A stretch of 64,000 nt of DNA from NCBI GenBank assembly GCA_964566535.1, contig CAZMIO010000002.1:62001-126000 (forward strand), in the 5' to 3' direction. The translations under genes were made by a program, and so were the position numbers. The notes below the pieces were generated by a model that worked only from the letters and a program-made list of their open reading frames with translations, searched no databases and was not told the DNA's origin. This document shows, piece after piece, positions 1 through 64,000 of this stretch. Numbering within the stretch: position 1 is the first letter of the stretch; the number at the start of each line of letters is the position of its first letter. This stretch comes from an uncultured Methanosarcinales archaeon. Its GTDB lineage: Archaea; Nanobdellota; Nanobdellia; Woesearchaeales; CAZOXR01.

Positions 1-764
1 AAGGCGACAACTTCTGGAATCCCATTATAGTCTATATTCTCTGCCACAATACCATGTTCAGCTCTTAACCTCAAAAGTACATTTTCAATAGATATATTGC
101 CTGCCCTCTCCCCTATCCCTGTAAATGTTCCAGAAATAATTTCAGCACCAGACAATACCCCTTGAATTGTATTCTCAGTTGCCAAACCTAAATCATTATG
201 ATAATGTAATCCAACCCTGTTTCCTGTTTCTCCAATAAATCTTCGAACAAAATCTCCTGATTCTTCAGGTTTCAATACTCCAATGGTATCACAAATAAAA
301 AAATAATCAATAAAAGATTGTAAATACCTTCCAAGCTGACTTAGATAACTAAAATCAGCCCTGGTTGAATCTTCACCTGCAAAATCTACATAAAGTCCAC
401 AAGATCTTGCATATTTTGCAACATCAATAGACCTTTCAAGAATTTCCTCCCTGCTCACCCCCCGACTATTAAGAAGAATATCAGAAACGCCATAGACTAA
501 CATTATTCTCTTAACATTATTCTCAACTGCTAAATCCACATACCTCTCATCAAGCATACTTAGTGGAGTTATAGGAATATTCTTTTGAGCTAATTTTTTA
601 ATTAAACCATCTTCCACTTCATGCACTCCTGACATTAAAACTATTTCTTGTATTCCAACTTCTTTAAACGCTTCAGCTAAACGGTCTTTTTGTGTGGTTG
701 TAAAAAAAACACCAACTTGCTGTTCTCCGTCCCTTATTGTATCATCATAAATTTTTATATTCAT
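1..764 (-). CDS. DRE-TIM metallolyase (LeuA/homocitrate/citramalate synthase family), 3' end outside window
   Basis: Not in ORF track; manual translation from ATG 764: MNIKIYDDTIRDGEQQVG...; later HYHNDLGLATENT and GIGERAGN motifs. Confidence 0.85.
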   Translation of the reverse strand, partial: MNIKIYDDTIRDGEQQVGVFFTTTQKDRLAEAFKEVGIQEIVLMSGVHEVEDGLIKKLAQKNIPITPLSMLDERYVDLAVENNVKRIMLVYGVSDILLNSRGVSREEILERSIDVAKYARSCGLYVDFAGEDSTRADFSYLSQLGRYLQSFIDYFFICDTIGVLKPEESGDFVRRFIGETGNRVGLHYHNDLGLATENTIQGVLSGAEIISGTFTGIGERAGNISIENVLLRLRAEHGIVAENIDYNGIPEVVA

Positions 765-774
765 TTTAATTCCT

Positions 775-2040
775 TCAGCCATTATCTCTTAATCTTCTCT
801 GAGCAAGATCAGTTTTTACCAAATAATCAAACTCATCTCCATCATCATATTGTCCTAATTCTTTTCTCAAAAGAAGGTTGGTTACCCTACCAGTCATATG
901 TCCTAACATTTGAGTAAGATCAGCCGTTACATATGGATCATCAGTTCCTAAAGAAACATATTCTACATCAGCACAATCTAGATCATCTGGAATAGTTCCT
1001 GCAATCACATAAATTTCCATACCTTGCTCTTTAGCTTTAGCAAGCGTATTTTGAACAGAAGAGCTCCCTAAATTATGAGCAAACAAAATCAATAAATCTC
1101 CTTCACTCGCTTTCTCTAATTGTTGAACAGATGCAAAACCCTTCATAACTCTATCATTAGCAGTTCCACCATAATCAGACATGGTTGGAGTAGAATAAAC
1201 AAACCTTTTTGGAGCATTTTCTATTTCATATACAGCATCCCAATTCAAATTATGTGCTGTATGCTCTGCAGAGATACTTGCTCCATCTCCCTCTGGACTT
1301 AAAACATAAACACCCTTACCAGCTAAAAAAGCATGTGTAACACTCTCACTTAACCCTAACAAATAAGCAGGAGACACTTTATCTAATCCAGATTGTAATT
1401 GTGACAAGTAATCAGCTTTAAATTCCTCAAACCCCTCACCACCAGTTGTTATTTTATAAGTAGAACACTCCATAGCTAAATGAAGCAAAACTTGCATAGC
1501 ATCTTCTCCCATTTGCTGATCAGGTAGTGTCACTATAGGAGTATGTCCGCTTCCAGATAATTTTCCTTCATCAGAACCTGTCAATGCAAAATAAGGTACC
1601 CCTTTGTCCCTACAATAATTAGCTGCATCAACTATATTTTCTGAGTTTCCACTTCCACTTAATAATATAGCAAGATCACTAGAATCCGCTCCCCCTCTTT
1701 CCAATACATTAACAAATATTGAATTATATCCAAAATATTCAGCATCGTGCTGTAATGAATGAACATCTCCCCCATTTTGTATTCTTATTCCAAATCTACC
1801 ATTTCTTAATCTATGTTCTAAAGAAAGTGTAAAGTGCCTCCCTATAGCATAGCTTCCCCCATTTCCAAAAGCATAGATAGTACTCTTTTGGTCATGTGAA
1901 AGAGTAGTAAGAATAGCATCAGCCAATTTATTAATTCCTTCATCTGGGATTGCAGAAGATATGGTAGATGTAACACTAGCCCCATAAATATCCATAAACC
2001 TACCAACTTGATCTTCCAAACTTTGAGTAGTTTCTATCAC
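775..2040 (-). CDS. Tandem SIS-domain protein (GmhA/phosphoheptose isomerase-like, duplicated)
   Basis: GNGGS, LSGSGNSENIV and LTGSDEGKL motifs in N-half; a second degenerate SIS repeat in C-half. Confidence 0.75.
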   Translation of the reverse strand: MIETTQSLEDQVGRFMDIYGASVTSTISSAIPDEGINKLADAILTTLSHDQKSTIYAFGNGGSYAIGRHFTLSLEHRLRNGRFGIRIQNGGDVHSLQHDAEYFGYNSIFVNVLERGGADSSDLAILLSGSGNSENIVDAANYCRDKGVPYFALTGSDEGKLSGSGHTPIVTLPDQQMGEDAMQVLLHLAMECSTYKITTGGEGFEEFKADYLSQLQSGLDKVSPAYLLGLSESVTHAFLAGKGVYVLSPEGDGASISAEHTAHNLNWDAVYEIENAPKRFVYSTPTMSDYGGTANDRVMKGFASVQQLEKASEGDLLILFAHNLGSSSVQNTLAKAKEQGMEIYVIAGTIPDDLDCADVEYVSLGTDDPYVTADLTQMLGHMTGRVTNLLLRKELGQYDDGDEFDYLVKTDLAQRRLRDNG

Positions 2041-2262
2041 TTTTCATTCCCCAATATTTCTATCCATATCTTCCATCTTAGGTAAGACCAAAGCAGCATG
2101 TCCTAAAGTTGAATTATTAGGCGGATAAAATACCTTTCCATCATATAAATTTATTAACGATGTCATAGTAGTAACATATTAAATACAGTATATCAATCTA
2201 TCTACTAAAATATCACTCAAAATGAAAATATTTATAAGTAAATCTGCATTAATGGTAATATA

Positions 2263-3237
2263 ATGAACAAATTAGACCTTATTGATAAAAAGATACTATA
2301 TGAACTAGATTTAAACAGCAGAATATCTTTCAAAGAACTTGGGAAAAAATTAAACATCGCAAAAGAAACAGCTTCATTTAGAGTAAAAAGATTAGTAAAA
2401 AATGGATATATCAAAAACTTCATAACAACAATACTCACCTCAAACCTAAACAGATTTTACTACAAACTTTTTTTTAAATTTCACAAAACAACCCCTGAAA
2501 TTGACAAAGAAATAATAGAGTTCATCAGAAATAACAAAACTACAGCATATTTGGCAAGTCTTGAAGGAAGATATGATGTTATTTTTTTAATATTATCTAA
2601 GGATATGAGAGACTTATACTCTTTTCTAGTCCCTTTTAGAGAAAAATTTGGAGAATATGTGTCAGAACAAGAAATATTAACAATGCCAGAAGTTCACAAA
2701 TTCAACTTTAGATTTTTTTATGAAAACGGAAAATTATTACACACAAAATACCCAGTAGAGTTGTCAGAACCAAAAATAGATAATCTGGATTATATCATAA
2801 TCAAAACATTAGCAAAAAATTCAAGAACTAATTTAATCGAAATTGCACAAATTACAAAGACAGAGACAAATGTAGTTAAATATAGAATAAAAAAACTAAA
2901 ACAAGCAAACATTATTGGTACTCATGTTTTAGATATTAACATTGAAAAATTTGGTTTACAACAATTCCAGATTAGTTACTCATTAAAAAACCTAACTTCA
3001 ATTAACAAAATTATAGAATTTGTTTCTCAAATTCCTCAATCGACTTTTGCAACCGTTACACTTGGTAAATATGACCTAGCAGTTGAATTTGCTGTAAAGA
3101 ATGGTAAAGAATTAAGAGAAATAATGAACAATATAAAAACTCAATTTGCAGATGAGATTAATGATCACGAAGTGTTCATCATGGAAGAACACAAAATAAA
3201 TTGGTTCCCTTTCGAACTGGAAAATAATAACCCATAA
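2263..3237 (+). CDS. Lrp/AsnC family transcriptional regulator with two HTH-RAM units
   Basis: LDLIDKKILYELDLNSRISFKELGKKL and IDNLDYIIIKTLAKNSRTNLIEIAQ HTHs, each followed by a GRYD/GKYD ligand-binding domain. Confidence 0.85.
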   Translation: MNKLDLIDKKILYELDLNSRISFKELGKKLNIAKETASFRVKRLVKNGYIKNFITTILTSNLNRFYYKLFFKFHKTTPEIDKEIIEFIRNNKTTAYLASLEGRYDVIFLILSKDMRDLYSFLVPFREKFGEYVSEQEILTMPEVHKFNFRFFYENGKLLHTKYPVELSEPKIDNLDYIIIKTLAKNSRTNLIEIAQITKTETNVVKYRIKKLKQANIIGTHVLDINIEKFGLQQFQISYSLKNLTSINKIIEFVSQIPQSTFATVTLGKYDLAVEFAVKNGKELREIMNNIKTQFADEINDHEVFIMEEHKINWFPFELENNNP

Positions 3238-3289
3238 ATCAACATATTTATATAACTAAAAAACAAATAAAACAAAAAAAGGTGATATA

Positions 3290-4282
3290 ATGAAAATTGC
3301 AATTAACGGTTTCGGAAGAATAGGAAGATTAGTTCTAAGAGCAGCTATCAGAGACCCAGAAATGGAAGTTGCAGCAATCAACGACCTAACAGACCCAGCA
3401 ACTCTTTCCCACTTATTAAGATACGACAGCGTACACGGCCCGTTCAACGGAACGCTAGAAGCAAGAAAAGACTCAATTATCATCAACGACATGAAAGTCC
3501 CAATCTTCGCAGAAACAAAACCAAATAAACTACCTTGGAAAAAACTAGATGTGGACCTAGTAATGGAATGTACCGGAAGATTTAGAGAATATAACCAAGC
3601 AAATCTCCACATTAAAGCAGGAGCAAAAAAAGTCCTATTAAGTGCACCAGCAAAAGGAACAAAACCAGTAAAAACAATCGTCATGGGAGTTAATGACCAC
3701 ACATACAAAGGAGAAAATATAGTTTCAAATGCTTCCTGCACAACAAACTGCTTCGCACCAATGGCAAAAATAATCAACGACAATTTCAAGATAAAAGACG
3801 GCATCATGACGACTGTCCATGGCTACACAGCAGACCAAAGATTAGTTGACGCCCCTCATAAAGACTTAAGAAGAGGAAAAGCAGCAGCACTAAACATTGT
3901 TCCAACAACAACAGGAGCCGCAAAAGCAATATGTCTCATAATCCCAGAATTAAACAACAAACTCATAGGCACAGCAGTACGTGTCCCAGTTCCAGATGGC
4001 AGCTTATGCCATTTCATAGCTGAAGTAAAGAAGAAAACAGACAGAGACAAAGTAAACCAAGCATTCAAAGACGCCTCAGAAGCCCACTTAGCTAACATCC
4101 TAGAATTCAGCACAGAATCACTAGTCTCAACGGATATCATAGGTAACCCACATTCATGCATCCTAGATTCATTATTAACAGAATGCATCGGCAACAATGT
4201 AGTCGTAGTTGGATGGTATGACAATGAATGGGGCTACTCAAGCAGGATGATAGATGTTGCTAAGTTAATAAGTAATCAGTAA
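3290..4282 (+). CDS. gap: Glyceraldehyde-3-phosphate dehydrogenase, class I (bacterial type)
   Basis: INGFGRIGR, SNASCTTNC, WYDNEWGYS; GGTGA SD upstream. Confidence 0.97.
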   Translation: MKIAINGFGRIGRLVLRAAIRDPEMEVAAINDLTDPATLSHLLRYDSVHGPFNGTLEARKDSIIINDMKVPIFAETKPNKLPWKKLDVDLVMECTGRFREYNQANLHIKAGAKKVLLSAPAKGTKPVKTIVMGVNDHTYKGENIVSNASCTTNCFAPMAKIINDNFKIKDGIMTTVHGYTADQRLVDAPHKDLRRGKAAALNIVPTTTGAAKAICLIIPELNNKLIGTAVRVPVPDGSLCHFIAEVKKKTDRDKVNQAFKDASEAHLANILEFSTESLVSTDIIGNPHSCILDSLLTECIGNNVVVVGWYDNEWGYSSRMIDVAKLISNQ

Positions 4283-4313
4283 GCTTATATACTATTTTTC
4301 ATTACATATTCCG

Positions 4314-4532
4314 ATGGAATCTCAAGAAAACCCATTAGAAATGGAGCCACTCACCACATTCTATATTAAAGGTAGAGAAACGATGTGGAGACCAGGTTGG
4401 GGAGGAGGCGAACCAGTCTACCGCGCTGCAGAAGACTACAGTCACATAAGTGTCAGAGAAGGCCAAAGAGTCTGCTGGGAATTAATGCAGGGAATGATGG
4501 ACCAAGTACACAAAGCTAACTATCAACATTAG
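4314..4532 (+). CDS. Hypothetical small protein
   Basis: 72-aa ORF filling an intergenic gap, TATA-like TTATATA ~30 nt upstream. Confidence 0.5.
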   Translation: MESQENPLEMEPLTTFYIKGRETMWRPGWGGGEPVYRAAEDYSHISVREGQRVCWELMQGMMDQVHKANYQH

Positions 4533-4587
4533 CTATAAACAATTTCTAAGAAAAAATAAAAAAAGAAATAAAAAATTAACTATTGAC

Positions 4588-4673
4588 TGTCAAAAACCAC
4601 TGTATTAATACATAATGTGGTTTTTGAACATGCTCAGAATTCCACCACTCTTAAGAATAGTGGAATTCCGACA
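4588..4673 (+). repeat. Dispersed palindromic structured repeat, short copy A
   Basis: TGTCAAAAACCAC...GTGGTTTTTGA-ACATGC-TCAGAATTCCAC...GTGGAATTCCGACA; homologous to 18712 and 62548. Confidence 0.85.
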
Positions 4674-4686
4674 TATAAACAAAGAA

Positions 4687-4878
4687 CTAAAAGCTTCTTC
4701 TTTTTCTATAGCATTCTCTGCAGTAAACTGGTTTGCCTTCTGTAGGTTTGAACGGAACTTCACAGTCTTGTCCACACTCAGAGCAATTAGCTTTGTGCAT
4801 TTCTCGCGGTCCAAATCCAGCACCGCCTTTTCCTCCACCAAATCCACCGTCTCCACCATCTCTATTAAAATCTCCCAT
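4687..4878 (-). CDS. CxxC-x17-CxxC zinc-ribbon protein with Gly-rich N-terminus
   Basis: PREMHKANCSECGQDCEVPFKPTEGKPVYCRECY; GGAGG SD upstream. Confidence 0.9.
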   Translation of the reverse strand: MGDFNRDGGDGGFGGGKGGAGFGPREMHKANCSECGQDCEVPFKPTEGKPVYCRECYRKRRSF

Positions 4879-4999
4879 TTTCGTTTCCTCCGATTAATAA
4901 CATAAAAGAAGTATTTCTCTAATATGCTTAATAACTATAGAAAACCTCTACCATTTATAAACCTTCTTGTTAAAAGCCACCTTACCAAATCAGGACACA

Positions 5000-5956
5000 T
5001 CAACCAATAGTAGTATACCTAGTATTTATAAAAATCCATTCCATAAACAACAATATTAAAGCAATTGTAATCAAAGGCCAAGTCATATTAAGTGATAATT
5101 TCCTATCATCTGAAGTAGCAATTTTATTATAAGCCTCAAACAATTTCTCTTTGCTTTCTGCCTTAAAATACTCACCACCAGAATTAAAAGCAATAAACTT
5201 CAATGTCTCTTCATCTAACCTAGACTTTAACTGTAACCCTAAAAACGAACCTCCCTCCTCCGTTCCAACTCCTATTGTGTATATAGTTATACCATTCTTA
5301 ACAGCATAATCAAGTCCTCTTTCTGGTCCTGCCCCAACATTACTTTGTCCATCCGTAAGCAAAATAATTGACTTATCCCTTTCTCCAAAGAATAAATTAG
5401 AAGCAGTCACAATTGCATTCCCTAAATCAGTTCCACCAGTTGAACTCACTCCAATATTCTCAATAGCCTTTCGTGCAAAATCTAATTCAATAGTCGGCTT
5501 CTGCTCAACAACTGAAATACCTGCAAAAGACACAACTCCAACATGCGCTCTTGACTCCAAACTATCAATAAAGAATATCCCTGCTTCCTTAGAAGCCTCA
5601 AGCCGATTAGGTGCAATATCATCCGCAAGCATAGACGCAGAAGCATCTAGGGCTATAACAAAATCAGAATCAGAACTAGCCCCAGTATACCATAAATTAG
5701 TATCAGATATTGCAAAAATTAGTGAAATAAGAACAACCAATCTTATGAACAATAAAGCAAGGTTCTTATTGGATACTGCCCCTTTAGTTGGCCTATATCC
5801 CTCTCCCCCGCCAGTTATTCGTGCAATAGCCTCAAAATTTGCAAATTTTAATGCCCTTCTCCTAATATGTCCTAAAGTGATAAAGTGAATAACTACGAGT
5901 ATAGGAACTGTTAACAAGAACCACAAATATACTGGCCGTGCAAAAGTAAGATACAT
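5000..5956 (-). CDS. vWA domain membrane protein (BatA-like)
   Basis: N-terminal BatA-type TM, MIDAS DASASM, LLTDGQ, C-terminal TM. Confidence 0.9.
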   Translation of the reverse strand: MYLTFARPVYLWFLLTVPILVVIHFITLGHIRRRALKFANFEAIARITGGGEGYRPTKGAVSNKNLALLFIRLVVLISLIFAISDTNLWYTGASSDSDFVIALDASASMLADDIAPNRLEASKEAGIFFIDSLESRAHVGVVSFAGISVVEQKPTIELDFARKAIENIGVSSTGGTDLGNAIVTASNLFFGERDKSIILLTDGQSNVGAGPERGLDYAVKNGITIYTIGVGTEEGGSFLGLQLKSRLDEETLKFIAFNSGGEYFKAESKEKLFEAYNKIATSDDRKLSLNMTWPLITIALILLFMEWIFINTRYTTIG

Positions 5957-5957
5957 T

Positions 5958-6845
5958 TTATTTTGCCTTCCTCCGTCTTCTAGTGAAAAAATTTACAAAA
6001 GCAGATTCAAACGGAGTGTCAGTCGATAAATTAATAAAATCACAATTCGAATTTAAAAACACCTTCTTAATCCTTTCCTCTTCCATCTTAACGTGCTTCT
6101 CATAACCGTCTTTTAGTAAAACAGGGTTAAAAACAATCTGCTTATTAGAATATGGATCAGTCACAAAAACGTTCGTATTGTCTGCAGGCAATACTCTATC
6201 CCTTGGATCCCTAACCATAACGCCTATCAGATCATATTTATGACCTGCAATCTTAAGGTATTTTTGCCAATCTCCTTTTAGACCGATAAAATCAGATACT
6301 ATCATCACTATTGCTCTTTCTTTTAAGAAACCTATTAAAAATTTAATAGCTTCCACTAAATCATATTTTCCCCCATATGAACCAGAATCAACTAAATTTT
6401 TTGACACAATATAAAACTGGTTTCTCCCATTATTAGGTGGAAATTTCTTCACAATCTTATCACTAAACAAAGCCATCCCAATTTTATCTCCTGCCTCTAA
6501 TATGATATGTGTCAATGACCCAACAATCTCAGCAGCATACTCATTCTTTAATTTATGTGTTGATCCAAACACCATACTTGCACTAACATCCACTAAAAAA
6601 AAGATGTTAAGATTTCTCTCTTCAATAAACTCCTTAACGATCAACTTATGTCCCCTTACACTAGCCTTCCAATCTATCAAAGAGGAATCGTCACTAAGTG
6701 AATAGTCCCTATAACCATCAAATTCAGCCCCCTTCCCCCTAAACACGCTCTTATACTGCCCAACCGCCCATGCTGAAACAACTCCACTAGTGATTATCTC
6801 TAACCTTTTAATTGCTGGTTTTAAATCAACTCTTAGTTTTGCCAT
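5958..6845 (-). CDS. DUF58 domain protein
   Basis: GKGAEFDGYRDY, IDWKAS, VDVSASM; lies between MoxR and vWA genes; ATG at 6845 preferred. Confidence 0.9.
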   Translation of the reverse strand: MAKLRVDLKPAIKRLEIITSGVVSAWAVGQYKSVFRGKGAEFDGYRDYSLSDDSSLIDWKASVRGHKLIVKEFIEERNLNIFFLVDVSASMVFGSTHKLKNEYAAEIVGSLTHIILEAGDKIGMALFSDKIVKKFPPNNGRNQFYIVSKNLVDSGSYGGKYDLVEAIKFLIGFLKERAIVMIVSDFIGLKGDWQKYLKIAGHKYDLIGVMVRDPRDRVLPADNTNVFVTDPYSNKQIVFNPVLLKDGYEKHVKMEEERIKKVFLNSNCDFINLSTDTPFESAFVNFFTRRRRKAK

Positions 6846-6866
6846 TGTCTGCACAAATTAGATATT

Positions 6867-7853
6867 TTACGGAACATGGACCCTAGAAAGAACCTCACTT
6901 ATGATATCATCCGTCTTTACCCCTTCTGCCTGCCCCTCATAATTCAGGATGATCCTATGCCTCAAAACAGAATACGCAATATTCTTTATGTGTTGAGGGG
7001 TTACAAAAGGACTCTCACGAAGAAGAGCTTCAGCTTTTGAAGCTATAAACAACCCAATAGTTGCCCTAGGAGAAGCCCCCCATTCAATATACCTTCCAAG
7101 CTTAACCCCATACTTCTTTGGATTCCTAGTACAATCAACAATCCTAACGATATACTTCCTAATGCTATCTTTCATATAAATTCTCTTAACAAACTCCTGC
7201 ATTTTAATTATTTCAAGAGGGTTTGTAGCTGCCTTAACATTAAAATCCTCAAATTTAGTTAATGTAAGATTATTATCCATCACCTTCTCTTCATCATCAA
7301 CCTTAGGATAACTCATAAATACCTTAAACAAAAACCTATCAATCTGTGCTTCAGGCAAAGGGTATGTCCCAGTTGTCTCAATTGGATTTTGAGTAGCCAT
7401 AACAAAAAAAGGTTCATCAAGTTTAAACGTCTTCCTTCCAATTGTAACTTGTTTCTCAGCCATTGCCTCTAAAAGAGCTGACTGTGTTTTAGCAGGAGCC
7501 CTATTTATCTCATCAGCAATCACAAAGTTTGCAAAAATTGGTCCCTTAACAATCGAAAACCCCCTCTTCTCATCATAAGTTGTTATTCCACTAATATCAG
7601 TAGGCAATAGATCTACTGTAAACTGAATCCTATTAAAGATACAACCAGTTGCATTTGCCAAAGTTCTGATAAGTAAAGTTTTTGCAACCCCAGGAACTCC
7701 TTCAACAAAAACATGACCATTAGCTAAAAGCCCCCTCAAAAGGCCATTAACAACATCCTCTTGTCCAACAATAACTTTAGAAACCTCATCCCTAATCTTA
7801 ACAATAGAATTATAATGTTTATGAAGCTCTTTTTTCGAAACCTTATCTGCCAT
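6867..7853 (-). CDS. MoxR family AAA+ ATPase
   Basis: GVPGVAKT, RIQFTVDLLPTD, ADEINRA, ATQNPIE, YPLPEAQIDRF; ATG 7853 preferred over GTG 7874. Confidence 0.95.
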   Translation of the reverse strand: MADKVSKKELHKHYNSIVKIRDEVSKVIVGQEDVVNGLLRGLLANGHVFVEGVPGVAKTLLIRTLANATGCIFNRIQFTVDLLPTDISGITTYDEKRGFSIVKGPIFANFVIADEINRAPAKTQSALLEAMAEKQVTIGRKTFKLDEPFFVMATQNPIETTGTYPLPEAQIDRFLFKVFMSYPKVDDEEKVMDNNLTLTKFEDFNVKAATNPLEIIKMQEFVKRIYMKDSIRKYIVRIVDCTRNPKKYGVKLGRYIEWGASPRATIGLFIASKAEALLRESPFVTPQHIKNIAYSVLRHRIILNYEGQAEGVKTDDIISEVLSRVHVP

Positions 7854-7975
7854 ACTAGTTTCATCAAAAAACACCTATAAATATGTTTTGTTTTCAATAA
7901 ACTACCCCATCTTACAAATACAATACTGAACAGTAGTTATAAGATTTTATATATTTTCAAAAGAAAGGCAACATC

Positions 7976-9046
7976 ATGTTATTCAGAAGAATATCATTCA
8001 CTTCATCCTTACTCCTCATTTTATCACTCATAATACCCTTCGCATCAGCACAAGAAGTAGTATTCCTAGGATATAGGATGTCTCTTTTATTATTGGCTCC
8101 ACTAATCCTTATCTTAATCTTTGTAATAATTTTCACAATCATCATACTAAGGGACTTTTTAAAAGATAGAATTACACCAACAAAAAAAGAACCAAAAAGG
8201 GAATCAAAAGAAACAGAACACGCATTACCTGAAGGAAAAAGAAAGGAAAAAGAACCAAGATTAGAAGAAAAGACAGAACCATCAATGCTTTACCTAAGCG
8301 AATTAAATAAGTTAAAGAAGAATCTAGAATCATTGCCTGCTCATGATGCATATGATAGATTAATGAAAATAATCAGAACTTTTTTCTCAGAACTTTTACA
8401 AATCCCTCCGGGATTCACTTTTGACGAACTAGAGCAGGAATTAAAAAAGAAACATAAGAACATTGTTTTCTTCTCAAAAAACTTATCAGAAATATGTTAT
8501 AACTCAGACGACATTTCAAAGGGGGAACTAAAAGAAATCCTTAATGAGTTTGAAAAGATAATAAAAACTATCCTAGACTCAGGAAACATCTCAACACCAG
8601 AACCAGTTAAATTCGAGAATAAACTAAATGAATTATTATACAAAACTAAACTGGTAAAACCAGACAAATACAAGCAAAAAATTGAAGATTTGCATGATTT
8701 AGAATTTGAAGAGAAATTAGCAGAAAAAGAAAGTAAAATAAAGAAAGTTAAGAAAGAATCAAAGAAAAGAAAAGAAATCATCAAAGAAGAACTAGAAATT
8801 AAAAGAAAAATTAATGCATTAGAAAGGAGAGAAAAAGAACTCGAAACCCCTCTCAAAACAGAGAAAAGAAGTATCAACCAATTACTCAGGGAAGGCAATA
8901 AAGCCATCAAAAACAACCTAGATAAGGCATTTGACATCTATGAGCAAATGTACTCTATTTATACCAATCTGCCAAAATCAAAACAAAAAAAGATTTACCC
9001 AAAAATAACTAAATTCTATAACAAGATAAAAAATAAAATAGAATAA
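7976..9046 (+). CDS. Hypothetical membrane-anchored protein with Lys/Glu-rich coiled coil
   Basis: Signal peptide plus TM, then charged helical region; divergent from the MoxR operon. Confidence 0.7.
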   Translation: MLFRRISFTSSLLLILSLIIPFASAQEVVFLGYRMSLLLLAPLILILIFVIIFTIIILRDFLKDRITPTKKEPKRESKETEHALPEGKRKEKEPRLEEKTEPSMLYLSELNKLKKNLESLPAHDAYDRLMKIIRTFFSELLQIPPGFTFDELEQELKKKHKNIVFFSKNLSEICYNSDDISKGELKEILNEFEKIIKTILDSGNISTPEPVKFENKLNELLYKTKLVKPDKYKQKIEDLHDLEFEEKLAEKESKIKKVKKESKKRKEIIKEELEIKRKINALERREKELETPLKTEKRSINQLLREGNKAIKNNLDKAFDIYEQMYSIYTNLPKSKQKKIYPKITKFYNKIKNKIE

Positions 9047-9061
9047 TTCAACCTAACAAAA

Positions 9062-12000
9062 CTAGATCAATGCCCTTCTCCTCATATAGTATCTTACTGC
9101 AATTACCATTATCACAATAACCACTAATAACTCAATAACAAATATAATCCACTCATTAACACTTATTCCCCTTAATGGGGAAGGTAACCACGCAACTCCA
9201 TCTTCTTTTGCAGCAATTAAGTCTCTACAAGATTGAACAGCAGAATTCATCAATAATGCAGCATCAGCAAGGTTATCCTCTGCTAAAGCATCTTCAGCAT
9301 TTCGCAATACTTCTTCCAACTCAAGACATTCTGGATTCTCTTTGAACAAGTCTTTTGCAAACTCTATTCTAGTCAATATAATTGTCCTGTTCACATAACC
9401 CCTCTTCCTAATATCAAAGTAAATATCTGTACTGGCATTAAGTTCCGGCCTTTCAACCTCTGCATTTACAGTGATCTTATATCTTCCTTCCTCTCCCAGG
9501 GATTTTAAAGTCAAAGTAACGTCATTCTCCTCTCCTCCCCTCAACCTTTCAATAAGGCTGTTCTCCAAACTCACTCCAACATTAGATGAATTGCTTATCG
9601 CACTCAATGCAATATTGTGTAATGAGAGTTTGCCAATATTCTTTGCAACAATATCTATTGTTATTGTGTCGTCCGTTACCATTTCAAATGGTTCATTTGA
9701 AATTAAGTCAAGCCCAACAGGTAAAGTTAGATTCCTTCCCCCAACGCCTCCTCCGCCTCCGCCTCCACCACCAACAGCATCTGCAGTTACAGTTGTAGTT
9801 GTCACCGCAGTTTCTGCAACTAAGAATACCGAAAGGTTCCCTGTTGTACCAGTAATTATATTCTCTGCAGCATCAACTGTAGAACTAATCAAAGACCACG
9901 AGCAATCTGATTGAGAATCACATTTGTACATCACAAGCCCATCCTCATCGTCCAAAGCAGACACAATTGAACTATAATTATAGATTATTGTAATATTATC
10001 CTGAGTAGTAAAATTACTCTTCAGTTCAAACTCAATAACTACCCTTTTACCAGATGGAGCGGTAATTGATTTAGCTATGTTAGTATAATTAAGCGCAAGA
10101 GCATAAGTTCCATTAAGTCCCACGGAATTAAAGATAATTATCGGATCAGCTGTTTCAAATTTAACATCATATTTAGAACCAGCCAAAATAGTTCTGTTTA
10201 AAACGAAAGTCCCATTGTATAAAACATTTTCACCACACACATCTAACAATTTAGTGGATGTAGTCCCAATAGAAGTCAAATTAATTGTATCAGTTCCAGT
10301 AGTATTTGCATAAGATACAAAAGTATAATTATACACTGTGCTGTTCCCCTCAACATCAGTTATATTCGCCTTTAAGGTATAGTTCCCAACTTCATCTAAC
10401 TTATAGAAGTAATCATAGGTATAAGTAAGATTAAGCTTATTAGTGGATGATAAATTAAGTTCAAAGATATCTCCAGATGGAGTTACTATCGAGACATTTG
10501 TTTTCTTAGCTATTGTATCAAGAGCAGTCTTAAATGAGATCTTTGATTGAGTATTATTAATTGCGTATGTAGCATTCGAACATACATAATCCACTGTAGG
10601 CAGCGAAGAATTAAGTTTAGACAAAACTAATTGTAGATCATGAGTAACTGTCTCATTTACAGTATTGTTATAACCTATTGAGGTAATATTAATTACCTTT
10701 GGAGAAGTTGATGGAAGAGTATACAAATAATACCAATCAATGTCATTACTAGAATCAGTATCATTCACTGCCGTATAATTCGTCCCATCTATTTGCACTA
10801 TTACATTATTTACCCATTCGTTGCCTCTTTCTTCCTTAATAGTTATGTTAGTAGCATTTCCTGGGTAGAATATGGTATTATTTGCTGGACTAGTCAAGTT
10901 AATAACAGCTTCTACAACTGTAATCTGCCAATAATCACTATAATTAGAATAGTTTACAAGATCTTTTGCTCTTACCTTCCAATACCTTGTTCCCTTAGTC
11001 AGATTATAAGCCCCATTGATATTGTAAGATTCAGTATTATTAATCAACGTAATATTTGCTTCAATATCAGTAAATGTAACATTCCTGCTTACTAGAATGT
11101 CATATGTCAAATTATCATTATCTGGGTCAGTTGGCCTCACCCATTCAAACGTTGCACTATCAAACACAACAACAGAGTTATTCACAGGCGAAGTCAAATT
11201 AGGTGTAGGAGGAAGTCCTAAATTATTTACAAAAAACGTACGTAATGGACTAGTATTAAGATTTCCTGCAGAATCATTCGCATAGACTCTCCATCCAACT
11301 AATTTCTGATTCAACAAGTAACTCAAATTTACAGTAATATTAAATCCACTACCAATCTCACTTAAGTTAGTATAATTCACCAAAGAACCACTCCAATTAC
11401 CTTCCACCCATATTGTATCCAGCCCCCTATCATCAACAACAGTTACATTCAATCTCAATGTACTATTAGTATAAACAGCAGTTGGCGTTCTATTCTCATT
11501 AGTTATATTAGGGAAAATAGTATCTACAAAGAACGTAAGATTGGACTCATTAAATGCGCTAAAGCCCATCGAATCATTACACCAAACATTCCATATATAC
11601 GCTCCATCACTCAAATTATAAGTCAGATTATTCTTTCCATTAACTGGATCTGTATTGTTAACAACTGATGTCCATGTATCACTAGCATTCACATATAACC
11701 AACATACATCTGGAAGTAATTCATCTAAGGTAAAGTTAAATGTAACATTCCGAGTGTTCACCCAACTAATGTTTGATGGACTAATAAGTCCTACAAAAGG
11801 AGCAGTCGTATCAACTGTAAAAATATTAGTCGAACTTGTATTTGAATTACTTGAGTTATCTAAACAAGTCACATTCCACCTATAGGTGCCATCACCAAAT
11901 CCTCCAACAGTCATATTAGTAGGAGTGTTATTCGCAGATTCAATGCCAGAAACATTAACTAGACTATTTATTGTAAGATTACAAGAAAGGTTCAAATCAC

Positions 12001-15000
12001 TATTATCCACAGCCGTCCAATTAAAGTTAATCGAAGTATTAGTAGTATTAAGACCATCACCCGGATTCAATAAACTAATAGTTGGTTTCAAACTATCAGC
12101 AATATAAAATATAGTTACATTCTCTAACACCGATGTAAAGAGGGAGTTATTAGTCACAAAGAAAGCCCTATATTGAACATATTGATTATCTGTAATATTT
12201 CCAACTCCTGACAAGTTCCCTTGCAAGTTATTGTTAAAATAACTAGAATTGGTGTTGTCAGGTCCAACCAATGTTTCACCTTCACAATCAACATCATTAC
12301 AACTCCTAACTTGGAATGTAACATTAGTCCTAGGCTCAGAAACATTAACCCAACTTATATTCTGCCATATCCCAATAAATCCTAAATCAAATATCTGAGA
12401 CGTATATATTCCTGCCGGTAAATAAGTGTCAATGTCTATAACATTTATTGAATCATCAACACTAGATGATACATATGCATATCCATCTAAAACATGCACT
12501 GCATTAGCTTGCTCAAGTGAGTAAGGTAATGCAGAATAATTACCATAAGAGCCAACAGGGAATGGATTAGACTTATCAGAGACATTAAGAACTGTCAAAG
12601 AGTCATCATCATACGAAGTAACGTATGCAAAGTCTCCTTCTACAAATACATCCCATGCACCATCCAATGAATAAGGTGGTTCACTATCACTGTAATCTCC
12701 AACTGGTTTTGGACCAGACTTGTTGGTTATATTCAATATTGTTAATGAATCATCAGTATATGAGGTAACGTAAGAATAATTACCCAAAACAAATATCCCT
12801 CTTGTACCATCAAGAGAATATGGCAAGTCACTATCAACATACTCTCCAACTGGGACTGGACCGGATTTGTTTGTTATGTTCAATATTGTTAATGAATCAT
12901 CCACCAGTGAAGTTACATAAGCATAATCTCCCTGTACAAAGATAGCCTCGGAATAATCCATTGAGTAAGGTGGTGCACTATTATTATATTCCCCAACTGG
13001 GACTGGACCAGATTTGTTAGTTATATTAACAATATTAAATGAATCATCATTCCTTGAAGTAACGTATGCATAATCTCCAACTACATGCACAGCATATGCT
13101 TGGTCAAAGGAATATGGGACAGCTGAATCATTATAGCTGCCTACTGCAACTGGACCAGATTTATTTGTAATGTTTATTATTGTAAATGCATCATCAGTAA
13201 ACGAAGTTACATAAGCATAATCTCCGACAACATAAACCTGTTGTGTCCCATCAATTGAGTATGGTGGATCATTATCAGTATATTCCCCAACAGGTGTAGG
13301 ACCAGTTTTATTTGAAATATTCAGTATAACAAATCTATCATCACTTAAGCTTGTAGTATAAGCATAATCTCCAACTACAAAAATATCTTGGATATTATCG
13401 AGTGAATTATCATCATGTGAATCATTATAATATCCAACAGGCATCGGATTAACTTTCCCCGTCCTTAAAGTTACATTACCTACACTCATATTAGTGGTAT
13501 TTGTCATAGTTGCATTAATCTCAAAGGAAATAGTTGTTGTACCATTAGTCAAGAACGTCATATTATTAGCAACAACAACCATATTGTTAGCATAATCAAC
13601 TATACCTGAGAAGTTAAATCTCTGTGTATGCTTCCCACTAGTCAGCACCTTAACAGTGTGGTATCCAATAGTCGAACAATTATAATCTTCAATAACCACA
13701 GAACCACTAATCCAGCCATAGTCCAGTGAATCATCTCCACACCTAGTCTCTAAATACTTCAAATCATTCTGCTCATCAACATTACTCCATGTTGTACCGT
13801 TAGAAGCCTCAATCACCAAATCCCCAATTCCAGTAGTCTCAAACATTACAGTCCATTCCCCACCTAAAGTTGGATAACTCTGTACATTCAAAATTGCAAT
13901 TTCAAGCTCATAAGTCTGGTTGCTAAGTGTTGGAACAATCCATTCAACATAATCAACTAATCCATTCCTATTAGTATCGTAAGCATCAAAATCTACCCTC
14001 TCCCTTAGACCATCAGTAATCCAATAAAGTTTAATTGCCCCAACACCCACTTCCTTAGTCAAACTCGTATAAGCAAGTATATCTATATAGTGAGTATCAG
14101 AACTAACAACTATCTTCTTCTTATAATCTCCCCTCCCCTCCTCGGTAGCTTCCGGACCCGGAGTCTCATACTCAATTTCTACTTCCTCAATAAATTTGTC
14201 AATTACAACTTCTGTTAAATCATCTCCCTCATCTAACCCCTCACCACTTTCCATAACACCAAATCCTACCCCTTTACCTTTCCTCTTCACCCTAGCACCT
14301 TTTATCTTCTTTTTGAATCCATTTTCAATCTCACTCACAACAATATTCTCCGCCCCCTCATGAACCTTAACAGTCACATTACTAATATCACTCAATTTAA
14401 CTCGCTTAGACCATTTCACCGGCTTACCAATCTCAACCCTTCCTTTCTTAGTCAAAGTTTCATCTAAAGTAATATTCAACGTAACATTAGGAACAACAAC
14501 TTCCTCAACAACACTATAACTAATTGAATCTATATTTAAAATTCCGCTACCCACTTCTACCCTAAGCCCATAAGAAGAATCGTTCAATCCAAACAGCAAG
14601 CAACTATCTACACAAACATCACTAAACTCAACCTCTCCTTCAATGAATTCAGCATCCAACTGACTAACTGAAGAACTCACAACCTCGGAGTAAGCCCCCT
14701 CAACCTCTAAACTATAGTTAGCATAAATCACTTGTCCAGAAACAATATTATCATTCAAGACACCATACTTACCATAGTTCAAATAGAATGTCTCATTCCA
14801 ATCCCCCCTCTCAGGAACCAGATCAATTAGACTACAACATTCTAAATCCCCATAACATACTATGGTTGATTCTACATTCTCAACACTATAAACCTCATAT
14901 TTAGTACACAATTTATCATACGAAACATCCCAGTTAAATAAACTATCAACTCTAAAATCAATAGCTCCAATCAAAGTCTCCGTACCATCATTATCTTCAT

Positions 15001-15586
15001 CATAAACTGAGTTGTCTTGATATCGCAAGGTAGAGTCTATTATCTTCTCAGCTATTGGCCCACCATCTTCAGTATTATTTATTGGTTCGATTAATATTGG
15101 CTCAATCGTTTTGTCAGAAACATTAGTCTCTGACACGTCGATTATCTGATCATTAGTCCCAGTTCCATTAATTATCGGGACCGTATCATTAGTTAAGGTT
15201 ATATTTGAAATTACCAACCCAGTAATCCCGCCTAACCCCTCATCAGCACTACTACTATCATAAATCAAATAACTCACTCCATCAGTATCTAAATAAACTC
15301 TAGCATTCCCTCCACTACTAATAGATCCACTCAACCGAACAGACTTCAATTCTCCAACATTCCCTACCACCCAACTATAATCAGATGTCGAGTTAAACAC
15401 TAAATAAAGATCATCGGTATAACTACTCTCCTGAACATGAGTTATATAACCAACAACACCTACCTCAGTTGACATTAATCCAAATATCACAACCATCAAA
15501 GGGACTATGCCAAATAGCATTACCTTTGTCAAATCCTTCATCTCTTCTCTTTCAACCCCCCTTATTCTTTTTTCAAGATCTGACAT
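9062..15586 (-). CDS. Giant cell-surface protein (~2174 aa): 7x LVIVD-like beta-propeller repeats, Ig/Fn3-like domains, poly-Gly linker, CARDB-like domain, C-terminal TM
   Basis: ATG 15586 overlaps the end of the upstream HTH gene; N-terminal hydrophobic segment; 49-aa repeats; many NxS/T sequons; C-terminal TM plus RRR. Confidence 0.85.
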   Translation of the reverse strand: MSDLEKRIRGVEREEMKDLTKVMLFGIVPLMVVIFGLMSTEVGVVGYITHVQESSYTDDLYLVFNSTSDYSWVVGNVGELKSVRLSGSISSGGNARVYLDTDGVSYLIYDSSSADEGLGGITGLVISNITLTNDTVPIINGTGTNDQIIDVSETNVSDKTIEPILIEPINNTEDGGPIAEKIIDSTLRYQDNSVYDEDNDGTETLIGAIDFRVDSLFNWDVSYDKLCTKYEVYSVENVESTIVCYGDLECCSLIDLVPERGDWNETFYLNYGKYGVLNDNIVSGQVIYANYSLEVEGAYSEVVSSSVSQLDAEFIEGEVEFSDVCVDSCLLFGLNDSSYGLRVEVGSGILNIDSISYSVVEEVVVPNVTLNITLDETLTKKGRVEIGKPVKWSKRVKLSDISNVTVKVHEGAENIVVSEIENGFKKKIKGARVKRKGKGVGFGVMESGEGLDEGDDLTEVVIDKFIEEVEIEYETPGPEATEEGRGDYKKKIVVSSDTHYIDILAYTSLTKEVGVGAIKLYWITDGLRERVDFDAYDTNRNGLVDYVEWIVPTLSNQTYELEIAILNVQSYPTLGGEWTVMFETTGIGDLVIEASNGTTWSNVDEQNDLKYLETRCGDDSLDYGWISGSVVIEDYNCSTIGYHTVKVLTSGKHTQRFNFSGIVDYANNMVVVANNMTFLTNGTTTISFEINATMTNTTNMSVGNVTLRTGKVNPMPVGYYNDSHDDNSLDNIQDIFVVGDYAYTTSLSDDRFVILNISNKTGPTPVGEYTDNDPPYSIDGTQQVYVVGDYAYVTSFTDDAFTIINITNKSGPVAVGSYNDSAVPYSFDQAYAVHVVGDYAYVTSRNDDSFNIVNITNKSGPVPVGEYNNSAPPYSMDYSEAIFVQGDYAYVTSLVDDSLTILNITNKSGPVPVGEYVDSDLPYSLDGTRGIFVLGNYSYVTSYTDDSLTILNITNKSGPKPVGDYSDSEPPYSLDGAWDVFVEGDFAYVTSYDDDSLTVLNVSDKSNPFPVGSYGNYSALPYSLEQANAVHVLDGYAYVSSSVDDSINVIDIDTYLPAGIYTSQIFDLGFIGIWQNISWVNVSEPRTNVTFQVRSCNDVDCEGETLVGPDNTNSSYFNNNLQGNLSGVGNITDNQYVQYRAFFVTNNSLFTSVLENVTIFYIADSLKPTISLLNPGDGLNTTNTSINFNWTAVDNSDLNLSCNLTINSLVNVSGIESANNTPTNMTVGGFGDGTYRWNVTCLDNSSNSNTSSTNIFTVDTTAPFVGLISPSNISWVNTRNVTFNFTLDELLPDVCWLYVNASDTWTSVVNNTDPVNGKNNLTYNLSDGAYIWNVWCNDSMGFSAFNESNLTFFVDTIFPNITNENRTPTAVYTNSTLRLNVTVVDDRGLDTIWVEGNWSGSLVNYTNLSEIGSGFNITVNLSYLLNQKLVGWRVYANDSAGNLNTSPLRTFFVNNLGLPPTPNLTSPVNNSVVVFDSATFEWVRPTDPDNDNLTYDILVSRNVTFTDIEANITLINNTESYNINGAYNLTKGTRYWKVRAKDLVNYSNYSDYWQITVVEAVINLTSPANNTIFYPGNATNITIKEERGNEWVNNVIVQIDGTNYTAVNDTDSSNDIDWYYLYTLPSTSPKVINITSIGYNNTVNETVTHDLQLVLSKLNSSLPTVDYVCSNATYAINNTQSKISFKTALDTIAKKTNVSIVTPSGDIFELNLSSTNKLNLTYTYDYFYKLDEVGNYTLKANITDVEGNSTVYNYTFVSYANTTGTDTINLTSIGTTSTKLLDVCGENVLYNGTFVLNRTILAGSKYDVKFETADPIIIFNSVGLNGTYALALNYTNIAKSITAPSGKRVVIEFELKSNFTTQDNITIIYNYSSIVSALDDEDGLVMYKCDSQSDCSWSLISSTVDAAENIITGTTGNLSVFLVAETAVTTTTVTADAVGGGGGGGGGVGGRNLTLPVGLDLISNEPFEMVTDDTITIDIVAKNIGKLSLHNIALSAISNSSNVGVSLENSLIERLRGGEENDVTLTLKSLGEEGRYKITVNAEVERPELNASTDIYFDIRKRGYVNRTIILTRIEFAKDLFKENPECLELEEVLRNAEDALAEDNLADAALLMNSAVQSCRDLIAAKEDGVAWLPSPLRGISVNEWIIFVIELLVVIVIMVIAVRYYMRRRALI
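12427..13450 (-). repeat. Seven 147-nt intragenic tandem repeats (49-aa propeller blades)
   Basis: GCATAATCTCC recurs at 147-nt spacing (12921, 13068, 13215); consensus YSxDxxxxxxVxGDYAYVTSxxDDSxTIxNITNKSGPVPVGEY. Confidence 0.9.
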
Positions 15587-16091
15587 TCTTCCTCTTTTTC
15601 TTAGCCCTGTTGTACACAGTCCAGATTGTACTATCATCCCTATTCAACAAAACAGCAATCTCATGATAACTCAAACTAAGCTTATCCTTCAGATGAGAAA
15701 CAATATTCTCAAGAACCGACAGTTTCCTATTCCGTATTACCTCTACCCCTAAATGAAACTTAGACCCCCTACTAACCAAACGAGAAGACAATTTCTTAGA
15801 AGCATTATAGTAAGTCCTACCAATCATCCTAGGGTCCCTATTAGTCAACTTACCAATTTTAGAAAACGTCAACTCACAATTCTCACGTAAATACTTACTT
15901 ATCGTCTCTAAAGCACTTAATTTATCATTCTTAAAGACATCAATAGGAATAGTATCCTCCGGAACCTTCTTCTTTATCGAACTCAGTATATCTTCGTCAG
16001 TAATTCCATACTTATCACCCAAAAACTGTAGAAATTCATCTATTAATTCCTCTTTCGATAACTCCTTAATCAGCTCTTTTTTCAATTCCAT
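15573..16091 (-). CDS. Tandem-HTH (sigma70 region 4-like) DNA-binding protein
   Basis: Two repeats KLSxLExIxxxLxE...LT/SF/YxxIxxLxNRDxxxIxxxYxxA; ATG 16091 preferred. Confidence 0.75.
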   Translation of the reverse strand: MELKKELIKELSKEELIDEFLQFLGDKYGITDEDILSSIKKKVPEDTIPIDVFKNDKLSALETISKYLRENCELTFSKIGKLTNRDPRMIGRTYYNASKKLSSRLVSRGSKFHLGVEVIRNRKLSVLENIVSHLKDKLSLSYHEIAVLLNRDDSTIWTVYNRAKKKRKNVRS

Positions 16092-16092
16092 A

Positions 16093-16190
16093 CTATACCA
16101 TGTAGGCACTAATTACATATTATGTAGGTAATAACATACTATGTAAACACATAATACATAATATGTAAACAATATTAACATATCTTGTAA
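16093..16190. promoter_or_regulatory. Array of ACATA-N-TATGT palindromes (3 perfect, 2 degenerate), putative operator
   Basis: TGTA cores at 16101, 16123, 16142, 16164, 16186 (spacing 22,19,22,22), directly upstream of the HTH gene. Confidence 0.7.
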
Positions 16191-16366
16191 GTCTTCCTAT
16201 TTAAAGATTGTGGAAAAACATATAGAAATAATTACTTCTACAAAGAATTATGCAAACAAATTTTGATTTCTACGATTAATCAAGCAAAATTCTATTATTT
16301 TAACTTAAAATTTATTTAATTATTGGTATTTTTTAATGATCAAACTTCTAAAAGAATTATCCTATA

Positions 16367-17224
16367 CTAAAACCCTCTACTCTTCTCATTCTTAATAATC
16401 TCAGTACCTACTCCCTTATCAGTAAAAATCTCAAGCAACAAACTATGCTTCATAGTACCATCAATTAAATGGGCCTTCTGACATCCATTCTTAACAGCTT
16501 CAACACAAGCCTCAACCTTAGGAATCATCCCCTTCCGTATTACTCCCTTCTGTATCTTGTTCTTTGCAGCCCTTATCGTTAACTGAGAAATAAGACTTCC
16601 GCCATCATATACGCCCTCAACATTAGTCAATATCGTCAATTTCTCAGCCCGAAGTGCAATTGCAAGAGCAGAAGCAGCAGTGTCTGCATTAATGTTATAA
16701 ACTTCATTATCGCTACTAACTCCTATAGGGGAAACAACTGGAATATAATTCTCTTTAATCACACTAGTAATAATAGCAGGATGTATTGATTTAATATCTC
16801 CAACAAAACCAAGAGCCTTATCCTTCTGCTTCACACTAATAAGCTTATGATCTCTCCCAGAAACACACAAAGACTTCCCACCTGCCTTCTTAATATACTT
16901 ACACATCTCCTGATTAATCCCCTCAAATACCTTCTCAACAATCTTCATCGTCTTCTCATCAGTTACTCTAAGTCCCTTAACAAACTTAGGCCCCATCCCT
17001 TCCTTAGCCATAGCCTTATTAACATCAGGACCACCACCATGAACAATTATAGGATTAATCCCCACATGCTTCAAAAGAACAATATCGGTAATGACAGACT
17101 TCTTCAAACTAGGCCTAATCATCGCATTCCCACCATACTTAATTACAACAATCTTCCCATGATATCTCTGAATATAAGGAAGCGCCTCAATCAAAGTAGT
17201 TATCTTTTGCTTTAGAGTTTTCAT
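16367..17224 (-). CDS. argB: Acetylglutamate kinase
   Basis: EALPYIQRYHGKIVVIKYGGNAM, VHGGGP, GLRVTD, NINAD, GMIPKV. Confidence 0.97.
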   Translation of the reverse strand: MKTLKQKITTLIEALPYIQRYHGKIVVIKYGGNAMIRPSLKKSVITDIVLLKHVGINPIIVHGGGPDVNKAMAKEGMGPKFVKGLRVTDEKTMKIVEKVFEGINQEMCKYIKKAGGKSLCVSGRDHKLISVKQKDKALGFVGDIKSIHPAIITSVIKENYIPVVSPIGVSSDNEVYNINADTAASALAIALRAEKLTILTNVEGVYDGGSLISQLTIRAAKNKIQKGVIRKGMIPKVEACVEAVKNGCQKAHLIDGTMKHSLLLEIFTDKGVGTEIIKNEKSRGF

Positions 17225-17392
17225 TTAAATTACCTTTATTTTTACCGTTTTATTTCATTTATTTTTTTCAACTATTGATTTATTATTTTTTAATGGTTCG
17301 TTTTTATTGATTTTTAATTATTAATTGATTATTTTTCATTAATTTATTTTATTGATTAAGTTTTTTAATTATTGATTTATTTTCATTCACCT

Positions 17393-18556
17393 TTAACTAT
17401 GATAATCGGCATTTATCTTAACATACTCTTCACTCATATCACACCCGTAAGCAGTAGCCTCAAACCTACCCTCATTCAAATCAATAATTACTTTTACTTC
17501 CCCTTTCTTAAGACTATTTATAACTTTCTCTTTCTTAAAATCAACTCCAACACCACCATTAACAATCTTCACTCCATTAAAATAAATATCAATCTTCTCC
17601 TCGCTAAACTCTGCCTTTGAATTCCCAATAGCACACATTATTCTGCCCCAATTCGGATCATTCCCATAAACAGCACACTTAAACAAATCAGAACTGACTA
17701 TTGACTTAGCAATCTTCTTAGCATCTTGGGTACTAGGCCCACCTTTAACATTAACCTCAATTAATTTAGTAGCTCCTTCCCCGTCCTTTGCAATCTTCTT
17801 AGCCAAATCCAAACAAACAAAGTCTAAAACATCTTGAAACTTCCCCTCACTAACTTCCCCTGCATTACCATTAGCCATTATCAAAACCATATCACTAGTA
17901 CTAGTCTGCATATCAACACTTACCATATTAAATGACTTATCAACAGCCCTCTTCAACATCTTCTTCAAATTTCCAGCACTAATCTTAGCATCAGTTGTAA
18001 TAAAACCCAACATTGTAGCCATATTTGGATGAATCATTCCAGAACCCTTAGCAATGCCCCCCACCTTAAAACCACCAAAATCAACTGCAATCTCCTTAAC
18101 TACCTTATCAGTTGTCAATATAGCTTCGGAAGCATCAGAACCATCTCCCACAAGTTCGTCCTTAACTCCCTTAATCCCCCACTCAATCTTATCCATGGGT
18201 AAATAAGCCCCAATTAGACCAGTAGATGCAACCAAAACATTCTCATTATCAACATCCAACTCCACCCCCCCTAATTTAGACATCTTTACTGCATCTTCAT
18301 ATCCCTTTTTACCAGTAGCCACATTGGAAATCCCACTATTAATAACAATAGCCTGAGCCTTCCCATCTTTCAAATATTTCTGAGTCAGTACAACAGGAGC
18401 TCCTTTAACTTTATTAGAAGTAAACACCCCTGCAGCAGAGCATAATCTATCAGAATAAATAACTGCAAAGTCTTTCTTAACCTTCTTAATACCAATATGC
18501 TTGCCAACAGCCTCAAATCCATCAACAGCACAAATCCCATTCTTAATAAGTTTCAT
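17393..18556 (-). CDS. argJ: Ornithine acetyltransferase / N-acetylglutamate synthase
   Basis: AKGSGMIHPNMATML, ILTTD, TSTSD autoproteolysis site, DGEGATK, DPNWGRI. Confidence 0.97.
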   Translation of the reverse strand: MKLIKNGICAVDGFEAVGKHIGIKKVKKDFAVIYSDRLCSAAGVFTSNKVKGAPVVLTQKYLKDGKAQAIVINSGISNVATGKKGYEDAVKMSKLGGVELDVDNENVLVASTGLIGAYLPMDKIEWGIKGVKDELVGDGSDASEAILTTDKVVKEIAVDFGGFKVGGIAKGSGMIHPNMATMLGFITTDAKISAGNLKKMLKRAVDKSFNMVSVDMQTSTSDMVLIMANGNAGEVSEGKFQDVLDFVCLDLAKKIAKDGEGATKLIEVNVKGGPSTQDAKKIAKSIVSSDLFKCAVYGNDPNWGRIMCAIGNSKAEFSEEKIDIYFNGVKIVNGGVGVDFKKEKVINSLKKGEVKVIIDLNEGRFEATAYGCDMSEEYVKINADYHS

Positions 18557-18711
18557 TTTAATCTATCACCTTGCATTTATATTAAAATTAAAGCTACGAA
18601 CGAGCATAGCGAGTAAGTATGTTTTCATTTTAAACTATACTTACAAAAACCCTATATAAATATATTGACTTAACCAAAACATTTATAAACATGTTTGTCC
18701 AAAATAAGACA

Positions 18712-18857
18712 TGTCAAAAACCACCGTGCTAAACCATGGGTATGTAAAACATGCCACCAACATATAAGATGGTTTTTGAGCATGCTCAGAATACCACTCA
18801 ATATATTTGTGGTTTACGTAATAAACCACCATCTTTAAGAATGGTGGTATTCCGACA
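18712..18857 (+). repeat. Dispersed palindromic structured repeat, long copy B
   Basis: Same termini as copies A and C; central palindrome TGAGCATGCTCA; extra internal hairpins. Confidence 0.9.
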
Positions 18858-18875
18858 TAACACAATAAACCAAGA

Positions 18876-19808
18876 ATGATATCGGATCAACAAGCAACTA
18901 AAGCAGTAAGAAAAGTATTCCCTAAATCTACGGTCATAAAAACTTCCAAAATCAGAGGAGGAATTATCAACGAAAACTACATCATAAAAATAAACAACCC
19001 AAATAGAGAGCTAGTTCTAAAGATATATCCTAAAGAAGGTTGGAAAGCAGAAAAAGAAAAATACCTTTACAACCTTATTTCGAATAAAATCAACATTCCT
19101 GTGCCTACTGTGCATAGTCTCGACACCTCAAAAAAAATATTTCCAAAAAACTATCTCCTCCTTTCAAAATTAGTAGGTGAAGAGATGACTCCTCCTAATT
19201 CAGCTGTAGTCTGTAAGATTCCAACCAGCGATGAATTAATAAGGGAATCTGGTTCGTTGCTTGCAAAAATACACTCCATAAAATTCTCATCTTACGGATG
19301 GATTATCAGATCAAAAATCTCTCCAAAATTCAGCACATGGTCAGATTTTGTTTTCTTCGACTTGGGTGAAAAAATAAATAAACTTTCAAAAACACCTAAA
19401 ATAAAAGAATCATTCATAGAGAAATCATTAAACTACATTGAAGAAAGAAAACACCTTCTAAATATCAATTCAGAACCTTGCTTATTGCACAAAGACTATC
19501 ACTGTTCGCATATTTTCGCAAACTCCAAAAAAATAACAGGCATAATTGATTTTGAGTGGTCAATAGCAGGCCATAATGAGTTAGACCTCGTAAAATCACT
19601 ATGGTGGATGTTCGAAGATTCAAAAGAACACGAAAAAACATTCCTAAAAGGATACCATAAATTTGGATCTATCTCAAAAAAGTTCGAAAAAAGAAAAAAA
19701 CTCTACAGACTATACCTCTTAATTGGACTAATTGGCTTGTCAATTGAAAAGAAAAACAAAAAATGGTTTGATTACAATTTAAAGGAAGCAAAGGAGATAC
19801 TAAAATGA
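18876..19808 (+). CDS. Aminoglycoside phosphotransferase/choline kinase family protein
   Basis: GGIINENY, VLKIY, LLHKDYHCSHIF (Brenner-like motif), GIIDFEWS. Confidence 0.85.
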   Translation: MISDQQATKAVRKVFPKSTVIKTSKIRGGIINENYIIKINNPNRELVLKIYPKEGWKAEKEKYLYNLISNKINIPVPTVHSLDTSKKIFPKNYLLLSKLVGEEMTPPNSAVVCKIPTSDELIRESGSLLAKIHSIKFSSYGWIIRSKISPKFSTWSDFVFFDLGEKINKLSKTPKIKESFIEKSLNYIEERKHLLNINSEPCLLHKDYHCSHIFANSKKITGIIDFEWSIAGHNELDLVKSLWWMFEDSKEHEKTFLKGYHKFGSISKKFEKRKKLYRLYLLIGLIGLSIEKKNKKWFDYNLKEAKEILK

Positions 19809-20629
19809 GTAATAAAACATCGTGGATTAAAAACAAAGCATACGACTGGCAGTTTTATCTACCTCCAGCTAGACCTTCAATATCAGAGTTAGCTATAATT
19901 GAGAAATATATCTTAGACAAAATTTCAAGAAAGCCAAAGAAAGCAATTAAAATGGCCATATTGGGCTGTACAGTAGAATATAGAAGTTTAGCACATAAAT
20001 ACGGGCTTAATGTGACATTAATAGATGCCTCAAAGGCGCATTATAAGATTTTATCAAAACAACATATGGCATACAAAGGAAAAGAGAAGTTAGTTGCCCA
20101 AGATTGGAGACAAATGAAAATAAGTGAGAAATTCGATTTCATTCTAGCAGATAATGTACTAAACATGTTAAACAATCAACAAAGAGCACTAGCATTAAAA
20201 AATATCTCAGGACTACTTAATAAAGAGGGACTGTTCCTACCAAGAACATTCGTCTCCCTAAAAAATATGCCAAAAAACTGGAAAGAAATACTAAAAATAG
20301 TTAGATCAAAGTATCCTTCCGTAGATTTTTATGTGTCAACTGCAGCTTTTGTTTATCCAGCTTACAAAAACAAACTTACTGAGTTCACTGATGTCTCCAG
20401 ATTATTAGAAGATTTAAGAGAATTAAAAAATAAAAATAGTATAACAAAAAAAGAATTTGATTACTGGAATGGTAGAATGACTTTTGACAAAATTGGCATT
20501 GCAGTCCCACCATTAAAAAATCTGAATAAACAATTAAATCAATCATTTAAAATAAAAGAGGTATTAGAAGGAAACGATGTTTACTCTAGATATCTGAAGG
20601 TTCACGTTTTAAGAGCGAGGCTAAAATGA
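19805..20629 (+). CDS. Class I SAM-dependent methyltransferase-like protein
   Basis: AILGCTVEYR motif I variant, VTLIDAS, QDWRQM, FDFILAD, LNKEGLF. Confidence 0.7.
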   Translation: MSNKTSWIKNKAYDWQFYLPPARPSISELAIIEKYILDKISRKPKKAIKMAILGCTVEYRSLAHKYGLNVTLIDASKAHYKILSKQHMAYKGKEKLVAQDWRQMKISEKFDFILADNVLNMLNNQQRALALKNISGLLNKEGLFLPRTFVSLKNMPKNWKEILKIVRSKYPSVDFYVSTAAFVYPAYKNKLTEFTDVSRLLEDLRELKNKNSITKKEFDYWNGRMTFDKIGIAVPPLKNLNKQLNQSFKIKEVLEGNDVYSRYLKVHVLRARLK

Positions 20630-21258
20630 ATATAACAAAACTGACCGAACAATATATTTCAAATCACCCAAGTATAAAGGATGGCATGAAAAAAGGAATA
20701 ATCAATTATTCCAAACTTTCAAGACAAATTGCAGAAGATTCAGACATAGACCTAAAGAAAAACTTCGATGCAATACTAATAGCCTGCAGAAGATATTCAG
20801 ACAAATTAAAATCATACGAAACAAAAGAATCTAAAGTTCTAAAAATACTTAAACAAAGCAAAGTAGAGATAAAAAATAAAATAATTGTTGTAGTAATTGA
20901 AAAAAGCATATACTTTGATAACCTTCTAACATTAGAAAAAGAAATAAAGAAGAAAGCAGAAATCTTCAACCTAATTGAAGGTACAAATGCCATAACATTA
21001 ATCACAACTGAAGAATTTCTAGATAAAATAAGAACACTATTCAAAAGCAAGATCATTAAAGAAAACAAAGACCTAGTAGAAATAACTTTAAGAAGCCCAA
21101 AGGAAATAGAAACTACGCCAGGAGTTATCAACTACCTCTACTCATTGTTCTGGGACAATGATATCAACATTGTAGAAACAATGAGCTGCTGGACAGACAC
21201 CTTATTTGTAATCAAAGAAGAAGATATTGGAAGAATAATGCCATTATTAAAATTCTAA
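20626..21258 (+). CDS. Archaeal HTH plus ACT-domain protein
   Basis: GIINYSKLSRQI N-terminus; TPGVINYLYSLF..NDINIVETMSCWTDTLFVI ACT domain. Confidence 0.8.
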   Translation: MNITKLTEQYISNHPSIKDGMKKGIINYSKLSRQIAEDSDIDLKKNFDAILIACRRYSDKLKSYETKESKVLKILKQSKVEIKNKIIVVVIEKSIYFDNLLTLEKEIKKKAEIFNLIEGTNAITLITTEEFLDKIRTLFKSKIIKENKDLVEITLRSPKEIETTPGVINYLYSLFWDNDINIVETMSCWTDTLFVIKEEDIGRIMPLLKF

Positions 21259-21267
21259 ACTTAATCA

Positions 21268-21864
21268 TCACTTCTTAACAAACCCTTCAGAATCAATCAT
21301 ATGCCCTAACTTCTTTTTCTTAGTATCTAGATAGTCTTTATTCTTCACATTAGCCTTTATGATTATTGGAACTCTCTCAGCAATCTTAATCCCATACTTC
21401 TCCAATCCTTCAATCTTCTTAGGATTATTTGTCAATAGTCTTATCGAAGTCACACCAATGTCCAATAATATATTTGCACCAACTGTATAATCTCGAAGAT
21501 CTGCCTTAAAACCTAACTTCTCATTCGCCTCAACGGTATCAAAGCCCTCATCTTGCAGATTATAAGCCTTAATCTTATTCAACAAACCAATCCCCCTTCC
21601 CTCTTGACGAAGATAAAGTAAAACTCCCCCTTCCTTAGAAATCATCTCCAAAGCCTTATCCAATTGTTCCCCACAATCACATTTCAGAGAATGAAAAACA
21701 TCTCCAGTCAGACATTCAGAATGGACCCTAACCAATATGCCTTTCTTAGTTGGATCCCCCTTTACTAAAGCCGCATGGAACCCTTCCTTGCATTCATAAC
21801 AATAAATATCAAAATCCCCATACTTTGTCGGAAGCTTTGCTTTTGCTTTCCTTTTTGTATCCAT
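21268..21864 (-). CDS. ribA: GTP cyclohydrolase II
   Basis: [35 protein letters not shown]. Confidence 0.97.
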
Positions 21865-21975
21865 AAGAATAGAGAATAAATTTAATTATATAAATCTATC
21901 CTTATGTATTATAAAATTACCGACGGAGATAAAAATAGATTATGTCTAATTTAAAAAAACAACCAAAATAACTAA

Positions 21976-22458
21976 TCATTTAAACTTCTCTTTCAATTTC
22001 TTCTCAACTAATTTAGGTACCAATTCAGTTACACATCCACCAAACTGTGCCATTTCCTTAACAATACTAGAATTAAGATAACAATAGCTTCCTTTTGTCA
22101 TAATAAATATGGTTTCAACCTTACTGTCAACTTTTCTATTCATCAAAGCCCTCTGAAACTCAAATTCAAAGTCAGAAACTGCACGTAAACCTCTGATTAT
22201 TACACTTGCCTTCTCCCTCTTGACAAAATCTAAAAGAAGACCAGAAAAACTTTTAACTTCAACACCCTTCAACCCTTTGGTTACTTTCTTCAGAATATCT
22301 ACTCTTTCATCAACACTAAATAAAGATTTTTTCTCAAGATTATCCCCTACAGCTACAACAACTTTATCAAATATTCTCATAGCCCTCTCAATAACATCCA
22401 TATGTCCATTAGTCACAGGATCAAAAGACCCAGGATAAACTGCAATTTTTGCTTTCAT
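21976..22458 (-). CDS. coaD: Pantetheine-phosphate adenylyltransferase (bacterial type)
   Basis: [32 protein letters not shown]. Confidence 0.97.
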
Positions 22459-23000
22459 TTTAACTCACTTACAATCCCCTTAACTTGCCCATTCAATTCA
22501 CTTAATGACTTATTGTTATCAACAATATAGTCGGCATATTTTAATCTTTTGCTCTGACTCGTCTGCACCTTAATTATATTGTTTATAACCTGTTTTGAGT
22601 ATCTTTTAACCTTTAATAGCCTTTTCATTTGATTCTCCTTATTAGTCTTAACTACAACAACTTTATCAACATATTTATGCCACCCAGCTTCAATCAAAAC
22701 AGCAGCTTCAATTACTACTTTTTTTTTACCTTTTATTAACGTCTTAATCTTACCAGATATCAATGGCCACATTATCTTATTCAGTTTTCTTAACTTACTT
22801 GTATCATTAAAGACAATCCTGCCTAACTTCTCCCGATTAGCTGTACCAAACTCCCCAATCACTTTCTTCTTAACAATTTCTTCATTCAACAACTTATGCC
22901 CCACCTTATCTGCATCAACAATCTTATAACCATATTTACCAAACATTCCTGCAACAGCGGATTTACCCGAACCAATCCCCCCAGTTAAACCAATTATCAT
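22455..23000 (-). CDS. coaE: Dephospho-CoA kinase (bacterial type)
   Basis: [30 protein letters not shown]; overlaps coaD start. Confidence 0.93.
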
Positions 23001-23062
23001 TCAAATACTAAAGTCCATAAAGTTTATAAAGATTACTGATAAAGCCAATAGCATAAAACAAA

Positions 23063-24034
23063 ATGGCTGACCCACTAACATGGATTGTAGTATTCTTAGT
23101 AAGCATCATTGTATTAATCAAAGCCTCAGATTACTTTACCGATTCTGCTGAAAAAATAGGCCTCTTCTTCAAAATCCCTCCATTTATCATAGGAGTTACA
23201 ATTGTCGCAATCGGAACATCTTTACCAGAACTCATCTCATCCATTATCGCAGTAATGAAAGGTTCACCAGGAATAGTTGCAGGAAATGTAGTAGGTTCAA
23301 ACATCGCAAACATATTCTTCGTTCTAGGAATAGCAGCCATCATAAGCAAAAAAGTAATCAAAATTGAATTCGAACTCATTCACGTTGACTTACCAATGTT
23401 AATTGGTTCTGCCTTCCTACTTACACTAACCTTCCTTGATGGAGTTTTTACTTTTGGAGAAGGGCTCCTCAGCATCGCAGGTATTATACTCTACCTAATC
23501 TACACCTCCACAACAAAAAGAGAGCATAGAGACTTTGAGATAAGTGACAAGGTGAAAAAAGAGGAAAAGGTTCTCGAAGAAAAAAAGTTAAACTGGACAA
23601 CAATTCTCATTTTGATAGCCAGTTCAATTTTCATATTCATAGGGGCAAAATATACAGTCGAATCTGTAATAGAACTCTCACAAATCTTCAGTATTGGAGC
23701 AGAAGTAATCGCAGCTAGCGCAGTAGCATTGGGAACATCATTACCTGAGTTAATGGTAACTGTCTCCGCAGCAAGAAAAGGTCAAACTGAAATGGCACTA
23801 GGAAATGTTCTTGGCTCAAATGTATTCAACTCCTTCGCTGTAATGGGCATAGCTGTCTTGTTTGGAGACATCACAATACCATCAAGCATCTTAACATTCG
23901 CACTACCAGTAATGGTCATAGCAACACTCCTTTACTTCTTCATAACCTTAGGAAAGGAAATCACAAAATGGGAAGGATGGCTTCTAATTATATTCTACAT
24001 ATTCTTTATAGGAAAGTTATTTAATTTATTCTAA
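23063..24034 (+). CDS. Ca2+/Na+ antiporter (CaCA/YrbG family)
   Basis: Two alpha repeats GTSLPEL and GNVVGSN/GNVLGSN; ~10 TM. Confidence 0.93.
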   Translation: MADPLTWIVVFLVSIIVLIKASDYFTDSAEKIGLFFKIPPFIIGVTIVAIGTSLPELISSIIAVMKGSPGIVAGNVVGSNIANIFFVLGIAAIISKKVIKIEFELIHVDLPMLIGSAFLLTLTFLDGVFTFGEGLLSIAGIILYLIYTSTTKREHRDFEISDKVKKEEKVLEEKKLNWTTILILIASSIFIFIGAKYTVESVIELSQIFSIGAEVIAASAVALGTSLPELMVTVSAARKGQTEMALGNVLGSNVFNSFAVMGIAVLFGDITIPSSILTFALPVMVIATLLYFFITLGKEITKWEGWLLIIFYIFFIGKLFNLF

Positions 24035-24144
24035 CATACCAATCCTTCTAGATAAACTTTTTATACTAACTACCATTTCTGATACTTAGAGGGGTGAACA
24101 TAACAATACACTCCAAGATTTCTTGGAGAATAAATGGTGATAAA

Positions 24145-24516
24145 ATGGTTAAACAACTTGAAGCAGAACTAATAGTAAGCGGAGTTAAAAACCCAGATGA
24201 TACTAGGTGGGTCCCAAGGCTTAAGATTACTGGAGATTTAACAAGAGAAGCCGTAGATGAAGTATTCAAGGATCCAGAAAAAAGACGAGCTCCTTATACT
24301 GATGTAGGAGATAGAACAAGAGAAGCCGTAGATGAAGTATTCCCAGAAGCAAGACTAAGACTATTCATGTATACTTGGATGCCAGCAAGAGATGGTAACA
24401 CTGGTGATGTAAGTTACCTAGTAAAAAATGGAGCTGAAGCATCAGCTTTAATAACTACACTCAATGCAAGACTAGAATCCCATGGTTACCACATCAACCC
24501 AGTTGGAGAATATTGA
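24145..24516 (+). CDS. Hypothetical protein with internal duplication
   Basis: GGTGA SD before ATG 24145; TREAVDEVF occurs twice. Confidence 0.6.
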   Translation: MVKQLEAELIVSGVKNPDDTRWVPRLKITGDLTREAVDEVFKDPEKRRAPYTDVGDRTREAVDEVFPEARLRLFMYTWMPARDGNTGDVSYLVKNGAEASALITTLNARLESHGYHINPVGEY

Positions 24517-24541
24517 ACCAAGCTGTCCAGATTCATCATAA

Positions 24542-27500
24542 CTAAAAATTCTTATAAACTTTCTTTTTTTTAATTCCATTCGTTCTCCTAAAAAACACAA
24601 TCGAAATTACCAAAATAAACAACAAAATACCTAAAATAACAATAACACCTATGTCTCTAACAACATCAAGAGACAATCCAAATCCCACATCACCACCACT
24701 ATCTATCTCATCAACAACTTCTCCAGTAATCTCTTCAGCAATTGATTCATTAACGCCTTCTTCCTCAGCTTTCTTCTCACCAGTTATCGCAAAATAAGAA
24801 AATCCACCAACAGTTGATTCATAAGTAATAAACTTCCCAATATCATTAACCTTCTCCGTTCCCAACTTACTCCACCCACCATCATAAATATTCAAAATAA
24901 CAGAATCCTCATCAACATTATTATCAACAATCCACGTTTTAACGACCTTAAAAGTAACTAACAAATTCTCAATATCTTCATCAACTATCTTTTTCTTACT
25001 AATCTCTAAAAATTCATAAGCCACTCCGTAAACGTCCTTCTCAATAACACTCGGCTTCACCTTACCTAAATTAGAAACCTTAACCTCAGCATTCTTAACC
25101 TCATTCTTAGCATTAACAATCACCTTAGAAATACTGATAGTATCTTTATCTATCTCCATAACATTCTCACCAATAACCAAAACCGGCCACAATTTCCCGT
25201 AACTAGTCGTTGAACTACTACCCCCTCCACCGCCTCCACCGCCTCCTCCTCCACCTCCCCCCCCACTACCGCCGCTAGAAGATGCAGGACATGCTGTGTC
25301 AGAGCCATCACAATTCTCATCGACTGAATTCCCACAAACTTCTGTCCCAGAAGGGTTTATACCGGCATTGTTGTCATTACAATCTGCTCCACTCAAACAA
25401 CCAACACCATAACCATCGCTATCCTTATCAGTACATGCTTCTTTGATCCCAGAATGGTTCAAACCTTCAATCTTAAACTTATTCCCAACTAAAGTACACA
25501 AATAGCCACTTGAATTATAACCACTAGTTGTACAGTTCAAAGGATATTCATTAGTCTCATTGCAATAAGTAGAAATAACTGAAATATTATTAATCTCCTC
25601 ATCCCTTATACAAATTCCTGAAGAACTTGAATTGAAATGATCCATATAGACAGTCTTATTAAAATTATGAAGACTAAGATTAATCCCTTTAACAACAACA
25701 AATCCAGAATCATTAGATGTCTGCTTATCTACAGTAACAGCAGACAGATTCAAAAAAGCCTTGCTAAAATTATAACTAAACGTTACAACAGTATCTGTAC
25801 CATTACTAAGGTTAACACTCTGAACACCTGTAAAAATCTGTGAGAAATCAGTTGAGCTAGCTATAGTAACATTCAAAACTGAAAACGAAGTAGTATTTAC
25901 AGTGGATGCATTTCCAAAAACAACACCATCATCAATAATGCCATTACAATTGTCATCTATATCATTATAACTCTCACTAACACCTGGATTAATCAAAGGA
26001 TTAGTCTCATTACAATCCGTTCCCCCCATAGAAATATTAGAATAACCATCGTTGTCTCCATCAGAATCAATCAAATAATCTGAGTTCAAATACCAGGGAT
26101 CATACAAATAACCAGAAAGATTCCTATCTATAAATGTTCCATTCATAGTCCCCCAATAGTTATAGGATAAATTTACAGACAGACTAGACAAAACAACCCA
26201 AGCAGAATTATTAAAGATACTATTGTTCTTCACAGTCACATCGGAAGAATAGTTCACCAAAAGCCCAATCCTAAAATTCTCTATTGTGCACCGCTTTATC
26301 GTAATGTTCTCAACACTCCGATTAACCTCAATCCCAACAGAATTTAAATTAGTAAAATCCCCACTCCCGTTAAGTATACTTTGATTACAGTCCAATACAG
26401 TGTTGTTCCCAGCAATATTAACCCCACTATCCAAATTAAAAGTGTCCCTACAAAAAGTAGTGTTCGAAATCAAAGTCATATTGTCCTTAGCAGAAACACA
26501 TGAAGCATTTACAAAGATATACCTCACACCAGTAACTCCAAAATTACCAGCAGCATCACTCCCAAAAACTCTATAAGAATAATTTCCAAAATTAATCTGA
26601 GTCTCATTAAAGAACCAATTCTTCCCAGAACCTTGCATCGTCTGGTTATTAGTCCCGTTCCATTCAACTAATGCAGCAGACAAAATCTCTGTACTTGTAA
26701 TATTTACAAAAACTGAATTATTAAAACTAACACTGTTATTTTCTGGAGTCGCATTAACAAAAGTAATATTTGGAACAATCTTATCAAGAGAAAGTAATGC
26801 CTTATAGATATTTAATCTAGGCATCGTTAATCCAGAAGCACCAAAGTCAGTAAGATTATCTGAATTCCCTCTAAGAATACTCAAAACATCAGATTGGTTC
26901 AATGTTGAGTTATACGACAACAGCATACCAACAGCTCCAGAAACATGTGGAGTAGCCATAGAAGTCCCAGATAAAGTCGCATAAGTATTATCATAATAAG
27001 TACTGTATATACTGTCACCTGGAGCACCAACATCAACCCATGAGCCATAATTAGAACCTCCTGCTTTGGTATCAGTACTTGTTGTCCACGCAACAGATAT
27101 TACATTCGAATAAGCAGCAGGATATGAATTAGTTATAGAATTAGTGTTCTCATTACCTGCAGCTGCAATTAGTATCACACTTTTATTATAAGCATAATCA
27201 ATTGCTTCCTGTACAACAGCCGAATCCCCACCACCAAAACTCATACTAATGATATCAGCCCCATTATCAGCAGCATAATGCAGTGCTTGAGATATATCAG
27301 CAGCAGTTAGGGACCCATCACCATCAGCTTCCTTATACCCTGCCCTTATCGGCATGATAGTACAATTCCAGCAAACCCCTGCTACGCCTACCCCATTATT
27401 TGTATCAGCAGCCACAATTCCAGCTACATGAGTTCCATGACCATGAAAATCCATTGAATTATTATCCTCATTACCATCACAATCCTCTCCATCTGCACAG

Positions 27501-28126
27501 CCAGAAGAAGTATCCACAAAATCGTATCCATTATAATCATCAACATAATTATTACCGTCATTATCAACTCCGTCATAAGGGTCCTCATCACTATTATTCC
27601 ATATCCTTAAATCAAGATCAGGGTGATTCCAATCAACACCAGTATCGACAACCGCAATAATAACAGTTCCATTCCCTTTTGTAATATTCCATGCCAATGT
27701 TGCATTAATCTTAGGAATATTCCATTGATTCACATGTATGTCATCAGCCTGTTCAAACGTCCTCAAAATATAATTAGGTTCTGCAAATTCCACATTAGGG
27801 TTCTTCTTATATTCCCTAAGCGCCCTCTTCATATCTTTCTTATTGGCAAACTTAATTTTCTGAATCCTTTTGTCTTTCTTCAAAACTTGGTCTTTCTTCC
27901 TTACCTTAAATTCCCTATCTAACTCATCAATAGATTTTGATCTAACCATCATCCTGCTCCTAAAACCTTTCTTGGCTGGCTCTTCCTTATACTTCACAAT
28001 AATCTCTCCAGGAACATAATCCTCTCCCGCCAAATCATCCTCAAAAATCTCAGAATTAACTGAATAAACAAGACCAATAACTAGCAAAAACATTACTAAA
28101 ATCATCACACCCCTTTTCATACTCAA
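24542..28126 (-). CDS. Membrane-anchored S8 subtilase with beta-helix, Cys-rich (MopE-like) repeats, poly-Gly linker and PGF-pre-PGF domain
   Basis: Triad VVDTGVD, HGTHVAG, GTSMATPHV; DCNDNNAGINP repeats; GFSYFAITG; C-terminal TM. Confidence 0.92.
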   Translation of the reverse strand: MSMKRGVMILVMFLLVIGLVYSVNSEIFEDDLAGEDYVPGEIIVKYKEEPAKKGFRSRMMVRSKSIDELDREFKVRKKDQVLKKDKRIQKIKFANKKDMKRALREYKKNPNVEFAEPNYILRTFEQADDIHVNQWNIPKINATLAWNITKGNGTVIIAVVDTGVDWNHPDLDLRIWNNSDEDPYDGVDNDGNNYVDDYNGYDFVDTSSGCADGEDCDGNEDNNSMDFHGHGTHVAGIVAADTNNGVGVAGVCWNCTIMPIRAGYKEADGDGSLTAADISQALHYAADNGADIISMSFGGGDSAVVQEAIDYAYNKSVILIAAAGNENTNSITNSYPAAYSNVISVAWTTSTDTKAGGSNYGSWVDVGAPGDSIYSTYYDNTYATLSGTSMATPHVSGAVGMLLSYNSTLNQSDVLSILRGNSDNLTDFGASGLTMPRLNIYKALLSLDKIVPNITFVNATPENNSVSFNNSVFVNITSTEILSAALVEWNGTNNQTMQGSGKNWFFNETQINFGNYSYRVFGSDAAGNFGVTGVRYIFVNASCVSAKDNMTLISNTTFCRDTFNLDSGVNIAGNNTVLDCNQSILNGSGDFTNLNSVGIEVNRSVENITIKRCTIENFRIGLLVNYSSDVTVKNNSIFNNSAWVVLSSLSVNLSYNYWGTMNGTFIDRNLSGYLYDPWYLNSDYLIDSDGDNDGYSNISMGGTDCNETNPLINPGVSESYNDIDDNCNGIIDDGVVFGNASTVNTTSFSVLNVTIASSTDFSQIFTGVQSVNLSNGTDTVVTFSYNFSKAFLNLSAVTVDKQTSNDSGFVVVKGINLSLHNFNKTVYMDHFNSSSSGICIRDEEINNISVISTYCNETNEYPLNCTTSGYNSSGYLCTLVGNKFKIEGLNHSGIKEACTDKDSDGYGVGCLSGADCNDNNAGINPSGTEVCGNSVDENCDGSDTACPASSSGGSGGGGGGGGGGGGGGGSSSTTSYGKLWPVLVIGENVMEIDKDTISISKVIVNAKNEVKNAEVKVSNLGKVKPSVIEKDVYGVAYEFLEISKKKIVDEDIENLLVTFKVVKTWIVDNNVDEDSVILNIYDGGWSKLGTEKVNDIGKFITYESTVGGFSYFAITGEKKAEEEGVNESIAEEITGEVVDEIDSGGDVGFGLSLDVVRDIGVIVILGILLFILVISIVFFRRTNGIKKKKVYKNF

Positions 28127-28164
28127 CCAACTACCATAAAGTTATATAAATTTTATGCCTACAC

Positions 28165-29085
28165 TCAAATCCAAATATCTAATCTACTGCTTGTCTCAGT
28201 TTTTTCAAAAAATGCTGTACCTATTCCCTTACCCACAAAAAAAGAATTTTGATTAAGGGCACTTGCAAAAACATCAAACAATGATCTCTCCCTCATATAT
28301 TCAGCAATATCTGCAGTAATATTAATCTCAGTTTCAATAAACTTAACAGCTTCCTTCTCTCCACCAAGCTCATCAACTAACCCAACATCCATAGCCTCAG
28401 AACCAAGATAAAATATTCCTGAAGAAATCTCTTTAACTTGCCATTCCTCTAAGTCTCTGTTCTCCTTGACTGCCTCAATAAAGTAATCATGCATCTTATC
28501 AATCTTTTTCTGTAGCATAACCCTCTCAGTCGCACTCAGTCTTTTCAACGGGTCTCCCAAGTCCTTATACTCCCCACCAACAAACCTACGATAAGACATA
28601 TTATACCTTTCAATAAACCCAGCAAATTCAATATGGGAAGCAATAACCCCAACAGACCCAGTCACTGACATCTGATTTGCAACAATATGGTCAGTTGCAG
28701 ATGCAATCCAATAAGCCCCTGACGCTCCTGCATCCCTAATCCACGCAACTGTTGTCTTATTAATCTCTTTTACCTTATCAGCAATCTCAACAGAAGCAAC
28801 GGGAGTCCCTCCAGGACTATTAATCTCAAGTATTATTGCCTGAACAGAAGGATTACTCTCAGCTTTCTCAAGGAAGTTAATTATCTCATCAGAAGAAACA
28901 ACATCGCCCATCAGTCCCCCTTCTCCATTAGATATAACTCCTTTTATAGGTATTAATGCAACATTTCCAGAAACGCTATCAAAATCATTATCCACAAATA
29001 AAGATAAGATTCCTGCCATAATAAAACTAATTAACCCTAGTATAATTAAAAAAACAATTATGAATCCCCATTTTTTGTTTTTCAT
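28165..29085 (-). CDS. sppA: Signal peptide peptidase SppA (S49)
   Basis: INSPGG, GASGAYWIA, GSVGV, GLVDELG; SD GGTGA before ATG 29085. Confidence 0.93.
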   Translation of the reverse strand: MKNKKWGFIIVFLIILGLISFIMAGILSLFVDNDFDSVSGNVALIPIKGVISNGEGGLMGDVVSSDEIINFLEKAESNPSVQAIILEINSPGGTPVASVEIADKVKEINKTTVAWIRDAGASGAYWIASATDHIVANQMSVTGSVGVIASHIEFAGFIERYNMSYRRFVGGEYKDLGDPLKRLSATERVMLQKKIDKMHDYFIEAVKENRDLEEWQVKEISSGIFYLGSEAMDVGLVDELGGEKEAVKFIETEINITADIAEYMRERSLFDVFASALNQNSFFVGKGIGTAFFEKTETSSRLDIWI

Positions 29086-29101
29086 ATTATCATCACCTTC
29101 A

Positions 29102-29608
29102 TCAAACAGTATAATCCTGAATTGTTTTTGTTTTACTAAATATTTCACTTAACCTTTGATTATCCTTATTAAAGAACATCACAATTGGGTCTATCAGCCA
29201 TAATAGGATAAATGGGAACACAGGTAAAACAAATAAACTTCTAACAATTGCTTGCCAAAACTTCATCTTCTTTTTCTCACTTACAACAAATACATTCATG
29301 AACATCTTACCAATCGTCTGGCCCAGTTTCCATTCCAATATTGCAAAGTACAATAAAGATAAAATTCCAATAAACAAAGTAATAGTAGTCAATAAACCAG
29401 TAAACCCTGGATTCTCAATCAAAAAGTCAAATGTCTGAGAATATGATCCTCCCGCAGGCATAAGGTTCACAAGAATCCTTCTAAAAGGAAGAGCAATAAC
29501 AAAATCTATGATTATTAAGTCTATCAAAAAAGCAAAAAGCCGTTTCCAAATAGAAGCAGGACCCTTAAACCTCTTTTCTTTAGGCAGTTTCAATGATATT
29601 CTCGCCAT
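29102..29608 (-). CDS. RDD family membrane protein
   Basis: ASIWKRLFAFLID, GQTIGK. Confidence 0.88.
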   Translation of the reverse strand: MARISLKLPKEKRFKGPASIWKRLFAFLIDLIIIDFVIALPFRRILVNLMPAGGSYSQTFDFLIENPGFTGLLTTITLFIGILSLLYFAILEWKLGQTIGKMFMNVFVVSEKKKMKFWQAIVRSLFVLPVFPFILLWLIDPIVMFFNKDNQRLSEIFSKTKTIQDYTV

Positions 29609-29699
29609 ATTAACCAATTAAGTTTACCATTTTATAAAACTTTGTGTTCACTTTTAAAACAAAAACCTTTATAAGTTAGCCGGCCTTCTTAAACGAGAT

Positions 29700-30044
29700 A
29701 TGAGTAAGAAGAAAGAAGAACAAGAACAACAAGAAAAACTTCAACAAGAAATCAGTAGAATTAGACTTCCAAGAGGAAATCAAGTTTTAGGACTTCTCGA
29801 ACAACGTTTAGGCGGCTCTAGGATGAGAGTTAAATGCCTAGATGGAAAGACAAGAATCTGCAGAATCCCAGGAAGATTAAAAAGAAGACTCTGGGTAAGA
29901 GATGGGGATATTGTGATTATTGAACCATGGGAGTATGGCGGAGACGAAAAAGGTGACGTTATTCTTAAGTACACTCCAACTCAAGTTAGATTCCTAAAGA
30001 AAAGAGGATTACTAAAGCAATTAGACGAAGTAGATGAGTTCTAA
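29700..30044 (+). CDS. eif1A: Translation initiation factor aIF-1A
   Basis: LGGSRMRVKCLDGKTRICRIPGRLKRRLWVRDGDIVIIEPW. Confidence 0.96.
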   Translation: MSKKKEEQEQQEKLQQEISRIRLPRGNQVLGLLEQRLGGSRMRVKCLDGKTRICRIPGRLKRRLWVRDGDIVIIEPWEYGGDEKGDVILKYTPTQVRFLKKRGLLKQLDEVDEF

Positions 30045-30050
30045 TTTAAA

Positions 30051-30090
30051 TGTCAGAATTCCACCCACCTCCAATGGGTAGTTCTTGACA
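30051..30090 (+). repeat. Partial single-arm copy D of the dispersed palindromic repeat
   Basis: TGTCAGAATTCCAC...GTTCTTGACA matches the second arm of copy A. Confidence 0.55.
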
Positions 30091-30159
30091 AGTTAAAACA
30101 ACCAATTGTCACTCTAGAATAGAAATATTTATATATCAATTATACCTTAACTAGAAATT

Positions 30160-30771
30160 ATGGGGGAAAGAAATACTGCATTATTCTTAGTAACTGATAT
30201 CATTGTACTAATTGTATTCATTGGATTAATATTTCTAACATTTAACTTAAGCGGATTATTCATAATTGGAGAGTTGGCTCTCCTATTCGCATTATTATTT
30301 TTTTCACTAGTTGCATTAGTTGCAGTTTATTATAAGATCAGATTTGGAAGTACTTTACTTATGTCGATATTCGCAATAGTTTTAATTAACCTATTATTTA
30401 TCTACTTCAAAAAAGGTTCAATAAACTCTGCAGTATTTTTCATAACAATGCTCCTTTCACTAATTGGATTCTTAATAGCAGTCGCAAGTATCAAAAGAGA
30501 CGATGATGAATTAGAAGATGAAGCACCTATTATCGAAGAGAACACAGAAACAATTGTTGAAGAAAAAGCAGAACCAATTGTTGAAGGAAAGGCAGAACCC
30601 ATAACAGAAACAACTGAACCTGGCAAATTCGCAGCATCCAAAACCGGCTCATCCTACCACGCACCAAAGTGTGAGTGGGCAAAGAAGATAAAGAAGGAAA
30701 AATTGGTTTGGTTCGACTCAGAAGACGCAGCTAAGAAAGACGGTTACAAAGCTCATTCTTGTTTAAAATAG
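30160..30771 (+). CDS. Four-TM membrane protein with acidic linker and C-terminal Ada-like metal-binding domain
   Basis: ASKTGSSYHAPKCEWAKKI...FDSEDAAKKDGYKAHSC. Confidence 0.75.
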   Translation: MGERNTALFLVTDIIVLIVFIGLIFLTFNLSGLFIIGELALLFALLFFSLVALVAVYYKIRFGSTLLMSIFAIVLINLLFIYFKKGSINSAVFFITMLLSLIGFLIAVASIKRDDDELEDEAPIIEENTETIVEEKAEPIVEGKAEPITETTEPGKFAASKTGSSYHAPKCEWAKKIKKEKLVWFDSEDAAKKDGYKAHSCLK

Positions 30772-30790
30772 AATTGATTGGTTCACTAAC

Positions 30791-31171
30791 ATGCCACCAG
30801 CTAATATTGATTACCAAGAAAGTGATTTAAGTGAAGTAGATTTTAAAGGATTTCTATCAAGAGATAAAGCTGAGGACCTTGTTGGAACAATTACAGACAA
30901 ACATGGCCCTGATATGTTTATAGCAGTTAAAAAAGATGAAATAGCAGTAATGGCAGAAGCAAGACATGAGAATGGTGGTGGACAAGGTTACGTTTCACTA
31001 TGGGTTTATGAACGAGATCATCACCCAAAATTTGACATAATGGATGAAGTAAGAAGAGCCCATAATAGGGCTGAACGAAACGGCCTAGTGTGCGATGATG
31101 CAATAATAGTTGACACAGACTATGCAGAAGAATTTAGAGAAGCTTTAAGATCTGCTGGTTACAGAGTTTAA
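30791..31171 (+). CDS. Hypothetical protein
   Basis: 126-aa ORF filling the gap; no recognised motif. Confidence 0.6.
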   Translation: MPPANIDYQESDLSEVDFKGFLSRDKAEDLVGTITDKHGPDMFIAVKKDEIAVMAEARHENGGGQGYVSLWVYERDHHPKFDIMDEVRRAHNRAERNGLVCDDAIIVDTDYAEEFREALRSAGYRV

Positions 31172-31182
31172 CTTTCCCTAAC

Positions 31183-31971
31183 CTAACTTATAACCGACGT
31201 CTTAATATCGGTCCTACACTTACATTCTACATTCTCTTTAAGCTTAGGTATTGCCTTTAAGAACAGCTTAATCACATTATCAGCATTCTGCTTAAATGTC
31301 TTTAACACCATCTGAATATCAACTGTCTCACCCTCTTTCCAGCAATCATAGTCAGTCGACATAACAACAACAGCGTAACATAACCCAGCTTCACGAGCAA
31401 GAACACATTCTGGAACAGTACTCATGTTAATCACATCAGCCTTCCACTGTCTCCATAAATGAGACTCAGCACGAGTAGAAAACCGAGGACCCTCTATTGT
31501 AATCACCGTCCCTTTCTCGTGAGCTCTCATCCCTAACTCATTCGCTGACTCATACAACGAATCCCTCATATCTTTACAAAAAGGCTCAGCCATAGGAATA
31601 TGACAAACATGATCCTTCTCAAAAAAAGTAGATTTCCTCTTAGTAGTCCTATCAATAAACTGGTCAACCAACACAAAGTCACCTGGCTTAATCTCTTCCT
31701 TAAGAGAACCAGCAGCAGAACTAGCTAAGATGTGTGTACACCCTTGATCCTTCAAAGCCAAAATATTCGCCTGATTCGGAACATTAGTAGGCATTATCTC
31801 ATGGCGCCTTCCATGTCTTGATAATATAACCACATCAATACCCTCAATACTACCTGTCATCAAACTAGAACTAGGCTTACCATACTTAGTCTCAACCTCA
31901 ACCTCTTTCGCATCTTTAAGAATCTCTGGATTTTCAAGCCCCGACCCACCAATTATTCCAATTTTTACCAT
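31183..31971 (-). CDS. mtnP: S-methyl-5'-thioadenosine phosphorylase
   Basis: [34 protein letters not shown]. Confidence 0.95.
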
Positions 31972-32030
31972 TTAACATCACCTAAGAAAAACAATTCTAT
32001 TGAATTATAAAAATTTTATTATAATTTAAA

Positions 32031-32579
32031 TTACTTCTTAACCTTCAACTTCTCCTTTACAGCCTTATCAGAAATAATAGCAGAATTTCCAGTCGGATCC
32101 TCAATAATCATCTTCTGATTCTCTTGACCCCACATAATCTTAGTTATTTTCTTAAGCATGTTCTTAGCCTTCTTCTTAAGAGCTACATCTTCCTCAGAAT
32201 CACGAGCACTTTCAACCTCTCTTTTAATTCTCTTCAATATACCTTCAACATTAGTGATATACCCTTTCGAAGCAGGACCTGGAGTAATTGTCGTAATATG
32301 TGGAACCTTTATTGTAGCCTGAGAACTTCTTATAACCCGAATCTTCATATCTTCCTCAGATGAAATCTCAAGAGTAAACTTACTAGGCTCTTGTCCCGAA
32401 GTAGATTCAACATCAGCCATATGATATTTGCAGCTTGAACAAGTCATAGAAAAAACTAAAAGCTTTCCAAAATAAGGAACCTCCATCTCACCCTCGGTCA
32501 ATGCCATAGTCTTCTTATGACACATAGGACACGTTTGTCCAGAAAGTTCCCCCATTTTGTTTTCAACTGCTTCTGCCAT
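32031..32579 (-). CDS. ZPR1 zinc-finger protein
   Basis: CPMC...VPYFG...CSSCKY, GYITNVEG, IEDPTGNS; ATG 32579 preferred. Confidence 0.93.
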   Translation of the reverse strand: MAEAVENKMGELSGQTCPMCHKKTMALTEGEMEVPYFGKLLVFSMTCSSCKYHMADVESTSGQEPSKFTLEISSEEDMKIRVIRSSQATIKVPHITTITPGPASKGYITNVEGILKRIKREVESARDSEEDVALKKKAKNMLKKITKIMWGQENQKMIIEDPTGNSAIISDKAVKEKLKVKK

Positions 32580-32682
32580 AGTCCTAAAGAAGGGAAATAT
32601 GTTTATATACTTTTTGGTTGATGAATAAACAAAAAAAAGTTTACCATAAACTTTAAAAACCATCTAACTTTCTTATATCTAG

Positions 32683-33741
32683 ATGGAAGAAGAAAAGCCA
32701 AACAAAATAAAAGACTTTTATGACAAAAATTACAAAAAGCTATTAGTCATACCTTTCCTATTATTATTCTTAGCAATTATAGCTATAGGTTACCAATACT
32801 CCACAACAGGAGATTTCATTAACAAAGATGTTTCACTAAAAGGGGGGTTAACAATAACTATTCCCACAAAAGCACCAATTAACCTATTAGATATTAAACA
32901 AAAACTCTCTACAGATTATCCAGAAAATGATATCTCAGTAAGGTCATTGACAAAAACAGGTAAGCAAGTAGGCATAATCATAACATCAGACATTGACGGA
33001 ACAAAAAACGAAGAAGTAAATTCATTTATAGATTCAATCGAAAAAAACCTAAACAAGGAATTAGTTGAAGGAGAATATAGCGTAGAATTCGTAGGCTCAT
33101 CCTTAGGAGCTAGTTTCTTTCAAGAAGCAATAAAAGCAATCTACATAGCTTTCCTATTCATGGGAGCAGTAGTATTCCTTTACTTCGGCACAAAGATGAA
33201 ACATAAGTTAATCTCACTAGCCCTAGCAATTCTTGCAGCCATCTTCATCTTCATGGTAAAAAACCCATTTACAGATATATTAGCATATATAATCGGCATC
33301 TTACTCCTAATACTATATGTCAAATACAGTGCTCCAAGTGTTGCAGTCATTTTAGCTGCATTCTCAGATATTGTAGTTACTTTAGCAATCGTAAACATAA
33401 TGGGGATGAAGATAAGTACAGCAGGTATTGCTGCTTTCTTAATAATAATAGGTTACTCAGTAGATACAGATATACTTCTATCAACAAGAGTTCTAAAAAA
33501 AAAAGAAGGAGAAGTAATTGATAGAATCGCTGGCGCATTCAAAACAGGAATGATGATGTCACTAACAACCATCGCAGCAGTTATTGTTTCACTAATCATT
33601 TCCCAATCAGAGGTCATCAGACAAATCATGACTATCCTGCTAATAGGACTTTTAGTAGACCTAATCAACACATGGATTCAAAATGCAGGTATACTAAAAT
33701 TATACCTTGAAAAAAAGAACAAACCAGTTGAAGAAGAATGA
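32683..33741 (+). CDS. secF: Protein translocase subunit SecF
   Basis: DVSLKGG, VGSSLG, IGYSVDTDILL. Confidence 0.92.
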   Translation: MEEEKPNKIKDFYDKNYKKLLVIPFLLLFLAIIAIGYQYSTTGDFINKDVSLKGGLTITIPTKAPINLLDIKQKLSTDYPENDISVRSLTKTGKQVGIIITSDIDGTKNEEVNSFIDSIEKNLNKELVEGEYSVEFVGSSLGASFFQEAIKAIYIAFLFMGAVVFLYFGTKMKHKLISLALAILAAIFIFMVKNPFTDILAYIIGILLLILYVKYSAPSVAVILAAFSDIVVTLAIVNIMGMKISTAGIAAFLIIIGYSVDTDILLSTRVLKKKEGEVIDRIAGAFKTGMMMSLTTIAAVIVSLIISQSEVIRQIMTILLIGLLVDLINTWIQNAGILKLYLEKKNKPVEEE

Positions 33742-35441
33742 AAATAAAAAAGGTTTTCCAAAACTTTAGAGTAGTCATCCTAATTATAGTCTTATTATTA
33801 GCAATTATAGCAATTAATCCAAACTTTGGTAACAATGGTGTTGCCATAAGAAATATACTAACAAATAGTTCTGCAGCTTTATCAAACATAGAAAGACCAA
33901 GACCAAATGCTCCTCCGATGAGTAGAGAAGTAATCGTCGCACTAGATAATCAAATAATTAACAATTTAGAAGAGTACTATGAAGCTGTGTCTCAACTCGA
34001 AGTAAACAAAACAGTTCAAATCAGAACCAACAAAGGAATATACAGATTAACAACCAGAGAAAAATTCCAAACAATTGAACTAAACGAAACCGAAAAAAAG
34101 ACGATAGAAGAAATTGTTCCAATAAATGAAACTCACAATCAAACAATAACTAAAGAAGTAGAAGTTCCAAAAACCAAGCAAATATCCTTGGGTGTTGAAG
34201 AACTTGGGTTTATTGTACAAGATGCCCCAAAAACAAACATAAGAAAAGGATTAGACCTTCAAGGAGGGACAAGAGTCTTACTAAGCCCAGAAAAAAAGAT
34301 TTCTCCATCAGATATGGATATCCTACTTAGCAACATTAAAGAGCGACTTAACGTTTTTGGATTATCTGACATCATAGTAAGAGAAGCAGGAGATTTATCA
34401 GACAATCAATATATAGTAGTAGAAATAGCAGGAGCAAACGAAGAAGAAGTTAAAGATTTGCTGGCTAAGCAAGGAAAATTCGAAGCAACAATTGGAAATC
34501 AAACTGTATTTAGCGGAGGCAAAGATATCACTTATGTATGTAGATCCGCTGAATGTGCAGGTATCAATCCACTACAACCTTGCGGCACTACAGCTAACGG
34601 ACAGTGGTTGTGTAGATTTAGATTTTCCATGACATTAAATCCTGAAGCAGCTCAACGTCAAGCAGAAGCAACAAAAGATTTAGAAGTAATAACTGATGAA
34701 AACTCTCAAACTTACCTTAGTGAAAGTTTAGTCCTTATACTTGACAATCAAAAAGTAGATGAATTAAGTATTGGTGCAGAATTAAAAGGAAAAGCAGAAA
34801 CCAACATTCAGATTTCTGGTTCAGGAATAGGAAATACTCAACAAGAAGGAATTTTTAATGCCTTGGGGAATATGAAAAGGCTCCAAACAATACTAATCAC
34901 AGGTTCTTTACCAATAAAATTAGACATCATCAAGACAGACTCAATCTCCACTTTCTTAGGTGAAGAATTCCTAAATAATGCCATCTTAATAGGTTTACTA
35001 GCCGTCTTAACTGTAGTCATAATAATATTTGCAAGATACAGAAAAGTTCAGGTAGCAGTTCCAATGTTTATCACCATAATCTCAGAAGTCATTATCCTTC
35101 TGGGTGTTGCATCCTTAATCGGATGGAACATTGACTTAGCAGCAATAGCAGGTATACTAATTGCAGTTGGTACTGGTGTCGACCATCAAATTGTTATCAC
35201 AGACGAAACATTAAAAGGAGAATTAAAATCTATCTTCAACTGGAAAGATCGTATTAAAAACGCATTCTTCATAATAATGGCTGCTTACTTTACAACATTA
35301 GTTGCAATGATCCCATTGATTTTCGCAGGAGCTGGTATGTTAAAAGGATTTGCACTTACAACAATAATTGGAGTTAGCGTAGGAGTATTTATTACCCGTC
35401 CAGCATATGCGTCCATTATTGAAATATTATTAAAAGAATAA
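33738..35441 (+). CDS. secD: Protein translocase subunit SecD
   Basis: KGLDLQGG, RLNVFGL, GSLP, GTGVDHQIVITDE, LKGFA. Confidence 0.93.
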   Translation: MKIKKVFQNFRVVILIIVLLLAIIAINPNFGNNGVAIRNILTNSSAALSNIERPRPNAPPMSREVIVALDNQIINNLEEYYEAVSQLEVNKTVQIRTNKGIYRLTTREKFQTIELNETEKKTIEEIVPINETHNQTITKEVEVPKTKQISLGVEELGFIVQDAPKTNIRKGLDLQGGTRVLLSPEKKISPSDMDILLSNIKERLNVFGLSDIIVREAGDLSDNQYIVVEIAGANEEEVKDLLAKQGKFEATIGNQTVFSGGKDITYVCRSAECAGINPLQPCGTTANGQWLCRFRFSMTLNPEAAQRQAEATKDLEVITDENSQTYLSESLVLILDNQKVDELSIGAELKGKAETNIQISGSGIGNTQQEGIFNALGNMKRLQTILITGSLPIKLDIIKTDSISTFLGEEFLNNAILIGLLAVLTVVIIIFARYRKVQVAVPMFITIISEVIILLGVASLIGWNIDLAAIAGILIAVGTGVDHQIVITDETLKGELKSIFNWKDRIKNAFFIIMAAYFTTLVAMIPLIFAGAGMLKGFALTTIIGVSVGVFITRPAYASIIEILLKE

Positions 35442-35450
35442 AGAGGATTT

Positions 35451-35825
35451 ATGACTACAAAATCTTGGGCAATCGGATTGATAATACTTTGTACTTTACT
35501 AACTTCTTCTGCCCAAATAATATATAAATTTGGCATAGAACCGCTTAACATATACCTAATAGCCTTAGGACTTGCTATCTATAGTGTTGCAGCAATCATA
35601 CTAATCAAAGCCCTTAAAGGAGGAGAACTATCTGTACTATACCCACTCATCGCTACCAGCTATATATGGGTTAGTATATTTTCTCCAATATTTTTCTCAA
35701 CTGATAGTATGAATTCCACTAAGTGGATAGGAGTAGTAGTCATAATAATAGGTATAAGCTTTATAGGGTTGGGAAGTAAAAGCAATTCGACAACCAACGA
35801 AACAGAGGTCCCAAATGCCAACTGA
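35451..35825 (+). CDS. EamA/SMR-type small membrane transporter subunit
   Basis: 4 TM, ALKGGELSVLYP. Confidence 0.85.
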   Translation: MTTKSWAIGLIILCTLLTSSAQIIYKFGIEPLNIYLIALGLAIYSVAAIILIKALKGGELSVLYPLIATSYIWVSIFSPIFFSTDSMNSTKWIGVVVIIIGISFIGLGSKSNSTTNETEVPNAN

Positions 35826-36168
35826 AGTATGGGCTATTGAGTTAGTCCTCCTTGCATCCCTGTTAGGTTCACTAGGCCCAATATTTTTAAAAAAATCTGC
35901 AAACGACTTTAGTCTAAATCCATTTAAACTAATAAAAAATTTCAACCTCCTAATTGGTTTAAGTTTCTATGCACTAGGCACTATCCTCTTCATCCCTGCA
36001 TTAAAAGGCGGAGAACTATCAGTTTTATATCCTTTAATCGCAACAACATACATTTGGGTAAGTTTATGGTCTATGAAAATATTAAAGGAAAAAATGAATA
36101 AATTTAAATGGATGGGCATAGCAATCATAATCGTAGGAATAACATTTATAGGATTAGGTTCAATATAA
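35815..36168 (+). CDS. EamA/SMR-type small membrane transporter subunit (paralog)
   Basis: 4 TM, ALKGGELSVLYP; overlaps the previous gene. Confidence 0.85.
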   Translation: MPTEVWAIELVLLASLLGSLGPIFLKKSANDFSLNPFKLIKNFNLLIGLSFYALGTILFIPALKGGELSVLYPLIATTYIWVSLWSMKILKEKMNKFKWMGIAIIIVGITFIGLGSI

Positions 36169-36169
36169 A

Positions 36170-36841
36170 ATGAAAACAATCATCTCTTTAGGGGGCTCAT
36201 TAATCATTCCAGAGGAAATAGACCATACTTTTCTAAAACAGTTCAAAGAATTAATCAACAAACAAATAAAAAAAGGTAACTCATTTGTAATCTACTGTGG
36301 TGGTGGAAGTTTAGCAAGACGCTACCAAGATTCTGCAAAAAAGATAACTTCCTTAGACAATGAAGAACTTGACTGGCTAGGAATAAATGCGACTATCTTA
36401 AATGCTAATCTAATAAAAACAATATTCAAAAGTAATGCAGAAGAAAACATAGTAATCGATCCAACAAAGAAAATCAGCCCAAAAAAACCGGTATTAGTTG
36501 CAGCAGGGTGGAAACCAGGATGGAGCACCGATTATGATGCAGTCCTGTTAGCTAAAAACTTAAACATCAGAAGCGTAATCAATATGACTAATGTTGATTA
36601 TGTCTATGATAAAAATCCAAAAGAACACAAAGATGCAAAACCTATTAAACAAACAACGTGGGGAGAATTCAGAAAACTTGTTGGAGATGAATGGACAGCA
36701 GGCCTAAACATGCCATTTGACCCAATAGCTGCAAAGGAATCTGAAAAATTAAATCTAAACGTTACAATCATAGGAAAGGATATTGACAATCTAGAAAAAG
36801 TTCTAGAAAATAAAGAATTCAAGGGAACTAAAATTAGATAA
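36170..36841 (+). CDS. pyrH: UMP kinase (archaeal type)
   Basis: ISLGGS, CGGGSLAR, GWKPGWSTDYDA, TNVDYVYDKNP, PFDPIA. Confidence 0.93.
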   Translation: MKTIISLGGSLIIPEEIDHTFLKQFKELINKQIKKGNSFVIYCGGGSLARRYQDSAKKITSLDNEELDWLGINATILNANLIKTIFKSNAEENIVIDPTKKISPKKPVLVAAGWKPGWSTDYDAVLLAKNLNIRSVINMTNVDYVYDKNPKEHKDAKPIKQTTWGEFRKLVGDEWTAGLNMPFDPIAAKESEKLNLNVTIIGKDIDNLEKVLENKEFKGTKIR

Positions 36842-37340
36842 AGTCGCTAATCTTATGTCTAACTTCTTCGTGCCATAACCACAATAACAGCACAATAGCA
36901 TCTACTCCATTCGCTATTGCAACAAATCCAGTCTTAGTAAATAAATCAAGACCATAAGTAGCAGTAGAAAAAGGATAAAAAGGCATGATGTATCCACTAA
37001 ACACATAATCAAGAAATATATGAAATCCAGTTCCAAACGAAATTATTGCAAACAAAATAAAATATTTCTTACTCACACTCAAAAAAATCAAAGCTATAGC
37101 TAAAAACATTAAAGGAAAAAACAAAGAATGAGTTATAGTCCTATGAAACCACTCTACTTGAATCCCTAAAATATTCTTAAACAGCCAATAAACTGGTATA
37201 TCAGCATCAGGCAATAATCCAGCTACCCCTCCAATAAAAACAAAAAGCAAAGGAATACTCCGTTTATTTTTGATAACATAGTCCCTAAATAAATCTATAA
37301 CTATAATAGTAAACAATACATGAACTACTGCCTGGGGCAT
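36834..37340 (-). CDS. Membrane-bound metal-dependent hydrolase (YdjM-like)
   Basis: N-terminal H, LLPDAD, HRTITHS, HIFLD. Confidence 0.85.
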   Translation of the reverse strand: MPQAVVHVLFTIIVIDLFRDYVIKNKRSIPLLFVFIGGVAGLLPDADIPVYWLFKNILGIQVEWFHRTITHSLFFPLMFLAIALIFLSVSKKYFILFAIISFGTGFHIFLDYVFSGYIMPFYPFSTATYGLDLFTKTGFVAIANGVDAIVLLLWLWHEEVRHKISDFI

Positions 37341-37341
37341 T

Positions 37342-37671
37342 CTACCTTTTTCTCAAAGCTTTTGCAGCTCTTTTTACTTTTCTTGCACCAGTTTTAGCAA
37401 CTCGTTTAACTGCTCTTGCTCCCTTCCTAGCCTTAACTCCTGTTTTCTTAGCTACAGACTTAGCTTTGTTCAATTCAACAGAAATTATTTTATCAATCCG
37501 TTTCTTCTCTCTAGCTCCTTCAGTCATAACCTTCTTCACAACATTCATTGCATCCTTATTACTGAGCAATTTTTCCTTAACTAAAGGTCCCACAAGCTGT
37601 ACTACCTTCTTCCGAGTTAAACTTGCAGCCCCCAAACCCAACAAAACGCTTTTTTGTACTAATTTTTTCAT
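37342..37671 (-). CDS. Phasin-like protein with basic tail
   Basis: LLGLGAASLT motif; downstream of a UbiB-family kinase gene. Confidence 0.65.
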   Translation of the reverse strand: MKKLVQKSVLLGLGAASLTRKKVVQLVGPLVKEKLLSNKDAMNVVKKVMTEGAREKKRIDKIISVELNKAKSVAKKTGVKARKGARAVKRVAKTGARKVKRAAKALRKR

Positions 37672-37692
37672 TTATTCACCTCAAATTTGTTT

Positions 37693-37724
37693 GAGGAGTT
37701 AGGAATTTTCATTCCTAAGACCTC
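37693..37724. terminator. Intergenic hairpin between UbiB and phasin-like genes
   Basis: GAGG..TTAGGAAT-TTTC-ATTCCTAA..CCTC (8-bp perfect core); function uncertain. Confidence 0.4.
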
Positions 37725-37727
37725 CTT

Positions 37728-39401
37728 TTATGTTTTTTCGCCCCTCACTACTGAGACAAAAAATATGAAAAGTAAAGTCATGGCACTAACAAATGTGATA
37801 AATGAAACTAAAGGTAATCCTAGGAAAGTAGGCCCACTAACTTGAATTGTCAATGCACTAGCAACCAATAAGGCAGCAATAATCATACCATAAACCAACC
37901 GATTACTTGACTTATCAATCTCAAGAGACAGCTTCCTAATATCAGTATCTTCTACATCAACCTTAATCGTCCCATCTTTAATCTTATTTAAAACGGCCTC
38001 TGCTTCTCCAGGAAGCCTATTCAACAAACTATTGAATTTAACTGCACTTTTAATAAAGTTCTTAGCAATCTTTTTCGGACTCAAACTCTTTCTGACAAGT
38101 TTCTCAATAAATGGTTTGATACTAACCACAATATTAAATTTAGGGTCATACTCCAAAGCAATTCCTTCTAAAGTTACAATAGTTTTTCCAAATAATACAA
38201 AATCAATGGGCATCTTAAGTTTATATTTAAGAGCAATATCAAGGATTTCCTCAAGAACATGACTTAATTTAATTTCCCCTAATTCGCTTCCCTGTAAAGG
38301 TTCAATAACATTTTTTACTTCTTCTTTAAACTCATCCTTGTTTATTTTACCATCACTCATATCACTCATATCTAAAAAGACATCAACAATTCTTTCAGAA
38401 TCCTGCTCAATAATCCCATAACACAAATCTATAGATTTCCTCTTTAAATCATCATTAAATCTACCCACTATACCAAAATCAACAAAAGATATCCTATTGT
38501 TACTTAAAACAAGTATGTTTCCAGGATGAGGATCAGCATGAAAAAACCCATGAATAAAAACTTGAGTCAAGATTGCATCAAATCCATTTTTAATTACCTT
38601 ATCAAGGTTCAAATTCTTTTTCTTAATAGCCACTATATTCCTAATGTCAAGCGCATCAATATATTCTAAAGTTAACACCTTACTTGTAGAATATTCCTCA
38701 TAAACTTTAGGAATAAAAACAGTTCTGCTCCCTTTAAAATTCTTATAAAATCTTTTTGCGTTTCTTGCCTCATTCTTAAAATCAAATTCTTTCTCGGTCC
38801 ACTGAGCAAACTCATTTACAATCCCCTCCGGATTAAACTTAGCCAACTCGGGACTGTGCTTCTGAATAAGCTCAGCAATAACTTTCATTATCTCAATATC
38901 AGTTTCAATTATTTTTTTAATCTTAGGCCTTTGTACTTTAACTGCAACTTTTTTACCGTTTTTCAGAACAGCTTTATGAACTTGGCTAACAGAAGCTGAT
39001 GCAATTGGCTCTTTATCAAAAGACCTAAACAATTTATTAGCTGGCTGCCCAAACTCACCCTCAATCATGTTCTCAATCTCCTTAAAAGGAACTGACTCAA
39101 CATCATCCTGAAGTTTTTCAAACTCATTTATATATTTCTTAGGAATTAAGTCCGGCCTAACACTCATCAATTGCCCAAACTTAATAAAAGTCGGACCCAA
39201 TTTCTCCAATATTAATCTAACCCTCACTTCTGGATTTAGCCTATCCCGAACTAACCTAAGTTTTAATTTTTTACCAAGGGGAACTTTATGGCCAAGTTTA
39301 ATCTTGTTTAGTAAGTAGCCAAAACCTCCCTCAAAAAGAATTAAAATTATCTGATTCAACCTATTAACATCTCTTACCCCTTTTATTATACCAAAGGCCA
39401 T
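37728..39401 (-). CDS. AarF/ABC1/UbiB kinase family protein
   Basis: LGPTFIKFGQ, ASASVSQVH, VAVKVQRP, GFFHADPHPGN, DFG. Confidence 0.95.
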   Translation of the reverse strand: MAFGIIKGVRDVNRLNQIILILFEGGFGYLLNKIKLGHKVPLGKKLKLRLVRDRLNPEVRVRLILEKLGPTFIKFGQLMSVRPDLIPKKYINEFEKLQDDVESVPFKEIENMIEGEFGQPANKLFRSFDKEPIASASVSQVHKAVLKNGKKVAVKVQRPKIKKIIETDIEIMKVIAELIQKHSPELAKFNPEGIVNEFAQWTEKEFDFKNEARNAKRFYKNFKGSRTVFIPKVYEEYSTSKVLTLEYIDALDIRNIVAIKKKNLNLDKVIKNGFDAILTQVFIHGFFHADPHPGNILVLSNNRISFVDFGIVGRFNDDLKRKSIDLCYGIIEQDSERIVDVFLDMSDMSDGKINKDEFKEEVKNVIEPLQGSELGEIKLSHVLEEILDIALKYKLKMPIDFVLFGKTIVTLEGIALEYDPKFNIVVSIKPFIEKLVRKSLSPKKIAKNFIKSAVKFNSLLNRLPGEAEAVLNKIKDGTIKVDVEDTDIRKLSLEIDKSSNRLVYGMIIAALLVASALTIQVSGPTFLGLPLVSFITFVSAMTLLFIFFVSVVRGEKT

Positions 39402-39480
39402 ATCCTAAATCATACTCTTCTTATTTATATACTTTATGAATAAGGAAACATTTTTAAAACAGCAATCCATCCTTTATAAC

Positions 39481-40041
39481 ATGAAAGATATATTCGAAGT
39501 AAGAATTCATGGGCGTGGTGGTCAAGGAGCAAAAACAGCCTCGCAATTTATAGCTGAAGCTGGAATGAGTAAAGGTAAATTTATCCAATCGTTCCCTGAA
39601 TATGGCCCCGAACGAGCTGGTGCTCCTATGAAAGCTTATGCCAGGATTTCAGATAAACAAATTACAACCTATGCTCCAGTTGTCCAGCCAGATGTAGTCA
39701 TGGTAATCGATCCAACTTTAGTAAACTCAGTAGATGTTGCAGAAGGCCTCACAGATGAAGGCACATTGATAGTTAACACTAATGAATCATCTGAAGACAT
39801 TAAGAAAAAAACAAATTTTAATGGCAAAATATTTTGTGTAGATGCAACAAAGATCTCACTAGAAACTGTTGGTAAAAATCTTCCTAACACACCAATGTTA
39901 GGAGCATTGATTAAAGCAACAAACATAATCCCAATTGAAGCCGTATTTGACAGCATTAAGCATAAATTCCTAAAAAAATTAGGAGAAGATAAAACCAATC
40001 AAACAATAGATGGAGTAAAAAGAGCCTACGATGCCATATGA
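39481..40041 (+). CDS. porC: Pyruvate:ferredoxin oxidoreductase gamma subunit
   Basis: EVRIHGRGGQG, YGPERAGAP, PNTPMLGA; ATG 39481. Confidence 0.92.
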   Translation: MKDIFEVRIHGRGGQGAKTASQFIAEAGMSKGKFIQSFPEYGPERAGAPMKAYARISDKQITTYAPVVQPDVVMVIDPTLVNSVDVAEGLTDEGTLIVNTNESSEDIKKKTNFNGKIFCVDATKISLETVGKNLPNTPMLGALIKATNIIPIEAVFDSIKHKFLKKLGEDKTNQTIDGVKRAYDAI

Positions 40042-40349
40042 CTAAAGAACACTTTTTCAGCAAACAAAGAAGTAGTAAAGAACTTCCAATAGGTGGCCTT
40101 ATAGATGAAGCAGGATCATCCAAACATTTCAAAACAGGAGACTGGAAAAGCTTTAGACCAATCATTGATGAAAACAAATGTATCAACTGTATGTTTTGCG
40201 TTGTTTACTGTCCTGAAAATTGCATTAGAGCAAAAGATGACAAAAGAGGAGAAATTGATTTAAGTTATTGTAAAGGGTGCCTTATATGTCAGAATGTTTG
40301 CCCAGTAAAATGTATATCTAACAAAAAAGAATCGGAGTTTACTAAATAA
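40038..40349 (+). CDS. porD: Pyruvate:ferredoxin oxidoreductase delta subunit (2x 4Fe-4S)
   Basis: TGDWKSFRP, CINCMFCVVYCP, YCKGCLICQNVCP. Confidence 0.93.
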   Translation: MTKEHFFSKQRSSKELPIGGLIDEAGSSKHFKTGDWKSFRPIIDENKCINCMFCVVYCPENCIRAKDDKRGEIDLSYCKGCLICQNVCPVKCISNKKESEFTK

Positions 40350-40350
40350 A

Positions 40351-41514
40351 ATGTCAAACATAAAAGCAATAACTGGTGGAGAAGCCGTAGCAGAAGCGAT
40401 GAAACAGATTAATCCAGACGTAGTTGCAGCCTATCCAATTACTCCTCAAACAATTATAATGCAGAAATTCGCAGATTTCCATGCAGACGGCCTAGTGGAT
40501 AGTGAAATGGTACGAGTTGAATCTGAACATTCTGCAATGTCTTGTGTTATTGGTTCATCTGCAGCAGGAGCAAGATCAATGACAGCAACTGCATCAGCGG
40601 GATTGGCATTGATGTGGGAAGTTGTAGGAATTGCAGCAGGATTAAGGTTACCTATGGTCATGGCAGTTGCTAACCGAGCCCTATCCGCTCCAATCAACAT
40701 TCATTGTGACCATTCAGATGCAATGGGAGCAAGAGACTTAGGCTGGATAATGTTATTCAGTGAAAACGGACAAGAAGCTTATGAGAATATGTTCCTAGCA
40801 ACAAGATTAGGGGAGCACAAAGGTATCTTTCTTCCAGTTATGGTAAACTTAGACGGATTCATAACATCTCATGGTGTAGAAAACATCAAAACATACGACG
40901 ACGAAACCATAAAGAAATTTGTTGGAGAACGCGTAGCCAACAAACCGCTCCTAGATACAAACACACCAGTTACTTACGGGCCATTACAACTACAAGATTA
41001 TTATTTCGAAACAAGATTCCAGCAAATTCCGGCAATGGAGAAAGTAAAAAAAGCTTATTTAGAGATCGGAAAAGAACTTTCGAAAATAACTGGAAACAAA
41101 TATGATTACTTTGAAAAATATCAGATGGATGATGCAGAAGCGGTTATTGTAACAATGAACTCAACATCCGGCACAACAAAAACGGTTATTGATAGACTAA
41201 GGAAGGGGGGAAAGAAAGTTGGTTTATTAAAAATAAGATTATTCAGACCATTCCCTTACGAAGAAGTCATGGAAGCTCTAAAAGACATAAAAACAATCGC
41301 AGTTCTTGACCGTGCTGCTTCATTTGGTTCACATGCTCCACTTTATAGCGAAATCAGAAACTCACTATACGATTTAAAGAAGAGACCAAATCTTCATAGT
41401 TGCGTTTTCGGTTTAGGTGGAAGAAATATCTATGAAACAGATATTGAAGATGTATTTACTAAACTATTAAACGAAGATTTAGAAGAAATAAGCTACATAG
41501 GACTTAGAAAATGA
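40351..41514 (+). CDS. porA: Pyruvate:ferredoxin oxidoreductase alpha subunit
   Basis: AYPITP, ESEHSA, NRALSAPINIHCDH, RLFRPFP, GLGGR. Confidence 0.95.
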   Translation: MSNIKAITGGEAVAEAMKQINPDVVAAYPITPQTIIMQKFADFHADGLVDSEMVRVESEHSAMSCVIGSSAAGARSMTATASAGLALMWEVVGIAAGLRLPMVMAVANRALSAPINIHCDHSDAMGARDLGWIMLFSENGQEAYENMFLATRLGEHKGIFLPVMVNLDGFITSHGVENIKTYDDETIKKFVGERVANKPLLDTNTPVTYGPLQLQDYYFETRFQQIPAMEKVKKAYLEIGKELSKITGNKYDYFEKYQMDDAEAVIVTMNSTSGTTKTVIDRLRKGGKKVGLLKIRLFRPFPYEEVMEALKDIKTIAVLDRAASFGSHAPLYSEIRNSLYDLKKRPNLHSCVFGLGGRNIYETDIEDVFTKLLNEDLEEISYIGLRK

Positions 41515-42437
41515 ACATAAAAGAATTAGCAAAAGATATTGAAAAAAATAAAAAACTTACATCAGGACATAGAAGCTGTTCCGGATGTGGTTTTCCCCAA
41601 ATAGTTAGAACTATACTAGCCTCAACCAACAAACCAGTTGTAACTTCCTGCGCAACAGGCTGCTTAGAAGTAACCACAACAATCTACCCATTCACCTCAT
41701 GGAACGTTCCATTCATACATTCAGCATTTGAAAACTCTGCTGTTACAATGGCAGGAGTTGAATCTGCATATAATGCATTAAAGAGAAAGGGAAAGATTGA
41801 CAAAGAAATAAAATTCGTAGCATTTGGAGGAGATGGTGGAACATACGACATTGGACTTCAAAGCCTTTCAGGAATGTTAGAAAGAGGACATGACATCCTT
41901 TACGTTCTTTACGATAATAATGCATACATGAATACTGGAATTCAAAGATCCTCTGCTACACCATTAGGAGCTTCAACAACAACTGCTCCAGCTGGAAAAG
42001 CTCATCAAGGAAAAGAAGAATTCAGAAAAGATATTACTAAAATTGTAGCAGCACATAACATCCCCTACATTGCTCAAGCTTCATTAAGTAACTTAATGGA
42101 CTTATCAATGAAAGCAGGAAAAGCATTCAAGATAAAAGGTCCTAAATTTATTGTTTGCCTACAACCATGCACACTAGGTTGGAGATATCCTACTGAAAAA
42201 ACAGTTGAACTAGCAAAAATAGCAGTAGAATCAAAATTCTGGCCATTATACGAAATAGAAAACGGAAAATACAAGTTAAATTACAAACCATCTAATCCAT
42301 TACCAGTAGAAGACTACCTAAAAGCACAAGGCAGATTCAAACATCTGTTTAAACCAGAAAACAGACATATCATAGAAACAATCCAAAAACATACAGACAG
42401 TGAGTGGGATAAACTTCTAAAACTTTGTGGAGAATAA
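41511..42437 (+). CDS. porB: Pyruvate:ferredoxin oxidoreductase beta subunit (TPP-binding)
   Basis: GHRSCSGC, ATGC, GGDGGTYDIG, YMNTGIQRS. Confidence 0.95.
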   Translation: MNIKELAKDIEKNKKLTSGHRSCSGCGFPQIVRTILASTNKPVVTSCATGCLEVTTTIYPFTSWNVPFIHSAFENSAVTMAGVESAYNALKRKGKIDKEIKFVAFGGDGGTYDIGLQSLSGMLERGHDILYVLYDNNAYMNTGIQRSSATPLGASTTTAPAGKAHQGKEEFRKDITKIVAAHNIPYIAQASLSNLMDLSMKAGKAFKIKGPKFIVCLQPCTLGWRYPTEKTVELAKIAVESKFWPLYEIENGKYKLNYKPSNPLPVEDYLKAQGRFKHLFKPENRHIIETIQKHTDSEWDKLLKLCGE

Positions 42438-42740
42438 TTACTTAACCTCTTTCCGAACCCAATCTAAATAATCCGAATTAGCATCCACATCAATATCCAT
42501 TATACATGGAACGTCATAAGAATGTATCTTCTTAACCTCAACTCTAATTGTCTTAACATTCTTCTTCTTCGTCTTTCCAATAACAACATACTCCTTATCG
42601 TCAACCAACTTCCCCTTCCACCAATACATACTATCAATCGCATGAATATTAGAACAAGCAATTAACCTTTTCTCAAGTAAAAGCTTAGAAACCTTTCTTG
42701 CCTCAGCCTTATCCTTACAAGTAATATACAGCAATACCAT
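42438..42740 (-). CDS. cutA: Divalent-cation tolerance protein CutA
   Basis: RLIACSNI, SMYWWKG, HSYDVPCI. Confidence 0.93.
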   Translation of the reverse strand: MVLLYITCKDKAEARKVSKLLLEKRLIACSNIHAIDSMYWWKGKLVDDKEYVVIGKTKKKNVKTIRVEVKKIHSYDVPCIMDIDVDANSDYLDWVRKEVK

Positions 42741-42906
42741 TTTAATTACCCTTGTTTCATCGTATTTTTTATTTTCAAAATTTTAATTTAATATTGGTTA
42801 ATTTTTATTGATATTTCATTATTGATTTATTTTTTATTGGTTTTTCATTTACTTATATATCCTATTTAAACAAACTTTTATAAATATATCTATTCCCCTA
42901 AAACCT

Positions 42907-43842
42907 ATGCATAAAAGATACATTTTTTCAAATTTAATCGGAACATTCGTCTTTAACGAACACTTTAAGGTAATCAGTAAAGTATTGTTCAAAGACCTAA
43001 AAGAATACCAAAACAAAGAAAAATACGAAGCAGAACTATCAAAAAAATTCCCTAAAATAGAAGCCCCGGGAGAAAAAGAACTTCATAGGATTCTAGACAA
43101 TTTCAGAGACCAAAAGTACCAGAATGAACTCCAAAAAAGAAATCTAGCATTAACAAAAAAGAAAATAAAAGAATCAGTGTCAAATGATACCATCATAATC
43201 CAAGCAATAAAGAACATCAGCGGGTTAGACAGGGTAATAAACACATTAACAAAAGAATTAAGAGAATGGTTCTCCTTAAACAATCCAGAAATCTCAGAAG
43301 CAACTGAGGATCATGAAAAACTAGTAAACTTAATTGCAAAAAACCACAAATCAAAATCAGAGATGGGCTCAGAATTCTCAAAAAGAGATATGGAACCAAT
43401 ACTAAACCTTGCAAAGGAAATACTAAGCCTATATGATCTAAGGAAAAAACAAGAAGAGTACCTAGAAGAACTAACAAAAGAAACCTGTCAAAATATGTCA
43501 GAATTAGCAGGAGCATTAACAGCAGCAAGACTAATTGAGTTAGCAGGCTCGTTAAAACACCTTGCAACAATGCCTGCCTCAACCATCCAACTTCTTGGAG
43601 CAGAAGAAGCATTGTTCAGACACCTAAAAACAGGAGCTAACTGCCCAAAGTATGGAATCCTATACTCTCACAACTTAATCCAAAAAACAAAGAAATCAGA
43701 ACAAGGCAAGATGGCAAGAACATTAGCAGATAAAATATCCATCGCAGTAAAGGTAGACTTTTTCAAAGGTAAATTTATCGCAAACAAACTAAAAAAAGAA
43801 TGTGAAATAAAATACACGCAACTAAAAAATGTCAAGAATTAA
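42907..43842 (+). CDS. nop5: C/D box sRNP protein Nop5 (Nop56/58)
   Basis: LREWF, AGSLKHLATMPASTIQLLGAEEALFRHL, PKYG. Confidence 0.92.
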   Translation: MHKRYIFSNLIGTFVFNEHFKVISKVLFKDLKEYQNKEKYEAELSKKFPKIEAPGEKELHRILDNFRDQKYQNELQKRNLALTKKKIKESVSNDTIIIQAIKNISGLDRVINTLTKELREWFSLNNPEISEATEDHEKLVNLIAKNHKSKSEMGSEFSKRDMEPILNLAKEILSLYDLRKKQEEYLEELTKETCQNMSELAGALTAARLIELAGSLKHLATMPASTIQLLGAEEALFRHLKTGANCPKYGILYSHNLIQKTKKSEQGKMARTLADKISIAVKVDFFKGKFIANKLKKECEIKYTQLKNVKN

Positions 43843-44512
43843 ACAATCAAAAATATTTGAAGTTTACGAATCATTTAGAGGTATAAATAGAAGGATCATC
43901 TACACCCAAAACCTAACACCCGGAAAAACCGTTTATGACGAATCCCTCACAACAGAAAACAACATAGAATATCGAGAATGGAACCCAAGAAAATCAAAAC
44001 TTGCAGCTGCAATAGTAAAAGATACAAATAACATTTTCATAAGAAGTAACAATACAATACTTTACTTAGGTTCCAGCACAGGAACTACTGTTTCTCACGT
44101 CAGTGACATCGTAGGAGACAAAGGATTCATTTTTGCAGTAGATTCAGCACCAAGAGTGATGAGAGATTTAGTCTTCATGGCAGAACATAGAAAAAACATT
44201 GCTCCAATCCTAGCTAACGCAAACAAACCATCAGAATATCAGGATAAAGTCTCTTTAGTAGATGTGGTCTACCAAGATATCTCTCAAAGAAACCAACTTC
44301 AGATTTTCCTAAAAAATGTTAACCTATTCCTAAAAAAAGACGGATATGCTCTATTAGTGGTAAAGGCTAATTCTATTGACATAACCAGAAAACCAAAAGC
44401 AATATTCAACGAACTAAGGCAAGACCTAGAAAAAGAAATGACAATAATTGACTATAAAATTCTAGAACCTCTTCAACTAGGACATTGCCTCTTTATCTGT
44501 AAGAATAAATAA
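43829..44512 (+). CDS. flpA: Fibrillarin-like rRNA/tRNA 2'-O-methyltransferase
   Basis: YREWNPRKSKLAAAI, LYLGSSTGTTVSHVSDIV. Confidence 0.96.
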   Translation: MSRIKQSKIFEVYESFRGINRRIIYTQNLTPGKTVYDESLTTENNIEYREWNPRKSKLAAAIVKDTNNIFIRSNNTILYLGSSTGTTVSHVSDIVGDKGFIFAVDSAPRVMRDLVFMAEHRKNIAPILANANKPSEYQDKVSLVDVVYQDISQRNQLQIFLKNVNLFLKKDGYALLVVKANSIDITRKPKAIFNELRQDLEKEMTIIDYKILEPLQLGHCLFICKNK

Positions 44513-44557
44513 ACTTTATAAATCCTCCAAGAACACCTTCTCCAGTGGGGGATTTTA

Positions 44558-45445
44558 ATGGAACAAGAAACAGAAAAAGGAACTTATAAACTTAAGAGAG
44601 GCTTAGCAGAGATGCTAAAAAATGGAGTGATTATGGATGTTGTTACAGCTGAACATGCAATAATAGCAGAAAAAGCTGGTGCAGTTGCTGTGATGGCCTT
44701 AGAACGTGTTCCTGCTGATATTAGGGCTGCTGGCGGAGTAGCAAGAATGTCAGACCCTAAGATGATAAAAGAGATAATGCAAGCTGTTTCTATCCCTGTC
44801 ATGGCAAAAGTAAGAATTGGCCATTTCGCTGAAGCTCAAATTCTACAATCATTAGGTGTTGATTACATTGATGAATCAGAAGTTCTAACACCAGCTGATG
44901 AAAAGTTCCATGTTGTTAAAAATAAATTCAAAGTTCCTTTTGTTTGCGGAGCTAAAAACTTAGGAGAAGCTCTTAGAAGAATAAATGAAGGAGCAGCAAT
45001 GATCAGAACAAAAGGAGAAGCCGGAACTGGAAACGTTGTTGAAGCAGTAACTCACATGAGAACAATTAACCATCAAATTGCAAGATTAGAAAACATGTCA
45101 AATGCTGAATTAAGAGATGAATCAAGAGTCATGAAAGTACCATTTGAATTAGTAAGAGAAACAGCAAAACTTCAAAGGCTTCCAGTAGTTAATTTCGCAG
45201 CAGGCGGAATCGCAACACCAGCTGACGCCTCATTAATGATGCAATTAGGCTGTGACGGATTATTCGTTGGCTCAGGCATCTTCAAATCAAAAAATCCAAA
45301 ATCAACTGCAAAAGCAATTGTCGAAGCCACAACCCACTACAAAAATCCAGAAATCATTGCAAAAGTCTCAGAAGGAATGGGTGATGCAATGAAAGGACTT
45401 GAGATTTCTCAATTAGATGTTAGGATGCAGGAAAGAGGGAAGTAA
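44558..45445 (+). CDS. pdxS: Pyridoxal 5'-phosphate synthase lyase subunit
   Basis: [35 protein letters not shown]. Confidence 0.98.
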
Positions 45446-46018
45446 ATGAAGATTGGCATCCTAGCCATCCAAGGCTCAATCCAAGACCATAAGAAAGTTC
45501 TAGACAAACTAAACATAGAAACAGTTGAAGTTAGACTCCCAGCTGACCTCATAGACATCAACGGATTAATCATTCCTGGCGGAGAATCAACAACAATAGG
45601 CAAACTGCTAAAATCAACAAAACTAGACCAAGAAATAAAAAGACTATATGAAAAAGGCCTTCCAATCTATGGGACATGTGCAGGAGCAATCATACTAGCA
45701 AAAGAAATTCTAGGCAGTCAGCAACCAAAACTCTCCATTCTAGACATTTCAATAGGCAGAAACAGTTACGGAAGACAAATAGACTCATTTGAAACAGACC
45801 TAGACATAAAAGAATTCGAACAACCATTCCATGGAATCTTCATCAGAGCCCCAGTAATAAGTAAAGTTCACAACGGAGCTAAAATCCTAGCAGAATACAA
45901 AGACAAACCAGTCTTAGTAAGACAAAAAAACATCCTAGCCTCAACCTTCCACCCAGAACTAACTAACGATACAAGAATCCATGAGTACTTCATCAATATG
46001 ATAAAAAGCTGCTCCTAA
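45446..46018 (+). CDS. pdxT: PLP synthase glutaminase subunit
   Basis: PGGESTT, GTCAG, FIRAP, FHPEL. Confidence 0.97.
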
Positions 46019-46956
46019 CTACCCAAAATCCCCTTAGTCTTCTCAGTCAGTTCCTTAACATGCGAAACTGTCTTGTCAAACAACTCTTTCTCAGAATCAT
46101 CCAGCTTCACTTCAATAATCTCCTCAACCCCATTAGCACCTAACTTGACAGGAACTCCAATAAAAAGCTCATCAACACCATACTCACCAGAAAGATAAGC
46201 AGCACAAGGTAATATCTTCTTCTTATCCTTCAAAACTGCCTCAACCATCTCAACAACAGCAGTTGCAGGAGCATAATAAGCAGAACCTGTCTTCAACAAC
46301 CCAACAATCTCCCCACCACCCTTACGTGTCCTCTCAACAATCTGCTCAACTTTCTCAGACGAAATCATCTCAGAAATAGGGATCCCAGCAATGTTTGAAT
46401 ACCTAACCAGTGGAACCATTGTATCTCCATGTCCACCCATCACAAAAGCATTCACATTCTCCACCGAAACATTCGCCTCATCAGCAATAAAGCTCCTAAA
46501 CCGTGCAGAATCCAATATCCCAGCCATACCAACTATCTTATTCTTAGCAACTTTAGTAACCTTACTAGCAACAAAAACCATTGCATCTAACGGATTACTA
46601 ACCAGAATATAAAACGCATTAGGACAATACTTCACAACATTCTCAGCAACAGTCTTAACAATCTTAGTGTTAGTCTCAAGTAAATCGTCTCTGCTCATCC
46701 CAGGTTTACGTGGAATCCCTGCAGTAATAACTACAATATCAGAATCCTTAGTCGCCTCGTATCCATTCGAACCAATAATCTCAACATCAGACCCCTCAAC
46801 AGGCATAGCCTCACTCATATCCAAAGCCTTGCCTTGCGGCATTCCTTCAACAATATCAACCAAAACAACATCTCCTAATTCTTTCAAAGCTATCAGATGA
46901 CCTGCAGTAGCTCCAAGATTTCCTGAACCAACAATACTAATTTTTTTCCTTTTCAT
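46015..46956 (-). CDS. mdh: Malate dehydrogenase (LDH-like)
   Basis: [40 protein letters not shown]. Confidence 0.96.
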
Positions 46957-47528
46957 CGTATCAACTCCCTATAGATTTTTTCAGATTCCTTCAAAACATC
47001 ATCATGTAAACTATTTCCATGAGCATCCATCGTAACAACAGCTGGAAAATCCCTTACCTCAAGTTCCCAAATCGCCTCAGGAATCCCAAACTCCTCCAAC
47101 TTATACACATCCCCAACTTTAACGATAGAGTTAGCAATCAAAACAGCAGCTCCACCAACAGCATGCAAATATACACAACCATTCTCACTCAAAGCATCAA
47201 GCGTCCCACTACCCATCCCACCTTTCCCAATAACGGCCCGAACTCCATACTCTGAAATTATCTTCCACTCATAAAGCTCTTCCCGAATACTAGTAGTAGG
47301 ACCCGCAGCAACAATCTCCCATCCATCTTCCTTCTTCCTAACAATTGGCCCGCAATGATACACCACTCCACCACCCAACTTCCCCTTAAACTCATCATTA
47401 ATCTCTTCAAACAAAAACTTATGAGCCATATCCCTTGCAGTAAAGATTACACCACTCAACAAAACCCTATCTCCTACCTTAAGATTTAGAATATCTTCAT
47501 TTTTTAATGGAATTTCCAATTTTATCAT
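46953..47528 (-). CDS. Fe-S fumarate hydratase beta subunit
   Basis: [29 protein letters not shown]. Confidence 0.92.
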
Positions 47529-47589
47529 TTTTTAGTTTTCCTAATTATTGATTTATTTTTATTGGTTATTTTTTAATGATATTTTTTAT

Positions 47590-48441
47590 TTATTCTATTT
47601 TTATTTCATCACCCTCAACAACCAACCTCTTCCTCCTACTAGCCCAACACATAAAGCTAACAGCAACAAAAAAACTAGCAGGATGCCTCATCTGCTTCCC
47701 AACCTTAACACCCAAAGCACTAACCCTACCACCAAGTCCCAAAGCCCCAATACCTAACTTATTAACATCAATTAACAACTCATCCTCAATCTTATCTAAC
47801 TCAAAATCAGAATTCTTATCATCCAATCTACGAAGCAACTGTTGCTTAGCCAAAATAATAGCCTGTTCTTTAACACCACCAATTCCAACACCAATTATGT
47901 TCGGACTACACCCTTTCCCTTGAGCCTTAAACATAGCATCAATAACACACTTCCGAATCCCATCAACATCCCGTCCAGATTTAAGTGAATCATCAGGCAG
48001 TTTATATTCCCTACCAATATTCTCAGAACCTCCCCCCTTCAACATAAGATCAATCTGCAAACCTTCCTTATCCCATTCCTCAAAATAAATAACTGGCTCA
48101 TTTCCGCCAGTATTCTTCCCGCTAAGAGGATCAACAGCATTAGGTCTCAAAGGAATTTCAGTAGTAGCAATCTTAGTAGCCTCAACTATCGCCCACTTCA
48201 ACTCTTTCTGAGAAAACTTATTAGAATAACTAACAAAAAATATCGGAGTTCCAGTATCCTGACACATAGGTTTACCTTCATCCTTAGCCAATTTAATATT
48301 CTCAAGAATATCCTTCAAAACATCAGCAGAAGTTGAATCATTCTCCACACTAGCAGCCCTACTCAACCCATCAACTACATCCTCAGGAAGCAAAGTAGCA
48401 GCTTCCCTATAAAGCCCAACAATATCATTAACAAGTCCCAT
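47590..48441 (-). CDS. Fe-S fumarate hydratase alpha subunit
   Basis: PMCQDTG, KGGGSEN, GIGALGLGG, HPAS, CWASR. Confidence 0.92.
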   Translation of the reverse strand: MGLVNDIVGLYREAATLLPEDVVDGLSRAASVENDSTSADVLKDILENIKLAKDEGKPMCQDTGTPIFFVSYSNKFSQKELKWAIVEATKIATTEIPLRPNAVDPLSGKNTGGNEPVIYFEEWDKEGLQIDLMLKGGGSENIGREYKLPDDSLKSGRDVDGIRKCVIDAMFKAQGKGCSPNIIGVGIGGVKEQAIILAKQQLLRRLDDKNSDFELDKIEDELLIDVNKLGIGALGLGGRVSALGVKVGKQMRHPASFFVAVSFMCWASRRKRLVVEGDEIKIE

Positions 48442-48481
48442 TTAAAATCAAAGAATCAACTATAAAATAAAAAGTTTGTTG

Positions 48482-48766
48482 TTAAAGAAGTAATCTAAAA
48501 TTATCAATGTGCTCAGCAGCTTCCTGACCTTTCTTAGTCAAAGACAACAACTTCAATCTTCCCTGCTTCTCAAAATTCACCAGACCAGATCTTTCCATTT
48601 CCTGTAGAATTTTTACAACATGAGAATAAGTGCAATCAATTTTTTTTGCAAGAGCAGAAGCATAGACTTGACTTTTAGCATTCTTAAGGTCTACCAACAT
48701 CATGGATGGTTTCTCCCTCAAAAAAACGCTGAATATTTTTTTATTGTTTGTAACGACACTGTCCAT
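48482..48766 (-). CDS. Winged-HTH transcriptional regulator (MarR-like)
   Basis: YASALAKKIDCTYSHVVKILQEMERSGLVNFEKQGR..LTKKG. Confidence 0.85.
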   Translation of the reverse strand: MDSVVTNNKKIFSVFLREKPSMMLVDLKNAKSQVYASALAKKIDCTYSHVVKILQEMERSGLVNFEKQGRLKLLSLTKKGQEAAEHIDNFRLLL

Positions 48767-48868
48767 CTTACACCCCACAAAATATATATTATAATGAATA
48801 GTATTACGTATATAAATGTTTTGTTTTTAAGTTTTTATTGATTAGTGAACATTTTTAGCAAAATATAG

Positions 48869-49570
48869 TTATTCAATTCCTGAACCTAATACATAAGCCA
48901 TATTCATCAAACTAAACAAGTCCCCCATAGTAATTGGTAAGCCTTGTTCTTCATTTCGAAATAATGTTGCCTTACGAGCATGATACAGTTGTTCAGCCTC
49001 AGCTCGAATATCTGGGGCAAATCCATAACTCTTACCTCTTGAATATGTCCAGCTAAGAGCTGAAGCCATAGCATTTAATCTCAAATCAAAATTAGGTTGT
49101 TCTTCCTCTTGCAAAACTCCAAAATATAAATTTAATCCTACTCTCACTCCCTGAAAAAAAGTAAAGCATTCATCCCGAGGTAATCCAAGAAACATTGACT
49201 TTAATCTACTATAGAATATATTTGCCTGAATTTCAATCTGGCCATCATCCTCAATTTGAACTTCTTGTTCATCTCCATCACCAGGACATTCATAAGGAAC
49301 AGCAATAAAAGGTTCATACATTCTTCTACTTGAGAAAGGAATATCTCTGTCACGTGCTTCCTCTTCCATCCTATCCCATAAAGTTTCCATAACTTCTCTT
49401 TCAACCCTTGGTGAGCCTTCAGAAGGATTGACATAACGAAAATAACCTCTAAATATCTCAAATGCTCCATGAAGACCTTGTTGAGGATGGTCTGTATATG
49501 ATAATAAAAAATCCAAAGAAGTCTGAAAAATCCCATAGTGAGGTGATGATCTATCCACAGCTAATTCCAC
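48869..49570 (-). CDS. Hypothetical protein
   Basis: 233-aa ORF, no recognised motif. Confidence 0.6.
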   Translation of the reverse strand: MELAVDRSSPHYGIFQTSLDFLLSYTDHPQQGLHGAFEIFRGYFRYVNPSEGSPRVEREVMETLWDRMEEEARDRDIPFSSRRMYEPFIAVPYECPGDGDEQEVQIEDDGQIEIQANIFYSRLKSMFLGLPRDECFTFFQGVRVGLNLYFGVLQEEEQPNFDLRLNAMASALSWTYSRGKSYGFAPDIRAEAEQLYHARKATLFRNEEQGLPITMGDLFSLMNMAYVLGSGIE

Positions 49571-49642
49571 TAATACTATATCAAAAACAAACTATCGACT
49601 ATAATAAAAATCTTTTTATAACACTGCATTTTCATCAAATTA

Positions 49643-51508
49643 ATGGACAGCAAAAAAGAAGTGCTCTTTCCTTATAAAACTATAAGAAATACACAAGACG
49701 ATTTAATTGAATCTATAAAAAAAGCAGTTGAAACTAAAAGCAACTTAATCATCCACGCTCCAACTGGATTAGGAAAAACAGTTGCAGCCTTGGCTCCCGC
49801 AATACCTTATGCAATGAAGAATCATCTAACAATCTATTTTCTAACATCACGCCATACCCAACACCAAATTGCAATAAACACAATCAAAGATATAAAAGAA
49901 CACCACAACGTAAACATAATAACAACTGACATCATTGGAAAAAAGTGGATGTGTATCCAACCCAGCGTAGATGCCCTCTACTCAAACGAATTTAATGAAT
50001 ACTGCAAAGCATTAAAGGAAGAAAACAAATGTGAGTTCTACTCAAACACCAAAACTCAAGACAATAAAGTTTCTGTAGAAGCAAAAAAAACCTTAAACGA
50101 ACTAAAAGTTCTAAGCCCCTACCATACAGAACAAGTAATCAAGACATGTGAAGTCGAAAAACTCTGTCCTCATGAAATCTCCACTCTTCTCGCAAAAAAA
50201 TCAAACGTCATAATCGCAGACTACTATTACATATTCAACCCAGCAATAAGAAACATTTTCTTCAAAAAAGCAGGCAAACAACTAGAAAACGCAATAATAA
50301 TAGTTGACGAAGCACATAACCTACCAAAAAGATGTAGAGAACTGCTAACTCAAAAACTAACAACATCCATGCTAGAACGTGCACTAAAAGAAGCAAGAAA
50401 ATACAGCTACGAAGAAACAGAAGAACATCTAAACTCAATAAGAACAATCCTAATTGAATTAGCAAACAAAATAAACTCAGAAGAAGAACTGATAAAAAAA
50501 GATGATTTCGTAAACAGAATAAACTTAATCAACAACTACGAACAGATGATTGGAGATTTAGAATTCATCGGAGACGAAATCAGAGAAAAACAAAAACAAT
50601 CCTACATCGGCGCAATCTCAACCTTCTTAAGCAACTGGTTAGGTCAAGACCAAGGATATTCAAGGATATTAACAAGAACTGACAACTCAATCACTTTAAT
50701 CTACAGATGCTTAGACCCTTCACTAATAACAAAAGACGTAATTGACAACGCTCACTCAACAATCTTAATGTCAGGCACATTAACTCCTACATCAATGCAT
50801 AAAGACATCCTAGGATTTAATGACGCAGAAGAAAAAGAATACAAAAGCCCATTCCCAAAAAAAAACAAACTCAGCCTAATAATCCCACAAACAACAACAA
50901 AGTTCACCAAAAGAAGTGAACAACAATACGAACGAATTGCAGAAATAATAGCAAAAGTCGTAAACCTAATACCTGGCAACTCCGCAATCTTCTTCCCAAG
51001 TTATTTCCTAAGAGATTCAATTTACAAATACTTCAACTACAAATGCAAAAAGACAATCATCCAAGAAGAACCAAATCTCAGTAAGCAAGATAAACAAACA
51101 ATCCTAGATAAATTCCATGAATACAAAAAGATTGGTGCAGTCCTATTGGGAGTAGCATCCGGCTCATTCGGAGAAGGAGTTGACTTACCAGGAGATTTAC
51201 TCAAAGGGGTCATAGTTGTTGGCCTACCATTAGACAAACCAAACTTAGAAACAAAAGAATTAATCAATTACTATGACAGAAAGTTCGGAAAAGGATGGGA
51301 TTATGCCTACATTTTCCCAGCTGTAACAAAAACATTACAAAACGCAGGACGTTGCATAAGATCAGAAACGGACAAAGGAGTAACCATCTTCCTAGATGAA
51401 AGGTACATCTGGCCAAACTACTACAAATGCTTCCCAACAGACTATGATGTCAAAGTAACAAGAAAATACGAGGAAGAAATAAAAGAATTCTTTGAGAATA
51501 ATAGCTAA
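49643..51508 (+). CDS. XPD/Rad3/DinG family Fe-S DNA helicase
   Basis: APTGLGKT, Fe-S cysteines, DEAHN, MSGTL, EGVD, QNAGRCIRS. Confidence 0.95.
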   Translation: MDSKKEVLFPYKTIRNTQDDLIESIKKAVETKSNLIIHAPTGLGKTVAALAPAIPYAMKNHLTIYFLTSRHTQHQIAINTIKDIKEHHNVNIITTDIIGKKWMCIQPSVDALYSNEFNEYCKALKEENKCEFYSNTKTQDNKVSVEAKKTLNELKVLSPYHTEQVIKTCEVEKLCPHEISTLLAKKSNVIIADYYYIFNPAIRNIFFKKAGKQLENAIIIVDEAHNLPKRCRELLTQKLTTSMLERALKEARKYSYEETEEHLNSIRTILIELANKINSEEELIKKDDFVNRINLINNYEQMIGDLEFIGDEIREKQKQSYIGAISTFLSNWLGQDQGYSRILTRTDNSITLIYRCLDPSLITKDVIDNAHSTILMSGTLTPTSMHKDILGFNDAEEKEYKSPFPKKNKLSLIIPQTTTKFTKRSEQQYERIAEIIAKVVNLIPGNSAIFFPSYFLRDSIYKYFNYKCKKTIIQEEPNLSKQDKQTILDKFHEYKKIGAVLLGVASGSFGEGVDLPGDLLKGVIVVGLPLDKPNLETKELINYYDRKFGKGWDYAYIFPAVTKTLQNAGRCIRSETDKGVTIFLDERYIWPNYYKCFPTDYDVKVTRKYEEEIKEFFENNS

Positions 51509-51584
51509 ATAATAATCAAATTTAAATAGATAGCACTCTTTCTTAAAAGAATATTCACAGTAATACAATAAACTATTACCAAAA

Positions 51585-52181
51585 ATGCAAAAACCAAAAA
51601 AGAAACGAGAACCTATGCGTCCATTTATAAGAAATATGTCTTTAATTGGCGTGGCAGCATTAGTAGCTATTGCATACCCAGCAACCCAAAGGGTCAGAGA
51701 TATATGGACCTATCATAGTCAACAAAGATATGCAATAGCACATTTAGACTCTTCTGCAGTTCCTCCAGATAAGAATCCATTTTACAGTGATTCGGTGGTT
51801 AGACGTGATGCTGTGGTTGTCAATGACAGACGTTATAAAAGTTCAGTTGGTTATGAAGATTTAGATGATGACGGAGGTTATGCATCAATATTAAATAGAA
51901 CGAATTCAGATGGCACACAAATTGCAATCCAAATGACCAGAGACCCAGATGGGGGGATAGGGTTCCCAACACTAGATCCAAATGCTGTTACCCCTTTAAC
52001 CAGGTTAATAGCTAATGGTGCCCCCTTAAGGGTGGATTATGTAAATGTTGGTGGAGATTCCAGATTGGAAAGTGTTGTTCAGATTGGATCATTAGACGTT
52101 CAGACTGGATTAATAGGCAATCCAGGATATAGTCTAGTACAAAGTATTGATGGAAGAGCCACTTTCTCTGACATTCAATAA
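51585..52181 (+). CDS. Hypothetical exported/membrane-anchored protein
   Basis: Basic N-terminus plus hydrophobic segment; base composition atypical for + strand genes here. Confidence 0.65.
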   Translation: MQKPKKKREPMRPFIRNMSLIGVAALVAIAYPATQRVRDIWTYHSQQRYAIAHLDSSAVPPDKNPFYSDSVVRRDAVVVNDRRYKSSVGYEDLDDDGGYASILNRTNSDGTQIAIQMTRDPDGGIGFPTLDPNAVTPLTRLIANGAPLRVDYVNVGGDSRLESVVQIGSLDVQTGLIGNPGYSLVQSIDGRATFSDIQ

Positions 52182-52262
52182 TCAAATTAAGAACTCCCTC
52201 AACTTCTTCTGACTCTTAATGTTATTAAACAAAACACTATTCCTCAAAATGTTAGAAACATT

Positions 52263-53408
52263 CTATAAGTAATAAAATGTTGGCTTTCCTTCTATCTTTT
52301 TAACTATACCTTCTCTAAATAAGTTATTCAAGTGAAATGATGCTGTTCTCATCTTGAGATCATTTAATTTAGCAACCTCTAAGGTAGTTAAGGATTTTTT
52401 TGAATTGATTAAAGTTTTCAAAACTATCTTTTTCGTTACATGCTTATCAACATAACTATCAATCATTTTTGTAAGTGTTTTTCTTTTCTTTACATGTGTA
52501 AAATTTATAAATCTTCTAAAATTTTCTAAATTTGATTTTCTATATATTCCAAGTCTTATTACAATCTTATCTTGATATCTTTGTTGTACATGTAGACTCC
52601 CAGTAGAGATATCAAATCCCGCTAACAACTCAACAATTTGATTAAAAAATTGTCTAATAGATTTTTCATAAATCTGATTCTTCCCCATAGCAATTATAAT
52701 TCTTTTAACATTTTTTCTACTATGATCAACACAGGATTCATCATCAAATATACCCCTCAAAAAGGAGGATTTAGTTTTTTTATCTGCTTTTAATATCCAA
52801 TTTGGAATTTTGGACTTCTGATCAAGTTTATATCCCTTAATACCTCCAATTAGATATAATATGTATCCAATTACTGGAGAAAGTTTTATTTCATAACATC
52901 TTCTATCTATTCTATGGTTTAATGTATACTCCCCTTGACCAATTGATGTACTTACAGCATTAACTACTTCTTTTACTAGATTTAACTGAGTATTAGTATA
53001 ATTAAATCTCCAATCAGATAAAATAGATCCATCACCAAATGATTTTGCCATAAGTAATGCCAATTCTGGTTTTACCTTAATGGGCAATTTTATTTGAACT
53101 GCTCTATTACTGCACCCTCTTTTAACAGATATGACATATTTCTCTATATGGCAAATCGGAATATCCAAAAATTCTAATAATCTCTTAAGAGCATCGGCAT
53201 TAATTGATTCTAATTTAGAGTATCTAAAGTTTCTTATTGTACCTGGAGAACATCCTATTTCTTTAGATAAAGATTTCAAGCTTTTTTTCTTTTTTAAAGC
53301 ATTTTCAATTAAAAATTCTTTATATTCTTTATTTAGACGAATATAAAAAGGCGGTACAAGTAAATCTTTTAATTCAACTAAATTTTCATTACTCAATTCT
53401 TGATTCAT
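52263..53408 (-). CDS. Free-standing two-motif LAGLIDADG endonuclease-like protein with N-terminal HTH and C-terminal winged HTH
   Basis: LALLMAKSFGDGSI and IPNWI...SFLRGIFDDESCV; SLKSLSKEIGCSPGTIRNFR; LTTLEVAK...ASFHLNNLFREGIV. Confidence 0.85.
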   Translation of the reverse strand: MNQELSNENLVELKDLLVPPFYIRLNKEYKEFLIENALKKKKSLKSLSKEIGCSPGTIRNFRYSKLESINADALKRLLEFLDIPICHIEKYVISVKRGCSNRAVQIKLPIKVKPELALLMAKSFGDGSILSDWRFNYTNTQLNLVKEVVNAVSTSIGQGEYTLNHRIDRRCYEIKLSPVIGYILYLIGGIKGYKLDQKSKIPNWILKADKKTKSSFLRGIFDDESCVDHSRKNVKRIIIAMGKNQIYEKSIRQFFNQIVELLAGFDISTGSLHVQQRYQDKIVIRLGIYRKSNLENFRRFINFTHVKKRKTLTKMIDSYVDKHVTKKIVLKTLINSKKSLTTLEVAKLNDLKMRTASFHLNNLFREGIVKKIEGKPTFYYL

Positions 53409-53539
53409 TTTAAATCACCAACCTTTTCCCCATTTGAGACTATCTAAATGATTTATATGCTTTCCGGGGGTCCGTGTCCAGTGGGTTGTGGTAGAAAATC
53501 ATAATTTAATAGCTCAAATATTACCTAGGTGATTTAAAA
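53408..53539 (-). ncRNA. LAGLIDADG-associated conserved leader element, copy 1 (putative structured RNA or mobile-element end)
   Basis: Perfect 12-bp terminal inverted repeat TTTTAAATCACC/GGTGATTTAAAA; core 53434-53512 is 70/79 identical to 63322-63400. Confidence 0.6.
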
Positions 53540-53547
53540 GTTAAGAA

Positions 53548-54789
53548 TCATAAAAATTGAGTTAATTTAGATTGTTGTTTCATATTTCTCAAAAGAATAC
53601 TGTTTTTTAATATAATCTCTAAATCAAAATTGAATTTTTTCTTTATAAAAATTTTAGCATATTTAAGCATAAGTTCCATACTTGAAAACCCTATAGACTT
53701 ATTATTCAATGCCTTTCTTGTAGCCTCAGTTGTCACCCAAACGCCTAAAGGCATTGCATATTCATCTGTTATTAATCTTATAGCTAAACAACTTCCTTGT
53801 CTTTTTACCCTATCTAAATGCTCTGCAATGGCCATCCTTACACTATACCAACCACCTGCACAATTTTGAGCATAAGTTTTTCTGCCTTCATAAGGTTCAA
53901 AATCAGTCATATATTTCAAATTAGACTCCATAGTTGTATTTGATGAAACATAAGTTTCAAACAATTCATAAGACCAAATTTCAGGGAAAAAAAGAAGCAA
54001 GTAATAATTACCAAGATAAGAGCCAAAATAAGCCTTATAATCAAATAAAGGAGAGTTCTTGATATTATTCAATAAATTTTTAGTTACTATATCATGAACA
54101 GCTGTCGTTGACCATCTTGTAGGAACCAATCTCCTATCCTTCTTCAGACCCAGATTTCCAATTGAAAACAATTTAGTAAGCGTATTCTCATCAACATCCT
54201 TCTTATACAATATTTTTATCCCTTCAGTTGTCTTCAAATCAGAATCAGAAACAACATAGTCAATCTTACGCGGAATCTTTGGATTCTCCGTTAACATTAT
54301 CTTCTTCAAATCAGTCGAAGGCCCCATCGGAAGACTATGATCATTTGTTTGCAGCCTAAATCTAGGTTTCTCCTTCAGATTAACCTCCAAAGCAGCTGGT
54401 TTAGAAGCCATTGCCAATTCCTGACCCAATAATATCAACTTCTCATTTTTCCGAGCATTTAATACATTAGAAGCATACTTATTATTCAACAAAGAGCTCC
54501 TAAAATTGACAATCTTAGGAATCTCATAATTATTCTGAGCCCAATACCTAGGCGCATCATAAAGCCATGAATCTTCCTTCAATTCAGGAGGGGCAAGTAC
54601 TCCAACATTAACATTAGGATAATTATAGTGCCCAACAAAGACAGAATTTGAATCTGAACTAAAATTCTCAGATTTAACAGTGTTCTTCAAGGTATATCTA
54701 GCAAAGTTCCTAGCACATATTGGACATTTTCCCTTACCACAATCACCTAATGGATCAAACCCCTCATGTTTCTTATAAGGCACCCTCAT
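53548..54789 (-). CDS. nreA: Nre family DNA repair protein
   Basis: SVFVGHYNYPNVNVG, RRLVPTRWSTTAV, YEGRKTYA, PLGVW; C-terminal PIP box QSKLTQFL. Confidence 0.9.
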   Translation of the reverse strand: MRVPYKKHEGFDPLGDCGKGKCPICARNFARYTLKNTVKSENFSSDSNSVFVGHYNYPNVNVGVLAPPELKEDSWLYDAPRYWAQNNYEIPKIVNFRSSLLNNKYASNVLNARKNEKLILLGQELAMASKPAALEVNLKEKPRFRLQTNDHSLPMGPSTDLKKIMLTENPKIPRKIDYVVSDSDLKTTEGIKILYKKDVDENTLTKLFSIGNLGLKKDRRLVPTRWSTTAVHDIVTKNLLNNIKNSPLFDYKAYFGSYLGNYYLLLFFPEIWSYELFETYVSSNTTMESNLKYMTDFEPYEGRKTYAQNCAGGWYSVRMAIAEHLDRVKRQGSCLAIRLITDEYAMPLGVWVTTEATRKALNNKSIGFSSMELMLKYAKIFIKKKFNFDLEIILKNSILLRNMKQQSKLTQFL

Positions 54790-54862
54790 CAGCAATATTA
54801 ATGGATATTAAATTAAAAACTTTTCCAAAAGGTTTTTATACATACTTTAATCTATAAACCAA

Positions 54863-55891
54863 ATGCCATTAACAGAAAAACAAATTAAAGAAATCAGAGA
54901 AGAACTGAATCACTGTAAAAAGCCTTTATTCTTCTTCCATGATGACCCAGACGGATTGTGCTCATTCCTCTTACTTTACAGATACATAAAAGAAGGAAAG
55001 GGCTTCGTTCTAAAAAGCGCCCCTAAATTAGATGAAAAATTTGTAAGACAAGTAGATGAATATGAACCAGACAAAGTATTCATCTTAGACATAGCCATAG
55101 TTGAACAGTCATTCATCGACGCAGTCAAAGTTCCAATAGTATGGATAGACCACCACGGACCTTTCGAAAGAGAAAATATAAAACTATTCAACCCAAGAGT
55201 TGCAAATAAAGACGACAACACTCCAGTAACGTACACCTGCTACCAAGTTGCTGAAAAGGACATGTGGATAGCTGCAGTCGGTTGTATTGGCGATTGGTTC
55301 ATCCCACCATTCTTAAAAAAGTTCAAAGACAAGTACCCAGATTTAATTAGAACAAACTCTAAAAACCAAGGGGACATCCTATTCAACACAGAGTTAGGAA
55401 GATTAGTAAAAATATTCTCATTCATCCTAAAAGGTCAAACTAACGATGCCTTAAAATGCGTCAAAATACTAACTAGAATAAAAACCCCTAAAGAAATACT
55501 AAACCAAGAAACTTCCAAAGGGAAATTCATCTTCAAAAAATACGAAAAGATAAACAAAGTGTATGAAGAATTACTTAACAGTGTCCTAAAGGAAGATCCT
55601 AAAGACAAAATCCTTATGTTTACTTACACAGAAGACAAGATGAGCTTCACAGGAGACTTATCAAACGAACTCCTGCACAGATTCCCGGACAAACTAATAA
55701 TAATCGCAAGACAAAAAAGCGGAGAAATGCGAATGTCATTAAGATCAAAACACAAACTACTCCCACCAATACTAAAAAAAGCATTGCATGGCTTAGAAGG
55801 CCATGGTGGTGGCCACGAACATGCTTGTGGTGCAAGTGTAAAAAAAGAAGACTTCAAAAAGTTCATAAGCAGACTAAAAAAAGAATTCTAG
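54863..55891 (+). CDS. DHH family phosphoesterase with DHHA1 domain
   Basis: HDDPDG, ILD, IDHH, SLRS, GGGHEHACGA. Confidence 0.9.
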   Translation: MPLTEKQIKEIREELNHCKKPLFFFHDDPDGLCSFLLLYRYIKEGKGFVLKSAPKLDEKFVRQVDEYEPDKVFILDIAIVEQSFIDAVKVPIVWIDHHGPFERENIKLFNPRVANKDDNTPVTYTCYQVAEKDMWIAAVGCIGDWFIPPFLKKFKDKYPDLIRTNSKNQGDILFNTELGRLVKIFSFILKGQTNDALKCVKILTRIKTPKEILNQETSKGKFIFKKYEKINKVYEELLNSVLKEDPKDKILMFTYTEDKMSFTGDLSNELLHRFPDKLIIIARQKSGEMRMSLRSKHKLLPPILKKALHGLEGHGGGHEHACGASVKKEDFKKFISRLKKEF

Positions 55892-57111
55892 TGAGAGCAG
55901 GAAAAAGTTACATCAACAAGCTCTTCATCGTCAATAAAAGAACTTATTTCATTAACCTTAATCTTACATGACTCATCCACCAAAAATGTATCTCCCTCAA
56001 ATACTCTGTCCATCACGTCCCCATCCAAAACAAACCGAGCAGAATTCTCACCAACCAGATCATCCTCAAAAAACTCATCAACAACGTCAATATCAACATT
56101 ATAGTCCTTTCCAATCAAACTAACCTTATTATCATTATATTTATCATTCAATATCTTATTAACCTTATAATCCAAAGAAACCTCTATTAAATTACCTCCC
56201 CGCTCCCCAATTTCATTAATCACAATATCTTCTACTTTCAATACGGTATCATCACTTAAAGTAAATTTCTCCCCTCTAGCAAACGTCCATTCATCTTTGT
56301 TATTAACATTAAGTCTAACTTGAGCATCATTCCCGTTATCTCCAATAATCAAAACCTTAACTTCAAACACCCCTCCACTAATATCATACAACCTCTCCCC
56401 TCCTTCTTCCAAAGTCTCTTTTTTACCATTAATTGTAAATTCAACCATATCAGGAACATTATCTCTCCCCTTGTTCAGAACAATACTGTCAATCCCCAAT
56501 TCCAGTCCCTTTTTAGTAAACTTCTCTCCAGCCCTCAAACTCCTTATAAAATCGTCATTAATCTCAAATTTTACAACCGCTTCAGGATTATGCTTGTCTG
56601 CAATTATCAAATTCTTCACATAATAGTCGTCCCCATCCACAACCAAATTATGAAGTTCTCCTTCTCCAAGAACCTTAGTCCTGTTATCAATTTCATAAAC
56701 TAATTTGTCATTAGCCTTTCCTTTCCTGTTCACAATCAAATCCTTAATAAAAAAATCAGCTCCTTCTTTCTCAAATTTATCACCCACATTAAGCAAAGGA
56801 GTAATCTCTTGGTTAATATTTAACTTAACTCCAACCGGGTCAACGACTTCATTAATCATCAATACATTTAGTTCGAACCTTTTTCCATTAAACCAATATA
56901 GCCCACTCTGCCCTTCCTTTAACGTCTCTCTCACAATCTTAGAATTCTTAACCTTCCCTTCACAATCTACAGCACATGTCTCACCTTCACCAACATCACA
57001 TCTATTATCCCCACATACCACAAATTGAAGTGAATTACATCCGACTACCACTAACACCATCACAACTACAGCAAGAAACAGATTATTATGCTCCCAGATT
57101 CCATTGCCCAT
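55888..57111 (-). CDS. Putative surface lipoprotein with Cys-rich motif and repeated beta domains
   Basis: Hydrophobic segment ending VVGC; CGDNRCDVGEGETCAVDC; repeats ETLxEG...G..FExxVLxI. Confidence 0.7.
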   Translation of the reverse strand: MGNGIWEHNNLFLAVVVMVLVVVGCNSLQFVVCGDNRCDVGEGETCAVDCEGKVKNSKIVRETLKEGQSGLYWFNGKRFELNVLMINEVVDPVGVKLNINQEITPLLNVGDKFEKEGADFFIKDLIVNRKGKANDKLVYEIDNRTKVLGEGELHNLVVDGDDYYVKNLIIADKHNPEAVVKFEINDDFIRSLRAGEKFTKKGLELGIDSIVLNKGRDNVPDMVEFTINGKKETLEEGGERLYDISGGVFEVKVLIIGDNGNDAQVRLNVNNKDEWTFARGEKFTLSDDTVLKVEDIVINEIGERGGNLIEVSLDYKVNKILNDKYNDNKVSLIGKDYNVDIDVVDEFFEDDLVGENSARFVLDGDVMDRVFEGDTFLVDESCKIKVNEISSFIDDEELVDVTFSCSH

Positions 57112-57204
57112 ACCTACTACAATTAGCGGGCCATTATATATTACTTGCCATTTTTTAGCAAAAACAGTTAAATTTATAACTGATTTCTATTTACTTTTAC
57201 TTAT

Positions 57205-57276
57205 GCGCTGGTGGTCTAATGGCTATGACAATGGCCTTCCAAGCCATTTATCCGGGTTCAAATCCCGGCCGGCGCA
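57205..57276 (+). tRNA. tRNA-Gly (TCC)
   Basis: GCGCTGG/CCGGCGC acceptor stem, ATGGC-CTTCCAA-GCCAT anticodon arm, CCGGG-TTCAAAT-CCCGG T arm; TATA ~30 nt upstream; no encoded CCA. Confidence 0.95.
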
Positions 57277-57387
57277 TTCATATTTCAATATTTCTTACAA
57301 GGGTGCCTTTTTAAAAGTCCAGACCGGCACATTTTTCCCTTTACCTTTTCCATTACTTTTATAAACCAATATTGCCTCCTATTTCCT

Positions 57388-58110
57388 ATGATAAGTATAA
57401 TAATTCCAACATTAAACGAGGAAGAATTATTGCCAAACTTGCTTGAATCAATAGATAAGCAAACCTTCAAAGACTATGAGATAATCATAGCTGATGCTGG
57501 ATCAAAAGACAACACAATTAGTATAGCAAAAAAACACAATGCACGTGTAGTCAAAGGAGGGGTTCCAGCAGTAGGTAGAAATAATGGGGCAAAGGCCGCA
57601 AAAGGAGACATCCTTCTTTTCCTAGATTCAGATTCAAGAATACCAACCGATTTTCTAGAAAAAGCAATAAAAGAATTCAAGGGAAGAAATTTGGGTTCTG
57701 CTACAGTTTCATTAATCCCTATTTCAACAAAATTTAGGGATAAACTAATGTACGATAGCTATAACGCATGGCAAAAGATGGTTCAATATGTTGACCCTCA
57801 TGCAGCAGGAATCTGCATTTTCTCAAGAAAAGATATTTTTGATAAAACCAATGGTTTTGATGAAGGTATAACCTTCTGTGAAGACCATGCTTTTGTAAGA
57901 AAAACAAAAAGACATGGAAAATTCAGAGTGATAAACAATACAAAACTCTATAATTCTGTCAGAAGGCTTGATAGTGAAGGAAGAGCCAATATGGCATTAA
58001 AGATGATTTATACATCATTCTACAGGACATTCATCGGAGAAATAAAACAGAATAACTTCACATGGATACCTGGTTCTACTTCAGAAGATAAATCTAAACC
58101 TTCAAACTAA
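57388..58110 (+). CDS. Glycosyltransferase family 2
   Basis: SIIIPTLNEE, DAGSKD, RNNGA, FLDSD, GFDE..CED. Confidence 0.93.
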   Translation: MISIIIPTLNEEELLPNLLESIDKQTFKDYEIIIADAGSKDNTISIAKKHNARVVKGGVPAVGRNNGAKAAKGDILLFLDSDSRIPTDFLEKAIKEFKGRNLGSATVSLIPISTKFRDKLMYDSYNAWQKMVQYVDPHAAGICIFSRKDIFDKTNGFDEGITFCEDHAFVRKTKRHGKFRVINNTKLYNSVRRLDSEGRANMALKMIYTSFYRTFIGEIKQNNFTWIPGSTSEDKSKPSN

Positions 58111-61100
58111 CAACCTGACTGATATTATGCTCATTCATACTTACACCATACAAATTCTCAGCCTGAGAAATAACTCCATCATTATGTGAAATTACTATAT
58201 ACTGAGCTTTCTCAGCATACTGTCCAACCAATTTAGCAAATCTTTCTGAATTATGCTTATCCAATGCGGCATCAACCTCATCGAGTATATAGAATGAAGC
58301 TGGTTCATGTTCCTGTATCGCAAAAATAAAAGCAAGCGCAGTCATTGTCTTCTCTCCGCCAGACAAAGACCTCATATCCATAAATTTGTTTCCAGTAATC
58401 TTTACCTTAACACTCAACCCACCATCAAAAGGGTTATCAGGAGTTTCAAGCTCTAGATGCGCACTTCCTTTTGTGGATAAAGTCTCAAATATCTTTCCAA
58501 AATTCCCATTTACCACATCAAAATGTTTCATAAATAAACTTGTTTTCTTATCCTCAATCTCATCCATCATTCCAGTTACATCATCTTTCTCGCTTACTAG
58601 CGTATCTTTCCTCTCAACCAAACTATTAAACTCTTTCTCAACGTCCTCATAAATCTCTAAAGCCCTCATATTAACTGAGCCAATATCATTCTTAAGCTTC
58701 TCAAACTTACTTACCTCTCCCTTAAGCTGTTCCTCTGTCTTTTCAGTATCGATTTTAACTCCCTCATATTGTTCAAATTCCTGATTCAATCCAGCTAATA
58801 TAGCACTCAACTCTGCATGCTTGATAGACAAAGTATTATTTCTAATCTCAATCTCCCTACTAACACCTAACTTTTCATTTATAACAGTTTCATTCTTTTG
58901 TATCTCATCACCAATCTCGCCCCTCTTTCCAAATAAACCCTTAAACTTAAGATAAAATTCCTTAACCATTTCTTCTTTACCAGCCAAACTAGTCTGTTGT
59001 TCTTCGGCAGATTTAACCAGTCCCGCCAATTCCTCCTTGAACTGTACTGCTTCCTTATCAATCAACTTTAATATCTCATTTGTCTTCTCTTTCTCAGGAT
59101 TATAGATAGTATCAATCTGATTATCAATATTCTTAAGCTCAGAATCAACCTTAATTACCTCTTCATTTATCAGATTCAGCTTCTCATTATAAGTATTCAA
59201 CTCAGCAACTAAAGTAGGACTCCTCAGTTGATTAATAACCACCTTAAGCTTCTCCCTCTCAACCTTAACCGCAGCCAATTCTTTATTTTTCTCACTTATC
59301 TTATCTTGTTCTTCATTTATCTGTCCTTCTAACTTAGTCTCCTTATCCTTCAATTCATCTTTCTGTTTAATAGAAATATTAACATCTCCTGCCTCAAGAT
59401 GTAAACTCTTCTCAGTCTTGATAATCTCCCCTTCTAAATTCGCCTTTTGTGCCCTAAGCTCTACAATCTTATCTTCGTTCTCTTTCCTTGTTTTCTCAAG
59501 TGTACTAATCACCCCCTCTTGCTCACCAACAATACCATCGTACTCATTAATATTATTCGTAACCTCTTTCTGATTAAAACCCATTCCCTGTTTCCGTTTA
59601 CCCCTAAATCCACCTTGCATCACTCCACTAAATTCAGTAACATCCCCATCAACAGTAACCATCTTTGCTTTCCCAATCCCCAACCTTCTAGCAACATCAA
59701 TATTATCCACAATCAGCGTATTTGCAAAAACATGAGAAAAAATCTTTTTGAATTTAGAATCATACTCAATCAAATCAGTAGCCAAACCATGACACCCTTT
59801 CGAATCAGAAAGACCCTTCACCTCAGAAAACGTCTCCTTCGCCTTAATCTTATTTATAGGTAAAAAAGTAGCCGTTCCAAGCTTATTTTGTTTTAGATAT
59901 TTAATGCAACTCGAAGCAACCTTATCATCCTCAACCACTATACTCCTTATCCTAGGACCAGCAGCAACCTCTAAAGCAAGAGCATATTTAGAATTTACAT
60001 CTCCAAGCTCAGAAACAGTTCCATGAATTCCAGCCATCTCTCCCTTCCTAGCAAGAATTTTCTGGACAGCAACATTGCCAGAAGCCATCTCCCTAATACT
60101 AATCTGTCTAGCACTTAATTTTGCAAGCTCTTCCGAAGCATTTTGTAATTTACCCCTCGCACTACCAAGCTGCACAGCTAACGAAGAATCCTCATTTAAT
60201 CTCTTGTTCAACTCTAATGTAGAACTCTTAAACTCTTCCCTCTTCTTCTTAAGTCCATCTAATTCATCCTTATACTCCTCTTCAATCTGGGAAACCTTAT
60301 TTATCTTCTCATCAATTGTATTTATCTGATGTAATATCCCATCTTTCTCCCTTATCAGATTATGTTGATTTTCCCTTAAACTATGAATCTCTTTTTGAAG
60401 TTCCTCACCTTGTTTATCTAACTCCTCAGTCTTCTTCTCAATTTCACCAATATTATCTAACTTATTCTTTTCTTTAAACTGCTTAACCTTCCCCTCAATA
60501 ATTCCCTTCTCATTCAACTGCTCTGTCTTCTGTGAGCCAATCTCTTCTTTCTTCTTGCCTAATTCATTTAATTTCTCATCAATTTCTTCAACTGCCTTCC
60601 CAATATCCTTCTTCCGTTGGTCTATCTTAATAAGCTCATTCTTAAGAGTCTCAATCCTAGAATTCTTCTTAGTAATCTCAATCTTTAGATCTTCAACTTC
60701 TTTATTGAGTTTAACCTGCTCTACTTCCCCTTTCTCTTCTATCTCTTTAGTTATTTCTTCTATCTTATTCCGTTTCTCTTCATTCCCCTTCTTAAACTCA
60801 TTAATCTTTCCATTTATCTCCCCTAACTCATTATTTCCTTGATCAAGTTTTTCCTTAAATCCTTTTCTATCAACTTCTTTTTTATCTATCTGTAATTTTA
60901 ACAAAGATGCCTTATTAATATTAATTTGGTCCCCCATATCCTTAAACTTCAATGCCTGGTCCCTATCCTTCTTAAGCTCCCTCAAGTAAGTATTTTTCTC
61001 AGTCAGTACAATCTCAGCTTCTTTCAGCTTCCCATCAACCCTCTCAAGTTCCCTCACTGCTTTTTGTTTCTTCTCCTCATAGACTGATATTCCAGAAATC

Positions 61101-61591
61101 TCTTCAATAAGGCCCCTCCTATCCTCTGGCCTCATCTCAACAAATCTTACAATATCTCCCTGCAATATAATATTATACCCGTCTGGGTCTATCTTAGCAA
61201 CTGAAAGTAAGTCAATAATCTGTTGTCTTGTTCTTACCTTGTCATTTATCTTATAGATACTCTGACCATTCTGCCTTACAACACGAGTCAACTTTACTTC
61301 AGAATCTTCAGTTGGAAACCTTTTGTTAGAATTATCAAAATAGATGCTAACTTCTCCTTGCTTTGACTGCTTTTTATTTTTACCACCATTATAGATCAGA
61401 TTAGCTGATTTCTCAGCCCTCATAGACTTAGCAGAACTCTTACCCAAAACAAAGCATAAAGCATCTAAAACATTACTCTTACCAGAACCATTAGGACCAA
61501 GTACGCAATTATAATTAGTATTGAACAAGATTTCAGTATGTTTGGCAAAACTCTTAAAGCCATTCATCACCATCTTATTGATTCTTGTCAT
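58094..61591 (-). CDS. smc: Chromosome segregation protein SMC
   Basis: GFKSF, GPNGSGKSN, long coiled coils, hinge, LSGGEK, LDEVDAALD; ATG 61591. Confidence 0.97.
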   Translation of the reverse strand: MTRINKMVMNGFKSFAKHTEILFNTNYNCVLGPNGSGKSNVLDALCFVLGKSSAKSMRAEKSANLIYNGGKNKKQSKQGEVSIYFDNSNKRFPTEDSEVKLTRVVRQNGQSIYKINDKVRTRQQIIDLLSVAKIDPDGYNIILQGDIVRFVEMRPEDRRGLIEEISGISVYEEKKQKAVRELERVDGKLKEAEIVLTEKNTYLRELKKDRDQALKFKDMGDQININKASLLKLQIDKKEVDRKGFKEKLDQGNNELGEINGKINEFKKGNEEKRNKIEEITKEIEEKGEVEQVKLNKEVEDLKIEITKKNSRIETLKNELIKIDQRKKDIGKAVEEIDEKLNELGKKKEEIGSQKTEQLNEKGIIEGKVKQFKEKNKLDNIGEIEKKTEELDKQGEELQKEIHSLRENQHNLIREKDGILHQINTIDEKINKVSQIEEEYKDELDGLKKKREEFKSSTLELNKRLNEDSSLAVQLGSARGKLQNASEELAKLSARQISIREMASGNVAVQKILARKGEMAGIHGTVSELGDVNSKYALALEVAAGPRIRSIVVEDDKVASSCIKYLKQNKLGTATFLPINKIKAKETFSEVKGLSDSKGCHGLATDLIEYDSKFKKIFSHVFANTLIVDNIDVARRLGIGKAKMVTVDGDVTEFSGVMQGGFRGKRKQGMGFNQKEVTNNINEYDGIVGEQEGVISTLEKTRKENEDKIVELRAQKANLEGEIIKTEKSLHLEAGDVNISIKQKDELKDKETKLEGQINEEQDKISEKNKELAAVKVEREKLKVVINQLRSPTLVAELNTYNEKLNLINEEVIKVDSELKNIDNQIDTIYNPEKEKTNEILKLIDKEAVQFKEELAGLVKSAEEQQTSLAGKEEMVKEFYLKFKGLFGKRGEIGDEIQKNETVINEKLGVSREIEIRNNTLSIKHAELSAILAGLNQEFEQYEGVKIDTEKTEEQLKGEVSKFEKLKNDIGSVNMRALEIYEDVEKEFNSLVERKDTLVSEKDDVTGMMDEIEDKKTSLFMKHFDVVNGNFGKIFETLSTKGSAHLELETPDNPFDGGLSVKVKITGNKFMDMRSLSGGEKTMTALAFIFAIQEHEPASFYILDEVDAALDKHNSERFAKLVGQYAEKAQYIVISHNDGVISQAENLYGVSMNEHNISQVVSLKV

Positions 61592-61640
61592 ATTTTTAAA
61601 CCTAAACAATGAAATTTATAAGTTTTTTGTTCAATTTCCC

Positions 61641-62513
61641 TCATTTCTTGCCCAGAATACTCTCAATTACTTTTTTATCCTTTTCTTTCCCCTGAACCAA
61701 TAACTTCCCACTTTTATACAAAGTTATCGTACAAGCCCCTTTTAACCTAACAGATTCATAAGGGGTCTTCACAGGTATAGATTCATATCCCAAATGCTCC
61801 AATTTCTTAAGTTTATCAAGCAGGCCTTTGTCTTTATTCTCAACTTTCTCAATAGACTTTGAAAATGAACCTAATTTCATCTGATTCTTCCTATCTGCCA
61901 TCTTTCTGTAAGGCATCCAACTCTTCCTAAACAACTCCTTGTGAACTTCAAAGTTCTTCTCCAAAAAGTCAGCAGTCTTAGGATCAGACATATATCCAGA
62001 ACCAAAATCCTTCTTAATCTTCTTCTTAATCTTCTCAATCTCATTATCCCTAGTTACTTTAGCAAGAATAGAAGCAGCACTTACAGATGGATAGTTTAAG
62101 TCTGCCTTATGCTCCAATACTAGTTCAACCCCCTTAACATTAATATATTTTAACAAATAAGCCTTAAAAGCAGGAATATTATTACTCGGAGCATCAATTA
62201 TTGCCTTATCTGGTTTAAGAAAATTAATTATCTCAGCAATTTTCCTTCCTTCCAACCAATTCAAGTTCAAACCATCGTGGCCCTCCACAGCATTATCAAC
62301 TTCTTTAGGCCCCACAGAAATAATTTTATACTTTTTAGCTACCTTGACTATTTCCTTATACAAACTTTCCCTTCTGTCTTTTGTCAATAATTTAGAATCC
62401 TTCACACCAAGTTTTTTCATATCTGCTTCATCTTCTACTAAAACTCCAGCCATAACTAAAGGACCCAAAAGTGGTCCACGACCTGCCTCATCAATACCGC
62501 ACATTGTTACCAT
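61641..62513 (-). CDS. rnhB: Ribonuclease HII with C-terminal extension
   Basis: GIDEAGRGP, DSK, VSAASILAKV, GSGY; then QMKLGSF and an extra ~70-aa domain. Confidence 0.93.
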   Translation of the reverse strand: MVTMCGIDEAGRGPLLGPLVMAGVLVEDEADMKKLGVKDSKLLTKDRRESLYKEIVKVAKKYKIISVGPKEVDNAVEGHDGLNLNWLEGRKIAEIINFLKPDKAIIDAPSNNIPAFKAYLLKYINVKGVELVLEHKADLNYPSVSAASILAKVTRDNEIEKIKKKIKKDFGSGYMSDPKTADFLEKNFEVHKELFRKSWMPYRKMADRKNQMKLGSFSKSIEKVENKDKGLLDKLKKLEHLGYESIPVKTPYESVRLKGACTITLYKSGKLLVQGKEKDKKVIESILGKK

Positions 62514-62547
62514 CTAAACACCAACGTTCATTACAAAACTTATATTA

Positions 62548-62696
62548 TGTCAAAAACCACCATGCTAAAACATGGTGGCATGTTTCACATGCCACTAACA
62601 TGTTAGATGGTTTTTGAGCATACTCAGAATACCACCTATGTAAGTCGTGATTTACGTAGTAAATCACCTTTCTTTAATAACAGTGGTATTCTGATA
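62548..62696 (+). repeat. Dispersed palindromic structured repeat, long copy C
   Basis: Colinear with copy B, with compensatory substitutions in stems. Confidence 0.9.
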
Positions 62697-62750
62697 TATA
62701 AATATTGCCAAACAAAAAATATTTAAAGTTAATACATAATAAAAAACTCC

Positions 62751-63065
62751 ATGGAACCAATCCAAGTAATAGGAATAAACGTATTAGATGATAAAGAGCA
62801 GGAAGCTGCAAATACCCTAATAAATGGATACTATGAGAAAATTGCAAGAGAACTTAAGAACGTAACTTCCGTATCAGTCCATCTAAAAGCTCATTCAAAA
62901 GGCGGCAAAAAGAAATACGACATCAGGATTAAAGCATTAGCTCCAACAAGAGTCTTTGAATCACAAGAAAGCGACTGGGACTTAGCAAGAACCCTACATA
63001 AAGTTTTCAAGAACGTTGAAAGACAGATTCAGCATAAATTACACACTGATGAACAAAAGCTTTGA
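62751..63065 (+). CDS. HPF/RaiA-like (ribosome-associated) fold protein
   Basis: Size and pattern YYEKI...VHLK...ESDWDLARTLHKVFKNVERQI resemble HPF/S30AE. Confidence 0.6.
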   Translation: MEPIQVIGINVLDDKEQEAANTLINGYYEKIARELKNVTSVSVHLKAHSKGGKKKYDIRIKALAPTRVFESQESDWDLARTLHKVFKNVERQIQHKLHTDEQKL

Positions 63066-63088
63066 TTAGAATTCTAAAAAAGAAAAAA

Positions 63089-63205
63089 TAGCGGAGAGTG
63101 GATTTGAACCACTGACCTTTACCCTTAGCATACGCCAATATGGGTGTCTAAGGCTCTAACAAACCGTATGAGCCCATCGGGCACTCCTGACTGCCCTACT
63201 CCGCT
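63089..63205 (-). tRNA. Initiator tRNA-Met (CAT) with two 21-nt introns (37/38 at 63146-63166; 43/44 at 63119-63139)
   Basis: A1:U72, GGG/CCC in the anticodon stem; removing both introns gives a 75-nt cloverleaf. Confidence 0.9.
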
Positions 63206-63296
63206 ATACCTTAAGAGAACTTTATTTCATTTATAAACCTTTTGTCACCCTTATTAAACTACTTAGTCAGCAATAACTTTATTTTAAATCTCACAG

Positions 63297-63423
63297 TTTA
63301 AATCATTTAGACATGCTTCAACTATTAAATTATGATTTCTTACTACAACCCACTGGACATGGACCCTCGGAAGATATATAAATCATTTAAATAGTCTCAA
63401 CAGAGAGGGAATGGTGATTTAAA
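63297..63423 (+). ncRNA. LAGLIDADG-associated conserved leader element, copy 2
   Basis: TTTAAATCATT...GGTGATTTAAA termini; core 63322-63400 matches copy 1; ends at the ATG. Confidence 0.6.
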
Positions 63424-64000
63424 ATGTTAGAAAAATTAAATTCAAAGATTGCAGAACTGATTGGTATGCATACTGGAGATGGAACATTGTACCGAACCAA
63501 TACTGGCACTGTTTGGGAATTAAGAGGGGCCCTTAATGAAAAAGACTACTATTATGACAACGTCATACCTCTTCTGAGTTCAATATTTAACAAAGAATTT
63601 AAACCAAAATTCAGAAGTGGAGGGAAAAATGGTTGTTTTGGGGTTCAAATATGTAAAAGAGAGGTTACTTCATTTTTTATCGATTATGGATTTAAACCCG
63701 GAAGAAAAACACATACTGTGAGGATTCCTGATTATATAAAAAAATCAAATAAACAAGTAAAATTAAATTTTATCAAAGGATTATTTGATACAGACGGATG
63801 TTTAAGATTTGACAAAAACGGGACAAATAGAAATTGTTATCCCAAAATAGAATTTGGATCTGCCTCTGAAAAGTTAATTGAAGACTTATCTTTATTATTA
63901 AAAGAACTTAAATTCAATAATTATACATGGAAAAGTAGAAATATCTCGAAACTATGTATCGCTGGGAAAATTATGCTTAAAAAATGGATAAAAGAAATAA
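63424..64000 (+). CDS. Free-standing two-motif LAGLIDADG endonuclease-like protein, runs off window end
   Basis: Not in ORF track; manual translation MLEKLNSKIAELIGMHTGDGTL...RIPDYI...NFIKGLFDTDGCL...YPKIEFGSASEKL. Confidence 0.88.
   Translation, partial: MLEKLNSKIAELIGMHTGDGTLYRTNTGTVWELRGALNEKDYYYDNVIPLLSSIFNKEFKPKFRSGGKNGCFGVQICKREVTSFFIDYGFKPGRKTHTVRIPDYIKKSNKQVKLNFIKGLFDTDGCLRFDKNGTNRNCYPKIEFGSASEKLIEDLSLLLKELKFNNYTWKSRNISKLCIAGKIMLKKWIKEI

Follow-up and report, generated by a model that had tools for sequence, protein, structure and literature searches.

A promoter box shared with DNA-repair genes and a family of hairpin leaders before free-standing LAGLIDADG genes in a woesearchaeal genome

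Two LAGLIDADG genes in the window, the whole 64,000-nucleotide stretch of archaeal DNA analysed here, are each preceded by a non-coding element that we take, on balance, to be a portable expression module of free-standing homing-type nuclease genes. The module would combine a promoter of the host's DNA-repair regulon with a hairpin that blocks translation, such that the nuclease would be co-expressed with RadA.

Two leader copies in the window

The two elements had been described in an earlier note made from the letters of the window, and that description was reproduced. The reverse complement of 53434-53512 aligns without gaps to 63322-63400 at 70 of 79 nt, all nine differences being transitions, and each copy is closed by GGTGATTTAAA directly before the ATG of an ORF matching Pfam LAGLIDADG_3. 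BLASTN of a wider stretch around both copies gave an E value of 7e-27. The encoded proteins are far less alike than the non-coding DNA (20% identity over 133 aa) and differ in architecture, as claimed: ORF1 is an HTH-LAGLIDADG-wHTH protein of 381 aa, and ORF2 has 226 aa at full genomic length. Terminal inverted repeats over the Shine-Dalgarno sequence were likewise found in both, as a 12-bp outer stem contained in the fold of copy 1 and as 9 bp plus two T.G positions, judged by eye, in copy 2. All four AAATCA half-sites were confirmed, and a search for an intron or intein context around copies 1 and 2 showed none. ORF1 has both LAGLIDADG motifs with acidic residues; its AlphaFold model has a pLDDT of 91.8, and its best Foldseek matches are intein- and intron-encoded LAGLIDADG nucleases. 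The source genome (1.45 Mb) contains seven hairpin copies. The features of the window are:

52263..53408, minus strand: ORF1, free-standing HTH-LAGLIDADG-wHTH endonuclease gene, 381 aa (Pfam)
53406..53546, minus strand: copy 1 hairpin leader, type A, promoter in the loop (cmsearch 73.6 bits; fold)
53406..53419, minus strand: copy 1 right outer arm, comprising Shine-Dalgarno GGTGA, spacer and ORF1 start codon
53434..53454, minus strand: copy 1 right inner arm
53451..53458, minus strand: copy 1 TATA box of the in-loop promoter (fixed spacing to the box)
53475..53484, minus strand: copy 1 putative repair-regulon box CCACTGGACA
53495..53514, minus strand: copy 1 left inner arm, with core helices and the 5' side of the invariant internal loop
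53528..53539, minus strand: copy 1 left outer arm, anti-Shine-Dalgarno (12-bp stem with 53408-53419; covariation)
53548..54795, minus strand: nre, NreA-like DNA-repair gene, a co-directional host gene (Pfam and neighbourhood)
63089..63205, minus strand: tRNA-Met(CAU) gene with intron, divergent from copy 2
63289..63426, plus strand: copy 2 hairpin leader, type A, promoter in the loop (cmsearch 74.3 bits)
63297..63307, plus strand: copy 2 left outer arm
63320..63339, plus strand: copy 2 left inner arm
63350..63359, plus strand: copy 2 putative repair-regulon box
63376..63383, plus strand: copy 2 TATA box
63380..63400, plus strand: copy 2 right inner arm
63413..63426, plus strand: copy 2 right outer arm, comprising Shine-Dalgarno and ORF2 start codon
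63424..64000, plus strand: ORF2, free-standing LAGLIDADG gene continuing beyond the window (Pfam; 226 aa in the genome)

The start site of copy 1 would lie near the end of the right inner arm. About 5 nt separate the end of nre from the left arm of copy 1, and the 3' end of ORF2 falls within the 5' end of an intron-containing tRNA gene. The tRNA genes at 63089-63205 and just past the window (G000:C2:126068-126186) apparently have two introns each, one of them non-canonically placed; the latter is tRNA-Ser(GCU) by eye and Cys according to ARAGORN. Just one endA-like gene was found in the window's genome.

A promoter box shared with DNA-repair genes

The GC-rich core of the element is a promoter, in which the box CACTGGACA stands at a fixed distance 5' of a TATA box (the parts running CCACTGGACA, short spacer, TATA box). 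A weight matrix scan of the window's genome identified 17 box promoters, all with one common spacer version. Ten precede LAGLIDADG-like ORFs, eight of these with a Pfam match; the other seven precede two Bro-N genes, the radA operon, xerA, genes for a Cas4-like nuclease and a YprB-like exonuclease, and a small ORF. The two window copies are alike because all box promoters carry the genome-specific version of the core and the arms are conserved in the family; much of the 88% copy identity therefore comes from the single spacer version.

The box 10-mer occurs 20 times, compared with once for a reversed control, and is present in 158 of 201 genomes of the order. This tally, like one of the hairpin pattern scans, includes the unpublished genomes G112, G121, G182 and G315, on none of which singly a claim depends; locus L342 was left out. 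Counted from the table, 119 of 154 genomes of the order have box plus TATA, as do 4 of 47 outside it; the window's genome scores 0 in this count because its spacer is 2 nt longer. When genes rather than motifs were taken as the starting point, box plus TATA preceded 28 of 29 radA operons and none of 24 origin-orc1 genes, with a background of about 0.01 per window of that test, and only 5 of 29 nre genes had the box. A motif-first scan covering 32 proteins gave UvrA, UvrB, Hef (three), Lhr, Hjc, MCM, ribonucleotide reductase, YprB (two), Bro-N (five) and Nre, with family names partly assigned by hand. These sequence contexts suggest that the box is a promoter element of an SOS-like host DNA-repair regulon extending across the order. 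The earlier proposal of an autoregulatory promoter cassette was thus borne out as to the promoter and not as to the autoregulatory operator, the promoter being one that radA, xerA and other genes also have. The note had further asked whether copies lie upstream of unrelated genes; the GC-rich core does, while the hairpin arms stay with nuclease- or toxin-type genes.

Bacterial LexA/SOS regulons, together with the elements that hijack SOS, have a similar set of targets, including recombinase, uvrA/B, resolvase, helicases, integrase, Bro-N/DinD-like genes and selfish genes. They differ in that the box here lies upstream of BRE/TATA, like an activator site. The DNA-damage regulon of Sulfolobales (Orc1-2, DDRE) is comparable in its fixed promoter element on repair genes, and a non-origin Orc1 paralogue is present here too. 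In Saccharolobus, the damage response is run by a non-initiator Orc1 through the DDRE ANTTTC (PMC9738581, passages cited). The motif is a different one, however, and the box was rejected as a Sulfolobales DDRE, CACTGGACA differing from ANTTTC; the box here moreover resembles an origin-box core. It shares CCACTGGA with an ORB-like site before cdc6 of the window's genome. ORBs have TTCC and GAA motifs as flanks (PMC1904270, passages cited); the box, without these flanks and dispersed rather than clustered at the origin, was also rejected as an origin recognition box. By analogy, the non-origin second Orc1 paralogue is a lead as candidate regulator: 35 of 41 genomes have two or more Orc1, and the box lies within about 3 kb of the second orc1 in 10 of 20 loci, directly upstream in one. 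In the window's genome a search for a WYL-domain gene found none, and there is one TFB gene.

Several further observations concern the box and its surroundings. The segment L345:900-1520 (G000 C4) is a likely replication origin, with an AT-rich tract and an origin-box-like site before cdc6. G103 has three-box clusters (L018, L033), two of the boxes forming an inverted pair, before mcm and other genes. In the loops of L141, L163 and L271 the TATA-proximal box is reversed and more like the origin box, which suggests an orientation-tolerant binder. The radA operon (L014:1240-1335; radA loci L379-L408) has its own conserved structured leader before a gene of ~100 aa without Pfam match; the leader consists of a variable stem, a conserved single strand of UGAAAUA type, a small hairpin and a short anti-Shine-Dalgarno stem. 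A conserved ORF of ~45 aa with a TIxxLFF-like motif lies 3' of the box promoter at L010, L022, L025, L029, L033, L050 and L057; it occurs in many genomes, often just 3' of the second orc1, and is possibly a peptide of the regulon.

Hairpin leaders, their cargo and insertion sites

The flanks of the core form the two arms of a hairpin, each made up of outer and inner segments with a spacer of 11-13 nt between them. We collected 108 distinct cores from the family, which occurs in 26 of 151 genomes of the order (a tally that probably also includes the unpublished genomes). What does not vary is an internal loop of 6x4 (YAAAUW opposite UUAN); the hairpin loop ranges from 5 to 145 nt. In type A, the outer stem pairs over the Shine-Dalgarno sequence and start codon, with the promoter within the loop; the loop holds a box promoter in 59 of 87 copies, both window copies included, and among the 28 copies without one the box lies 81-95 nt upstream in six. 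A covariance model, a check proposed in the note, added type B (29 of 71 classed hits), which has its core in common with type A, a GC-rich basal stem with a terminal U run, an upstream promoter, and a second covarying hairpin that covers the Shine-Dalgarno sequence. In 11 of 15 type-B loci measured the TATA box lies 21-32 nt before the hairpin base, so the hairpin would begin the transcript. Rfam, including any LAGLIDADG-associated motifs, gave no match, either for the window at the gathering threshold or for eight loci at E<=5, where tRNAs and chance hits were returned. Viral contigs had six and five pattern matches, none scored by the covariance model; no viral carrier was therefore seen. 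Related arrangements include a degenerate type-B hairpin before a LAGLIDADG gene at L013:1305-1420 (G000 C11), missed by both models, and box-driven nuclease-like genes at L006 and L009 (G000 C3 and C4) that have a short anti-Shine-Dalgarno stem only, without the core. The gene on C4 has a frameshift and is convergent with the one for the tRNA splicing endonuclease.

That the leader is structured is supported by covariation in the sequences. Of 92 candidates parsed from pattern scans, nine were dropped as false, truncated, disrupted or near-duplicate, and 83 entered the energy calculations; alignment A3 comprises 55 of the parsed copies, with the longest loops and doubtful ones omitted. Two-sided changes were found at 10 of 14 outer-stem pairs (55 copies), and the covariation score was matched in 0 of 500 shuffles. 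Across 83 copies, pairing with a copy's own arm was more stable than with the arms of other copies (-10.8 vs -8.7 kcal/mol, p 1e-4), and pairing of the ribosome-binding site was 0.80 with the left arm and 0.50 without it, being higher with the arm in 81 of 83. The spacers between outer and inner stems showed no complementarity (p 0.94), which argues against palindrome perfection by template switching. In the core, the top five of 1326 column pairs by covariation (108 distinct cores) are predicted base pairs, three of them at E<=0.05 in a custom tree-aware null, and RNAalifold recovered the core of type B unaided, with two-sided changes at 7 of 16 pairs. RNAalifold predicted no structure from type-A alignments A3 and A4, copy 2 folded no better than its shuffles (z 0.12), and tree-aware tests gave one significant outer or middle pair among 55 type-A copies and, among 80 copies, one significant cross-arm pair with none in the outer stem. 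Alignments A6 and A7 are biased toward structure because the A6 filter counts G-U as paired and A7 is model-fitted.

The ORFs behind the leader are diverse. LAGLIDADG_3 matches 47 of 66; others are Vsr-like, Mrr-like, HNH-repeat, RelE/ParE-like and, in one case, nucleotidyltransferase-like, and several have no Pfam match. The 66 proteins fall into 45 clusters at 40% identity, and both LAGLIDADG motifs were present in 69 of 99 cargos by a loose pattern. In the nearest relative, a leader lies at the same site after nre before an ORF without similarity to ORF1. Among relatives' loci a leader follows nre in 1 of 30, with unrelated cargo, a pattern of patchy presence and replacement at the locus; with regard to possible co-conversion of flanks, the nre 3' end is more alike between the two carriers (83% in one 100-nt bin), and a codon test gave a modest result. 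On the cargo tree, leader types are distributed at random, with 16 changes against 16.3 when shuffled (quick tree, 77 rows). These sequence comparisons support independent exchange of the ORFs relative to the leader, and the swapping of nuclease ORFs envisaged in the note stands to that extent. A Bro-N gene of the window's genome has the left inner arm and core but a different 3' half, a trace of recombination at the promoter. One leader sub-family (L136, L216, L217, L245, L469) precedes toxin-antitoxin-type ORFs, with two copies on some contigs; there the same first ~14 codons are fused to different genes.

Of 99 cargos, 28 end next to a tRNA gene, an arrangement seen in 0 of 210 control windows. 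Introns were called in every one of these 28 tRNAs; at that threshold the genome baseline is 38 of 48, so this is a hint only. Only 4 of 92 loci have a duplicated 5' or 3' part of a tRNA upstream of the leader; at L465, L085, L520 and L540 pieces of the adjacent tRNA gene recur there, a possible left insertion boundary. The note had suggested a look for empty-site and inverted alleles; in contigs from four DNA runs neither copy showed an empty site, an inversion or an excision joint, and low cover over ORF1 in one of these runs was left out of account.

Expression of the nuclease and alternative readings

In the module as we favour it, RNA that enters from host genes upstream, nre in the case of copy 1, would carry both arms and fold, leaving the nuclease untranslated. 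Transcripts from the box promoter inside the loop would lack the left arm and be translated. If only these are translated, nuclease synthesis would be confined to times at which the repair regulon with RadA is active. A double-strand break that the nuclease makes in an allele without the cassette could then be repaired with the cassette copied in, and ORFs would be exchanged behind the module by recombination. Where the promoter lies upstream of the hairpin, the induced transcript itself would carry the lock, so that a further opening step would have to exist; in such copies the leader is probably opened or processed through protein binding at the invariant internal loop. The upstream gene is divergent in 16 of 38 in-loop copies in which it could be classified, and read-through is therefore not expected there. 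The outer stems of copies with divergent neighbours were not significantly weaker (-10.2 vs -12.6, p 0.12).

The nearest known systems are the hairpins of T-even phage homing endonuclease genes (I-TevI, I-TevII, I-TevIII, segB, Aeh1 mobE), for which the cited passages of PMC2988022 describe the logic of a promoter within a hairpin and a dependence on the recombinase of the host. There too the hairpin covers the Shine-Dalgarno sequence and start codon, the promoter's own transcript is without the 5' arm, and the nuclease gene lies among host genes. Promoter placement of the T4 type is found here in 59 of 87 type-A copies and is absent from type B and upstream-promoter type A. The present family differs in its archaeal chromosomal setting, its LAGLIDADG cargo, the sharing of one structural family by unrelated ORFs, the conserved internal loop, the type-B architecture, and a repair-regulon rather than a phage late promoter. 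It also resembles free-standing homing endonuclease genes and the systems of intronless and collaborative homing (seg, mob; segB in a tRNA region), which are without intron or intein, lie beside conserved genes and tRNAs, and place different nucleases at one locus. The seg and mob nucleases are GIY-YIG or HNH rather than LAGLIDADG, and homing by the genes described here is putative.

Could the opposite strand be the one on which the core hairpin acts, either as a single-stranded DNA fold (attC-like or HUH-type) or as antisense RNA, with masking of the Shine-Dalgarno sequence secondary? We regard this as unlikely, though a serious alternative. Core mismatches on the mRNA strand are AC in 42 cases and GU in 20 (binomial p 0.007 ignoring kinship; the copies are not independent), the duplex of the antisense strand has the greater stability in 63 of 83 copies, and what is a 2x2 UC/UC loop on the mRNA strand becomes a tandem GA on the opposite one. 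In ten type-B copies the core has GU 2/AC 8, compared with 13/5, the usual GU excess, in the Shine-Dalgarno hairpin (Fisher p 0.016). This strand polarity is the main difficulty for the favoured module and, together with the divergent-neighbour copies, means that the core may work through the opposite strand, be it DNA or antisense RNA; the unconstrained loop length, the randomness of leader type on the cargo tree, and the use of the same box by xerA point the same way. However, no right-end motif is conserved at 71 non-tRNA loci, the invariant unpaired bases are adenines on the mRNA strand, an antisense TATA peak is absent at the expected distance, and excision or inversion joints are absent from the contigs of the four runs. 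The helix bases beside the internal loop also vary freely here, unlike those of recombinase arms.

Integron attC sites are similar in their imperfect hairpin, free loop length, unpaired spacer, opposite-strand bias and exchangeable ORFs. They differ in having arrays of flanked cassettes and a GTTRRRY core, both absent here, and a shorter spacer; no integron integrase scored over the cut-off in the window's genome, only XerA. An attC, IS200-IS605 or transposon end was rejected, there being no matching site at the ORF's other end and, as a rule, one model hit per locus. In a related and doubtful proposal, DNA damage controls an undescribed archaeal system that recognises the invariant internal loop and so gates a pool of nuclease and toxin ORFs and reshuffles it. 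The loop would belong either to a protein-sensing RNA switch with interchangeable expression platforms or to an attC-like hairpin of single-stranded DNA read by the co-regulated XerA, in which case the cassettes would form an integron-like nuclease exchange coupled to the SOS-like response.

Release of the hairpin as a separate RNA of ~95 nt, a partner of the nuclease through maturase-like binding or as a guide or inhibitor, is very unlikely. Type B would suit such an RNA: its hairpin follows a promoter, begins at the inferred start site and ends in a U run, with the ORF 55-110 nt further on. Some LAGLIDADG proteins bind RNA. In comparison with OMEGA-like systems a scaffold-like core is present, but no variable guide segment was seen. 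The 45 cargo clusters among 66 proteins include non-LAGLIDADG folds, a cargo too diverse for one protein-RNA pair; leader type does not track cargo phylogeny, and 59 of 87 type-A copies have their hairpin broken up by the promoter. The structured leader anticipated in the note is thus upheld by covariation, and its partner or guide RNA is not.

We consider it highly improbable that the arms are double-stranded DNA operators around the promoter, used for autorepression by HTH domains or by a host repressor. The right inner arm does lie between TATA box and inferred start site, the inner arms are highly conserved in type A, and I-TevI autorepression offers a precedent (PMC2988022, passages cited). 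Yet the arms change together and complementarily, which independent binding sites would not do, many cargos have no HTH, and the distance from arm to TATA box is variable. There is scarcely more to be said for an inner stem that serves as a bulge-helix-loop substrate of the tRNA splicing endonuclease, which would cut the leader. One can draw a register that has a helix of 4 bp and a bulge of 3 nt, the window's genome has, by eye, non-canonical tRNA intron positions, and HBh' sites exist (PMC4090602, passages cited). Covariation of columns 20-35 and 21-34, however, pairs supposed bulge with supposed helix bases, leaving the 6x4 loop; it contradicts that register, and a BHB/BHL intron was rejected.

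An invertible promoter, a transposon end or a simple recent duplication, for which inverted repeats around the promoter and the 88% identity of the copies might speak, is hardly tenable: 0 of 62 long loops are reversed (52 forward by pattern, and 9 of the 10 unmatched forward by eye), contrary to the note's invertible promoter; the right end is not conserved, against its mobile-element end, and the covarying ends are inverted rather than direct and so are no target duplication; and the ORFs, 20% identical as proteins, are unrelated at the DNA level, with the same core in the radA, xerA and Bro-N promoters of the genome, which speaks against the duplication that the note had named as a refutation.

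In the literature searched, the box, the leader family and the nuclease pool were not found described for DPANN archaea. The main text of PMC5737381, as far as consulted here, has no LAGLIDADG passage; its supplement, which may describe LAGLIDADG-associated RNA motifs, lies outside this negative. An order-wide promoter box on repair genes offers a handle on damage-response regulation in archaea outside Sulfolobales, and it is linked here to a conserved structured leader family, absent from Rfam, and through it to a large and diverse pool of free-standing LAGLIDADG genes, whose neighbours, tRNAs and conserved genes, point to likely targets. If the expression module works as we propose, selfish nucleases would time their expression to the recombination state of the host, DNA exchange between cells of these symbionts would be implied, and the nucleases may help explain their many tRNA introns.
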